DNA of 64,000 bases, from NCBI GenBank assembly GCA_019828565.1, contig JAHDYR010000015.1, positions 842,986 to 906,985 on the forward strand, given 5' to 3'. The stretch is from Carpediemonas membranifera BICM (lineage: Eukaryota; Protista; Fornicata). This document shows, piece by piece, positions 1 to 64,000 of this stretch (its first letter is position 1; each line of letters begins with the position of its first letter). Under the pieces are notes generated by a model. The model made no database searches. It saw only the letters and a program-made list of their open reading frames with translations, and was not told the DNA's origin. Position numbers and translations under genes: made by a program.

Positions 1-514
1 GTAGCATGAACGGAAGGTCGACGTCACGCCGGTCCACCGCGTTCGTGCGCGCCAAACGCCACCCCTTCCGGTCAGCTAGGTCTGATATCTTCGCGTGGAG
101 GCGCACGCTGGCGGCGTCTTCGACCTCATATGAATGCGTCGCGACCAGGACAACGGGCAGGTTCTCCTGGAGTGTGGCCTCAACAAGAACGTTAGACCAG
201 TGTGTGATAGACTCTACGGCGTCCTGATCGTTGGCATCATAGAGAATAAGGGCGCATTGGCATTCGGCGATGTATTTCTTCACCAAGTCGGTGTATAGCG
301 GACATCCGGGCATGTCAAAGAAGAAAAATTCGTAGACAACATCATCGTCGGGAACGCGAACTTGCTTGTTCGTGATCCGAGGGTCAGTCGTCATATTGTA
401 GTGTGAAAGATAGTCTGTGCTCTTCGGATCGCTGAACATCGAGACTAGCGTAGATTTCCCGCATCTTTGGTTGCCAAGGACCGCACAGTTAACGATAACA
501 GGGCTGTCAGCCAT
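1..514 (-). CDS. IFT27: Rab-like small GTPase, IFT27/RABL4-like (3' end runs off window)
   Basis: Not in ORF track. Manual translation MADSPVIVNCAVLGNQRCGKSTLVSMF...YNMTT...VRVPDDDVVYEFFFFDMPG shows a P-loop plus IFT27-style SMF, YxMT and VxxPD motifs. Confidence 0.75.
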   Translation of the reverse strand, partial: MADSPVIVNCAVLGNQRCGKSTLVSMFSDPKSTDYLSHYNMTTDPRITNKQVRVPDDDVVYEFFFFDMPGCPLYTDLVKKYIAECQCALILYDANDQDAVESITHWSNVLVEATLQENLPVVLVATHSYEVEDAASVRLHAKISDLADRKGWRLARTNAVDRRDVDLPFML

Positions 515-826
515 GAGAAACTATATAAAAGCGAATTTTGAACCTTAAAATGCGATGTTGGCAACGAGCTGTTACTGGCGGTCCATGTCGCACTAGCGGA
601 TGGATGCAGATAAAGTCTACCTGCTGGGACCATTTATTCAACTTTTCTCTGGGGCAACTCGGCAGACACGAAGAGGAGAGCATCCCGTGGCACAAGCCAG
701 CTGCATGCCTGTTGTCCTGGCGGACGCGTACAACGCGACGCAGTGAGGCTGCCTTATGTATAAAGTAGAGCCGCCTTCCCTCGACGCTAGCCTAAAACCA
801 ACCGATCATTTATACCCATTTATGGC

Positions 827-1335
827 TTAGTAAGTGGGCATGTGGGGAAGAGGAGCGACGTCGATGATGCCAGTGCCCTTGACGTAGGTGGCCTCGCGGG
901 GAGCACCGGGCATACGCTTGAGTTCGACCTTGACGCCAGTCTTCTTGGCCTCAGCCTTGAGCTCGTCGTTGCGGCGAGCACGGGCCTTGATCTCAGCCTT
1001 AAGGTTGGAGAGCTTGATGTGCTCAACGCGGACGTGGATGCGCTTCTTCATGATGCGGCCGCCAACACGCTTGTTGACCTCAACACCGATAGCACGGGGG
1101 GAAACGTTCCAGACGACGCCGGTCTTGCCGTGGTAGAACTTGTGGGGGAGAGACTTGTGCACAGCGGCGTTGGCCTTGATGTCAACGTGGTCGCCGAGGC
1201 GGTAGGGCACAAGAGTGCGGGCGGGAGCGGGAACACCGGCCTGGCGGAAGCCCTGGCGGAACATGTAGCGCGTACCGTGCCTACATAACAATTTTGATGA
1301 TCAAAAACGAACCTATAACCGTTGCAGTGGGGCAT
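827..1335 (-). CDS. RPL21: 60S ribosomal protein L21 (eL21); 32-nt GT-AG intron 1281-1312
   Basis: Spliced N-terminus MPHCNGYRHGTRYMF; PHKFYHGKTG and KRIHVRVEHIK motifs. Confidence 0.97.
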
Positions 1336-1532
1336 TTCCTCGGTCTAGCAAGCTCTGTTTTTTTTCACGAAAAAAAGTTGAACATTTTTCTCCAGCACTG
1401 CTTACACCCCGTCCAGTCAAATTGCAGCCGTATAATGCTATACACCGTGTGGAAAAGTGATCCTGCGCTCACAAGCATGAGTCGGCAAACTGACCATAAT
1501 CTGCATCTTGCGAATTTGGTCAGAAATCGCCG

Positions 1533-2525
1533 ATGGAACACCAGGCTGTGCGAACATCGACCATATCAACGCCAGCATCCCCCTACAAGCATCCGTTTCC
1601 TACCACTCAAATATCGCGCGGAAACCGTTTTGAGGTCGAGGTTTCGCGTTCAGACGCGGGTCTCGGCGCTAGAGTCCCGAGGACAGGCCTAAGCAGACTT
1701 AGCACGAATGGTGTGTCCAGATCACTTGCATCTCCATCCGCAGCATCCCTCAGGATGAAGTACAACACCCGTGTGGAGGAGATAACAAAAGACGACGCCG
1801 AACACCACAAGCGCCACATCATTCCAGAGAAAGACAGTGCCCCTGCCGGAGAGCGCATCACCAGCATGGTAGCCGCCCATGTCCAGACCGTCTCCTCCCC
1901 CTCGGGCCGCGACGTGCCCCAGCGGAACCAGTTTAGGTTCGGCCCATCCCTCCCTCTCGTTCGGGAGCCACCCAAGACGTTCGGGTCGCCCCTGTTTCGT
2001 ATGGCAATGGAGGGGCCTCGTGTGAGGTCGACACTCCGTGTTGATGATGAGAGCACCGTCGCCGACTCCGGCACGCAGTCGGTAGTCATCGATGACATCG
2101 CCAGCATCGCAGAGAAGGTGGATGAGATGCCTATCGACGAGATTCCTGATACTCCCGTGGCCCAGGAGGTTGGAACAACGGACATGATGCCGAGCACGGT
2201 CACCCCCACCCTTGTACACCCTGACGACGAGGAGAAGGCTGACGAGAACGCGAATGTTGACCAGAGCGAGCGTGCTGTGGCTCATAAGCCACTCACTGAG
2301 ACGTTTGAGACTGTGGTGCTCGACACGTCGACACATCCTCTTGTCCGACTCATTGGGCCTGAGGAGGCCGCAAAGGACATGCTCAGGCCTAAGGAACCGA
2401 CCGAGTCACGGTATGGCACGCCCACAGTCTCGAAGATGGTTGAGATGAGTGGAGTTTCTGTCGACGATGCTGCATACACCGACGGCCCAGGCCTTCCGAG
2501 CCCCAAGAAGCATGGGGCTATGTAA
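1533..2525 (+). CDS. Hypothetical low-complexity protein (330 aa)
   Basis: Long ATG-initiated ORF filling the gene slot; no recognised motif. Confidence 0.65.
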   Translation: MEHQAVRTSTISTPASPYKHPFPTTQISRGNRFEVEVSRSDAGLGARVPRTGLSRLSTNGVSRSLASPSAASLRMKYNTRVEEITKDDAEHHKRHIIPEKDSAPAGERITSMVAAHVQTVSSPSGRDVPQRNQFRFGPSLPLVREPPKTFGSPLFRMAMEGPRVRSTLRVDDESTVADSGTQSVVIDDIASIAEKVDEMPIDEIPDTPVAQEVGTTDMMPSTVTPTLVHPDDEEKADENANVDQSERAVAHKPLTETFETVVLDTSTHPLVRLIGPEEAAKDMLRPKEPTESRYGTPTVSKMVEMSGVSVDDAAYTDGPGLPSPKKHGAM

Positions 2526-2624
2526 AACTATCACTTAGAACCGTTTAGACGTCTTTTGCTGCACTTGTCGTCAGTTTCTTCGACTCTGAATGGGTCCCTG
2601 TTCCGAAAAATTACGACCGGCGTT

Positions 2625-3902
2625 ATGCCTGGTGGAAGGGCGCAGACGTACTCTTTAGCTGCCATTAGTAACATATTAGAAGCTGCTAAACGCCCCAGCT
2701 CTTTTCAGGAGCTAGAGATGGATAGCGACGACGGAGGAGTGTCGAAGCACGAATCCATCTACTCCGAGCTACTTAAGCTTCATCCGCCAAAAGCAAAGCG
2801 CTCACCACAGAAACCCAACGCACATACACACACGAAATCGCCAACCAAGAGCTTTCGTGCTCTAAAACCGGGCAAATCGGCTCCTCCATTGGCGACATCC
2901 ACCACTCCCCAGCGGAAATCCAAGCTTCGGGAGGCGATAGAGCTGTCCAAGTCACTGGGGGCCAGCGACTACGACCTCGGAGCTGTCGATGACATTCAAA
3001 GCATCCAATCAGCTCACAGTGCTTTCGAACTCACCGATGAAGAGAGCGAGCATGAAGCTGCGTCACCTAGCCCAACCTGGCTGGATGCCTCAGTGTCCGA
3101 GGAAGACGAGGAGGAGGTAGGGTCAACCCGCCACGCCCTGACCATGTCCTTGTCCGCCTTGCCACCTGACCTGAGGGACTACGCTCCCTCCCCTGCCCCA
3201 CCACGACACTGCACGGAGCCGGAGATGGAGGATGACACTGTAACATACGATGGGGAGGATGAGGCATATGGATCCTTCGAATACGAGGCTTATGAGAACG
3301 ATAACGGGAACGACCTCGGAGGATACAACCCACAAGACGAGGAAGACGAGGAAGACGAGGAGGAGACGGAGGAGACTGACTTCACCGAGACATACAACCG
3401 GGCCGACCCCCTCGAATCGACCCTGACCAGTGCCCTGGAACCCATCCCCACGTCCTCGCCATGGCCATCAGTTGATTACAGGCCAGCAGTCTCATCCCCA
3501 CTCTCCAAGCTCGCGTTCTCAGCAATGGGCGACGCTTCTGAGAGCGATACCGACTCTGAACAAGTCGAGTCGGGGTGGGGGTTCAGAGTTCCGACGCCCC
3601 TGGCCATTGTCGAGGCAAGCGGGGTCAGCATTGAGTGGGACTCTTCGGTCCTTCCTTCAGACACGGCTAACATGCAGTTTGGCCTGAGTCTCTTGAAGCA
3701 GAGGCTCTCGATCGACTCTGACGGTCGAGTCAATCCTATTGGCAGTCCTGAGCTACTCATTGAGAATACCAGAGATCCAGACTTCTTTGATGCTGACAAC
3801 AGCTTGGGCGGGGTGACGATGTATGTCCTCGTCCCCATGAAGGGACAGGATGGACGATGGAAGGACGGGCCCGCCAGTGACGCGGCCGTGGTTGCTCGGT
3901 GA
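2625..3902 (+). CDS. Hypothetical acidic/disordered protein; may have a further short 3' exon
   Basis: Long ORF with D/E tracts; first ATG at 2625; the stop lies in a GTGAGG donor-like site. Confidence 0.65.
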   Translation: MPGGRAQTYSLAAISNILEAAKRPSSFQELEMDSDDGGVSKHESIYSELLKLHPPKAKRSPQKPNAHTHTKSPTKSFRALKPGKSAPPLATSTTPQRKSKLREAIELSKSLGASDYDLGAVDDIQSIQSAHSAFELTDEESEHEAASPSPTWLDASVSEEDEEEVGSTRHALTMSLSALPPDLRDYAPSPAPPRHCTEPEMEDDTVTYDGEDEAYGSFEYEAYENDNGNDLGGYNPQDEEDEEDEEETEETDFTETYNRADPLESTLTSALEPIPTSSPWPSVDYRPAVSSPLSKLAFSAMGDASESDTDSEQVESGWGFRVPTPLAIVEASGVSIEWDSSVLPSDTANMQFGLSLLKQRLSIDSDGRVNPIGSPELLIENTRDPDFFDADNSLGGVTMYVLVPMKGQDGRWKDGPASDAAVVAR

Positions 3903-4156
3903 GGGGAGTATGGCGAGTTATGTTCCGCGGTCAATGTATTGACATAAATAGTTCAGCTCATGGTTGCTGTTTCGTCGCATCAGGTACATGACTCTGGCTT
4001 GACTGGAGTGTCGAGTATGGATGATGACGAGCCAGGAGACGGAATTTATAAGACTGGGTGAGAGATGAGTGTCGTTTGATACCCAGCGTGGGTCCAATAT
4101 CGTTGTAGATCCTCGAATCTATCACGAATCGGTTGACTGTCGCGAATCATGGTGGA

Positions 4157-4696
4157 ATGGCAGTACCGCGCTCAAGGAACACAATTCATATGACTGTTGC
4201 CTTGCCGTCTTCTGAATTAGCAATAACTGCCGCTGATGCTGTTCGCGAGTGGGAAAGCGTCGATCTTGTGCTTCAAGGCCCGATCGTCAAGGGTTTTGGC
4301 CGCGGCAAGAGCCAATTGCAGTGCCCTACAGCCAATTTGGACCCAAATGCTATCCAAGAAGACGTTAAGAAGATCTTAGGCCAGCGAATGGGCGTTTACG
4401 CCGGCTACGCCACCTTCACCTCCAAGAACGCACGCTTCCCTGCGCCCGGCGAGCGCTATCCCATGGTCATGAGCATCGGGACGAATCCAACGTACGCGAA
4501 CTGCAAACTAACGATCGAGGCACACCTGATGCATGAGTTTAAGGAGGACTTCTACGGCGCGACCCTCAAGCTCGAGGTGACCCATCTGATTCGGACCAAC
4601 ACTAAGTTTGTGAGCTTCGAGGAGCTGAAGAGCGCCATATTTGACGATATCAAACTGTACGCCATGCGCTTGAAGAAGGGCTGTGCGATCATTTGA
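4157..4696 (+). CDS. RFK: Riboflavin kinase
   Basis: KGFGRG...PTANL, GVYAG, MSIGTNPTY and EAHLMHEFKEDFYG motifs; start codon uncertain (4157 or 4190). Confidence 0.93.
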   Translation: MAVPRSRNTIHMTVALPSSELAITAADAVREWESVDLVLQGPIVKGFGRGKSQLQCPTANLDPNAIQEDVKKILGQRMGVYAGYATFTSKNARFPAPGERYPMVMSIGTNPTYANCKLTIEAHLMHEFKEDFYGATLKLEVTHLIRTNTKFVSFEELKSAIFDDIKLYAMRLKKGCAII

Positions 4697-4863
4697 TGCC
4701 TTTTTTGATTGATTGGCCAAGCTGTGCACGTGTGTTCATTTAAAAGTCGGCATACCATTGCTTTGCACGTCTCCTCGCGCTGGCTCACCAGCGGAGTTCA
4801 GTCCTGTGTGCAGTTTACCGTGATAGCGTCGTCACTTCGACTGAAAAGGATCATCGACAAGCA

Positions 4864-6555
4864 ATGAACTCAATTCGTCAGTTCTGGACTGAACTGAAGG
4901 ATGTGGGTGTTTCTAAGCTGCGTATAGGCAGCTCCTTGCACGCCAACTCTCAGTTCCGGTACGCCGAGGAGTACGTGACGACAGTGGAGGAGCATGTGAT
5001 CAACTTCCTTCATGGATACGGCTTCAAATCAGCAGCAACCTCTCGCTTCGCCACCGAGATGCGCATCAAGCGCTTCCGCCGCAACATCCTCTTTGCTGGC
5101 GCCATCTTTCTTCTCCTTGTGATCCCCCTCTCCCTTTCCATCGCATTCCTCTTCCTCCGAGTGCCCCAGTCAAGCTTCACCTGCCCTGCTGGCACTTCCT
5201 GGAGCGGCATCAAGTGCCTCCAATGTGATTCAGTCAAATGGTCTCATGCCAACTCGGCCTTTTGTAAGATGCCCGACGTGATGCTCGAGAGCTCGCGGAA
5301 TGACCCTACACTGCCCTACCTTCAATGCGGACTTCCTAGCGCCCCTGTAGAGTGTCCCTACCGCTTCTCCGACCCAGACAACGTTGAGTCCATCGCCACG
5401 ACTTTATGCCGCGGCCAGGTAGGTCAGACTGGCTATGAATACGACTACGGCCGTCTCCAGGAGGTCCTCATCCCAATCACACCCGCTGCAAGTGCCCCTG
5501 ACTTCGTCATCACTTCCCAGTCATCCTTTGCTTGGGACAGCACAGTAACTGAGTGGGCAAAAGGCCAGATGTACAGGGCAGTCGTATTCTGCTATAGCCT
5601 ATGCCCCGTAGATAAGATGCTCGACGTGGAGTCGATGAAATGCCTCGACTCGCCCCAGAATATACTCTACACCCAAACCCGCAACCCAACAGTGTCTGAA
5701 CGCATTTATAACTCATACCACTACTACCAGTCGACCTCGCTGTTCTCGGGCCAACCCACTGTGATTCTGATCCACGGTGGGTCGTTCCACGGGGCTGACA
5801 AGAGAGATTATGTCAAGGTCGGCCAATGGTTCAACAAGGCGGGATTCCCGACCGCAATTGTCAACTATAGACAACTTGATTATCTCAGAACTATTGACAA
5901 ACGCGGGTTGACTCCGGCCAAATCTATTTATGAGTCAGTCGAGGATATTGCCCAGGCCGTGAAGGAGGTGCGGGACAGGGTGAAGGGCGAGGTGCTGCTG
6001 GTCGGCCATGGCGCGGGTGTTTACCTGACCTCGATGCTGCTCTCTAATGCTACCCTGCTGCAGCAAAGTACTCTTGTCAGTGGGACTAACGCGAATAGTA
6101 TATTCGGTGTTCTGTTTCTTGGTGGAGTTTATAATGTTACGGACGCGGCACTCAACCCAGGAGCCCCATCCGGTCTCCATGAAATGGCGTCCCAAATCAT
6201 ATTCACCAATCCTGATATAGATTCAATATTCAGACTGACTGACCCTGACACAATTTCGCATTTTAAGGACGTGCCTATCGCTCTCGTTCCCGCCCAGATG
6301 GAGAATCCTGACAGTGTATATGGCCGTCAGTCGACCGCGGCCGCAGCAAAGATGAAGGCGGCAGGATTCAACAACGTCGACGTGCTCGAGCTCGATGGCT
6401 ATGAAAGCCAGATCCAAGACCCCTTGAAACTAGCGCCATTCCTTGATCTTTTGTATGGAATTGACTCAAATGAAGCCATTTCTGTCGCCTATAAGTCCTG
6501 GCTGAATTCCATTCTGCCCAAGACGGTGAGGATTGAGATGGATGCTTTTGACTGA
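4864..6555 (+). CDS. Membrane-anchored alpha/beta-hydrolase-fold protein with Cys-rich stalk
   Basis: N-terminal TM helix, Cys-rich region, HGGSF oxyanion motif, GHGAG at the nucleophile elbow. Confidence 0.8.
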   Translation: MNSIRQFWTELKDVGVSKLRIGSSLHANSQFRYAEEYVTTVEEHVINFLHGYGFKSAATSRFATEMRIKRFRRNILFAGAIFLLLVIPLSLSIAFLFLRVPQSSFTCPAGTSWSGIKCLQCDSVKWSHANSAFCKMPDVMLESSRNDPTLPYLQCGLPSAPVECPYRFSDPDNVESIATTLCRGQVGQTGYEYDYGRLQEVLIPITPAASAPDFVITSQSSFAWDSTVTEWAKGQMYRAVVFCYSLCPVDKMLDVESMKCLDSPQNILYTQTRNPTVSERIYNSYHYYQSTSLFSGQPTVILIHGGSFHGADKRDYVKVGQWFNKAGFPTAIVNYRQLDYLRTIDKRGLTPAKSIYESVEDIAQAVKEVRDRVKGEVLLVGHGAGVYLTSMLLSNATLLQQSTLVSGTNANSIFGVLFLGGVYNVTDAALNPGAPSGLHEMASQIIFTNPDIDSIFRLTDPDTISHFKDVPIALVPAQMENPDSVYGRQSTAAAAKMKAAGFNNVDVLELDGYESQIQDPLKLAPFLDLLYGIDSNEAISVAYKSWLNSILPKTVRIEMDAFD

Positions 6556-6596
6556 CTCGACCCAAATCCAGACGAATCTCTTGATCGAATAAATTT

Positions 6597-8531
6597 TTAT
6601 TTACTTACCCTGCCCATCATTTGATCGAGCTGTCGCACCATCGACGCCATCGGACCTCTCACGTTAGCCGGCATATCATTGACTCGCTCTACGGCCTCTC
6701 TTGCCTCCTCCTCAGCGGCGTCTCTCTCTTCCTGCTGTGCGGCTACGAGTCCCATGAGTTCATTTCTGGCGCTATCAACTTCTCTGGTGACTGCGGACTT
6801 GTCTCTTGTCACAGTTTTGATCTGAGCGGTCAAGGTAGACTCGAGCATTGCTCTGGTTGCCTCCATTGCTCTGAGGTCGTTCTTGAGTCGATCGACCGCT
6901 CTTCCCACTCTGGCGCGGATCTCACCCGCCCTACGCTCCAACGCCTCGCGGTGTCTGGCCCTCATGCTGCCCAGAGAACGCTCCAAATCCTTGTCGATGG
7001 CGTCGATCTTCCCCTTTCTGTCCTCTTCTGCTTCAACTAGCATGGCTGCCCGCAAGGCATCCAGGCGCTGCTGAACCTCATCAAGAGTCACCATCTGGGT
7101 CTGCTGCGAATGGACCAACTCGTTGAGATCATCAAATGCCTGGTTGGGCGTATCTGCTCGCCGCGTCAGAGCAGTGGTGCCCGACACCCTCGCCGCGCTG
7201 GCTGACTTCCCAGCCTTGGTGGTCTTTCCCACGTTCTCCTTCCTTGCTGGGGCTGGGGCATGTGGGGGTGTGACTGGCCCCGTCACGTCCGACTCGTCCA
7301 CACCCTCGTCCGCTGCCGCAGTGGCCTCCATTGCCCTGGGCCTCGGCTTAGGCGGCGCTGACCGGGCGGCGCGTGGGTCTAGTCGTGCCCTTTTCTTCAA
7401 CGGTGCGGTGGCAGGCGCTGTGGGCGTCTTACGGCGCCCAGCCAAGTCTGTCGGGGCCTCTCCCCTGTCTCCACCCGGTGTCGCCATGCTCCTCACCTTC
7501 GCCTGAGCCACCGCCCCGCCCCCACTGATGGGACTGGCTGACTCGACCCTGACTTCCTTCACGGCCTCTCGGGCAGCTTTCACTCGGGCATTAACCGCCG
7601 CTGTCATGTGCTTGGGAGCCGTGGCAAGCTTTAAGTGGATGCCCATGCGGAGCTCGGAAGCATGCGGGGTGGAGCTAGAGACACGGGCAGCAACGATTAT
7701 AACCATACGGCGGGCAGAAATCTCGAGTTTTGTCAACTGTGAGTAGGGGATTGTGACAAGACCAGCTGAAGTCATAAGTGTCAGCGAGTCAAGACCGAAG
7801 TCGGCGTGGGTGTCAACCAGCCTGAGATCTGGCACAACCGCGTCGATCGTGTATGAGCTGACACTATCCCTGGCGGGCGATGACTGAATCAGGGTCTCAA
7901 ACAGCTTTCTAGCCATACAAGGTGCGGGCTTGTCGTAGTACCGAGTGAACTGCTTCCTTATATACTGTGGAACCTGCTCAGGTGTGACATGGTGGGTGTT
8001 ACAGCTGTCCAAGCAAGCCCAGCATAACGCCGGGTCAGGTACGCGGGCTATGGTGTCAAACATGTCGATAATAGGCGGCGTTTCCATCAGATCGAAGACT
8101 GAGAAGACTCCTAGGAGTCTGCGGGGGGAGGTCTGGGTTGGGAGCCAGGCGAGGAGGGAAGGGAGGAGAGAGGAGACCGGGATGGAGGAGATGAAGGCGA
8201 TGAAGGCGTCGTAGACTGGCCAGGAGCTCGCTAGGAGCTTTGGGATGGTGGGGGAGATGAGTTTGGCGGGGTTTAGCCTGTCGAGCTTGGGAAAGTTGGA
8301 TTTGAACTGAAAGATCTGAGCAAGAAGCTTGCAGCCTTGGAGAGCGGTCTCCTCATCAGTATCTTCAGCGAATACCTCGCGAAGGCACTTCCTGAGCGCT
8401 TCTGTGGAGATTGACACATCGGCGGACGCGTCAAACAGGTCCAACGCCATCTGAGCGTCTATGAACCGAGCTTCGCGTATCAGACGGTTAATAGACACGA
8501 TTGACGGCTTTGTGGAACGCGAACCAGCCAT
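6597..8531 (-). CDS. Hypothetical protein: helical N-terminus, beta-rich segment, disordered linker, C-terminal coiled coil
   Basis: Long ORF; ATG at 8531 chosen to avoid overlap with the neighbouring gene. Confidence 0.7.
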   Translation of the reverse strand: MAGSRSTKPSIVSINRLIREARFIDAQMALDLFDASADVSISTEALRKCLREVFAEDTDEETALQGCKLLAQIFQFKSNFPKLDRLNPAKLISPTIPKLLASSWPVYDAFIAFISSIPVSSLLPSLLAWLPTQTSPRRLLGVFSVFDLMETPPIIDMFDTIARVPDPALCWACLDSCNTHHVTPEQVPQYIRKQFTRYYDKPAPCMARKLFETLIQSSPARDSVSSYTIDAVVPDLRLVDTHADFGLDSLTLMTSAGLVTIPYSQLTKLEISARRMVIIVAARVSSSTPHASELRMGIHLKLATAPKHMTAAVNARVKAAREAVKEVRVESASPISGGGAVAQAKVRSMATPGGDRGEAPTDLAGRRKTPTAPATAPLKKRARLDPRAARSAPPKPRPRAMEATAAADEGVDESDVTGPVTPPHAPAPARKENVGKTTKAGKSASAARVSGTTALTRRADTPNQAFDDLNELVHSQQTQMVTLDEVQQRLDALRAAMLVEAEEDRKGKIDAIDKDLERSLGSMRARHREALERRAGEIRARVGRAVDRLKNDLRAMEATRAMLESTLTAQIKTVTRDKSAVTREVDSARNELMGLVAAQQEERDAAEEEAREAVERVNDMPANVRGPMASMVRQLDQMMGRVSK

Positions 8532-8628
8532 CACTCGCGGTTTTCTCAGGAAACGTCTATCCGGCATACAAAACCCGCCACACAATAATCTGCATGCGTC
8601 GTTTACCGCACAAACGGAGGCATAAGGT

Positions 8629-9681
8629 CTATAGCTCGTCGTGGGCGATGTCTTCAACTTCCACAGGTTCTTTCTGCTTTCCCTTTCCACCCTCCTCCTT
8701 CATTTCATTCCCGTCGTCGCCTTCATCCAAAGCCAGTCGCCCCTCGCTAATCTCTTCGATCAAATCCTCGAGGAGTTGCTGTGCTTCCTTCAGTGTAGAT
8801 TCATCGCATACGGCAGGTGTGTAGAGCGTTCCTTCGTACTCGCACGTCCCTATCCTTGAAACCTGAACGACAGTGCTTGGTCCACAAGTCAATGCAAGGC
8901 GAAGGGACCGGCCATGGTCTGCCCCGCATGGCGCGCCGTCAAGGAAGAGTAGCGTACTTCCCTTCTCTACCAAGGCGCTGAACACGCCAAGAGAATGGGT
9001 GCGTTGGCCGTCGGATGAGGCAACGCTTGCATTCTGGAAGAGATGAACAGTGTACGGATCGGATTCCAGCGTCGTGTTGTACAGGACTATCAGACTGGGC
9101 GCTGTACTCCTATGCTCTAGAAGCAGCTCTGTCGCATGGCAGCTGTCTGTCCACTCTTCGTCCGTTTCTTCAGAGTCGCCGCAGTTTAGGACGAACCACT
9201 CCTCTAGCTGGTCCCACTCGGCGTCCAGCTCTACCGTGGCCTCCATACGGCGTCTGGCAGCAATGCCCTCCTCGACTTCTTTCACTCTGAAGTCATACTG
9301 AGCGATGAACTGAGCCGCTTCTTCAGCGCATGTGTTGGGGCAGAGGCCAGCAACCTCATCAGACCCGTCGCAGCAGTCACAGCGGCCGTCGTCTACGAAT
9401 GAGGAGTGGATGTACTTGGATCTCGAGCCGATGTTGGAGCAGAAGAAGAGGTTGCCCGTACAGGCGGATGTCCCAGGTTCATCGCTGCCATCTGGACAAT
9501 CACAGTAGTCGTCGTTCACCCAGGCCATAGGAATCGTTCGTGAACCGTCCAGGCATGTGAAATTCGCCTGGGAGGGGTCGTATGCTTCAATAGGGGCATC
9601 AGGTGAAAGACCGCGGATAGTATAGGAAAAGACAAGACTAAAGATTACAAAGAGCACTGCTATCCTCGCTGTAACGCCCAT
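8629..9681 (-). CDS. PRKCSH: Glucosidase II beta subunit-like
   Basis: Signal peptide, NDDYCDCPDGSDEPGTSAC, CDCCDGSDE, MRH-like Cys pattern, C-terminal HDEL. Confidence 0.92.
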   Translation of the reverse strand: MGVTARIAVLFVIFSLVFSYTIRGLSPDAPIEAYDPSQANFTCLDGSRTIPMAWVNDDYCDCPDGSDEPGTSACTGNLFFCSNIGSRSKYIHSSFVDDGRCDCCDGSDEVAGLCPNTCAEEAAQFIAQYDFRVKEVEEGIAARRRMEATVELDAEWDQLEEWFVLNCGDSEETDEEWTDSCHATELLLEHRSTAPSLIVLYNTTLESDPYTVHLFQNASVASSDGQRTHSLGVFSALVEKGSTLLFLDGAPCGADHGRSLRLALTCGPSTVVQVSRIGTCEYEGTLYTPAVCDESTLKEAQQLLEDLIEEISEGRLALDEGDDGNEMKEEGGKGKQKEPVEVEDIAHDEL

Positions 9682-9773
9682 GGTTCAGGAGATAGCAAGT
9701 TCACGAGGTGCAGTTTTAGGCCAGCATCGATGGTGCAGTTTATGCGCGTCACTAATGTGCTATTGAAGGGTCA

Positions 9774-9798
9774 AACAATGTGTTTATACTGCGCAACA
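9774..9798 (+). repeat. Left 25-bp direct repeat (putative TSD) of Fanzor element 1
   Basis: AACAATGTGTTTATACTGCGCAACA, identical to 11340-11364. Confidence 0.9.
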
Positions 9799-11339
9799 CT
9801 GCCCTGTCTCCCTCCTACTCACGTCTTAAGTCGGTAGGGAGATCGTCTTCTCCAGGGCTTCCACAAAGCGTCTTCTTCGTGGACGTCAGCACAGCTGCAA
9901 ACATCACAATCGCTCACACGTCATCTCATTGTCTTCTATTCCACATTAAATTCACTTCTACACTTGTATAGGCTGGTAATGGTGTTCATCGTCGGCTCTA
10001 TATGTGTGCGTCTGGGCAATTGCAGACGGAGTGGAGACGTTGAGTGGCCTCATCAGCCACTTCAACGGGGAGTACTCGATGTCGCTCCGCCAGCCTCGCC
10101 TCGTGCCAATCGTGCCCATGGCCCCCGTCCGACCGGGCTTCATGGCCTACAGTGAAACGATGGGCCTACTGAATGATAATTTCTGCCATCGTGTGGGAAT
10201 TAATCCCACACTCCCACACGCCACCAAACCGTTGACAGAAGAGCAGGAGGAACAATACCAGAACAACCCAAGGTCAATGTGCCGTCTGCTCAGCCTGAGT
10301 ACTGATGGGGTCTGTGTGGCGGTGACGGTTAAGCGAGGCGGCCGCTATCGGCCACAACATGATGCGAGCATGCCTGTTCGAAAGCGAGCGAAATGGCGGG
10401 AGAAAGAGCGCCCCCGACTCGGGACCAATAATGCCGAGGCTCCGCCCGCGCCGGATCCTGATGCCCACCTCATGGGGTTCGACCCGGGCGCGAGGTCCAT
10501 CGGAGGGTATTACATCAGGCACCCCGATGGCACCATCAGCTCCGGCGTCCTTCCAAAGTGCGGATACACTAAGACGCCAAGTTTCGGCTTTGATATGACG
10601 GCCGCGTCGTTCAAGAGCACAAGACTAGTGAGTATCAACAACTCTATTAGGTTTGTGCTGGACAACGCGAACGACATTTTCGAGGCTGGAATGCGTAAGT
10701 CTTTCCGACGAGTGCGCTTTGCGAACCACATCCTTCGCCAGAAGCACTTCGCCCGCTGCGGCCAACAGTTGGCTCGGGAGTTCGGTCGCCACCATCCCAT
10801 CGCCACCCCCATTCGCCTGAAAGTCTTCTACGGGAGCTCGGGATTCACCACGCCTGCTGGTATGTTCATTCCTTGCGCGCCATATCGAAAGTTCGCGAGA
10901 GAGATAGTACCCCTTCTCAAGGGGTATAACATTGTCGTCGATCTTAACATGGTTAACGAGGACCGCACCACCGTCGTCTGCCCTCACTGCCACGCCCCCT
11001 ACAAGCGAGTTCGTCCGCGTGATGACCAGCACGTTCACCCACATCGTGTGATGCTCTGCGAAAATCCACAGTACCGTGGTGCTCAGTGGCGCGCAACAGT
11101 TCCTGATGCTCTGAATGTTGATCATCGGGACAAGAGTGCTGCAGAGAACATCCTGTGGCGTTCTCTTGCCACGGAAGATGAGCTCAGTGGCTCTCCGTTC
11201 AGTCGCACATCGATCCCGCGCCTTCCAACATCATTCCAGTATCATCAATTGGCTAACCGCCAACATTCGTCTACGGACGGATGATGTTGTACAGTTTGGC
11301 ACTTTGATCGTTCCTTTTAGGCCCTGTCTGGGAGGTTCG
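9799..11339 (+). mobile_element. Fanzor element 1 (no transposase; internally deleted or N-truncated)
   Basis: Bounded by 25-bp direct repeats; contains only the Fanzor ORF; homologous to 31568-33963. Confidence 0.8.
10004..11284 (+). CDS. Fanzor1/TnpB-like RuvC endonuclease, N-terminally truncated (probable pseudogene)
   Basis: RuvC-I GFDPG; VFYGS (Gly at the canonical RuvC-II Glu site); relocated Glu in VNEDRTT; CPHC; RuvC-III HRDKSAAENI. GTG start with in-frame TAA at 9977; lacks about 230 aa present in copy 2. Confidence 0.88.
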   Translation: MCVWAIADGVETLSGLISHFNGEYSMSLRQPRLVPIVPMAPVRPGFMAYSETMGLLNDNFCHRVGINPTLPHATKPLTEEQEEQYQNNPRSMCRLLSLSTDGVCVAVTVKRGGRYRPQHDASMPVRKRAKWREKERPRLGTNNAEAPPAPDPDAHLMGFDPGARSIGGYYIRHPDGTISSGVLPKCGYTKTPSFGFDMTAASFKSTRLVSINNSIRFVLDNANDIFEAGMRKSFRRVRFANHILRQKHFARCGQQLAREFGRHHPIATPIRLKVFYGSSGFTTPAGMFIPCAPYRKFAREIVPLLKGYNIVVDLNMVNEDRTTVVCPHCHAPYKRVRPRDDQHVHPHRVMLCENPQYRGAQWRATVPDALNVDHRDKSAAENILWRSLATEDELSGSPFSRTSIPRLPTSFQYHQLANRQHSSTDG

Positions 11340-11364
11340 AACAATGTGTTTATACTGCGCAACA
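11241..11364 (+). ncRNA. Candidate omegaRNA 3' scaffold plus guide of element 1 (boundaries approximate)
   Basis: Hairpins 11249-11263 and 11264-11283 (cUACGg) covary with element 2. Confidence 0.55.
11340..11364 (+). repeat. Right 25-bp direct repeat of Fanzor element 1
   Basis: Identical to 9774-9798. Confidence 0.9.
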
Positions 11365-11553
11365 ATCGATCATCATGACCCAGACGAGGACGGTCCGCTT
11401 GATCGGGCCAGTCCTAGTCAGTACTACTCAGTACTAGTCAGTCACGAGCGACAGACTATTCTGGTGACATCATCCCGCCAGAATCCCGGGTAAAACCCCA
11501 ACAACATGGGCAACAAGGTCTTTACTCTTAGCATAAGGGACCTCCAAAGCCCC

Positions 11554-12498
11554 TCAGCGCCCGTTCAACATAGCCAACACTTTCGCATCAAAGTCGTCCA
11601 ACGCACTCGCCTCACTCGCAGCCCAAGGCCCCCTGTGTTGGGCAGTCTGTGTCCCCTCAACCCGAGAACCCGACTCTGGCAGTGGTAACTCTCTCTGTGG
11701 TGAAGGGATACGAACTGTAGGCCTAGCCTCTTCTCTCCCACGGCTGCTGCCATGTTCTTCGTCGCTGTAGTCACTTTCTGACTCTGACGTGCTCTTTTCA
11801 GAGTCGGATGAAACCGAGGCGCTGTCATCTGATCCAAACCTCCCCCTGTTCCTCATAATATCCACTATCTGCCGCTGTCTGAGGTGTCTCAGTCGCGGTG
11901 GAGTCTCAGCATCCTCATCGCTTCGATCATCAGCCACGGATTGTGCTTTGTCGCCTTTGCCCAGTGGCCGGGGAATTCGGCTGGGGTGGCCCCTTCGCCT
12001 TGGCCTCTCCATATACCCCTCTAGCCTCTCGGCGAGCTCCTTGTTCTCGAGCTCCAGGGTGGTTGCTCGGTTGTATGAATCTTTGAGTTGTTCAGAGAGC
12101 CTGTCGCAGGTGGACCGGAGCTGCTGGTTCTGGGCATTGATCTCGTTGATCCGGCGGATGCATTCTTCTCGGACGGCGAGCACCTGATTGTCGGCGTTTG
12201 CTGCGGCTGCTTGCAATTGCTGCTGAGAAGCCATATCCGCTTTCGCCAGTTGGGCCTCGAGTTCTGAAATTCGCTGACTGGCATCATCTAGCTTCTGTGC
12301 AGCCAATTTGGCGTCTGATTCGGCCTGCTCTTTCGCGGTTTGCAGCTTTCTCGTTAGCTGCTCGCAAAGCTCCGTCTTCTCCTCGACAAGGGACTTTTGT
12401 GCCTCGTTATCTGTTCTTAGCGTGCAATACTCTCTGAGGAGGTTGGATATCCTTGTCTTATCCTCAATGGGCAGTGCCCGTAGCGAACTAGACATCAT
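11554..12498 (-). CDS. Coiled-coil protein with hinderin/KIAA1328-like N-terminal motif
   Basis: SLRALPIEDKTRISNLLREY resembles the SLxxLxxEDKxRIANLIxE motif (from memory); heptad-rich body. Confidence 0.55.
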   Translation of the reverse strand: MMSSSLRALPIEDKTRISNLLREYCTLRTDNEAQKSLVEEKTELCEQLTRKLQTAKEQAESDAKLAAQKLDDASQRISELEAQLAKADMASQQQLQAAAANADNQVLAVREECIRRINEINAQNQQLRSTCDRLSEQLKDSYNRATTLELENKELAERLEGYMERPRRRGHPSRIPRPLGKGDKAQSVADDRSDEDAETPPRLRHLRQRQIVDIMRNRGRFGSDDSASVSSDSEKSTSESESDYSDEEHGSSRGREEARPTVRIPSPQRELPLPESGSRVEGTQTAQHRGPWAASEASALDDFDAKVLAMLNGR

Positions 12499-12753
12499 CT
12501 GACGCTAGAATTTTATTCGACAGGGCCGGTTGAGAGGTGTCATGGGGCGCAGTAGAGCATGGCTAGGTAGTAAAGCATATGGGATGGCCGTAAACGCAAA
12601 ATTTTCTTAAAACTGCTGACCTAACCCAGGCGGCGTCCGATGGTGACTATCGGACAAACCTGGCATCTGCTTCCATGTCCTGCACTCCCGTATCACCCTA
12701 CACCCGGCAGTTATCCGACTCGCAACTCTTGCTCATTAGCTCACCACCCTGCA

Positions 12754-14520
12754 ATGGCGAGTCCAGCACTGAAAGAACTCATTCGACCATTGCCTGACTA
12801 TCGTTCAGTGTTACGAGCTGAACAGACCAAACAGAAAGAGCGCAAGGATGCTGTTAAGCCTCTTTCCGGCCGATCTGGTAAGAACGGCGCACTAGCCGCC
12901 CTTCCGCAAGTCACAGACGCCAAGAAACAGCAGCAAGCGCATCAATACATCCGTTTCAAGCGTGTTCTTTCTCTAACCCGCAGTCCGCTTGGCCTTCCCG
13001 TCGTCGCCGATGTCGTCCGCTCCAAAACCTACCGAGCAGCATGCCCCGTGCTATTCTACAAGATGTACAAGACCAATGTGACCATCGTACGTGCCACTCT
13101 CGAGGCAGCAGGCTTCAGGGAGACCACTACCGCCGACTGGTCGCTTTGTTGGATCGGGCAACATGTTCGTCCTTCTATTCTCGAGCATATGAAGCCCCAT
13201 CAGTTCATCAACCACTGGCCAAGGTCATACGAGGTCTCTAGGAAGGACAGGCTGTGCCACAACATCTCTAGGATGGCAACCGTGAAGGGAAGACACCACT
13301 TTTCATTCATTCCAGAGACATACATCTTACCTGACGAGTACTCAATGCTCAAGGACCAGCTCGAGAAGAAGCTGGGTAGATTGGAGCCGTCTACTGTCAT
13401 CGGACCACACATAATCAAGCCACAGGCCAGCAGCCGGGGACGAGGCATTGAAGTCGTTGACAAGTTCGGTCAGATACCCACAACGGGCAAGGTGGTGCTC
13501 AGCAGATATTTAGATGATCCATATCTCCTTAACGGATACAAATTCGACCTCCGAATCTATGTTACTGTTCTATCATTCGATCCTCTCCGAATCTACGTCC
13601 ACGAACAAGGCCTTGTCAGATTCGCCACCGAGAAATTCAGATCCAACCTCCGCGGTGCCGCAGCTAAGTATGTTCATCTTACAAACTACTCCATTAACAA
13701 ACATAATCCGCACTTTGAAAAGAATAAGGACGACAAGGTCGAGGACGGTGGGTCTAAGTGGACGCTGGCCGCGCTATGGTCCAGGTTGCGTGCGTTGGGG
13801 GTGAGTGTGGCGAAGGTCCAGGCAGATATTGACGATATCATCGTGAAAACATTCATATCCGTTGAACCGGCCATCGCGGCTGCTGCCAACACGCTTGCCC
13901 GTCCTTCCAAGGCGCGGTGCTTCGAACTCTACGGTTTTGACATTTTACTTGACTCGAACCTGCGACCTTGGCTACTTGAGGTTAACTTCTCCCCTTCGCT
14001 AAGCTGTGATACCCCTCTCGACCTGAAAATCAAATCGACTGTCATTTCAGACACGTTTACGATGCTCGGGGTGACTGCCCCACAGCCCCCAGCCAACCCC
14101 AGTCGAACCATGCGCGGAGTTTCACAGTTTGTGTCCAAAGTTTCGCCGACACGGCCACACACTCGTGCTTTCGAGACCAGACAGCCACTGGCATCCAGAC
14201 CTGCACCCTCGGAGACTCAGACCAAGCGCCATATCCGCCAGCTTCATCTCGAATCCCAGCGGATGGCCGGGACTGGCTGGAGACGAATCTTCCCCTCCCC
14301 CGACGGCGGCAAGTACCTCCACTTGTTCGAGATCAAGAGGCCGTCAGACGAGGCGGCAGTTGCGTTCCTCTTGGAGAAGGAAGGGGGGACGATGAGTCGG
14401 GCATTCGGGGGTGGCAGCAATGTTACTGCGATCACTGGATTTACGGACACGAGGAGGAGGCCGAGGAGCGTTCCACCGGTCAGGAGAGTGCAGTCGGGTC
14501 TGGTGCGGAGGGACAGATGA
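12754..14520 (+). CDS. Tubulin polyglutamylase, TTLL4/TTLL5-like
   Basis: INHWP, FIPETYILP, IIKPQASSRGRGI, KFDLRIYV, HLTNYSINK, FELYGFDILLD, LLEVNFSPS. Confidence 0.93.
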   Translation: MASPALKELIRPLPDYRSVLRAEQTKQKERKDAVKPLSGRSGKNGALAALPQVTDAKKQQQAHQYIRFKRVLSLTRSPLGLPVVADVVRSKTYRAACPVLFYKMYKTNVTIVRATLEAAGFRETTTADWSLCWIGQHVRPSILEHMKPHQFINHWPRSYEVSRKDRLCHNISRMATVKGRHHFSFIPETYILPDEYSMLKDQLEKKLGRLEPSTVIGPHIIKPQASSRGRGIEVVDKFGQIPTTGKVVLSRYLDDPYLLNGYKFDLRIYVTVLSFDPLRIYVHEQGLVRFATEKFRSNLRGAAAKYVHLTNYSINKHNPHFEKNKDDKVEDGGSKWTLAALWSRLRALGVSVAKVQADIDDIIVKTFISVEPAIAAAANTLARPSKARCFELYGFDILLDSNLRPWLLEVNFSPSLSCDTPLDLKIKSTVISDTFTMLGVTAPQPPANPSRTMRGVSQFVSKVSPTRPHTRAFETRQPLASRPAPSETQTKRHIRQLHLESQRMAGTGWRRIFPSPDGGKYLHLFEIKRPSDEAAVAFLLEKEGGTMSRAFGGGSNVTAITGFTDTRRRPRSVPPVRRVQSGLVRRDR

Positions 14521-14592
14521 GCTGAGAGTCGTCTTACACTGCGCGTACGTAAACTACATGAATTACATGTGGTTTTATCTATAATCCGGAGC

Positions 14593-15597
14593 CTACTGCT
14601 TGAGTGTGATATCGAGCATCTCCCTCCATCTCTCCATCCCGACGGAAAAGTCGATACTGTATCCCAGGATAAGAAGCTTAATGACGAATGTCCACAAAAC
14701 ATGGATCGGGATGAGGAGTATCATAAGGACGAGGGCCGGAAGCCACCGGATACTCTTCTGGTGGACGAGCCAAGCGATACAAACGGCAACATGGATGAGA
14801 CCGAACAGCGCGCCAGTGGTCCAAGCCAGGTAGCCGACGATGGTGTAGGGGATGATGCAGAAGGGGAGTGTCAGCATTGGGGGGAGTAGGGAGTACGCGA
14901 CGACGTCGAGGATCGTTACAAAGGAGAGGGGGAAGGACGCGACGAGTGAGACGATCCAAAACACGGCCGGTACGATTACTGTGTACGCAATCACCACTGC
15001 TGCTGCAAAGAGCACTCTTCTGAAGTCATATTCGTTGTCACCGACGCCTGATGACAGAGAGGGGATGTACGCGTGGTACACGGAATTAAACTTCATGGCA
15101 ACGTACGACATGACGCCGAGGAGGCAGATATACGTCATGGTGATCCACATGGGGCCGTAGATCTCGCCGTTGGCCGCGGACATCTTGGTGAAGTGGCCGG
15201 TGTAGGGAAAGAGAGCGGCAAGGAGCCGCTTGCCAATATCAAACGTGTTAACGTCGCAGAACCGCTCGTAGTACTGAGGAGTGATCCAGCCGAGCCAGTT
15301 GGGGAGAGTGATGGTGTACTGGCGACCCTGTTCTTCAGGATTCGGGATTTCATCATCATCCTTTCCATCTTCGGACTCGAAGAACGCATCGTCTGCTTCC
15401 GCTGTAGGAAGAATAGCAGCCGGTTCCTGATCTTCTTCCTCATTCTGTGTAGGCTCCGGAATCATCGTGGGCTCGTCTGTGGGCTTTGGGCTGCTTGCAG
15501 ACGAGGAGGTCTTCTTTGCCGGTTCCATGGTGGGTGCAAGGGCAACATCCGTAAAGAATGGATCGTCGTCGGCAAAAGGATCAAAATCGTCTGCCAT
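14593..15597 (-). CDS. Yip1-domain Golgi membrane protein (YIPF1/2-like)
   Basis: YYERFCDV, EIYGPMWI, five TM helices, acidic N-terminus; ATG at 15597. Confidence 0.85.
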   Translation of the reverse strand: MADDFDPFADDDPFFTDVALAPTMEPAKKTSSSASSPKPTDEPTMIPEPTQNEEEDQEPAAILPTAEADDAFFESEDGKDDDEIPNPEEQGRQYTITLPNWLGWITPQYYERFCDVNTFDIGKRLLAALFPYTGHFTKMSAANGEIYGPMWITMTYICLLGVMSYVAMKFNSVYHAYIPSLSSGVGDNEYDFRRVLFAAAVVIAYTVIVPAVFWIVSLVASFPLSFVTILDVVAYSLLPPMLTLPFCIIPYTIVGYLAWTTGALFGLIHVAVCIAWLVHQKSIRWLPALVLMILLIPIHVLWTFVIKLLILGYSIDFSVGMERWREMLDITLKQ

Positions 15598-15778
15598 TGC
15601 GCTGTTTTCCAGACTTTTCGTGTCTTCACAGTCGCGGAGTCGGGCTCGCACCTCACCCAAACCCAAATTAGGTTCGAATAATGTGGCAAATAGGCGATGT
15701 ATAGGGGCTTTGGCTCGTCTGAATGTGTATATGAACAGTTTTAGCCGTTGGCATAAACTGCGCGCTCCCGGCTTTTTG

Positions 15779-17725
15779 ATGGTGTCGCCACAGAAGGCTC
15801 TGCCTGTATATGCGAGCAAAAAGGAGATTCTCAAGGCCATATCCAGTAACACGGTGACGATTGTTGTCGGAGCGACCGGTTCAGGCAAGACTACGCAGAT
15901 CCCACAGTACCTGCTCGAGCTCTCAGAGAAGGACAAGATCCTGTGTACGCAGCCACGCCGAGTGGCTGCAATCTCAATTGCTCATCGTGTTGCTGAGGAG
16001 CGAAACTGTGAAATTGGCTCTCTTGTTGGATACAGCGTTCGTTTCGACGATAAGACGTCTTCCGAGACGAGGCTGAAGTATGCAACGGACGGCATGGTCA
16101 TCCGCGAGCTCGCCAACGACCACATTCTCTCCCGCTATAAGTATCTCCTCATCGACGAGGCACATGAACGAACAGTGGCCACGGACGTCCTCCTCGGTGT
16201 CGCCCGGCAGCTTGCCGAGCAGCGTACTGACAGTATTCGGATCATAATCATGTCAGCCACGCTCGATGTGGACGTATTCAGCGCCTTCTTCGCCTCTGCT
16301 GCCCCCGCGGAGATCGACATCCCTGGCCGAACATTCGAGGTCGCCCATTACTATGTCAATCGCCCAGAGCCCGACTACACTGAGGCAGCGTTTGCAGCAG
16401 TCGTCCAGGTGCACGAGAACGAGCCGAGGGGCGACATACTGGTGTTCATGACCGGTCAAGAAGACATTGTCGGCCTCGCCACCCAACTTCGCGAGCTCGC
16501 CAAGGAAGTGAGGCTGAAATCAAAAGACGGGGATGATCTGTGGGTCGTTCCTCTTTTCTCAGCCCTGCCCTACGACCAGCAACGCCTGGTGTTCAAACCC
16601 ACTCCCAAGGGCATGCGAAAGGTTGTTATTGCCACCAACATTGCCGAAGCTTCAATTACTATACCCAACCTGACATACGTAATCGATTCCGGTCTGGTCA
16701 AACAGCGCAGGTTCGACCCCCATACGCTCTTTGACACACTCTCAACCGTGCCAATCTCCAAGGCTTCCGTCAGACAAAGGTCGGGGCGAGCTGGACGGGT
16801 TGGCCCAGGAAAGGTGTTTCATTTATACACTCGGGGCGGGTTCCTGGGTCTCGAAGATCACACAGATCCAGAGATAGTCAGATGCGATCTCGCTGGCCAG
16901 TACTTGCAACTCTTGGCAGCTGGCCGGAATGTTCTTGCCTTCCCATTTATCTCTCCTCCCCCCACTGACACGAAGCGGACAGCCCTACGTCTGCTATTGA
17001 AGCTAGGTGCCATCCAACACGACAGCACCGTCGACCCAGCGGATGCTACCGCCATGCCCTTCGTCCTCACTGACGTTGGGACGAAGCTCGCCAAGTTCCC
17101 GCTCGAGCCGAACCATGCCATGTCTCTGATAGCCGCCCACGAGCTCGGCTGCCTGGCCGGCGTTCTTACCGTGATGAGCATGCTCAGTGTTGACAACATT
17201 CTCGCACCACCACATGCCGCGGCGACGGACGGGGACGATGACCGGGTCCGGAGCGCGAGGGCAGCTTATGCTAGTCCGTATGGTGATCACCTCACTATGA
17301 TGCGACTTTATAACGCGTGGGAAGGTGAGAAGCAGCCCAACCATTGGTGTAAGGGGGTGCAGCTTAACCCGGCCAACCTCAAGAAGGCCAAGCTCATCAG
17401 AACTCAGCTAGAGGACGTGGCCAAGAAGAACCTTGTGGACTCGACTGCCGGTCTGACTCAACATTCTGGTCTCAGCGAAGATGCTCGAGTTCTAATGGCG
17501 CTGTGTCGTGGCATGGTTGATAACATCGCTGATAGAAACGGCCCAGCGTTTGAAGTGCGGGGGACGAAGCAGCAGGTGTTTATCCACCCGACGTCGGTGC
17601 TGTTTAGACGGAATGATGTCGGGGAGCACCTCTTGTTCGACGAACAGGTGGTGACGACGAAAAAGTACATTCGGGTCGTCAGCAAGATTAACGCGGAGTG
17701 GTTGGTGGTTGATAAGAGGCAGTAG
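15779..17725 (+). CDS. DEAH-box RNA helicase (DHX33/Dhr2-like)
   Basis: GATGSGKTTQ, TQPRRVAA, DEAH, SAT, ATNIAEASIT, QRSGRAGR; HA2/OB C-terminus. Confidence 0.95.
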   Translation: MVSPQKALPVYASKKEILKAISSNTVTIVVGATGSGKTTQIPQYLLELSEKDKILCTQPRRVAAISIAHRVAEERNCEIGSLVGYSVRFDDKTSSETRLKYATDGMVIRELANDHILSRYKYLLIDEAHERTVATDVLLGVARQLAEQRTDSIRIIIMSATLDVDVFSAFFASAAPAEIDIPGRTFEVAHYYVNRPEPDYTEAAFAAVVQVHENEPRGDILVFMTGQEDIVGLATQLRELAKEVRLKSKDGDDLWVVPLFSALPYDQQRLVFKPTPKGMRKVVIATNIAEASITIPNLTYVIDSGLVKQRRFDPHTLFDTLSTVPISKASVRQRSGRAGRVGPGKVFHLYTRGGFLGLEDHTDPEIVRCDLAGQYLQLLAAGRNVLAFPFISPPPTDTKRTALRLLLKLGAIQHDSTVDPADATAMPFVLTDVGTKLAKFPLEPNHAMSLIAAHELGCLAGVLTVMSMLSVDNILAPPHAAATDGDDDRVRSARAAYASPYGDHLTMMRLYNAWEGEKQPNHWCKGVQLNPANLKKAKLIRTQLEDVAKKNLVDSTAGLTQHSGLSEDARVLMALCRGMVDNIADRNGPAFEVRGTKQQVFIHPTSVLFRRNDVGEHLLFDEQVVTTKKYIRVVSKINAEWLVVDKRQ

Positions 17726-17965
17726 CGGTATAAATCGTGCGGTTAAGGGAGTTTGGGGACTTGGCGATGTACGCTGGCTCGATGCAGCGATCGATGGGTC
17801 TGCTCGATGGATTTTAGTGAGGTCTCAGATGAAGCTATGGATTCAGCATGCTACTGGTGTGAAGATATAGCGGTGATAGATTAGGGAAGGAGTGTGTTGG
17901 ATGCAATCGCCGCAGGTAGAGGTTCTGCGCGTAAACTGCACATTCTGAAGGAGGCGAAAGCACGA

Positions 17966-18565
17966 ATGGAAGGTACTGTCGAGCTTTCATCATGCTCAGG
18001 AGCCGACGGCTCATGTATAGTGCGTATGAACAAGAATACCAGCATTGCGCACGGCTCAATGACATGGATGCGGAGGGGGACGCGCCACGAGACGCAGCAG
18101 CTCGCCTCAATCACAGTGACGTTCAGATTCCCTTCAGGCACCACTACGGACGATTCTCGTGCTGTTGGAGCTATGCTTTCCTCTGCCTTTGCGAACATTC
18201 TAGACCAAACGAAGCTCCCGGCCACCGATATCGACGTCACCGTCGCTGTCGTGTGTACTACATCCGACATATGGACCCTTGGTGTCTATGCTACGCTCTT
18301 CTCTCTTATGGATGGCGGAGTGCCCCTTGTTTCCTATCTTGTTCCCCAGACAGTGGCCGTGGGACAAGACGATGCTGTGATCGCCACTCCTACGCCGGAA
18401 CAGACGGAGGAAGCGAGCGGAGTGTGCAGGGTAGCGTTTAATCGGGCTGGAAAGGCTGTGTTCGTTGACGCCCGTGGTAAGATCGCTGATGTGAAGCGTC
18501 TCATCGAAGAAGCAGCTACGAGTGCGAATGAGTGTGTCGCGTGGGTCAGAAGTATGATGGGGTGA
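17966..18565 (+). CDS. Exosome RNase PH-like subunit (Rrp46/Rrp41-like)
   Basis: ADGSC N-terminal motif, LPATDIDVTV, SLMDGGVPL. Confidence 0.7.
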   Translation: MEGTVELSSCSGADGSCIVRMNKNTSIAHGSMTWMRRGTRHETQQLASITVTFRFPSGTTTDDSRAVGAMLSSAFANILDQTKLPATDIDVTVAVVCTTSDIWTLGVYATLFSLMDGGVPLVSYLVPQTVAVGQDDAVIATPTPEQTEEASGVCRVAFNRAGKAVFVDARGKIADVKRLIEEAATSANECVAWVRSMMG

Positions 18566-19067
18566 GCATTTGGTAGTGTTCGATTCATTATAAAGTGCCA
18601 TGCGGGTTTATGAAGTCTAATTTAGGTCACATGAAGCATCGCAGAGGCAGTCTCTCTCATCCTGTCTTCTGGATTTGTCACTTGTTCGACGCTTCCTCTG
18701 AGATGAGGACGCTGAAGTCAACACCGGAGTTGACATAAACTTTGACTCGTCCCCCAGCCATAGACGGCGACAGAGTCAACCCACCCCAGTGAAGGCATGG
18801 GTCAGCTTACTGCCACCATACATGTTGCAAGTAGCAGCCTGAAGTTCGAGCGGGTGGACACTATCCTCAGCCAGACATGCAAGCTTCGCCCCGAGACTCA
18901 TTCCAACGAAAACGTGAGCAAATCTGACAATATACTAAATGGCTCAACGCGGCGAGCAATGCATCAAGGCTGGAGATGCCGATGAATTTGAAATTGTATT
19001 GGATAGATGAATGTACCACCACTGGCATCTTACGCAGTAATCGAAGACGAGGACGTATTTACCAGGT

Positions 19068-20093
19068 TTGCCTTCATTTTACCACTCACACAGCTTCATG
19101 ATGCTTCACACTAGTTCACTAGCCACAGTAGAGAACATTCCTGCCCGTGTACAGATGCACAAGGCTGTTATCACGATTATCGACGAAGAAGTGGATGACT
19201 TGTCAGAGCAAATCCAAGAAACGCTCGCCGACATCCGCTATACTATCGTCACTCAGTGCGTACTTGCACAATGTGAGAACGGCGACCATGCTGCCGCCCT
19301 CACCACCGCAGAACAGGCCGGGGAGCCAAGGCCTGGTCGCCCCCATGACTCCCTCCGCCTGGCAGTTTACAAGGCCGCTGCAGCCCTGCAATGCAATGAT
19401 AAGCGGCTTGTCAAGTATGTAGAGGACGCGGTGCCTGCTGTGTCGTCTGGGGCAGACCCAAGAGCGATGCCCGACCTCGCATTCGTTGACAAACTTTTCG
19501 TCGTGACTCAGGCGGCTTCTCAGGCTCTAGAGTCTGCAGAAAAGTTTGTCTCATCTGCCACAGACTTCTTGCGCTTCGGAAAGACCCGGGGCGCCGTCTC
19601 TGAGCGGATCCGCCATTGTTTCCCCATATTCCGACACGCCACCGCCTTCGCCGCAGTGCTCGCCGTTCTGTCACCCCAATCCCTGCTCCAGTCCCGAGTA
19701 CTAGCCAACCCCACTGAATTCCACGGCCCCATCGCCTCTGTTGTCTCAGAATTCACCGGCAGATCAATCATGCCTTCCACCATCCCCACTACCGTCACTG
19801 AAGTGTGGCCGGCCCTGGATCAGCACCACGACCTCCCTGCCCTCTTCCACGAGTCCGTTGCTGAGAGAAACATTGTTGCAATGAGCAAAGTTTTCAAGAC
19901 TGTGGGAGTTGAAGCCATGGCCTCGGCCCTGGGACTTGGCAGGGATACTCTTGTGGCTAGGTTGAGTAAGATGGTGAGAGACGGTCGACTTGAGGTGCGT
20001 ATAGACTTGGGTTGCGGAGTCGTTCGATTTATTAGAGTGACTCACGAAGACTGGGTGAAGCGGGTGAGGGTCGGGTTGACTGGCATGATGTGA
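19068..20093 (+). CDS. PCI-domain protein (CSN4/Rpn5-like); upstream exon(s) likely from about 18976
   Basis: C-terminal ERNIVAMSKVF...LSKMVRDGRLEVRID...VVRF winged-helix PCI pattern. Confidence 0.7.
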   Translation: MPSFYHSHSFMMLHTSSLATVENIPARVQMHKAVITIIDEEVDDLSEQIQETLADIRYTIVTQCVLAQCENGDHAAALTTAEQAGEPRPGRPHDSLRLAVYKAAAALQCNDKRLVKYVEDAVPAVSSGADPRAMPDLAFVDKLFVVTQAASQALESAEKFVSSATDFLRFGKTRGAVSERIRHCFPIFRHATAFAAVLAVLSPQSLLQSRVLANPTEFHGPIASVVSEFTGRSIMPSTIPTTVTEVWPALDQHHDLPALFHESVAERNIVAMSKVFKTVGVEAMASALGLGRDTLVARLSKMVRDGRLEVRIDLGCGVVRFIRVTHEDWVKRVRVGLTGMM

Positions 20094-20146
20094 GCAGATA
20101 TACGTGTTATGTAAAGCTCTACCGGAAATTTACAGCGAATTGCTGG

Positions 20147-20988
20147 TCAATTCTCAGCGACTTTTTGAACCAGCACCAGACCCGCCCTGACGGCTGGAAT
20201 GCTGAACTTCAGCTTGTCCTGGTCCACCGTCCGCACGAGCACGTAGTCCTGCGCCACGGTCACAATCTGGCCAGGGTAAGAGACGGGGTTTGTGTAAGGC
20301 CCGCCGACCGTCTCCCGGAGCTGGGTGACGATGATGCTGTCGCCCCTGGAGAACCTCTGGCCGCAGATCATGAGGTCCAGGCCCCTCTTGTCCGAGGTGA
20401 TATATACAAGCTTCTCGATGGCGTCAAGATCGGGCTCACCACTTCGAATAGCCTTGAGGTCCTCGCGGATCTCCGTCTGGGGAAAGGGATCGATGCTCAC
20501 CCATTCCTTGTAGGACTTGGTAGTTGAGCGGGTGGACCTGCGCCGTGGCGCCTCTTCCTCTGCGGTGGCCTTGATGGGCACTTCAGGCAGAGCCTTCCTG
20601 AAACTGTACTTATGGAGTTCATCCGCATACGCACGACGACTTTCGTTGATTTGCTGGAGAACTACGTTCTTCACCTGGTTTCTGGAAGTGTCGTAGTCCT
20701 TATCGATGGCCTTCCGCTCGGTCTGATACTGTCTCATGAGATTTTCAGTGTCAAGCTTTTGAGAAAGATCGAGAACTGCCATTTCACGGTCGTACTCGTT
20801 AGTAGCATCGTCAATCATGTTGATGAGTTGCTCTGCTGAATGCTGTGTAACAAGATCGTTTGGCGACATACGTTCATGATGGCTTCCACTTGCTCTGTGA
20901 TCGCTTTGCTGTACTTCTCGAACAGCTTTCTCTGAAGCTCAGCAATCTGCTTCTGCTTTTCTTCATCGTTGCTCGTCGATTCGACCAT
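20147..20988 (-). CDS. Sds3/BRMS1-like protein; 29-nt intron 20843-20871
   Basis: Phase-0 GTATGT..ACACAG intron joins two open exons; coiled coil, EIREDLKAI motif, C-terminal beta domain. Confidence 0.6.
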
Positions 20989-21314
20989 TCTTATCTACCA
21001 TCGTTGATGGAGTCAATTTCAGCCATATCTCGATCAAATCACGAAATCGCCGAAGTCGCAGATGAGGGTCAACAGCCACTACTTGCATCCTGCCAGTGTC
21101 ATTGTGGGCATACACTTTCATGACCTTCGTTCGGTGACGTTGCCGACCTGCAAAGAATTTTGCCAACTGAAATGTAGTTAGCAAGACTTGGTGGAACATG
21201 TGTGCGAATACCGCATGTTGGCCACGTGAGCAGCGACTGACATGGATTCTGGCAGAGTTCGTTCCATGAAAAACTTTAACACAGTCTAACTAGCACTATA
21301 TCTACCACCTCTAC

Positions 21315-21791
21315 TCACCCCTCGACCCATCGCGGCCTGATTCCGCCCGTGGTGACGGCGCGCATGCACAAAGCCTCCACTTTCGTCCGGATGTCGTCAA
21401 GAACCTCATCGCTCACACGTGCATGGGACCTCTCCTCCTCGAGAAGGCGGGAGAGCCTGTCGATCTGATCTTGGGTCGGGAGGTTGTCTGCTGTCTCTTG
21501 GAGGACGGCCAGGGTCTTGCTTTCTTTCTCGATGGCATCGGTGAGAAGTTTCACTAAATCCTTTAGCCCGCTGGTATGTTGAGCCAAGGAGGCCAGAAGA
21601 GGACTACTGAAGTCTGAAGAAACCTGCACAGCTGATGAATATTCGTCAGTACTGGTCTGAGCGGCCTCCGAGAGAAGCTTCTTGGCGCCAGAGAAGGCGG
21701 GCTCCCGATGTACGGGCTGAATCACATGCTTAGTTTGTAGATAATTCTTGTAGTCCACTGCAACGCCCTGGTGGAACTCGTTTAGCGACAT
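21315..21791 (-). CDS. Small hypothetical coiled-coil protein
   Basis: ORF fills the gene slot, divergent from the neighbouring gene. Confidence 0.6.
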   Translation of the reverse strand: MSLNEFHQGVAVDYKNYLQTKHVIQPVHREPAFSGAKKLLSEAAQTSTDEYSSAVQVSSDFSSPLLASLAQHTSGLKDLVKLLTDAIEKESKTLAVLQETADNLPTQDQIDRLSRLLEEERSHARVSDEVLDDIRTKVEALCMRAVTTGGIRPRWVEG

Positions 21792-21971
21792 AAAGCGTTG
21801 GCTCAAGATATTGTCAGATTTGACCCTGAAATGAAAACCGACGAAATTTCGGCCTACGCTGCTCTATATGCCTCATGTATGCTTGTATCCTCACTAATGC
21901 AAAATTTCTGCCCTAATCATTTGATTTGTTGTGAACTTCGGATTTGTTCTTCTGGGCTCTTGGCTGGAGAA

Positions 21972-23537
21972 ATGACAGTAGAGCGTGTCCGAGAGCTTCA
22001 ATCAGAACTACACAAGGTATCTCGCGATTACCATTTCACCCAAAAGAGTCTTGAGCGGAGCCAGGAGCTTCGCCAAGGCCTGGAGGCCGAAGTCAACGAG
22101 CAGGTGCGTGATCACACCCCCAGTACACTAACACAGAAGACTTACATTCGCAAGATGGAGCAGAAGCTCTCCCGCGAGGCCCAGCTGAGCGGTCTCAACA
22201 AGGCGACCAACAAGCTTCTCAAGCTCCAAGAGCAACAGCAGCAGGACCGGCATGTCATCCGGGCCCAGGACGAGGAGATCACGCGGCTCCAGAGGGAGCT
22301 GCAGATCGTGAACGACGCCCTCTGCACCCGTGAGGAAGACCTTGGACTTGACCCAGTTGAGACTGTGGAGGACAGCCTGCTTTACATGTTATCTCAGAAC
22401 AAGGTCGACTACGATAACGCCATGGTGCAGCTTAAGCACGCTGAGGATGACCTTCGTGTGCAAAAGGAGAGGGTTGAGCGTCTCGAGGCTGACCTGAACG
22501 CCGCCGAGACGGAAAACCAAGAACTACAGGCTGAGGTGGAGGAGAGCAGAGGAGCCTTAGACGCTGAGAAGCGCCGCAGTGCCCAGTACGCCTCCAAGCT
22601 TAGTGCCATGGAGCACGACCTCGACGCGCTTGAGCAAGAGAACGCTTCTCTTTCCGACGCCACCCGCGACTTGCAAACGACTCTGGAACGTAATGAACGT
22701 GATGTGGCCGACGTTCAATACGACGCCAACTCCCAGAAGGTGCTCTACGACGAGCTGCTCCAGAGATTCGACTCCAAGGCCCAGGAACTGCGAGACTTGC
22801 ATGAGAAGTACGAGACTCTTCAGGCTGAGCACATTGCCGACCTAGAGACGGCAGCGAGCGAGAGAGAAGCGCTCGAGTCCATCATTGATCAACTCCAGCG
22901 GGAAGTGGACCATACCCGCGAGGACAGTGAGACGTATAGAAGCAGGGTCGAGGACGCTAGACTCAACGCTACACGCACTATGACCGAGAGCGACGACCTC
23001 AGACGCGAGCTGGCCGAGCAGAAGGCGAATGAGACCAGGTTGGAAAGAGAGCTTGATGACATGATGCATAAGGCTGCTGAGTTGCAGGATAGCCTCGAGA
23101 AGGAGCGGGCAGGTAACGAGGAGCAGGCTCGGCGGCACAGGAGGCTTGCTGAGACAGCGGAAGAGGCCACCAAGAAACTGGCGCTGCTTGAAACGCAGGT
23201 TAACGAGCTGAGAGACGAGAAGGACGCCCTGAGGACGGCCAAGAGCCAGCTCCAGCAGACCCTGCTTCGGGAGATCAGGGCACTCCGCACCCCTGCCCGC
23301 ACTCCGCCCTCGGCTGTGACCCGGCCCAGCTCTAAGGGCTCGCCTGACAGGGCCTCTGCTGTCTCTTCTTCAGTCGGACCGGCTCGAGCCATGCCCGACT
23401 CGGCGACTAGGGCTATGAACTTGGAGACACTGAGGGCGATGGCTAGTAGAAGCAGGTCGGCCGCCCTGCAGAGTCCGGAGCCCGATCAAATCGTAGAATT
23501 TGATGGGGGTGAGACTCTTGAGGACCTGGCTCATTGA
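21972..23537 (+). CDS. Long coiled-coil protein; probable in-frame 33-nt intron near 22104
   Basis: Heptad-rich E/L/Q/R sequence; GTGCGT..CTAACACAG intron signature. Confidence 0.75.
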   Translation: MTVERVRELQSELHKVSRDYHFTQKSLERSQELRQGLEAEVNEQVRDHTPSTLTQKTYIRKMEQKLSREAQLSGLNKATNKLLKLQEQQQQDRHVIRAQDEEITRLQRELQIVNDALCTREEDLGLDPVETVEDSLLYMLSQNKVDYDNAMVQLKHAEDDLRVQKERVERLEADLNAAETENQELQAEVEESRGALDAEKRRSAQYASKLSAMEHDLDALEQENASLSDATRDLQTTLERNERDVADVQYDANSQKVLYDELLQRFDSKAQELRDLHEKYETLQAEHIADLETAASEREALESIIDQLQREVDHTREDSETYRSRVEDARLNATRTMTESDDLRRELAEQKANETRLERELDDMMHKAAELQDSLEKERAGNEEQARRHRRLAETAEEATKKLALLETQVNELRDEKDALRTAKSQLQQTLLREIRALRTPARTPPSAVTRPSSKGSPDRASAVSSSVGPARAMPDSATRAMNLETLRAMASRSRSAALQSPEPDQIVEFDGGETLEDLAH

Positions 23538-24425
23538 GCGGCTTGATGTAACGATAAAGAAACCATGAAGCTGGGGACCCTTGTATCAATACGAGGCTGC
23601 TTGCCTGGCAAGCGGAGGTGTGCGTGATGGAACCAGAAAACAACTGGCAAGACGGCACTTCCGTGCATCGTTTGGACGGAGCGCTGAGGATAGAACCACC
23701 GAGTGTGTAGAAATAGCAGCTCTGAAGTCAGACATGATCTATGCATATGTGCAGTTTATGCGCGTCACCAAAAAAGACAGAATGGGAGCGGGATTGTCCA
23801 TACCCCCGGCCAATGGAATGCCTCTATCCTCAAAGGATCCTGAACCTGTTGCTGATGATGGAAGTGAATTTGTTGCTCTCCCGTCGAACAGAGAACGGAG
23901 CACATATAGCACCTGCTAGAGAGAATAAAGCATCAGAAGTGCGTGCAATGTTACAGCAGGACTCAATGCCGTGTGATCTTCGCGCATATTCGAAAAGATC
24001 TGTGAGATGCAATTCGTGGTAGATTCAGTATGGGATCACAGAAATACGGCAACGCTCAAGCATTGAGGCCAATGCCATTCTTGGCGTGTCGGTTCATGGA
24101 GATTAGCTCACTGTGCCAGTCGTCAGATGCTTGCGTCAGACGGTGGCGTCAAAGTCAACCGTGAGACTCCCGAGTCTTGGTCAACTGATGATCCTTCTGG
24201 CCGCTCATGGGATGTCATTGGCCCAGCTACATCCAAGTGCGTGACTCAGTCTAGAGGTCATTCGTGGATCAGCCAGTTGCGGGGATAACTGGGGCGACAG
24301 GGATGAGGATGCCATGCCGCTGGCTGATATTTGGCTATTGGTGAGTAGTCCTTGTGGTAGTTGACAACCATGTCGGCTGGTTCCCTCTGACAGAAGCGAT
24401 TTGCCTTATCCTGCGTACTGACAGC

Positions 24426-25374
24426 ATGCCGGACAAGGATTACGAGATCGAACGCGTCATTGGGCAAGGTTTGTGGACGCCCACGTTTCATATTGCTTAC
24501 ATATGCTCATTTGCTGTTGTATTCGAAGTATCTCGTTCATACAAGGGAGATAGAAAGAAATTTGCTGTTTGTCCCTCCAATCGGAATTATACTGCTAAAA
24601 CGCCTCCGAAAACACGACAATATCGTAAGTAGGGAGTGTCTTATTCATTCAAGACTGAAACACCCATGCATTCCCGCATTTCACGGAACCCTCTTCACTC
24701 GGGACGTCAATGGCGCTCTCTACCTCAATCTTATCATGGAGAGCGTCCCACAGACGATCAAACCACTGCTCCAAACGCCTGTTACCGGCATCCGTCTCCT
24801 CATCATCTCCTACCAGCTCTTTTCAGCCCTCGCCCACCTTCATTGCCAAGGAACCGTCCACCGGGACGTCAAGCCCGACAACATCCTCTTCAACAAGGAC
24901 ACCAACGCCGTCTATCTCACAGACTTTGGCCATGCCACACATGCGGGCCGAGCTTCACCGGTCCAGCTCATCCCAAGATATCGCGCCCCAGAGTTGCTGG
25001 CAGGGTCGACCCGGTACACCGCTGCAGCAGACATCTGGGCAGTCGGGGTCCTTCTTGTCGAGCTTTGTCGGGGTGGGTATCTCTTCCCAGACTGCCCCGA
25101 CCCAGCTCTTCAGCTGCTAAACGTCGCCGCCCTATTCGCGCCTAGTGGGAAGCTGGTAGTCAATGACACTGTGATTCCATGCTTGCCGGCTATAGCAATT
25201 GAAGACCTCATTCCAGACTGTCCCGTTGCTCTCGCCAGAATTCTCGGACGTTGCCTGAAGTGGCATGAGAGAAGCAGGCCGACTGCTGCTGAGATCATCA
25301 AAATGCCGTCCTGGAAGGGGCTGAAGGCCATGGCCCTGGCTCAAGCCATGCCCTGCCCCAGATGGGTACCATAG
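24426..25374 (+). CDS. Ser/Thr protein kinase (CMGC/GSK3-like); two inferred introns 24469-24504 and 24567-24594
   Basis: HRDVKPDN, DFG, YRAPE, DIWAVG. Spliced N-lobe reads IGQGSFAVVF...FALKR...SRE. Confidence 0.8.
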
Positions 25375-25486
25375 CCGGGTTGACCCGGCCTGCCTGCCGT
25401 CAGGCAACCATCGCTCGTAATAAATCGATCCGCGTTTACATAATCCATCTCTAATCTGCAGTTAATCATATAAATCGGTTGTCCGC

Positions 25487-27325
25487 TCAAAGGAAGTCAT
25501 CCATCGCCGTCGGAAGGAGATATTCGTATCTGTTTTCAGACAAGTAACCACCCCGCCGGAGAGAGTTGTCAGGCTTTCCGGCAAGGTACAGCTGGTCCTC
25601 GAATCTAAAGATCGAGAATTCGTCGTGGAAGTCGACGCTATCGACGCTGATGGGAACCTCGGTAAACGTCGTAATATCACCAGTCCGTCCGATGCCGAGC
25701 TGGCCGTTGTAGTTGCGGCCCGCAATGACCATCCTCTTGCCGTCCATGAGAGCCGTGGCGCAGTTGCCGAACTGCACCCTGTCTGGAGAGAAGCCGGTTG
25801 GGAGCTGAAGCCTGACGAACGAAGCGGCTGCCCGAACATCACCCATGCCGAGCATGCCGTAGTCGTTACCACCAGAGGCGACCGTGCCCGCGGGTGTGAC
25901 GAGAACTGTGCGGCCGTGCGTCATAAACAGTGCGGTGACGAGCTCGTCCTTGTGCCACATGGGCAGGCTAGCCTCGTATTTGGCTACAAACGGGCAGGCG
26001 GCGAAGGTGAGGCGGGCGGGCAGGGTCCCGAACCTCTGGGAGCCCATGCCCAGACCGCACTTGATCCCCCAGCCGTAGAGACCGCGAGGGGTGACGGCGA
26101 TCGTGTGGTGCTTACTGACGTAAATCTCGACCACAGGCGGGACGTGAACGCGGCGGTACTGGGGCAGGTAGATCTGCCGGGCGTCGTCGACGGCAACACC
26201 GGTCTGCTTGTTCTCGTTGGCTCCTCGGGCAAAGACGCGGCCAGCGTAGTGGCGGGTGAACGTCTTCTTGCCGTAGAGCTCGGCAATATGGCAGACACCG
26301 TCCTTGTCAGCCTGGCGGAAGCTGAAGAAGAACTTGCGGCAGAGGAACCAGAGGCACTTGGCCTCGGGTTCATAGTCCTTGTGAGATTCGATGAAGAGAA
26401 CGGGGTCCGCGCCAGCCTGGAGCAGGATGGCCCAGATCGTGCCCTGGAGAAGCGTGTAGAGGCGATCGGGGAGCTCCTCGCCTTCGAGTAGGGGGATGTT
26501 CATGCTAAGGCGGGGGCCGCTGGTGAGAATGCGGCGGGCGTGCTTGATCATGACCGCAGCGCGGTGGTTAGTCACTGTGAGGGTCGCTACAGCGTCGCAG
26601 AGGCCTTCGATCGAGTCGTTGAAGGCGGCAGGGGAGGAGGCGTCGTCGGCCGGAACGGGACCGCCGAACTGGTGGCGGTACGCGTGCTTGAGGAGCGAGG
26701 GGAGGTCGCCAGACACTGTCTGTGTGTGCTTGACTGCCAGGTGATACGCGGTGGCGAGTGCACGGCGCGTGCTTTCGAGGTTGACTTCGGCAGCCATCGT
26801 CTCGATCGTGTCGAGCAGACCACGAGGTTCTTCTTGCATATCCTCGTCCTCCGGGCTGAGCTCGAGCGTGACAGTGGCCTGAGCAGGGCTGTCGGACGTC
26901 GTAGGGTCGAGGCTGATGTCGCCTTGCACCGGTGAGGCTTGGGCGGACGAATTCTCGTCAAGGTCGAGGCCAAGGATCTCTCTGGCGGGCGAGGGGACAT
27001 ACTCGCTGGCTGTAGAGGACTCAACAGGGGAGTATGCGCTGAATTCCTCGAAGATGGCTTCTTCTAGGTTGCTTGAAAGCATGGTCAGGGAAGCACATAC
27101 GTCGCTGAGGATGCTGCGAGCGCTAGGCTTCGTGAAATGGATGGTCCGAAGCGCATTCTTAAGTTGCTCCAGTTGTTTGTCGGCGTTCTTCGCCACTTCT
27201 TGGACTTCTGTCCAAGTCTGAACGTTGTTCTGTTTTTGCGGACGGTCCAACGTGTTCGTTGTTGTCCCTTCAGTGAACGTAGGGCGAATGCGGTGCGAAT
27301 AGGAGAGCATTTCCTCTTTCTGCAT
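25487..27325 (-). CDS. RCC1/BLIP-II-like beta-propeller family protein
   Basis: GLYGWG, GNDYGMLGMG, GRNYNGQLGIG; family motif KCLWFLCRKFFF shared with two other copies in the window. Confidence 0.75.
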   Translation of the reverse strand: MQKEEMLSYSHRIRPTFTEGTTTNTLDRPQKQNNVQTWTEVQEVAKNADKQLEQLKNALRTIHFTKPSARSILSDVCASLTMLSSNLEEAIFEEFSAYSPVESSTASEYVPSPAREILGLDLDENSSAQASPVQGDISLDPTTSDSPAQATVTLELSPEDEDMQEEPRGLLDTIETMAAEVNLESTRRALATAYHLAVKHTQTVSGDLPSLLKHAYRHQFGGPVPADDASSPAAFNDSIEGLCDAVATLTVTNHRAAVMIKHARRILTSGPRLSMNIPLLEGEELPDRLYTLLQGTIWAILLQAGADPVLFIESHKDYEPEAKCLWFLCRKFFFSFRQADKDGVCHIAELYGKKTFTRHYAGRVFARGANENKQTGVAVDDARQIYLPQYRRVHVPPVVEIYVSKHHTIAVTPRGLYGWGIKCGLGMGSQRFGTLPARLTFAACPFVAKYEASLPMWHKDELVTALFMTHGRTVLVTPAGTVASGGNDYGMLGMGDVRAAASFVRLQLPTGFSPDRVQFGNCATALMDGKRMVIAGRNYNGQLGIGRTGDITTFTEVPISVDSVDFHDEFSIFRFEDQLYLAGKPDNSLRRGGYLSENRYEYLLPTAMDDFL

Positions 27326-27914
27326 CCGCTTCGATTCGAATGGTATGATCGTAGAAGCGTATAGGTCACCGCGAGTCTGAATTCGTGTAAGTGCCAATCG
27401 GTCGGCTGACGAAAGAGGGGTCTAGCCGACTCTATAGGGTATGGGTAGACCCTATGACCTTCTTCTATTTTTCCGATCAATCGCGATCGCAAAAAATCAA
27501 ACAGGAGCCAATGGAACTGCTGGCGCTCTAGGCGCGATCAAAGATGCCACAGCGCTCCCCCAGGGGCTGTGGGTTGGGTGTAAAATTGTTGTTGATGATC
27601 AAGCACAGATTCAGGTCGGATCGTTCGATTCGGATCTTGTCTCCCAATATAGAACGATATAGAATGGAGCACAGGGAGGAGAAGAGAAGGGATTAGATAC
27701 CGCCTGAGACACTCGAGGGGGGTGCTCGCGAGATCCCGAGTAGATCTGACTGAATCAATATCATGACTTGAGAATCTTGAGAGCAGCAGCGCAGGAATGA
27801 AATCAGAGGCAAATGACGCTGATTGGACACATCACTGAGGCCTCCAACGCCGTAGACAACGCAAGCCTTGAGTGATCGCGGGCCTTCATCATCAGATGAC
27901 ACGAAAGTGAATTG

Positions 27915-28655
27915 ATGGACGAAGGAAAGCAGGAGGCACGCGCCCGCAGCCCCAAGGCGCAAACAGAGCAAGAAAAGCTAGATTCGATGACTCCAGCTGA
28001 GCGTAGGCGCTATAGGATTCAGCAGCGCGGCAAAGAACGGATGGCACGGCTAACGAACACAGATCCTGCGGGACTACCCAACGACGACGATGAGACGGAA
28101 GAAGCTGCTCGTATTGAGAAGGAAACAATGGAAGCTATCGATAAGATTGCCAAGAACGCCGCCAAAATCGACTTGAGCACATTCACAGCCCTTCCAACGC
28201 TGCCCAAGGCAACGAAGACGACCATCTCTACTCCAGCAACTCCCACATCATCCACTGCGCCTGCCTGCCGCGCTAGGTCATGCAAGTGCAAGTACCTCTC
28301 CTTCACTGCCTCGTGTGCCCGTGCAACTTGGATGTCCGGCCTTCTCGTGCTGTTTATCGTACTGCAGTCAGCATTGGCAGACATCAACAACGGCCGCCCA
28401 GTGATATTAGGCTCTCTTATGGCGCCTCTCCTCTCTCTCTCTCTCGTACAGCAATACGTCATCATGGAGGGTTGGGCCATGTTCAGCAAGGCCTTTGGAT
28501 GGCTCACTACGATGCGGGTCGACCAAGCACCGACCCCCGTGCGTCTGCTGGGTGTGCTGTTTAACGGCATGGTGTTGAGAGCCTGTCTTTTCGTGTGGAT
28601 GCATATCATGGCCACTGCTGTAGCCAGGCCGGTGCTCGCCATACTACTGTCGTAG
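27915..28655 (+). CDS. Get2/CAML-like ER membrane protein
   Basis: Basic N-terminal ERRRYRIQQRGKERMARLT motif, disordered linker, three C-terminal TM segments. Confidence 0.5.
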   Translation: MDEGKQEARARSPKAQTEQEKLDSMTPAERRRYRIQQRGKERMARLTNTDPAGLPNDDDETEEAARIEKETMEAIDKIAKNAAKIDLSTFTALPTLPKATKTTISTPATPTSSTAPACRARSCKCKYLSFTASCARATWMSGLLVLFIVLQSALADINNGRPVILGSLMAPLLSLSLVQQYVIMEGWAMFSKAFGWLTTMRVDQAPTPVRLLGVLFNGMVLRACLFVWMHIMATAVARPVLAILLS

Positions 28656-28872
28656 GGCCTTGAAGGCTGTGTAAACAACAACAACAGTAACGCCCAGCTA
28701 CTCGGCTTTGACTGGAAGATGTATTCAAGGAAGGCGGGGATAGAGCGGAGAAAAGACCGAGGCCAGCTATATGTATGTATCCATGTCCATTTGTCACTCT
28801 ATCGCTGTGGTCGCGCGCTATCAGTTCGATTCCCGCAGAGTCGCCGCGAGTCGGCCACTGAGGCCATTTGCA

Positions 28873-31467
28873 ATGATCTCGCGTTTACTGCTGCTATTCG
28901 CGTTAATCGCGAGTGTTTTCGCCACACAATGCCTTCCTGCTGCGGAGGTCACAGCGTTGTACAACTTCTACAGCGCCCTCGGCGGTACGTCCTGGACGTC
29001 TAACAGTGGCTGGTACGCAATGACCAGCGGAGGCAGCTGCCCATGTGACGGCACCATGTACGTCACCGGAGTCTCCTGCACCGGCTCTGACGTCAATGAG
29101 CTGAACCTTCCATCCAATGGTCTTGCTGGCGTCTTCCCCAACCTTTCTGCGCTAACCAAGCTCGAGTACCTCATCCTGGACGGCAACGCTATCACCTGCA
29201 CTGGCTGCCAGTACGCTATGCCAACCAACATGGGAGATTTGGTGGAACTTCAGATTCTGAAGATGAAGAACAACTACCTTGCTGGCGCCCTTCCCCCGAG
29301 CCTTGGAAACTGCCAGCACCTGCAGAAGGTCGACCTGAGCGGCAACCTCATCACCAGTCTGCCCGCCACCTCCACTTGGGCCGACCTAACCGAGCTCATC
29401 CTCAAGGACAACTCCATCACCACGCTCCCCGTCTACTCAGCCTCCACCAAGCTCGATATCCTCGACGTGTCCAACAACAAGCTCACTGCTCTCGACGACG
29501 GCTGGTTTACTGACGTCACGTCGATCACGGAGCTCGAACTCGGCGGTAACGCACTCACCAGGGTGCCCACGAGCATCACCAACCTTGTAGACGCGTACAA
29601 GCTCGGCCTGAGCTCGAACAGCCTCACCACCATCCCCCCACTCGCCGCGATGGCCGCCCTCGAGTTCCTCGACGTTTCCCACAACGCACTGACTTCTCTC
29701 CCCGCCCTGCCTGATAGCGTCATCGTAGTAGAGGCCCGCGAGAACAAGATCACTGACGCCTCCGCCCTGAACGGATATAATGCCCTCCAGACTATCGATT
29801 TGAACTCCAACAAGCTCACGACGCTCACGGGAACCCTCCCCGCGTCTATAGGATCGTTCGAGGCCGCTGCAAACGCTATCACCACCGTAGACACTTCCTA
29901 CTTCTCCCAGGCCCGTGGTTTGACCAACATTGACCTCAGCAGCAACGCTCTGACTGATTTCCCGGCCAACCTCTGTGGCAACGGGTGGCAACTGGAGACA
30001 CTTGATCTGTCACATAATTACATTGGTTATGTGGAGGATTTCTCGGGTTGTAAGTATCTTGAGAAGCTGTATCTCCACAACAACAAGATCACGTCGATCC
30101 CCAACGATATTTGGACAGATTTGAAATATGTAACATATCTCGACCTCTCCTACAACAAATTCACCTCCATTCCCGACGAAATCGGCGAGTTGACCGGCCT
30201 AGTCGAGCTTCACCTCGCCAACACACCCGTCAAGACCATCAGCACGCTCATTGGCACCCTCCCCCACCTAGAAACCCTCGATCTCAGCATGACTGCCCTG
30301 ACTTCCGTCCCCGCTGGTGTCAAGAACCTACCCTCGCTATATGAGCTTGACATGTCGTATTCCACCCTCACTGTGGAATCCGACGCCGTGCTTGAGAGCC
30401 TGACCCAGGTGCGGGTGCTTGATATCTCAGGGAACCCGTTTACTGGCGGCTATCCTGATCTGAGCAACCTTCCAAGACTCAAGACGCTGAAGTCACGTTA
30501 CTGCAACAATGCTGGGGTCACACTCGAGGAACTTATGGACAAGGTCCCCGGACTCCTCTCCACCCTGGATCTAGCCTGGAACGACCTCGAGGGCGCCATC
30601 CCCAGTGCCGTAGCCAACCTCGTCAAGGCTGGAATCCTCAAATCCGTCGATCTCTCCAACAACAAGCTCACTGGCTGGATCCCCGAAGCGCTCAACCTCC
30701 CCCAGGGATCCAGACCCGCCCTCGACCTCTCAGGCAACAAGTTCTTCTGTCCTGTACCATCCTGGGCAGCATGGACGGGCGCCTCGTCCGCTACATGCAT
30801 CACTGTGAAGTTTGACCGAGTCACAGTCACTGACGTCCCCACGGTCAGAAGCCCGGGCATACTCACTGTCCATGGCTCATTCACACCGGCCTCACTGTAC
30901 CAGTGCGCTTTCTACAACGAGGCGAGTGGCGCTTGGAGGTACACTGACGCGGAATACAAGGACTCGACCACTGTGAAGTGTGTCACCCCGGTTCACACGG
31001 AGACGGAGCCCCTCTCTGCCGGAAAGTACAAACTTGAAGTCACTTTCGACTCTGAGCCGATTTCCGGAGATCCGGTAGAAGTGACCATCCTTGACCCATG
31101 CTCGGTCTCGACCTCTTGCGGCCAATGCACCAAGGACGCCTACTGTTTGTGGTCGAGCTCTGCCCACATGTGCTCGGATGAGCTGTTCGCGTCCACCCAG
31201 GATGGCTGGTCGCGTACGTGTGCTGCGAAGCGCGGTGCAGCTGTGGTGACCTTCGCTTACCACTGGGCCTGGATGGGCCTTCTTTTCGTCATCCTCGTAC
31301 TTGTGTTTGCCTGTATCAGCACTATCTTCCTATGGAAGTTCGGCCCCCGTACATGGTGGGGTAGAGGAAAGCGTGCGGCCCCGGGTGTCGTCATCGTCAA
31401 CTCCGCGGAGGGACCGTCTGAGAGAACGGGGCTGCTGGTCGACACGGATGAGAATGCGCTATTGTAA
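28873..31467 (+). CDS. LRR receptor-like type I membrane protein
   Basis: Signal peptide, Cys cap, about 20 LxxLxLxxN repeats, IPT/TIG-like and PSI-like (CGQC..YCLW) domains, TM helix, short tail with dileucine motifs. Confidence 0.9.
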   Translation: MISRLLLLFALIASVFATQCLPAAEVTALYNFYSALGGTSWTSNSGWYAMTSGGSCPCDGTMYVTGVSCTGSDVNELNLPSNGLAGVFPNLSALTKLEYLILDGNAITCTGCQYAMPTNMGDLVELQILKMKNNYLAGALPPSLGNCQHLQKVDLSGNLITSLPATSTWADLTELILKDNSITTLPVYSASTKLDILDVSNNKLTALDDGWFTDVTSITELELGGNALTRVPTSITNLVDAYKLGLSSNSLTTIPPLAAMAALEFLDVSHNALTSLPALPDSVIVVEARENKITDASALNGYNALQTIDLNSNKLTTLTGTLPASIGSFEAAANAITTVDTSYFSQARGLTNIDLSSNALTDFPANLCGNGWQLETLDLSHNYIGYVEDFSGCKYLEKLYLHNNKITSIPNDIWTDLKYVTYLDLSYNKFTSIPDEIGELTGLVELHLANTPVKTISTLIGTLPHLETLDLSMTALTSVPAGVKNLPSLYELDMSYSTLTVESDAVLESLTQVRVLDISGNPFTGGYPDLSNLPRLKTLKSRYCNNAGVTLEELMDKVPGLLSTLDLAWNDLEGAIPSAVANLVKAGILKSVDLSNNKLTGWIPEALNLPQGSRPALDLSGNKFFCPVPSWAAWTGASSATCITVKFDRVTVTDVPTVRSPGILTVHGSFTPASLYQCAFYNEASGAWRYTDAEYKDSTTVKCVTPVHTETEPLSAGKYKLEVTFDSEPISGDPVEVTILDPCSVSTSCGQCTKDAYCLWSSSAHMCSDELFASTQDGWSRTCAAKRGAAVVTFAYHWAWMGLLFVILVLVFACISTIFLWKFGPRTWWGRGKRAAPGVVIVNSAEGPSERTGLLVDTDENALL

Positions 31468-31537
31468 ATATCATGTGTTGCCGTAATGTATACGGGAATG
31501 GCTTGATTTGAGGCGATTTCCTGAGGATTCCGTAGTT

Positions 31538-31567
31538 TGAAGTATCATAGAGTGCACAGTGCAAGCA
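31538..31567 (+). repeat. 30-bp direct repeat (putative TSD) at the 3' end of Fanzor element 2
   Basis: TGAAGTATCATAGAGTGCACAGTGCAAGCA, identical to 33964-33993. Confidence 0.92.
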
Positions 31568-31640
31568 CTGCGTCTCTCCACTTCAATTAGCTTGCCCGGA
31601 GGCGAAGATTAGCGGCTGGTTAGCCGTAATTGGTGTATTG
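31538..31640 (-). ncRNA. Candidate omegaRNA 3' scaffold plus guide of element 2 (boundaries approximate)
   Basis: Hairpins 31608-31630 and 31591-31607 (cUCCGg) covary with element 1. Confidence 0.55.
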
Positions 31641-33963
31641 GGGTTATAGTTGGGAAGACGGGCTGGAGGTCTTGGATTTCTGAAAGCACTGGCTTGATAC
31701 TGTGCATCCGTCATGAGGCCGCAATCCAAGATGTTCTGTGCAGCAGTCTTGTCTCTGTGGGAGAGATTGAGCCAAGTGGTGGTAGTAGGATCGGAATTGA
31801 GGCGTTGCTGTCTGTACCAAGGAGCACCTTGACAATTCGGGTTGTGGCATCGCATCGTGCGCCTCGTGTAGCGAGTTCTACGGAACCTCGCGCGGCAGAA
31901 GGGGCAGACGAGTGAGGTTGTTCGGAACTCGTTAGTCATCCGCACTTCAGCAGTGATGTTGAAAGCTCTCCTGATGTGTGGTAGTAAGATAGCAAAGCGA
32001 CCATACGGCGCGCATGGATGCACCCGACGGGGCGCCTTGAATCTAGCGCTTCCGTAGAAGACAACCAGCCTGGTGGGGGCTGCCCGGGGAGGGGCAATAC
32101 TGCGAGGGAGTCGCCGAGGAGTCCATCCTAGGGTGCGAGCAAGCTGCTCCCCAGCTCTATGGAAGTGCTTTTGACGCAAGATGTGGTTCGTCAGGCGCAC
32201 TCTGCGGAAGCTCTTGACCATCCCAGCGTCGAATATTTCCTGCTCGTGGAGGAGCACAAACCTAACCGAGTTTTGTAGACTATCTAGATTTGTACTTTTG
32301 AATGACGCAGGAGTCATATCGAACGCGAAGCTGGGGGTCTTGGTGTACCCACACTTCGGGACCACACCGGAGCTGGTGGTGCCATCTGGGTGGCGGATGA
32401 AGAATCCACCCAGAGCCCGAGCACCCGGGTCGAAACCCATGAGGTGGGCATCGGGGTCTGGCGCGGGGCGAGCATCTGCGTCATCCACACCCAGACGCTC
32501 CCGAGCCTTTCGCTTCATCGTCGGGTTGCCACTGGCACGTCTGCTGACGTATGGCAGAGCACCAACTTGGACCGTGAGGTCCACGGCGACCCCATCTGTC
32601 TTGACAGACAGCACCCGACGGATGTTCGGAGGAAGAGCCTACAGCTGCTCTCGCGTCATGCGCTCAGTGGCGTGATGCTCCGGGTCGACCCCAAATTGGG
32701 CAAGCCAAGCCGGGTTCAGCACGTTGAGAGAACAGGGAACGTGCATGAACCCGGGGCGGACCGGAGCCATCGGGACAAGCGGAACAAGCTTGGGGCCAGC
32801 CAGCGGCTTGTCACCCGGAGGAGGTGGATGGGCGGTGTTGAATGCCGCAACCATATCCGTGAGCTCTCCCAGAGCCGCGGAGATCCGCCAGACGCAGGGC
32901 AGCGTGAGTAGAACGCCCTCGTCGACTCGTCCCGGAGTTGAGATCTTTGCAAGGTGCTCATCAACGATCGCCTTGATAGCGCGTTGTTCGGTGCGCAACC
33001 GGGTGATGTCGTCCCGGGGCACGTCTGGATCACGCTGAGTCAGGGCAGTGTCGACCCGAGTGATGATCTTCGCCAGGCGCCAGCAGTAACCTTCAAGGGC
33101 CTTGACGAGCCACAGCTTGGTGCTCGTGGCATATTCGCCCAGCCACACGTCGAAATCGCCAGGGCACTGTTGACGAGCTGCCCTGAAGGCGGTGCAGAGG
33201 CGGATGATGAACTCGTCATGCCACAGTGGCATCTCGGCTATTGAGGTGACAACCTGCCGAACTGCGGCGTATTTTTTCGCGCCCAGGAAGCGGTCGACGA
33301 GTGAGTCGGCGGCGAGGTTTCGGTACTCTCCACTTCGTCGGTAGGCGACGATAACGATGGCCTGGTGCAGAGCCTGGTCATGCACGGGCAAGGAGAGATT
33401 GGCGGGGTGGCAACACGCGGCGATGTATGACAGAATGCAAGTGTGAAAGTACTTGGCCTTCGTGAACGAGCAGAGCTTGTTCTCCAATCCGGCGTAGAAG
33501 TCCGCGATGAAAGGAATCACGTTTCTACGGTTATGGAGAATGGAGGATATGGAGAACTTGACCGTATAGATGCTGGTCATGTGAAGCTCTGCGTTTTGCG
33601 GTGAATGAACCGATCACTTGTGTGTACAACACACATCAAAGACGACAGACGTTTAATGAACGAGACTATGCAGTGATAATGGCGAGAATTAGAAGAACTG
33701 AAGTGTTTTATCTTCAGGCAGCGGCATAGAAGAGCCCGCTGTGCGATGGAAGGCCATGGTGATGATTGCAAAAACGTCATGATCAAGACCCCGAAATCCG
33801 ACAAGCAGAAGAGAGCGGATGGAAGTAAGATGGGGTAGACGATAGGTGGGAAGCTAGTTGCTTTGCGAGAGGACTGGAGAAGCACTGATTGATGACCCCC
33901 GATGATGACTGACTATCGAAATATCACTCTCAAGAAGAAGGAAGGGAGAGCGGGAAGGGGTAA
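31568..33963 (-). mobile_element. Fanzor element 2 (2.4 kb, apparently full length, no transposase)
   Basis: Bounded by 30-bp direct repeats; single ORF plus 383-nt 5' leader. Confidence 0.82.
31583..33580 (-). pseudogene. Full-length (665-codon) Fanzor1-type RuvC endonuclease with one in-frame TAG at 32639-32641
   Basis: Track ORFs 32639-33580 and 31583-32614 are in the same frame (REQL*ALPPNIRRVLSVKTDG). Motifs FDPG, VFYGS, NEFRTT, CPFC..CHNPNC, HRDKTAAQNI. Confidence 0.88.
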
Positions 33964-33993
33964 TGAAGTATCATAGAGTGCACAGTGCAAGCA
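33964..33993 (+). repeat. 30-bp direct repeat at the 5' end of Fanzor element 2
   Basis: Identical to 31538-31567. Confidence 0.92.
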
Positions 33994-34222
33994 GTAAAAC
34001 AGACTCTCAATTGTCTATACAGACTTCATAGTTTGAAAGTGCAGGATTGTGCAACACGATTAGCGGTTCGAGAACATGGCTATTAAGACGCCCGTGGAAG
34101 TTTTTCACGGGGGACATGGGAAAAATACACGACATGGGCATTTTCACAGCTCGCGAAAGCATTTTATTCAAAGCCTCACATACTGGAGACAGGTTTGTTC
34201 CTAGGAGTCAACATGCGTCCTT

Positions 34223-35732
34223 ATGCAGTCTATGCGAGAGATCACTGGATCCTGGGAAGACGATGAGTCCCGTGTGCGCTACATGAAGTCTCTTTTCGCC
34301 ATAGCTGACCAAGACGGCACCAAGAAGATCAAGTTTGAAGAGCTTAACGGTTCGCATTCTCCCAGGCACTCACTCAGACATCCTCGCGTTCTTCGCCAAG
34401 GAGGGCTTCGACCCCTCCTCCTTCGCCTTCAACATCCCGGCCGAGGCGACCCCGGATGACATCGTCCGAGCCGTTATGGACGAATACGACTACGGACGGA
34501 CCGGCTATCTCACGGAGGAAGAGTTCATGGCACTCACAGACACTGTATTGAAGGAATACCAGCTGCATCAGGACTACGCTGGTATTATTAACCGGACCAT
34601 AGGCCCCTATAACATGACTCGGACCTTGGGTTACGGTACCATGGGCATCGTCAAGTTTGCAACCCATAAGGAGACTGGGAAAGCGGTGGCGATTAAGGTT
34701 ATTCGCAGAGCCAACAACTACGTGGACGAAGTAATGATTGACGCTGAGATTGAGGCCCATGAGACAATCACCGGTCATCCTTACATAGTGTCCTTTGTGG
34801 AGGCCCTGGAGACCGACTCCCACGTCTTCTTCATCATGGAACTCTGCGGGGGTGGCTCCGTGCTCGACCATATCCTGCACACACCATTTACTGAAGCGAT
34901 TACACGGTTTTATTTAAGACAAGTAGCAGAAGGTCTCGTGCACATGCACGAGTGCGGGGTGGCTCATAGAGACCTCAGGCTCGAGAACGTGCTCCTCGAC
35001 AATGAGGGAAACGTCAAGATCTGCGACTTTGGGCATGCCCTCATCTTCAACGATGGCTGGGACGCTTTCACCTCACAAACACGGGCAGGGTCACTGTTCT
35101 CCCAGGCACCCGAGCAGATTGGCCGCAACCCCTGCAGTGGCCGGGCGGTTGACGTCTGGTCGCTTGGGGTGGTGATGCACTGCCTTTTGTTGAACAGAAG
35201 ACCGTTTGTTGAAGAAGGAATGGACCAGATGCGGCAGCTCAAGGCGATAGCCAACGCTGAGCTCAGCCTTCCTGAAGACATCAACCCAGACGCCGCCGAC
35301 CTGCTTCGTCAGCTCCTGGCTAAGGATCCGAAGGCCCGGCCGACAGTCTCTGAGGCCCTAGAGCACCCCTGGTTCGACGGACCTGTCCATAAGCCAGCTA
35401 TCGCCTTCACCGAGCTCGATATGACCGATATCCCAGGTCACACGTGGGATGAAGACATCGCGGGCACGTGGAAGACGATGCTTGACGTGCTGGGGACGTT
35501 CCCGCTCGATATAAGCACCCCACCCGAGCCTCTGTGCGATATGCACGTCCGTCTGGTCCATAGAGAGAACGGTGTCCATCTAGGGTTGACATTCATGCCA
35601 GACGAAGAGGGGGACATGACCTTTGGGTTTTATTTATGGCGGGGTGAATGTTGGCAGTTTCAGCGGGTTAGCAAGAGAATTATTACCAACTTTCTCGACT
35701 GGGTGATGAAGAACGGCAATCGAGAAAGTTGA
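34223..35732 (+). CDS. CAMK-group kinase with N-terminal EF-hand pair; 28-nt intron 34350-34377
   Basis: DQDGTKKIKFEE and DYGRTGYLTEEE EF loops; GYGTMG, VAIK, HRDLRLEN, DFG, APE. Confidence 0.9.
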
Positions 35733-36132
35733 GTTTAGGCGTGTGGGAAGGCGATTGTGACGGTGATAGTAAACACGATAGCAGGCATCGAATGATACAT
35801 ATGGAATATGTAACTCGGATAACCGTGGTATCGTGAGTTACCAAGGCGGAGTTGAACTGTCTATAAACTGCACTGACTTTGATCATCACAACAGCAAGGA
35901 AGTGTAAGCGTACCGGTTGACCATGCGTTCCGTGGCTGTGGATTGACTAAGGAGATAACTCTTCATCTGAGCAAAATAGCAACTTGGGCAATCAGCAGAC
36001 CATGATGCTACGGATCTGATTTTTGCGGGTTACTCAGCCGAGAGAAGACACCACTGCTCTGCGACAAGTTTATCGTCGGCCCAGGACCGGGCAGAGTCGA
36101 CTCACATGCAGTGACTGGGGGATGAATCTCGT

Positions 36133-37932
36133 TTACTGCTCGACCCACGGGTCGACGTCGACTGGAATCAACTCACAATACACATTTGGGAGACGGTTTG
36201 GTCTGCACTTAACCGTCTTAGCCACCCCATCTGACACAATCTTCACCTCAAACCATTGGCCGGCGGTGTCACGGAATTGATTGACTCTTCTTGCACGCAC
36301 ATATCTTGAGCTAAATGCTGTGGCCTCAAAGGGCACACAGCACTGGTATTCTTCATTTTGTAGGTTAGTCTGGCCCTCGGAGACCCAGGCGAGAGCAGAT
36401 ATACGACAATATTCCTTCTTGACGTGGACGTGACCCACGAAATAATAGAACCCCTTGACTCTCTCTGGGAAGCGGAGCGGGGTGGGTGTGAGGCACTTGT
36501 CGCCCTTACTGTATCCGGGTAGCAGGCCCGACTGGGCGATATGAGCGGGAACATAGCCGGCAAACAGCATCTTTCGGTCGCAAAGGAAGATATTATTGCA
36601 ACCCTCCGTTCTCAGGATACGGTCGACCCCGAATGGCAGGTCGACGAAGCCATTCATATAATTGTTTTGATGCCCGAGTCCCAGCTGGCCACAAGAGTTG
36701 TTCCCACTGATCACCTGCCGATCGCCCTTGAGAGGATGACAGTCGCTCTGAAATCACCCACATGCATGATGTGATCTGGGACAAAGCCAGTAGGCACGGC
36801 GACTGGGTGGAAGAGATGGCTGTTCTCCTCGACTGGGCCGACGAATCGCGCTGGCGTCGCACCAGCCATGACAGTGCCGACTGGGGTGAGTATGAACGTC
36901 TGATCTCCCTTCCTCGACACATCAGTCGCCATCCTGTGCTTCTCCCAGGCGGGCAGGCTCGCCTCGAGCTCGGCGATCTTGGGGCAGGCGGGGAAGGTGA
37001 GGCGGGTCGGGTCGACGAACTCATATGACCTGAACCCCAGCTCATCATATCGGCTAGTTCCCCAGCCCCAAAGGCCCTTGGGCGTCCTGGCAATGTGTGC
37101 GATTCCGCTGCTGTAGACCTCGAGGGCCCTGGGCATCCTGGCCCTGGTGAGGGCGGTGTGGTGGTCAGTGTCGAGCATGAAGAGTCGGCCCATGTACATG
37201 CGGTGGTGGTAGCATCTTACTCGCGGAGAGTAGTGATAGCACTCGCCGTCCTTCTCGGCGACGTTCATCGTAAAGAAGAACTTGCGGCAGAGGAACCAGA
37301 GGCATTTTCCTTCGGGCGTTAGAGCGTTGCGGATCTTGTCGTGCATCTCGGACCCATGAGGCTGCTTCGCTCTAGCCTCCTCCAGCACCCTGTCCTCGAG
37401 GTCGGGGTTGGCCCAGCCACCAACCAGACACGCCCACACCGCGCCCTGGTTGAGTGTGAAGAGGCAGGGTGGGAGGTCCTCGCCATCCGCGAGCTCGATG
37501 GACAGCGGGGGGTTGTGAGAGAGTATCGCGATAACCCGGTTGACAAAGGTGATGGTGGAGGTTGAGGGACAAGAACGTGTTAATCGCCTCATTGGTTGTG
37601 GCTTGGTTGGCATCGCCGCCTTCGTCCGGGATTTCCTCGCCGAACTCGTGAGTGAAGGCCTCTCGCATGAGAGTGGGAATGTCACCTGGCAGATCCACAT
37701 ATTCGCGCAAACTGATGGAATGCAAGCTAATCATTGCATCACGCTAGACGTCTCTGCCACTCTTGGGCGTCGAAGACCGCATGGCGGCGAGGCGAGCGCG
37801 AGAAGCATCCATCCAGGCGAGGCGGGTATCGATATCCTCGTCAGGAAGCTCCATTCCGTTCAGCTTAGCAATTTCGGTATCAACATTGCTAATACATGCG
37901 TCCAGCGGCTGAAGAGTATCGTGAACTGCCAT
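36133..37932 (-). pseudogene. RCC1-like family member, disrupted (in-frame TAG at 37744, frameshifts near 37570 and 36730)
   Basis: Four consecutive ORF pieces; KCLWFLCRKFFF, GLWGWG, GNNSCGQLGLG. Confidence 0.75.
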
Positions 37933-38254
37933 CGTTTCAAAAACGAGTCGATCGCCCGACTCGACTCGACTTGACTTGGACCTTGACAACATTCCTGCAG
38001 CGTCTGCAATTCCTCATTAAATCTATGTTTGTACAGCTTGAGCGTGGGATGGCCGTCGCCGTGTGCCTGGACCCGCGTCAGGCTGAAGCTGCAAGCACAA
38101 GAACGTTTAATAATCTTCTCGATTTAGGCAGACACGCATTAACACGTAAAGCATTGGAATGGGATGGCCGTCGCCGTGGGACGGGACTTGTCCATGCAAC
38201 AGGACGAAGACTGCAACGGCAGTACATGAGCACAAGCAAACATGAATAACAAGA

Positions 38255-39196
38255 CTAGAAGACGTCTGTCACTCGCTTGACTCTCCTCCGGGTCTGCTTC
38301 ACTGCCCCCGTCTCCGCAATGTGCGCCTTAAGCACCTCTTTCGTGACGGCATTTCCCGCCTCTTCCAGTGCCTCCACGGGTGCTTCGAGCGCCTTGGTCG
38401 GCATGGCGGCCATGATGTCCGCCCTGAGCTCTTCGGCCGCGTTCTGCTCGTGAATGGGAGTCTTCTTGCTCGGCTCGATGGCGAATCTTATCTGAAGAAC
38501 CTCAGACCCTCCAACGTTGTTGCCTGTCAGCGCCTCCTTCGCAAACTCAGCCTGGGCGCGGGTCTTGTACTCTATAAAAGCCACATTCATGGATGAAATG
38601 TAATTAAACTGCACAAATTGTCCGAACAAACCAAAATGGTATCTCAGTCGCTTGTCCAGCCCCGGCTCATGCGAGGGTAGGTTCGACACGCGGAGGGTGC
38701 GACACTCCTTCAGTCTGGCAGCAGAAGAGGGGTTCCATCCGAACCTGGGCCGGCCGAAGCAATCCTTCGTTTCAGGAATGTGGCGCTGGTGATGCGTCTC
38801 GGGGATGCGATGAAGGTACTCGCATGCCTCGCCGCGCCAGCACTGGCCGCGGGCAAAGAACACACAGAAGCGGATGGGCGGGCGGAGCTTGTCACCCTGG
38901 GTTCGGCCTACGTCGCGGGCGGGGTCACAGCGGAACACGTTCTTCACCACAGCGTCCTTCTCCTTGTCTAAGCCCGGCCTTGAGTGATACCAGATGTTGT
39001 ATAAGCCCTCATACGCCTCGGCTTCGAGATCAGGGCGCTTGATCTTCAGTATTTCCTTGCTAATCTGAGGGCGGGCTGGTTTTTCCACTTGCGAAGAGAA
39101 TTGACGCTCAAACATGGCATATTTCTCTTTCGTAAGAGTTACAGCCTCTGCCTCAGTTTCAACGGCTGGAGTCTCTTTCAATGCAGTATCTGCCAT
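38255..39196 (-). CDS. CWC2: Pre-mRNA splicing factor Cwc2 (Torus/CCCH zinc finger plus RRM)
   Basis: YNIWY, FRCDPARDVGRTQGD, FCVFFARGQCWRGEACEYLHRIP, DCFGR, AEFAKEAL. Confidence 0.92.
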   Translation of the reverse strand: MADTALKETPAVETEAEAVTLTKEKYAMFERQFSSQVEKPARPQISKEILKIKRPDLEAEAYEGLYNIWYHSRPGLDKEKDAVVKNVFRCDPARDVGRTQGDKLRPPIRFCVFFARGQCWRGEACEYLHRIPETHHQRHIPETKDCFGRPRFGWNPSSAARLKECRTLRVSNLPSHEPGLDKRLRYHFGLFGQFVQFNYISSMNVAFIEYKTRAQAEFAKEALTGNNVGGSEVLQIRFAIEPSKKTPIHEQNAAEELRADIMAAMPTKALEAPVEALEEAGNAVTKEVLKAHIAETGAVKQTRRRVKRVTDVF

Positions 39197-39349
39197 GCTC
39201 GCTGTAGTAGTCGACCCAACCCCGAGTCGTTCCTGAAAAGAGGAAAAGGACGACGCCGGGCGATGTATTGAGGCAATTTCAGCCTTTACTAGACACGGTT
39301 GCCGCGGAATGAGCTGAGATGGTGATTAAATCAAACGGAAAACGACAAG

Positions 39350-39855
39350 ATGGATAAGAAAACACTTGGTGAGAGGATTAGCCGCGTTTCAGAGACAGCT
39401 ATTGGCGGTATGTCTATGGTTGCACTGCTCAATGAGTTTGATACCCTATTTGCTGATTCTGGTTTGTCTTTTTCCCATCATCTCACGCATATGACAAGAT
39501 AGCTCTCTGTGAAGGCTTATTGACCGCCATTTCAGAAGTTCAATCAGACGTATGCTACATTCCCTACTCTATTTATCACACAGCTTGCTGAATCGCTGAA
39601 CAAGTTTGACGAAACCTCCATACAACAGCAAGTCCTCCCCCAGCAAGCTCACACAGGATCTTTAGTGCCGTCAAGATGATCGAACGCGATGTAACCAAGA
39701 CCAGTGAGCAGGTTTCCACCATCAATGACAGCATTGCTGGAGCAGGCCGGGACCTCTCGTACACGACTGACCTGAGGGAGGCACAGACCATGGCAGCTAA
39801 CCTGGACAAGGCCGTGGATCTGCTGGGGAAGAAGATGGTCGGCGGACAGCGCTGA
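39350..39855 (+). CDS. Small multi-intron helical protein (about 128 aa), absent from ORF track
   Basis: Introns 39408-39434, 39462-39490, 39550-39583 and 39628-39656 (GC-AG) give an uninterrupted 129-codon frame MDKKTLGERIS...GGQR*. Confidence 0.55.
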
Positions 39856-40178
39856 GTGCTTATATGAGCAGTCATTTGTCATTATCTGGTAAGCCTTGTA
39901 GCACCGTAAAGGGGCTCCGTTTGAACCGTTCCGTTTGTAGACCAGCATAAATGTCTCAGCTCGTCCCATTTACATAGATTACATGGTAGGCTTCAGCCTG
40001 TTACAGCCTGACCCACCTCCCTCCATCGGATGGACTGTGTGGCGTGGCATCATCTACTGATCACCAGTGCAGCGAGGCCAGGGTCTGCATCATGGTCATG
40101 TCTTGTGGCTTCGCAGCTTGCGTCTGCGGTCGGCGAGTCGTCTGAAAGATCCAAACTGTGAAGTGATCGCTGAAACGA

Positions 40179-41670
40179 ATGAACAGCGCTAATACCTCGC
40201 CGGAAGATGCTAGAGATACGATTATCTCCGCGTTCCGCGCCTCGATCACCGCAACTGCTTCCATCGCCGGGGACATCCCCTCGTTGCTCTCGCACGCTTA
40301 CTCCAGACACTTCGATGAGCAAGTACCATTGATCCCCAGTGTAGAGAGCACTGCTGCATCAACGAGCGCCGATTCTCTCGATTCCCTCCTCGCCACGCTC
40401 TCAGAGATCCCCCCTCTCAAACCATCCGCGCAAGCCCTCCTCGACCGCGCCCGCTCGATCCTCACCAGCGGCCCCCCGCTGTCCATGAACGTCGAGCTCG
40501 CGGATGGCGAGGACCTCCCACCCTGCCTCTTCACACTCAACCAGGGCGCGGTGTGGGCGTGTCTGGTTGGTGGCTGGGCCAACCCCGACCTCGAGGACAG
40601 GGTGCTGGAGGAGGCTGACGCCCGAAGGTAAGTGCCTCTGGTTCCTCTGCCGCAAGTTCTTCTTCACGCTGAACGTCGCCGAGAAGGACGGCGAGCTATC
40701 ACTACTCTCCGCGAGTAAGATGCTACCACCACCGCATGTACATGGGCCGACTCTTCATGCTCGACACTGACACCACCGCCCTCACCAGGGCCAGGATGCC
40801 CAGGGCCCTCGAGGTCTACAGCAGCGGAATCGCACACATTGCCAGGACGCCCAAGGGCCTGTGGGGCTGGGGAACGACCCGCCTCACCTTCCCCGCCTGC
40901 CCCAAGATCGCCGAGCTCGAGGCGAGCCTGCCCGCCTGGGAGAAGCACAGGATGGCGACTGATGTGTCGAGGAAGGGAGATCAGACGTTCATACTCACCC
41001 CAGTCGGCACTGTCATGGCTGGTGCGACGCCAGCTTCCACCCAGTCGCCGTGCCTACTGGCTTTGTCCCAGATCATATCATGCCTGAACGGAACCGCACC
41101 ATCATCCTATCCATGGGCGATCGGCAGATGATCAGCGGGTGGAATATGTTTGGCCGGCTGGGACTCGGGCACAAGTGTGAGATGACTGGCTTCGTTGACC
41201 TGCCTTTCTGGGTCGACCGGATCATGAATTCTGACCTTTCTCGCTTCAACGTCTTCCTCAGCGGCCGTCAGCTGCTCTTCGCTGGCGAGTTTCCCCATTA
41301 TATCGCCCAGTCGGGCCTGCTGCCTGGGTACAGCATGCACAGCCGTTGCCTCACAGCCACCCCGCTCCGGTTCCCAGAGAGGGTCAAGGGGTTCTGGGGC
41401 AACAATGATCAGATGATCTGGGTCACTGATCGCCGCACTCATCTGTCTAGCAACGACAACCTGATCAGTGTGCCCTTTGAGGCAACGGCATTTGGGAGAA
41501 CTATGGTTCATGGTGATGCTAGTAGTGCGTTCTCATTCCGTGACTCGGCTGGCCAGTGGTTCGGAGTTGAAAGTTATTCCAATGGCGTGGCTGAGCTAGT
41601 CGAGTGTGAGGCCTCCAGATCGTGGCATGACATCATCTCCCTGGATATCGACCCAACCCCTCAATCATAA
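40179..41670 (+). pseudogene. RCC1-like family member with deletions and frameshifts; inverted near-copy of 36133-37510
   Basis: Long blocks identical to the minus-strand copy (ELADGEDLPPCLFTLNQGAVWACL, RARMPRALEVYSSG). Confidence 0.75.
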
Positions 41671-41882
41671 ACTTCGTGAATCGTGACTGAGCTGCCCATA
41701 GAGACCCATAGCGGGAGGGCCGACAGCGAGACTGTCATTGTCCATCCCATGACATCGTAAGAGCCATTCGCTCAGCAGAGAGCTCCTGGCTATGGGCCAA
41801 CTCGTGTATGTGCTGCCTTGGGCTTGTGAATCATCATGTGACAGACTGTGCACTTTATGCTCCACTTCAAATCATCAACTCA

Positions 41883-44135
41883 ATGTCAGCACCTTTAATC
41901 AACTATGTGGTGTATGAAGTGCATACAGAGTATTTAATTGTAGCTACGGATAGCCAGACGGGCATGTTCCGCAAGATCGAGATTTCTAGGGTGAATAATG
42001 GCCGTAAGCGCTCCAATCTGCTCTTCACGGCCGATCCCAAGCAATATAGCTGTGCTGAGCTTGATGCATATCTGAGTTCCGTTGGTATTTCACGCTCTGA
42101 ACTCACCGGCCTCCCAATCTACGGCATCATCGGCGCCTATCGAGCGCTCTTTGGCTATTATCTTCTCGTAGCCACCGAAGCACAAGAAATCGCCCGCTTA
42201 GACGGCCATCCAGTGTACGAACTGCTTGACTACGAGATGTTACCCCTCTTTAAGCTTCCCCGCCTCGCCCTCCTCGCCCGAAGAAACGAAGACCGGTACG
42301 TCGATCTCTTCGACTCCGAAGCCTTCAAGGACTGCTTCTTCTCGCCAGGCTATGAGCTCGCTGCCACTGTCCAGCGTCACGTCGCTTCCATGCCCAGAAA
42401 GAAGTGGACTTCAACACGCTACTCAACCCAAGACCTAATTTCTCATCGATACGTCCACAACAGCTTTCTCCTCCGCCCATTTACTGCATGCCCACGCGAG
42501 TTCCTGACGCCTGTGGTGTGTGGCAGCGTGGAGCAAGCACTCTGGTCGCTCGGCGGCCGGGAGGTGTCGTTCACACTCGTCATGAGGCGATCCAGACACT
42601 ACGCAGGCACACGCTACCTCAAGAGAGGAATTACTGACTCGGGCGAGGTCGCAAATCATGCGGAAACCGAGCAAATTGTCGCCACTGGCCCGGCGTCCAC
42701 TTGGAGAGCAGGCGCGGTCTCCTCTTTCCTCCAGCTCAGAGGCTCGGTACCAGCGTACTGGACTCAAGAAGCAGACGTCCTTGCTATCAAACCGGACATT
42801 GAATGGACCATCTGCGACCCTGCCGTTCAAACTCCGTTGAAGCACTTTGCTATGCTAGAGACAGAATACGGGGGTGAGGTTCATGCACTGAATTTAGTCA
42901 AGACTACGTCCGCACGAGAGCGGTATCTGACTCAGCTTCTCAAATATTCGATAGATTACGTCAATAGTCGAGTAGACCGGAAAAAATCTGGCCAAGATTT
43001 GACTGAATCAGCTCTTCGTCGCACGTCCGGCGTACTCCCTGGCGACGAACTCTCCCCCGTCCCCGTGCCATCCCACACTGTCAAGTACACTGCCCTCGAC
43101 CTTTCATACTTTATCAAGCACCGCAACTCCGAGCTCGAGGCTGTACTGAGGGACATAGCAGAGCCTGACATTCGTCGGACGGGTATGTTTGCGGTCAGGG
43201 TTGGGTTGGAAGAGCTTGAGATTTGCTGCGAACAGCGCGGGATTCTTCGACAGAACTGCGTCGACTGTCTCGATCGAACGAACGTCGCGCAGACTTTTAT
43301 AGGTCTAGTAGCGTTTGAACGCCAGCTCCAGATCTGTGGGGTTCCAGTCGGCCGTATCAGTCCTTCTTCAGCCCTCGGCGAGGCTGTGATGGCAATGTAT
43401 GCTCGGGCGGGGGACCGGATAGCCGTCCAGTATGCCGGTAGCACCGCACACAGAGGGAAGTTGACGGAGAACAGCGGCCATGCTCGGGGTACGACGCTTA
43501 TTACGTCAGTGCGTCGGTACTACAAGAACGCGTTCTCCGACCACGATAAGCAGCAGTCAATCAACTTGTTCCACGGCAAATTCGTGCCCTCCGCGTCTAG
43601 TGCTACGAATATATGGGACGTTGACGACGATACGGTGCTCCATTTCTCCACCAGGGCTGGCGTGCTACCCATGGAACCACCGCAGCCTGAGCTACACCCG
43701 GTGAAGAGCTCACGAGGGTGGTTCGAGGCAGTACACAGCACGGGTGCCAACGCAGGTATCGGAACTAAGCCCGAGCCCGCCGACCTCCCTCTCGAGCCCG
43801 AGCCGTGCCCCATGAGAGTCCCCAGACCAAGTGCAACGGTCCATGATGATGCCATGGTCGGCCTCTCAGCCAAACTCACCGAGCTGGGCGATTATTTGTC
43901 TGTCCCAGCCATCGTGGCCAGACACATCCCGTTCAGCAGGCTGAAGGTGCTTGAGGAGCAGGTACCGAGAGCCATGGAGCCGGGGCTGTGCCACGATATC
44001 ATGGGGACGTACCATAAGGCGCTGGCATGCGGGGCAGGTGTGTTGGAGCGGAGTGCGGCCGAGCTGGGGCTGTGCGGCTGGGACAATGTTGTTAATGGGT
44101 CGCCCGACTGGTTGAGGGAGGGGAAGGAGGAGTAA
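41883..44135 (+). CDS. FIG4: SAC-domain polyphosphoinositide phosphatase, FIG4-like
   Basis: RRSRHYAGTRYLKRG, VANHAETEQIV, RGSVPAYWTQE, catalytic NCVDCLDRTN, RYYKNAFSDHDKQ. Confidence 0.88.
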   Translation: MSAPLINYVVYEVHTEYLIVATDSQTGMFRKIEISRVNNGRKRSNLLFTADPKQYSCAELDAYLSSVGISRSELTGLPIYGIIGAYRALFGYYLLVATEAQEIARLDGHPVYELLDYEMLPLFKLPRLALLARRNEDRYVDLFDSEAFKDCFFSPGYELAATVQRHVASMPRKKWTSTRYSTQDLISHRYVHNSFLLRPFTACPREFLTPVVCGSVEQALWSLGGREVSFTLVMRRSRHYAGTRYLKRGITDSGEVANHAETEQIVATGPASTWRAGAVSSFLQLRGSVPAYWTQEADVLAIKPDIEWTICDPAVQTPLKHFAMLETEYGGEVHALNLVKTTSARERYLTQLLKYSIDYVNSRVDRKKSGQDLTESALRRTSGVLPGDELSPVPVPSHTVKYTALDLSYFIKHRNSELEAVLRDIAEPDIRRTGMFAVRVGLEELEICCEQRGILRQNCVDCLDRTNVAQTFIGLVAFERQLQICGVPVGRISPSSALGEAVMAMYARAGDRIAVQYAGSTAHRGKLTENSGHARGTTLITSVRRYYKNAFSDHDKQQSINLFHGKFVPSASSATNIWDVDDDTVLHFSTRAGVLPMEPPQPELHPVKSSRGWFEAVHSTGANAGIGTKPEPADLPLEPEPCPMRVPRPSATVHDDAMVGLSAKLTELGDYLSVPAIVARHIPFSRLKVLEEQVPRAMEPGLCHDIMGTYHKALACGAGVLERSAAELGLCGWDNVVNGSPDWLREGKEE

Positions 44136-44326
44136 AAAGAAAGCGGGTCTCAGTGTGGGGTTTGTTTTACAAATATTACATGGTGTCATGTATAGTAGAG
44201 AGGACTGTAATGGCATCGACAGTGATGCCGTGACCAAGTGGAATGTTGTCTGATTTCGAAGGGGGTAAGTGAAGGCTAGGTTTAATATAATTGCTGTGAC
44301 TGAAAGCCTCTACCGTACGGTTGAGC

Positions 44327-44717
44327 TTACTCCTGCTCCTCGGTCTCCTCATCAACAGAGTAGTAACGGAGCTGGTAGGAGTTCTTGGCGTTGGCCACGA
44401 TGCGGAGGTAGTCGCGGAGATCGTTCTTCTTAAGGAACTTGGCAGCGAGGTACTTGAGGTAGCGCTTGGCGAAAGCGTTCTTGGAAACGATGATGACTGA
44501 GTACTTCTCCATCTTGATCGTCACGTCGTCACCGAGCTGGCCGGCCTTGCCGTTCTTGCCAACCTTGAAGTGCTCAATGAGGTACTGGTGGAAGTCAGAG
44601 ATCTCGAAGATCTCGTCACGGATGGGCTGCATGCAGTCAACAACGAACTTGGTGGCCTTGGACTGAATAAGAGCGTCATAAGACACGCTTCACAGCTGAT
44701 TTCTGTGCATTTGCCAT
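44327..44717 (-). CDS. RPL22: 60S ribosomal protein L22 (eL22); 31-nt intron 44663-44693
   Basis: KFVVDC, GKAGQLG, KRYLKYLAAKFLKKNDLRDYLRIVA, YQLRYY. Confidence 0.97.
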
Positions 44718-45194
44718 TATCTGCGCTGTCACGAGCATCCAAATGAGGAATTCTCTCAGATTCTCAATCGAGGAATGTCGTGAGAAGCAAGAGCGTTCGG
44801 AAACGAAAGATATGGACAAAAAGCAAACGAATCACCGTAGCGAATGCGCACAACTACATACCATAAGTGCTAATCGCGGTGCTGTCGGGAACTCGTGCAA
44901 TAGGGTTTTGACAAAAATGGCCGAAACTGGAATAATGCAATGCTGGCTCAATGGGTTTAACAAAGGTAGCGCGCACAATCTAAACTACTTCAACGCTCTT
45001 CCCTTCACATTCTTCATTCACGGATCACTGACCCTCCAACAAGGCCCAGTCGCACCAGCATGATTCTTGTTAAGTCAGCAGTCAACATATTAGGCCCTTC
45101 TACCTCTAAGGCTAGTCTGATTGATTCACAGAATCTAGAAATATTGAATGGGATCATTCAACGCTGGTCGTCGGATTCTCGCAGCACGAAGAGA

Positions 45195-48100
45195 ATGAAG
45201 TTGAGCTTCCTCGCCTTGTTTCTGTCCTTCTTCGTTGCTTGTACGTTCGCCCAGCAGACGTATGATCCTGCTGTGAACGCCATTAACGTGGACCACATCT
45301 CCAGCGCCGTTGAGAAGGTTCTCACCTTCTTTGGCTCCCATGTTGATCCTTCCGACGTTTGTAACCATCCTATGGCACTCTGTTGATGCTATCATGCTCA
45401 AATCTCCATCACACAGATCAAGACTTGCGTTGGCGACCTCAACGATGTCTACAACGAGTTCAACACATTCTCCGAGACCTGGCAGGCCAAGGACTACCCC
45501 ACAGCCGTCACTGACCTTGCTGAAGTGTTTTCCGGCCTCTCAACCGCCATATCCGGCTGTCACCTCTCTGAAGTTGACGAGATCTTCTCCCTAGTCTCTG
45601 CAGTTCTCAAGACCGCCTCTGTCGACGCCAAGGAGGGCGTCCACCTCTACATAGCCGGCAAGGACGCATACGAGGTAATCCTGAAGCTCGAGCAGGACTG
45701 GAGAAGCGAAGATGTAGCCGCTTTCGCCGCGGACTTCTCCACTCTCACGGGGTTCCTCCTCCAAATGGTCGAGTGTACCAACAAGACGTGCCAGCAGGCT
45801 CAAACTGTTCTCAAGACCCTCAACAAGATAGTCCAAGAAACTGCTGCCACTGAGGCCGAAGTTGAGGCTTGTCTTGCAGACGGGGTGACTATCTACAAGC
45901 AGTTCGAGACATTCTCAGCCTCCTGGAAGAAGCAGGACTATGTGAACGCCGCCAAGGACCTCGCCACCGCCTTCGATGAAATCGCCACTGGCATCTCCGA
46001 CTGCGATCTGGGCGATCTCGACCAGGTCTTCACCCAGTTCGCCGCTCTCCTCAAGACTGCCTCTGTTGACGTGAACAAGGGCGTCGAGCTCTACATTGAC
46101 GGCCAGAACATCGCCCATACCCTCGAGGACCTCTACAATGACTGGGAGGCAACGAATGTCGACGCGATAGCCCAGGACGTCGCCAATCTTGTCGGATACC
46201 TCCTGCCCCTCATCAAGTGCTCCTCTACCGCCTGCCAGACCGCCGCTGGTGTCCTCCGCGTGCTCGACTTTGTCGCTAAGGACCTCACCCCATGCGTTGG
46301 CGACATCGAGAAGGCCGGCACCCAGCTCCACAACGCCGCTGCCCTCTGGGACCGCTCCCAGTACCAGGAGGCCGTCTCCGCGTTCGGCACGGGCCTCCGT
46401 ACCCTCGGCAATGCTGCCCACGACTGCGGTTTCATCGATCTGTCCAAGCTCATCGTCACTGAGGCCCAGCAGATCTTTGGCGCTGATATTAGTGTGCTAA
46501 GCAGAGATGTCAAGGTTGTTGTGGATGATGTCGATATCGCAGACCATATCTACGATGCTGTCAAGGCCCTTGACGGTCACGATTACGTCAAGTTCGGCAC
46601 GCTCTGCGGTACTATCGTTGCTGAGCTCCGTGCCTCTTCTTGCACTTCCGAGGCTTGCATCGTCATCGAGGGTATCCTCGAGGGCGCCAACATCTTCTTC
46701 CCCGACCTCTCAAAGTGCTCTAAGGACCTCGAGGACGGCTACGACGACATCAAGACCGGCTTCACCACCATCACTGGCGGCCACATCACCACTGGCATCC
46801 AGGACGTCGCCACTGGCCTCGACAAGCTCGGTGCTGCCGTCCAGGACTGCGAGCTGCCCGAGCTCGCCCAGCTGATCCAGACCGAGGCGTCCCACCTCAC
46901 CAAGGCCGACGTCTCTGGCATCGGCAAGTACGCCAAGATCATTGTCAAGGGCGTCGACATCTACGACGATGTCTACAAGGCCTCTGAGGACCTCGCCAAC
47001 CACGACTTCGCCGGTGCCGGTCTGGCTATCGGTGACTTCCTCTCCCAGATCCGCGGCGCCTCCTGCACGTCCGAGGGCTGCCAGCTCGTCGTCGGCCTCC
47101 TCCAGGCCCTCAACATCGTCCTGCCCGACCTCGAGACGTGCGAGTCTGACTTTGACTCCGCATTCAACGCCTTTGAGGACGGTATCGCCTCTGCCAAGGC
47201 CGGCCACTGGTCCCGCACCATCGATGACTTCGGCAACGGCCTCCATGAGATCTCCCAGGGCGTCTCTGCCTGCCACCTGACCCAGCTCGCCGAGCTCTTC
47301 GACCAGGAGGCCTCTCACATCAAGGGCTCCAAGGTCTCCGAGGCTGAGGGCGTGATCAAGATCCTCGTTGGCGGCCTCGACCTCTTTGACGACATCGACG
47401 ACGCCTACAAGTCGTACGAGAAGGGCGACATCACTGACATGGGCAAGAACATCGGCAACGTCGTCTCTGCTCTCCGTTCCATCGGCTGCACCTCCCGCGG
47501 CTGCAAGTTCGCTGAGGGAATCCTCTCTGCAGTCGGCGAGGCCATCGTTGACTTCGCCCCCTGCGCCTCGACCCTCGAGCAGGCCATGACCGCGTTCGAG
47601 CAGGGCGTCAAGTACATCGAGGAAGAGAAGTGGGATGCCGCTCTCAAGAGCTTCAACCTCGGCCTCGAGGACGTCGCCTCCGCCACCAAGACCTGCCTCA
47701 TCCCCCACCTCGAGGACGACCTCAACAACTTCGCCAAGCTCTTCAAGCTCGGCAAGACTGAGGGCGTCTCCGGTGACCTCAAGCTCCTCGTCGCTGGCAT
47801 CAACATCTTCGAGGACCTCCAGTCAGCCGCCGCGAACTTCAAGAACGGCGACTACGCCGCCTTCGGCCAGACTCTCGGCTCGATCATGAGTGTCATTAAG
47901 TCCGACCTCGACACGAACTGTGACAACGACGAGTGGTGCCTCCTCCTCCAGGGCGCCGTCCAGGGCCTCAACCTCATCCTGCCCAACGTCCACCAGTGCA
48001 AGCACGACGGCCAGACCGTCTGGAATGACCTCGTTGAGGCCTACGACGCGCACAAGTCACATAACTATAAGGACGCCGTCAAGGACATCGCCCACGCCAT

Positions 48101-48338
48101 GGATGAGTTCAAGGCGCTCGTCGGCGACTGCCAGCTCGAGGAGCTCGCCGATCTTATCCTGCAGCTCGTCGGTGACCTTACTGGCGCCTCCGTGAGCTGG
48201 TGGGAGAAGCTGGTGAAGATCGTGATCCACGGCATCGACATTGCTGATGACGTCATCGACCTCGTCGAGGATGTCGAGAGCAGCAACGTTTTTGGAAGTG
48301 GCATCGACATCGCTAAGCTCATCAAAATTCTTCTATAA
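45195..48338 (+). CDS. Secreted 1027-aa protein of seven ~140-aa Cys-containing helical repeats; 60-nt intron 45357-45416
   Basis: Signal peptide MKLSFLALFLSFFVACTFA; phase-0 GT-AG intron; repeating CxxD..CxL..GxD..CxxxxC pattern; strong C-ending codon bias. Confidence 0.85.
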
Positions 48339-48418
48339 ATCTTTTGATCGGTTTATCGCTGAGACGTTTCGTGCAATGATTTCTGATGGAGATGGCGTGT
48401 GCTTCACAATAACATCTC

Positions 48419-48832
48419 GTGCGCTCACACTCGTTTGACGTGCGGGTGACCCACACTGGCCAATTCGGGTCCCCACGCCCCATAAATACCCCCACATGCT
48501 TTAATGATGACTTCATTTCTCAGCCCGGCAGTCAGCCCACCGTAGTGGACTTCAAGATCACTAACCACCGTTCTTCGGCTTACTCTGTCAAAACAACGCA
48601 CAACAGAGACTACTCGGCGACCGTAATTCCCGCAATCTCCTCCGTCCTCGGCGCCACCAGCGTCACCCCGACCCACCACGCCCAGATCCCGCGTCCCTGC
48701 TGGATCGACTCCCTCGCCCACGTGTGCGGCCTCTCTGAGGACGCCACCAAGGCTCTCCACCGTGCTGTTGCCCTCGCTCACTGGAACGGCAACGATGCCA
48801 TCTGGGGCTCCGTCCCCTTCTCCCGCTCCTAA
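48419..48832 (+). mobile_element. Possible 3' fragment of an RLE-type (CRE/NeSL-like) non-LTR retrotransposon
   Basis: FDVRVTH..K..Y..PAISSVLGA..AVALAHWNGN resembles an RLE C-terminus; no ATG start. Confidence 0.35.
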
Positions 48833-51800
48833 CTCCCCTTCCTGACTCCAAACCGTGACCGACTTTTCCTCTCCACCCGCCACTGACTACCAGCAGCCTT
48901 TGGCTGCCTCGCTGGCTCTGCCAGCTCGAGTTCTTCGTTTCTGGCCGGGACCCACGCGCCCTCTCCTCGCCACGCTCGACGTAGTACGAGTTTAAAGAGG
49001 GTCAGACATCGGCCAAACCTGGGGATTGGGCAGGGAAATTGATCCGCTCAAATTTTTCCCCTCCGAATTGGTCCACCTGGCCGGGCGTCGTCCGACCGCC
49101 GGGGCGCCCAGGTGGGGTCGTAGGACCCGCACAACCGGGGGGCGGGATCGCATGATGGGAGCGCCGGGCCGCGGACGCCCGTGTCCGGAGCCGTACGGCA
49201 TATTCGATCATAGTATAAACCGAACTCCCTCCTGGCGCCACTGTGTCGGAACTATTTAATAAGGTAAACCTGCTTGGTGGTAATAATGGCCACAACTATT
49301 CTGGAGCCCCACGACACACTACCTCTCCCCCGGGATAGTGGCCCACCGCAGTCTATGGTCTCGGGCGTACTGCTGCGCGAGCTCTACGTAGCGCAGGTTC
49401 AGCCAGGGCTCACAGGTTGGGGTGGCGTAGTCCAGCCACTTGACCTGGAGGGTCTTCTTCTTGCTGTCGTTGTCGCAATACCGTATTAATATTTATATAT
49501 TTTATGGGTGTCGTCTTGGTCCTACTTGGTCCGAGACGACACCAGTGTGTCGAAATAAATTAGCGCATCGTTACAACAGTGAATTCACTAGTGGCTACAT
49601 GTTCGGTAATATTTCTCTGCCGACTCTGAGCGTTGAGACATTGACTAGCGAAACCTGGCGCTCATTTAAGAGGGATGCCGCCCGAATCAAGGCGTTGTAT
49701 CCCGCCGCCAAGCTGGCTGTCCTCCTCCCCAATGACCTGCAGGACATCATCGAGGACACTCTCAACGTAGACCTGGCGAAGGCAAATGACGACAAGATTG
49801 ACGAATACGTCAGCAAGTTCCTTGCTCCGGTGGACAAATTGTCCCTTGTCAAAGAGCTCGAGGCCGTCACCTGCCAGGTATCTGAAAAAGAATCACCTCC
49901 ATTCGCGCGTACGTCAGCGCGTTCTCAGCAGTTTTCTCTAAGGCCGAAGACATCGAAGAGTCCGACTCGGACGAGGACGAAGAGGAACAAGAAGAGGACG
50001 AAGAAGACATTTCCCCCTTTGAGAAGAACGCACGTAAGATCTTCCTTCAGGGGATCCGCCCATCCACTTTCCGCAAGGTCCTGGACTTTGAACTCAAGGA
50101 GCATCCTAAGAGGAAGTCACTTGCCGATGCATACGAGCTGAGCATTGCCCTCGCTCAAGAAGATGACGACGCTCGGGCTAAGGCCATTCGCTTTGGTCAC
50201 TACCAGGCCGGAAAGTCCTCCACCCGAAAGAAAGGAACGGCCGCAGGAGGCCAACCGCCTCGCCTCCCGGTCCCGGGCGCAGTTGCCTCAGGGGCCCCGG
50301 AGAAGTCTTCCACTCTCAAGCCGAACGACGTCAACCCAGCTTTGAAGCCTCCCCATCGTGCCTGTGGCAAGTGCGGCGGATGGCATTGGGATAATCAGTG
50401 CCCCAATGGGGCCCCAATGCGCTCTCGCCAAGAAGGAGGCGGCCTCCGGTCCAACCCGAAGAAGAAGGAGCCAATCGAGGCTAATCTCCTGGACACGGAC
50501 CCCGATGAGCCACTCAAAGTGTCTGGTCGTATAAACGACCAAGAGTATTCCTTTATTATTGACACTGGAGCACCAAAATCTATCATCTCCGCTGCGTCAG
50601 CAGAGGCCCTTGGCCTACAGACAGTGACCGGCCCGACCCTCCGCTTCAGAATGGCGAACGGTTCCATTTCGACAACTAACCACTATACTGAGGCTTGGTT
50701 ACACCTCACGCTGGCGGGAGCCCCAACGCGGTTTAAGGCGAAGTTCGCAATCCTCAGTGGGGACCGCGAGAAAATCCTTATTGGCACCGACATTCTTCGT
50801 GTACTCGGGCTTCTTACGAAGGATTCCTTATTCCTCCAGCTCGTAGCCGAAAATCTGAGCAAGGAGGACGGGGACGACATTCCGCTGAGTTTGAACCAGT
50901 TAGACGTCTCGGAGGACGTTGGTGCTGTTGAAATTCCCGAATCCGCGAGCGCCACGCTCCGAAGCGAGGTACGAGCGCTACTTGCTGAGTATTCCACGTT
51001 GTTCGGCCCCATTCCGGCTCAAGGAGCCAAGGTTGAACCTATGCGAATCCGATTGAATGACCCGGACGCCCTGGTCCAGGAACGAGCCCGGAGACTATCA
51101 GGGGAACGACGCCTTCAGGTGCGGGAAGAAGTAACCCGCCTACGCCACCTTGGCATCACCAGGAACAGCGTCGGACCGTTCTCCTCCCCCGATCGTGGTA
51201 GTGGATAAGAAGAACGGCGCCATACGCCTCTGTGTGGACTACACAAAGCTCAACATTCTCACCATTCGTGACCATTTTCCCCTTCCCGACTTGAAAACCT
51301 TCGTGCAGGGAGGCGGCGGGGGCTCAATTCTTCGCCAGCTTGGACTTGACGTCCGGGTACCATCAGATGCCCCTCCACGAGGAAGACAGAGCTATGACGG
51401 CGTTTGTAACACCTGACGACTACGAGGAGTTCAACCGAGTCCCATTCGGGCTGACTAACGCTCCGAGTTATTTCCAGCGTACCATGCAATCCATCCTCGC
51501 CCCGGTACTCCACCGGGGGGTGCTGGTCTATATTGACGACATCTTAATCTACGCCCAATCTGAGGGAGGAACTTATAGCACGCTTAGAGCAAACCTTCCA
51601 GTTGCTGACAAAGTATGACCTTCGGCTTAGCCCGGCAAAATGTGTGATCGGCGCGGAGGAGTTAGACATCGTGGGCTTCCACCTTTCCCGCGAGGGGAAG
51701 AGCATCGACAAGCGACGGATTGAAGCACTCACGTCGATAGAGGCTCCGAGCAATGTTTCAGGGGTCAGAACACTCTTAGGGATGTTTAATTACGTGATCG

Positions 51801-51935
51801 ACTTCATCCCAGCCGCGGCGGACCTTGTGGACCCCCTCTATGAGCTGATCAGGAACGCCGGTGAGCCATTCGTATGGGGACCACGCCAAGAGGAAGCCCT
51901 CGTGGCCCTGAGAGAGGCGGTAGCCCAAGAGACCG

Positions 51936-51948
51936 TCCTGGCTCAGCC
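51936..51948 (+). repeat. TSD of LINE A (left copy; right copy 58870-58882)
   Basis: TCCTGGCTCAGCC duplicated; removing the insert restores gypsy QETVLAQP-DPSLPWDVYTDAS. Confidence 0.92.
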
Positions 51949-51989
51949 CAGTTCACCAATGATTTCAGCAAAGTGGAAACACTTCGATC

Positions 51990-54190
51990 ATGGATGGACA
52001 AGGACCAACAGGCCTGGCCTATATGGATAGGGCAGTGCCCCATGGAGCTCAGAAGGAGCGGCCTTGGCCTCCTGTCTGAACATTCAAGGGTTGCTATCAG
52101 GGCATACCGCTGGGCGCGAGTGGGAGCTCCACGCCCATACCAAGGAATCAAAGTGTCTTCATGGAACGTATGTTTACAAGGAAAAGGAAAACAACCGTCG
52201 AGGGCCAGTGCTAGCACCGGCGGCTACATGGTTTTGTCAAGACCACAAGGAAGGAAGGGCAGCACAAAAGGGAAACAGGGGCCGTCGATAGAGGCTAAAA
52301 AGGAGACTACGAACAAAGCAACAACAACTACACAGAAAGGCCCCGCTACTCAGAAAAGGGCGACGCATTTTTAGGACCGCGCCTTTTTGAAAGAATGGCC
52401 TATATAGTACGGAGCATGGACAATGGGAGAAACTGGAAGGCCTGGACGGAGACCTCACCCGGATATGTACATGTGGCCCGACTTTCGGACCCAAAAATTC
52501 CGACCCAGTTTATGGACTAGGAAAAGGGGAGAAATTTTGCACTCAACAATGCAGGTAGAAATACCGACAAGGATCAGGGATTCCACGCAGAAGCAGTGGG
52601 AGGACATCAGGGAACTACTGGACAGCTTCCTCGCTGAAAGGAACGATTCAAGGACTCTACTTCTTCGTAGAACAGGCAAGTTTACAGGAAAGTCGCTCAA
52701 TGCGAACTCCAAAGGACGCAAGGCAGTAATCATGAACGCCAGACGCATCCTCTTCGCAACCGGCGTCACTGACAACAAGGACATCATCCTCAGGAACCCA
52801 TGCGGCATCCACGGCCTCCGCGACCTTTTCTACATGCTCACAGAGGCAGACACCGCTTCGGCATCGGCTTCGGGTTCGGGGAGGTTCTGTTGGGCATGAA
52901 GGGCATCTTACTGCCCCCCCTCACAATCATGGACAACGAAGGTGTACTGGAGAGAAGCCCGCTATGGACCATCATGGAAAGAGCCACGGCTAACCAGCTC
53001 CGCATGGTACGCGTCAGGAAGGGCCTAGGGGCAGCAAGGGAGGAGGACATCATAACCATGGCCATGCTATACGAGTGGTGGCCCTCGAAGGAGGCTACGG
53101 CTCATCAAGGAGTCTGGGGCTGCGACGACCTAGCAGAGAGCCTCAGGGACTATGAGAAGGTCATAGTCAACGTCAAGGCCCCCCAGGAACAGGGGTAGGA
53201 TCACCCTAGGGGCGAGCTTCATCCCGAGAGACTGGGGGCATGGTCAGGGTCAGCGAGGCTGGGACCATCCTAAGCCGCATGCGCAAGGAAGGGGCCAGAC
53301 TAGTCTCGGCAGCTATCCCGGACGAGCCCAGAGCCAACACAGTCAATGTCCCAGGCATCACGTATGTCCCCACCATCGACGGAAAGTCCGAACAGCCATA
53401 CCAAAGTAGGTTCTTCGACAACGGCCTGGAGGAAAAGGCGAGGCGGATTAGCACCAGGATGGTGGGCAGGCACTTCGGCCAGGACGCGGATCAAGGACAT
53501 CACGACCAGCATGGAGACAGGGAAGAGGACAGAAGGGTAGGACACGGAGCCGGCGGTAGAGCTGGTGTCAGAGCTGACGACAGAACCGGCGACAGAGCTG
53601 GTAACATGAACAGGACCTCGGATCGTAACCACGGAGGAGACGACAGGGAGAGACAGGACAACACGGGAACGCAGATGAGAGGCTCGTTCAGCGGGAACAC
53701 CTGGGCCGGTAGAGGCTCAGAGGGAGGCATGGACAACAGCAAGGATCACTCTTCCTCCACGACGCTCAAGCGCAAGGAGGGCAGCACGAGTAGGATCATG
53801 GACTCGGACAGCGGAAAGAGAAGCAGGCACGAAGAGGACATGGACTGGGAGTCTGGAAGCAGACAGGCAACCGGCATGGACTCGGAGAAGCTGCGGCTCC
53901 GAAAGCAGTTGGCAGAGGCGCAACAAGAGATCTCAGCGCTCAAGTCTGCCCGACTCATGCAAGAGCAAGGCCACGGAAGGTTGGTGCTCTCCGGCGTCGC
54001 GACTAAGCCCAGCAAGGAGAAGCCCACGATCCCCCGGCACAAGCACAAGAAGGCTAAGAAGGCCAAGCAGATCTCACCCATGGACCTGATGACCCAGTTC
54101 ATCACGGTAATGCAGAGTCTACAAGGACAGCAAGTGAGTCAGGCCGAGGACAGCTGCAGCGGCAGTGGGGAGTCCACGGAGGAGGAGTAA
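51990..54190 (+). pseudogene. LINE A ORF1 region (several frameshifted pieces)
   Basis: Consecutive purine-rich ORFs up to 52374, 52423-52899, about 52896-53198 and 53240-54190; no recognised domain. Confidence 0.5.
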
Positions 54191-54522
54191 GGACATGGTA
54201 AAGCAGTATTCTTTCAAGGAACAAGCAACATTTTCTTTATAATTCACAAGCCCTGGCTCCCACCCAGGGCCCGGCATTAGCTGAAATGCACTGCCGGTAG
54301 GCTGTAGCGGCAGCCAAAGGGGGGGTCACGTCATATCGTCCCCCTCCTAAGTACCCTGCCCGAAGAATGGAAGGTCACCAGGTGGTAACAAGGTTGGCCT
54401 GACAAGGGTCACCGAGACCGGCATCTAGGCCCCTTGTTAGGACAAGGATAGCAGGAGAGGAGCGGGAAGCTGGGGCTCCCAAATTCTGGGAATTCGCAGG
54501 ATAAGGAAACAGGACAAAGGCA

Positions 54523-57500
54523 ATGGTAACCTACAAGATACTTAGTCTGAACACAGAGGGACACATAGGAAGAGGAAAGGACTTCACGGCGTCTATGGCA
54601 ACGGCGATTCAGCTAAGGTTGAAGGACATAGAGGCAGTACTCATACAAGAGACATGGAGAACGGCGAATACGAGGGTTCATTGCTTCATGGACCTTGACT
54701 ACGCACTAGCAGGGAGGGAGACGGAAGAGGACCTGGTCTTAGCCAACGAAAAACGAAAGGCGGATGTCAAAAGTCAGCACCGCATCAACCGACAACTAGG
54801 CATAGCAGGCAATGACGAACCTGCGCCAAGATGGAAGGGAACAAGGGAAGGCATCGGCACGATAGTGAGCCCACACGCAACTGCAAAGTGGGACATCGGC
54901 ATAACGGACAGCCTATCGGGAAGAGTGCAAGCCAGCATAATGAGAACCGGCAGGGACATACTAGTCATCAACGTGTATGGCCCTCCATCCGGCCACAGCA
55001 AGCAGGAGAAGGATGGATTCAGGGACACTATACAGAAGATCATGGACATGAAAGGGAGCATGGAGGCCATAATTATGGGAGACTGGAACATCGACCCAGG
55101 CCAGATGGAAAGATCCACCCGGTGGAAGGATATGATGGAGAAGCACAGGCTCAAAGCCATCATACCCAAGTCTGGGACGCTCACATCAGGAACATCAACC
55201 CCGGACTTTGCAGTGACAACACCAGGAATCCAGGGGGCGGAGATTGAGGTGGTAGAGTCTCAGAAGGTCGGGGTATGGGGCTCAGCACACAATGGAATCA
55301 CACTAGCATGGAAGGAACAACGGTACTATGGCAGAAGTGAGCGAGACGTGGCTCTGGCCATACCCGAGGTGCACACCTGGCCCATGAAAAGAAGGAGGGG
55401 CCAGTCACAGTCTCAAAGCTGAACAGGATCAAGAGCTCGGACCAATGGGAAGAGACTATAAGAGCATGCATGGGCGACCCAGTGAACAACAGGGGAGCAA
55501 AGGCAAGGGACAAAGTGTTCGGGAACGGAGTGTGGAGCGAACTCCAGCGAACCCCATGGACAGAAATAGGCAACAGGACCAGGAAGGAAAGGATGAAAGA
55601 GGAGCTGGAGAAATACTGGGGAGAGCGCAGGGCCAAATGGGTGGCCGACATCAGCAGAAGTGCAAAAGGGGGTATAGGGCCTCAAGGGCCTCAGTGGAAG
55701 CTGCCATCAGAAGGTGGTGGTGTGACAACCAATACAAGGGAATGCCGGAGAGCCTCCTCAAGGACGGAGTGATAACCACGGACAAGGCGGCCATCAGCGA
55801 GATCCTCTTGCAACAGTATGCTAGAGTCAGCAGAGGCAGGGAACCCACCTGGAAGACATGGAGGGGCAGGGACGGAAATGAGTTCAAGGAAAGCGAGGTC
55901 AAAGCCGCAATCAAAAAGGATCAGGAGGGACACCGCACCAGGGCCTGACCTCACATCTGGAGACATGCTGAGAGAGCTGGATGAGAAAGGCCTTAGGGAA
56001 GTGACGAGGCTCATCAACAGGGTCTACAGGGAGGGCGACGTACCCAAAGCATGGAAGTATGCCACAGTGTCGGCCATACACAAGACAGGGAAGCCAAGGG
56101 TCAAGCCGGAATCATATAGACCAATATCCTTGACACCACTGCTGTACAGGGTCTATGGTAGATTGCTCAAGATACGTCTGGAAGCAGCAACGAAAAGGTT
56201 CATACCAAGAGAACAGGCTGGTTTCCAGTCAGACAGGGACGTCATCCAGCAGATACAGTACATTGTGCAGCGGCACCAGGAGGGGGGTGAGACCACGTCA
56301 ATCTTTCTGGACATCGAGAAGGCATATGACACGGTACCAAGGGACATTCTCATGGATAAGCTACAGGGTATGGGGGTGGAGGAGCACTTGATCAGGGCAA
56401 TTCAAGGCACAATAAAGGAAACCTGGATATCAGTCAAGGGGGCAAAGGCATGGGAAAGAACCAACAGGGGAGTTAAGCAAGGGTGCGTCCTGGCACCGAC
56501 ACTGTTTGTGCTGTTCATGGCTAACTGGCCCCACCTGGCCAGAAAGAAAATCAAGGGAGAACGGTACGACATCAGAGAACCGCCAAGGACCACGAGCCAC
56601 CTCAGCGACCGACTACCGGCAGCACTTACCATGTTTGTGGATGACACTGCGGTCACAGGGAGCAAACCGGAGCATAGCCAGATGGTCGCCAACATAATGG
56701 TGGACATAATCAGAGAGCATGAAATGAGGGTGAACGCCCAGAAGAATGTAATGATTAGCGTGGACAGAACAGCCCTAGTCAGGATCGAGGGGGTAACACT
56801 ACTGCCAGAGAAGGAGGCGAGATACCTGGGATTATGGATCGCAAGTGGGAAGGACCCTATGTCGGCCTGCATAAGGCGGAAACAGGAGCAGAGCGAAAGG
56901 TACAAGAGACTGGTGAGATGGGCAGGGTGGACCAGGGCAAACATGCCAGCACTAGCGAGCAGGCTACTACTGGAAATATATATATGGCCCAGGATCCTCT
57001 TCGGAGTCGAGGTGTGGGGGAACGCACCGGGAGGTAGAAGGATCTGGAATGACTGGCAGGGAATCATGGCAGGAACAGGACCGGGAGGGGGCGCAGCCAT
57101 GAGGCTGATGAATGGATGGGTGGACCTCCAGGCACACATGGAATGGCTGGCAGTCAAAAGGATAGTCAACTACAGGGACCAGGATATACCAGTCAGAAAC
57201 AGAGAATGGGGGCGGGGCACGGTTATGTGGGAAGCTAGGGAGAGAGTGCAGCATCTACTGGAGGGCACCAGAGAGGGAGCCCCTAAACCAGCGCTACTGG
57301 ATTATGGCATGGAAACGATCAGGAGGGGGTGGATGAAGCGGTGCAAAAGCCGTACGGCACTAGGACTAATGGAAATCATGGGGACAAGGAAATTAAGCAA
57401 GTGTCTGCAAGGTAAGCCTACGGTAGACCGAAAGGCTGGGAAGGGGCAAAGCAGGGCGGAATGGAAGAGAATTGTATCCATTGCAGCCAATGTCAGCCCA

Positions 57501-57965
57501 TCCCCATCGTCGGCAGAGAGAGGGGAGGGCCCTATGAGAGCCATCACAGAGCTGGCCCAAGGCGCTGACCTGAAGAGAGAAATTAGCAGACTATGCCCCC
57601 TATGCTCGGAGGAGTCGGAGGTGAGCCTGTTCTACAGGATCATTAGGGAAAAGCCAGGACCAGCAAGGAAGCAGGAAATGATCAGAGAGTGGGCAGAGGG
57701 CCAGAGGCTAGGATCGGCAGCGCACATAATCTGTGAATGCCCGGCAGTAGACAGGGGAGAAGCTTGGACAAAGCTGTGGACAGCAGCGAAGCACAAAACT
57801 AAGGACTTGGAAGTAAGGCAGGGCCCCCAGGGCGAATGGTACCAGGAAAGACCCATCCTAGAATTACAGCAACTAATAATATGGGGCTCGGAGGACATTT
57901 GGGAAGGCCTCACGGCAGGACTACGGGAACTGGCAAAGGTTTACAACAGCTTCAAGGTGGAATAG
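54523..57965 (+). pseudogene. LINE A ORF2: APE endonuclease, reverse transcriptase and C-terminal CCHC; frameshifted between 55400 and 55920
   Basis: SLNTEG, IQET, INVYGP, MGDWN; APGPD, YRPISL, QAGF, LDIEKAYD, GVKQG, FVDD, YLG; CPLC..HIICEC. Confidence 0.9.
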
Positions 57966-59583
57966 AAGCATGTCATGAACCCCTGACTCCAGGACCGGGA
58001 AGGGATGGACAAGGAATCAGCCATGGACCACCCTCGCTGGTGCTAAGCTCCTGGGATCAGTGAGGAAAGGCCCCACGTATCCCGGTAGCCAGGAACCAAA
58101 GCAAGGGAAGGAACGACTGCAAGGAAAAGAACAGGGAAGGACAGATCAGAAATAAGAAAGAAAAGGACATGCAACAAGGACAGAGCAAGGATAAGGTCAA
58201 GGAAATCCATATTCATATGGTTGCACCACTCGTTGGGACCCCAAGGAAACTGCAGGGACTGGCCACGGGGGTCGGAGGGGCACAGGTGCCCCTGCCGCCC
58301 TTGTTAACGACATGGGAAACCAAGGACATGTAGTGCAAGCGAAATGTTGTAAGGGGTAACAGGACAACCAGGCCTAGTGCCTGGGGCTGCCGCTGACCCA
58401 CGCCACCTAACCGGGGTAGACAGCATGGACTTAGTCACTTTCCCCGCCTTCGGGTAGGCTTCTTAACAGAGTCGAGGGGGCATGGAATTGGGGAACCGGA
58501 CAGACGAGAGGGTGCCGTGGCTGAACGGCTCTACAAGGACTGCAGGGAAGCAAGGAGTGTCATAGTCAAGGTTCTGCAGGACGATCCTGCCTGTCAATGC
58601 CCCGAGGACAGACCCCCAGGCTCCCCGGATAGTTGCCGGACTTTCAGGGAGACAGGAAAGCATATTTGCACGGAGATGGCCGCAGGGCCTCTGGGGCGAT
58701 TGGAATCGGCTTTCCGCGGAGACAGTAGCACCGAAAGCCCAAGGCAAACGCTGCTGACCAGTTTGCCACGGGAAATAGGCAGTACCCCGGGGCACTCAGC
58801 TCCAAGACAACGGGAAACAAGCTCAGTCCGGGGTCAGAATCCAAGCACCATAAATTTCTTTCTTCTTTTTCCTGGCTCAGCCTGATCCCAGCCTGCCATG
58901 GGACGTTTACACTGACGCAAGCGACCGGGGGCTTGGGGCCGTAATCACCCAGGGAGAGGGCGCGAATCGCCGCCTGGTCGCCTTCGTTTCGAAATTATTT
59001 AACGCGACGCAGAGGCGCTGGGCCACCTACGACAAGGAGCTGTACGCAATCCTTCATACCCTCACCCGGCCTGACTTGAGTCCTCTACTCAAGATGGTTA
59101 ACTCGCTCACTATCCACACAGACCACCGGAATATTGTGTACCTCATGCGCCGCTCCCTCGTATCCCCCAAGGTGATGCGCTGGCGGATTGCTTTGCAAGA
59201 ATTCAATTTCAACATTGCCCACATATCAGGCGAGCATAATGTGGTCGCCGACGCTCTTCTCACGGCTAGAATCGTCGACTAAGACTGTGAACAGTGCCGA
59301 GATCGTACCATCGGAGGAGGAGAAGCTGCGCATACTTCAAGATCTGCATGAGGGCGCCAATGGCCACCCCAAGGCAGTACGCCTTACGACTCTTGCGATG
59401 GAGGCGGGTCATGTTTGGCCCGACGTCTCGGCACTCGCCAAGCGGGTAGTCAAGCAGTGCTTGACATGCCAGAAGTTGCGCGCACACAAGCGAACGCCCC
59501 CGGCGAAGAACAGCACACACCGGTACACGCCCTTTGAATGCGTCCAAGTCGACACTCTCTCCCTGGGGGCTAGCGGTGAGTAC

Positions 59584-62500
59584 AAAGAAAGAAAGAAATT
59601 TAACGTATCCTGTACACCTGTGTAAATCAGGGAATTACCAGTTTGCACCACCCCATGTCCCCGGGAACGCCTTAGCGTGTTGACTTCCCTTCGTGAGCGA
59701 GCCTGATACTACGTTGGGGGCGTTAGCACCATCACCGTCAGGGTCCAGCTGGTAAGGCTGGGTAGTCCCTTGCATGTTGACCTATCAACTGGCTGGCCCG
59801 ATACCCCCAAAGTCGGGATAACCCAGGTCTTACTCTTGGGGGTCCTTCGGGCCCCCGTTCTGCCTGGCACCCGCAAGGCCTTGCCCTGCACACCCGCCAC
59901 CGGGGCCTTCTGCTCGGTTTTCTCCCTACAGGGCTCCTCTCAGGGGATATGTTCTCCATACCATTCGACCCAGTTTGCAATTTTTCAGGCACCCGCCGAA
60001 GCGGTTTCGGGCTTGGCGTTTGCCGTACCACGCAATTGGGCCAGTTATGAAACCCACCGATCATCGCTGGGTAGCTATATGATTCACGGCTGCGTTCGGG
60101 CTCTTCCACACTTTCCGTTCCGGCATGGATCCCCTCCTCAAGGATTTGTTCCCTATAGGGCTTCTTCCTAGCTTCCGGCTAGTTCCAAGTTTTGGGTGCC
60201 GGGCCGTTCGGCGCAGCTCTGATTTGGTCCAGGTGCCGCCCAGGTGGTATTGTTGCCTTATGGTTACCCTCCTGTTTGGCTGCTGCGCCCCGATACCTCG
60301 CACGTACGTGTATACATGTGCATACGTGCCCCGCCCTATGGCTCTGGGTTATTTCTTATACGTGTGAAGAGTGTGCCGGTTCTGCCGGCTGAATGTTGTC
60401 TACGTTCCCAGTATGGGTGAGCGTTTGTGTGTTAGCGAGATTAGTGTTCGGGGTTGAGTCCCCCTTCCGCGGCTGGGTGCTACCGGGATACGTGGGGCTT
60501 GCGTCCCCCGCTGATCCCAGGAGCGCTCCGCTTCGGTTGAGGCGGGGGGTTGGGTCCCAGTTTGACCCTGGTCCCAGAGGTCATAGGATTCTGGGATGGT
60601 GTACTTACCCATCTTTTCGGAGGTTCAGAAGGGCACGTCTGCCGTTCTGCAGTCCATCTCTGACGGTATGGTCCTCGCTGCGGAGGAGCAAGAGCATTTC
60701 CAGGATTGCCCTTGAGTTGTACCACTCCGCCTCCTGCCCTTGCCTTAGGGCGTGGTACTGTGTGCGTAGATGCGCCTCCGCCAGGATGTCATTCCATCCT
60801 TCTGGGCGTTCTACCGCCTTGCATTGGCAGATGATGTGGCTTTGTGTTCCCAGGGGCTGGTTGTATGCCCATTCTGAGAGGATTTTGGTGGTTTCCGCCG
60901 CGGTTCTGGTGACAGTGTACAGGCGAGTAATGGTGTCACCTTCTGAGTCCAGGGTACATAGGGGGCAACACCGCTTGATCCTGCTCAGGAGGGCCTGGGG
61001 CTGGCCGATCGCGCTCCCAAGTATGGCTCTGCTTCTGCCACTGTTGCTGGGGGAGGGGAGTGTGTTGGATGCAGTCATGATTACTCTCTTGACTTCCCGT
61101 CTGGTTATCATCTCACCCTTGATCATTCCTGGTTTCTTGGGTCTCTTCCCTTGCTGCATGCTGAGGATGACTTCCGGGGCTAGTACTGTTGCCACCCCTT
61201 TGGCCGTTCGGCTCCCGGTGTGCAGTAGTTCTTCTGCTGTGAGGGTCCAGCCTCCCCTCTTTGCTCTTTCCCTGGCGGGCATCTCCTCCTGTGTGCCCTG
61301 GAGGACGCTCCGTCGCCATTGGTAGAGGCGATGTAAGACCGATCCTCTCTCCGCTGTCGCCCAGTCCAGATTCCCTAGGGGGGTCGGACGGTCCGGGTCG
61401 TGCGCAGACTCATAGAGCCTCACCGCTCTCTGCCCCATATCTGCCTCCCAGCACATCCATCCCATTAGTACACGGGCGGCTCCTCCTCCCCCTGGTCCTG
61501 TGCCTGCCATTAGGCCGCGCCAGTTGTTCCAGATGGCTCTTCCCCTGGCGCTTGGCCCCAGATCTCGATCCCGAACTCGATCTTGGGCCAGAGGAAGGTT
61601 CTGAGGATGGATTCCGAGGTGGCGGCCGGGGTGGATCCTTTGGTCCACCCTGCTCTCCTGCCAGGGCTAGGTATTTCCGGGATTGTGACATCTTCATTTT
61701 GATGCATGCTGCCAACGGATTCTTCCCGCTGGCTAGCCAGAGTCCCAGATACCTTGCTGAGTCTGACGCCAGTGTGGGAGTTCCTTGGATGCTGACCGCT
61801 GCAGTTACGTCGGTACTTATCACCACATTTTTGCCTGGGCTGGTCTGGAGTCCATGGGCTTCAATTACCCTGACCACTGCGTCTGTGCCTTCTTCGGCGA
61901 GCTGCGGGGTCTCGGCTGAGATGCTTGTATCATCTACAAACATTGCAATGAGGCAGTTTTTGGGCCTATCGTCCGTTGGAGGGAGGCAGGGGTCCGGGAT
62001 CTCTCTATGCCGGAGGTACAGTGCCGCCTGGCTTAGCCAGTTAGCTGTGAAGAGAATGAACAGAGTGGGGGCCACCACACATCCTTGCTTGACCCCCATG
62101 TTTGTTCTGGACCATGTGCTTGCCCCTCGTACCGAGATGTACGTTTCTGTAAGTGTATTTCGGATGGCCCTCGTCAGTCTTGGGTGTACCCCCATGAGCG
62201 TCAACTTGTTCACCAGCAGGTCCCTTGGGACCGTATCATATGCTTTTGCTATGTCAAGTAGGACGCTGGTACGGTTTCCGGACTGGTGGAGTTGGGCTAG
62301 GAGGGCTATGTGATCCACTACAGTTTTCCCTTTCATGAACCCAACTTGCTCTGGGGATGAACTTCTCCACCGTCGGCCTGAGGCGCCATTTCAGTATCCT
62401 CCCGTAGGCTCTGTATAGGAGGGGGGTGAGGGAGATCGGTCTGTACGAGCTGGGCGTGAGCTTGTCCTTCCCAACCTTGTGGATAGGCGACACCGCTGCA

Positions 62501-64000
62501 TACTTCCATGTGGTTGGCATGGTCCCGCTGTCGTATACTTTCGCGAGCAGGATTGTGATTGCCTCGTACGCTGACTCGGGGAGGTCCCTCAGACAATCTC
62601 CAATAATCCCGTCCGGGCCTCCGGCCGAGGACTTCCTTATGGACTTGACCGCCGCTGTCACTTCTTCAAGCGATGGCGGATGGTCCTCCATGTCCGTTTC
62701 CGGCTCGGTTTCCCAGGTGGGTTCCCAGGTGGGTTCCTTCCCGGAGCTTACCTTCGCGTACTGCTCCTGGAGGGAGTCTGCAATCTCCCTCTGCCTTGCT
62801 AGAATCTTGTTTCCAGCTTTCCTTCAGCATCACCGGGAGACCGGCGTGCTGCTTCTCGTTCCAGAAGCGGAACACTTGGTTTGCGAGGATCCTTTTTGTC
62901 GTTTTGTACCCATCACGGGATCCAACCTCAACCTGCTCATTCCAGTCCTGTTGGAAGGTCCTCCATGATCTGCTCAGTGCTCCGTTGAGGGACTTTTTGA
63001 TATCTTTGGCGGCGGTTTTGCTCCAGGTGGAGGTTTTGGCCAGCCGTTCCCATACCTCACTAGGGATACGTTCCTGGTTTTCTACAGCGAATGGGTGCCT
63101 TCTGGAGGTAGCAAACCCGGTGGACAACCATTTCCTTATGAGAGTCTCCATCTCGTCCACTGGTATTTTGCTGTCTAGTGGTGGCCACTCTTCTAGCTTG
63201 GGCCCTGTTCTCCTGGGTTTGACCAGCCACGTATCGATCCGTGGGATTTCCAGTCTCTTTGATATCTCTGGTTTCCCTGTCGGGTTGCTATCCCAGGTGA
63301 GCTCTATGGCTTTGTGTGCCGACCCCCCAGTGCCCGATTGTGGTCTTGTCTATTACCCTAACAACCGGGTTTTGGATACCCCCTGTTACCGCTGCATAGT
63401 CTATTGTGGACGTTCGGGAGTTAGTCCCGTACGTCGGTGCAGTTGGTGCTATTGGGGTGAGGTTCCATCGCTGGAGGGTCATCGCAGTTGCTTGCCTGAG
63501 TTTCCCTGGCCTCCTGTTCCAGTCCCCGATGATGATGATGTCACACCCCTCATAGTTCGCGACGGTTTGCTCTAGCATCCGGTCGAACTCCTCAATCTCG
63601 GGTCGCGCACATCCACTATCGGGAGCGTAGATATTGATGACTGCCGTGGCCCTCGATGCTTTGAGGATGCTTACTTGGATTCGTGGGTTCGTCCCGTCGG
63701 ACACGCCTACGTCCCATTCCGCTTTGGAGTGCGGGCTAATCAGTGTGGCCAGTCCCTTTGTGGGTCGCTTGCGCGTTGCCTCTAATGGCTTGACCTCTCC
63801 TGCACAGGCGTACTGGAGATCTACCCAGCAAGGGATGGTGGTATTACCGTACCGCTTGGTTTCCTGGAGGAGGATCGCATCAGTCCTTATCCTCTTGCGG
63901 ATGGATAAAGCTATGGATCCGCTGTAATCGTTTGCGCCCGCTAGGTGCCCTTCGCTGTTTAGCGATATTATTCTCATTCAGGTTGTTCTGACATAAACTG
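59584..64000 (-). mobile_element. LINE B: diverged relative of LINE A inserted in the gypsy integrase; 5' end beyond window
   Basis: Minus-strand tail TAAATTTCTTTCTTTCTTT at 59584-59602; ORF2 colinear with LINE A. Confidence 0.92.
60605..63977 (-). pseudogene. LINE B ORF2 (APE-RT-CCHC) with multiple frameshifts
   Basis: SLNSEG, LQET, INIYAP, IGDWN, YRPISLTPLLYR, LDIAKAYD, GVKQG, MFVDD, CPLC..HIICQC. Confidence 0.9.

Follow-up and report, generated by a model that had tools for sequence, protein, structure and literature searches.

An open reading frame with RuvC motifs lying between two identical 25-mers raises the question of what these repeats are, and how the element that carries them is moved and placed. 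The locus belongs to a 64,000-nt stretch of the Carpediemonas membranifera genome, hereafter the window, and the initial annotation had described it as a Fanzor element bracketed by the 25-mers, which were taken for long, variable target-site duplications (TSDs). Both 25-mers were present (9774–9798 and 11340–11364), and a search of the assembly (24.24 Mb, 69 contigs) revealed 246 matches to their 21-nt core compared with 0 for the reversed control, well beyond chance. The 25-mer is thus a dispersed repeat, a finding that the initial annotation itself had named as speaking against its reading.

DNA search of the genome revealed dozens of copies at 92–99% identity, running from window position 9756 to 11364, and the same 25-mer ended nearly every copy of this family (family 1). 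The copies ceased to match at 11364, the true right terminus, which ends in CA, whereas the left end lies 18 bp further out than the 25-mer, at 9756, so the 25-mers do not bracket the element. Family 1 therefore has the form TG...CA, beginning with TGTGC and terminating in CAACA; the complete element measures ~2.28 kb, and the window copy spans 9756–11364. The following features define its ends.

9756..9798, plus strand: left-end unit, 43 bp, TG...CA, consisting of 18 left-specific bp and the 25-mer; also found alone with 5-bp TSDs
9774..9798, plus strand: left copy of the element-encoded 25-mer, holding a reverse-orientation site similar to the host motif M (see below)
9799..9820, minus strand: antisense-strand purine tract (19 of 22), directly adjoining the left-end unit and resembling the polypurine tract of LTR elements
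11285..11364, plus strand: right-end unit, an 80-nt TG...CA hairpin starting directly after the stop codon
11340..11364, plus strand: right copy of the element-encoded 25-mer, at the true right terminus

The left-end unit (43 bp) and the right-end unit (80 bp) share 25 bp only, a sequence with which each of them ends. Family 1 has no long terminal inverted repeat (TIR), the ends sharing only TGT(T)GC, and thus lacks the TIRs of at least 45 bp that characterize Ginger2/TDD elements. Neither a transposase gene nor a poly-A tail was found within the element. Genome-wide, the end patterns of family 1 gave ~127 left and 102 right matches, and solo 43-bp left units between 5-bp TSDs were found at five loci (L067, L070, L073, L079 and L080). 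The copies were close to the majority sequence (median identity 98.3%); family 1 is recently mobile and multi-copy, and the proposal of a mobile Fanzor family in an unusual carrier without its own transposase was borne out.

Tabulation of the flanks over the genome copies revealed 5-bp TSDs rather than 25-bp repeats: a perfect, variable 5-mer stood beside the ends in 20 of the 29 two-ended copies. Among the others, the TSD was displaced in two (the window copy and L011) and carried a single mismatch in one, and the left and right flanks of L015 and L017 matched across the pair, as after recombination; most of the two-ended copies without a perfect TSD are explained in these ways. The reading of the 25-mer as a long TSD could draw on the identity of the two copies, on the absence of a TSD adjoining the ends of the window copy, and on precedents in IS481EU (~25 bp; PMC10045372) and in the CRe Fanzor elements of Chlamydomonas. 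However, the 25-mer is constant across copies and internal to the element, and the variable duplication at the true ends is 5 bp long; we therefore rejected this reading, which retains practically no probability. The presence of 5-bp TSDs also sets the family apart from IS200/IS605, IS607 and Helitron elements, which leave no TSD.

Two further families of related elements bear on the choice of insertion site, one of them with a copy in the window.

31538..34028, minus strand: sister family 2 element with TGAAGT...ACTTCA ends, a 30-bp terminal direct repeat, TSD AACTA, and M in reversed orientation

The family 2 protein shares 50–53% amino acid identity with that of family 1, and its ORF in the window is split by a single in-frame TAG at 32641–32639. 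Family 3 was represented by 83 left ends, many of which precede, by ~1 kb, the ORFs of a third Fanzor group. Chimeras between families were also observed (L044, L057 and P0009), combining the left part of family 2 with the right end of family 1, the left end of family 3 with a family 1 ORF, or the proteins of families 2 and 3; they probably arose by recombination in the conserved RuvC region. Separately, a repeated host gene family was noted at window positions 36133–41600 and 25500–27300 and in L061, with some members preceded by Fanzor left ends.

Alignment of family 1 left flanks revealed a host motif, M (GCAGKWTWAG), at positions -21 to -12. In 36 of the 48 flanks its first base stood precisely at -21, conservation was confined to -21 to -11, and positions -10 to -1 were random (≤0.15 bit). 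The strict pattern of motif, spacer and element end had 34 matches genome-wide and 0 in the control. Family 1 inserts 6 bp behind M, whereas family 2 uses the opposite side, the G of the reversed M lying at -13 in all five scored flanks and in one solo end; at locus L054, both sides of a single M are occupied, one by a family 1 copy and the other by a family 2 end. Of 17 reconstructed empty sites, 1 fell within a long ORF, compared with 44% of random sites, and 7 had a gene start within 120 bp, compared with 19% of random non-coding positions; insertion is mostly outside genes. An M hit was located at most 60 bp upstream of 4 of the ~25 window genes, one of these hits being the insertion site itself; a promoter role for M is plausible and weakly supported. 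Repeated insertion at one motif has left tandem or nested ends of different families at L011, L014, L066, L073 and L079, and the two head-to-head left ends that lie 53 bp apart at L062 and L063 (G000 C7) look like an insertion at the M-like site inside the left end of another copy.

The insertion site of the window copy comprises the following features.

9710..9719, plus strand: host target motif M of the window insertion (PWM score 15.8), 6 bp before the TSD
9726..9730, plus strand: left copy of the real 5-bp TSD, ATCGA, equal to 11365–11369 and at the 6-bp spacing behind M
9731..9755, plus strand: carried-along flank of 25 bp, with a TG start, a second M (9735–9744), a spacer of 6 bp and a 5-mer resembling an older TSD
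11365..11369, plus strand: right copy of the TSD, ATCGA, in the flank from which a guide RNA would be read
23748..23771, plus strand: empty M site matching the carried-along 25 bp, 14 kb away and a candidate former location of the window copy

M at 9710..9719 sits ~30 bp upstream of the ATG (9681) of a minus-strand gene similar to glucosidase II beta. The true TSD is displaced 25 bp outward of the left end, which is why the initial annotation saw no short TSD; L011 shows a similar displacement. The sole other genome match to the intervening 25 bp was the site at 23748–23771 (2 mismatches in 24, with 20 bp identical). The segment is probably a 5' transduction of an earlier target site, and from this clear case and the similar one we infer that excision of the window copy once used a cryptic TG/CA end, 25 bp out in the flank, and that the copy moved locally. 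Left flanks with the same motif, spacer and 5-mer were also shared between different contigs (G000 C8:530284 with L004, and G000 C40:42383 with L041), which possibly reflects carried flanks or segmental duplications. Neither a circle junction nor an empty allele was seen in the public data, which consisted of assembled contigs, so this is not evidence of absence.

As for the cargo, the ORF and its motifs (FDPG, FYGS, NEDRTTVVCPHC and RDKSAAENI) were present as initially described, but what remains in the window is a fragment.

10004..11284, plus strand: Fanzor1 ORF remnant, 426 of ~633 aa, with the ATG and ~208 codons deleted
10301-10309, plus strand: TDG motif, within the remnant
10481-10483, 10958-10960 and 11129-11131, plus strand: RuvC catalytic residues D, E and D, within the remnant

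GFDPG and E-DRTTVV-C were found in the window and in nearly all copies, the Glu standing six residues ahead of the zinc finger. The assignment to Fanzor1 stood, but not the ground first given for it, since DPG and the shifted Glu are the fingerprint of all Fanzors, Fanzor1 and Fanzor2 alike (PMC10711439). The family satisfies the published Fanzor pattern, D-X(125-275)-[TS][TS]-XX-C4 zinc finger-X(5-50)-RD (PMC3627910), the window copy alone having Tyr for the fourth Cys. The WED motif TDG occurred in all three families, and the full-length protein of ~633 aa exceeds the 600 aa expected of Fanzor1 and comes without an IS607 serine recombinase. A profile search hit PpFz1 (2.4e-14), SpuFz1 (1e-13), GtFz1 (1.3e-7) and Fanzor2 (9.6e-6), these Fanzor hits being partly transitive because the profile included distant relatives; Foldseek, run with a model of low confidence (pLDDT 47), ranked SpuFz1 first (E 3.6e-5). 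Both predicted structures scored poorly (pLDDT 46–47), and the VIA searches were uninformative. On the TDG motif, the length, the profile hits and this weakly modelled structural match, the protein belongs to Fanzor1. The single protein had no Pfam hit above the cut-off and no PDB sequence hit. Homolog search returned 21 proteins, all from Carpediemonas; distant Fanzor1-like proteins outside this genus appeared at E 1e-6 to 1e-3, and no relatives were found in metagenome or viral contigs. On a soil contig (L082:5903-7999), imperfect inverted repeats of 30 nt flank P0048, a gene distantly similar to Fanzor1, as in an ordinary TIR element.

The window copy bears a 669-bp deletion near 10005, which removed the start codon and the N-terminal codons, and the Cys-to-Tyr change at the fourth zinc ligand (11072–11074) is found in this copy only among the 29; the window copy is probably dead. 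Similar deletions were present in about ten copies, and deleted forms therefore spread in trans. None of eight near-full-length copies was uninterrupted in the assembly, and some breaks, single bases in homopolymer runs (e.g., in L012), may be assembly errors; pN/pS was ~0.65.

The right end of the element has a pronounced predicted fold. The terminal 117 nt form two small hairpins followed by the 80-nt hairpin, which closes at the last base of the element (-34.1 kcal/mol, z -6.0; none of 200 shuffled sequences folded as well).

11249..11283, plus strand: two small hairpins in the last codons, kept with changed letters in family 2

The small hairpins would probably constitute the 5' part, and the 80-nt hairpin the main stem, of an omegaRNA scaffold. 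An omegaRNA of Fanzor1 runs from the right end ~15 nt into the flank. The predicted three-stem fold at the right end fits the three-stem RNA of Fanzor1 (PMC10711439); the public runs consisted of assembled contigs, which show neither RNA ends nor strand. The right-end unit had no match in Rfam. In two public runs, the element was deeply covered, neighbouring genes differed ~15-fold and intergenic flanks were uncovered, a pattern that is compatible with transcription and does not show it.

M-like sites lie in both arms of the family 1 right-end hairpin, and this raises the alternative that Fanzor itself picks the site, binding M as TAM or seed and making a 5-nt staggered break that is followed by insertion through repair or an integrase. 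Measured from the start of M, the cuts would lie at 16 and 21 nt in family 1; in family 2, the distances from the start of the reversed M would be 17 and 22 nt. Such spacing resembles the 5' overhangs of Cas12 and Fanzor. Against this, the target consensus departs from both hairpin arms at nearly fixed positions, which makes base pairing unlikely; the precision of the TG/CA ends suggests an integrase; and three diverged proteins would all need to read one motif, in two orientations. We regard site choice by the nuclease as improbable.

Instead, an integrase-family DDE enzyme is indicated by the TG...CA ends, the fixed 5-bp TSD and the solo ends; at least 150 rve integrase domains occur in the genome. 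The mover must act in trans, since deleted copies and solo left units have also spread. The variant letters of the 25-mer are informative about the substrate: 0 of 29 (4 of which come from one truncated end) were common to the other end of the same copy, although a variant of the right end recurred across 10 copies and a variant of the left end across 5. The two ends are therefore inherited separately. Because normal LTR reverse transcription would erase such end-specific variants, we favour movement in trans at the DNA level by an integrase-type enzyme, with moderate confidence. The mover would be a retroviral-integrase-type DDE enzyme encoded elsewhere, such as a Ty3/gypsy integrase or a Ginger2/IS481EU-like transposase, cutting at the CA ends on DNA and placed by an M-bound protein as Sap1 places Tf1. 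The element ends would probably descend from short LTRs; the antisense purine tract, at the same position in families 1, 2 and 3, suggests this ancestry. By analogy, an intact Fanzor, with a three-stem omegaRNA from the right end and a flank-derived guide, could cut empty alleles, whose repair would restore the element, and the window copy would most likely be a dead passenger that was once excised at the cryptic end in its flank.

Some observations sit less easily with DNA-level movement: the purine tract has no role there and would have to be a relic or part of a promoter, family 1 has no long TIR, and near-full-length copies are interrupted. No autonomous partner, combining these ends with a transposase, was found among 80 loci. 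The candidates rejected were L061, which has host genes between two left ends and whose specific sequence behind the left end is local only; L056, which contains an inserted Ty3; and other long loci with truncated ends. Five rve hits lie in open frames of equal length (654 aa; G000 C1:138311, C1:1816970, C4:532800, C19:65415 and C34:99609); being far shorter than full polyproteins, they may encode a stand-alone integrase or have a frameshift in common.

Alternatively, the family may be retrotransposed in trans by Ty3/gypsy particles, with antisense RNA packaged, non-standard copying that keeps two different ends, and insertion by Ty3 integrase. Such a route would account for the TG...CA ends, the 5-bp TSD and the solo ends with TSD, and for the tract abutting the left unit in antisense in all three families; short-LTR Ty3 elements are abundant in the genome, and the carried flank could be read-through. 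However, LTR reverse transcription makes LTRs identical, whereas these ends share 25 bp only and have never exchanged variants, and standard LTR reverse transcription was rejected by this end-synchrony test. Moreover, no primer-binding site or palindrome was evident behind the right unit, the strict pattern of a purine tract with an M-bearing LTR start occurred in 2 places only, and M was absent at the insertion spacing in the two Ty3 5' LTRs examined. Searches with the purine-tract/LTR-start pattern and with L061-specific sequence found no autonomous Ty3 family with these ends. We consider retrotransposition in trans rather unlikely, and DNA-level movement remains our preferred explanation.

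Ty3/gypsy sequences are present in the window at 49510–51950, the 5' part of an element with an LTR of ~70 bp followed by the 10-bp palindrome GTGAATTCAC at the would-be primer site; it is broken off by non-LTR-like elements to the right (endonuclease-like ORF starts at 54523 and 63977). Another Ty3, with an LTR of ~57 bp bearing an M-like site near its 3' end, is inserted inside a Fanzor copy at L056:1420-1505 (G000 C58, near 38.5 kb).

In the literature searched, no paper contained both Fanzor and Carpediemonas, none dealt with these elements, and we could not find a motif-targeted, integrase-type carrier of Fanzor1. Fanzor1 in varied carriers, some without TIRs, is already known (PMC3627910), and a 2026 review states that Fanzor-encoding retrotransposons are not known (PMC13565253). 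The protein resembles SpuFz1, PpFz1 and GtFz1 in its DPG, shifted Glu, C4 zinc finger, RD, WED TDG and length. As in the non-autonomous Fanzor1 carriers SPu-1 and SfAV, it is the only gene of a 2.1–2.3-kb element, here with a predicted three-stem right-end fold; unlike them, the C. membranifera element has a terminal direct repeat and no real TIR, a random 5-bp TSD, and no adjacent TAM-like sequence, the motif lying 6–7 bp away. A conserved TAM, which in Fanzor1 elements immediately precedes the left end and takes in the 5' TSD, is absent because TSD and spacer are random, and the usual model of TAM-based homing does not fit directly, as no conserved sequence stands beside the would-be protospacer. 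To insert at a base-exact distance from a host motif is unusual among Fanzor carriers; families 1 and 2 do so on opposite sides of M. Because random TSDs leave no TAM beside the element, the three diverged nucleases offer a direct test of whether Fanzor works without a TAM or with a distant one, which bears on the co-evolution of OMEGA nucleases and transposases and on compact editors with looser targeting.

Among integrase-type systems, TDD-4 and TDD-5 make 5-bp TSDs, and Ginger2/TDD elements have TIRs of 45–297 bp and encode their own enzyme (PMC2836005). The C. membranifera family resembles them in its TG...CA ends, 5-bp TSDs and, on the explanation favoured here, movement at the DNA level by an integrase-type enzyme, and differs in having neither TIRs nor an encoded enzyme. 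IS481EU of parabasalids likewise combines a metamonad host with an integrase-like DDE enzyme, the latter inferred for our family, but can make TSDs of ~25 bp (PMC10045372), whereas our family duplicates 5 bp and carries the 25-mer as part of the element. The placement recalls Tf1 of fission yeast, which is positioned by Sap1 with insertions at fixed offsets: in both systems, insertions occur in intergenic DNA to either side of a host motif, at distances constant to the base (PMC5741268). Unlike the autonomous Tf1, the C. membranifera family is non-autonomous, its motif-binding protein and integrase being postulated; such targeting would represent a naturally occurring case, in a metamonad, of precise integration between genes.

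Non-autonomous Ty3/gypsy LTR elements of the TRIM/LARD type have TG...CA direct terminal units, a 5-bp TSD, a purine tract and solo ends, all of which recur here, with the tract abutting the unit. The family differs from them in its units of 43 and 80 bp, which are not homogenized, in that no primer site is seen, and in a cargo gene that runs against the purine-tract strand. A tentative and on balance doubtful synthesis is that Fanzor1 was captured in a shell derived from LTR ends, with a Ty3 integrase tethered to the host motif and nucleases that are TAM-free or read M from 6–7 bp away. Taken as a whole, the family encodes a Fanzor1 and works like an integrase-mobilized, motif-targeted element, and it departs from both LTR elements and Ginger2 in defining features.
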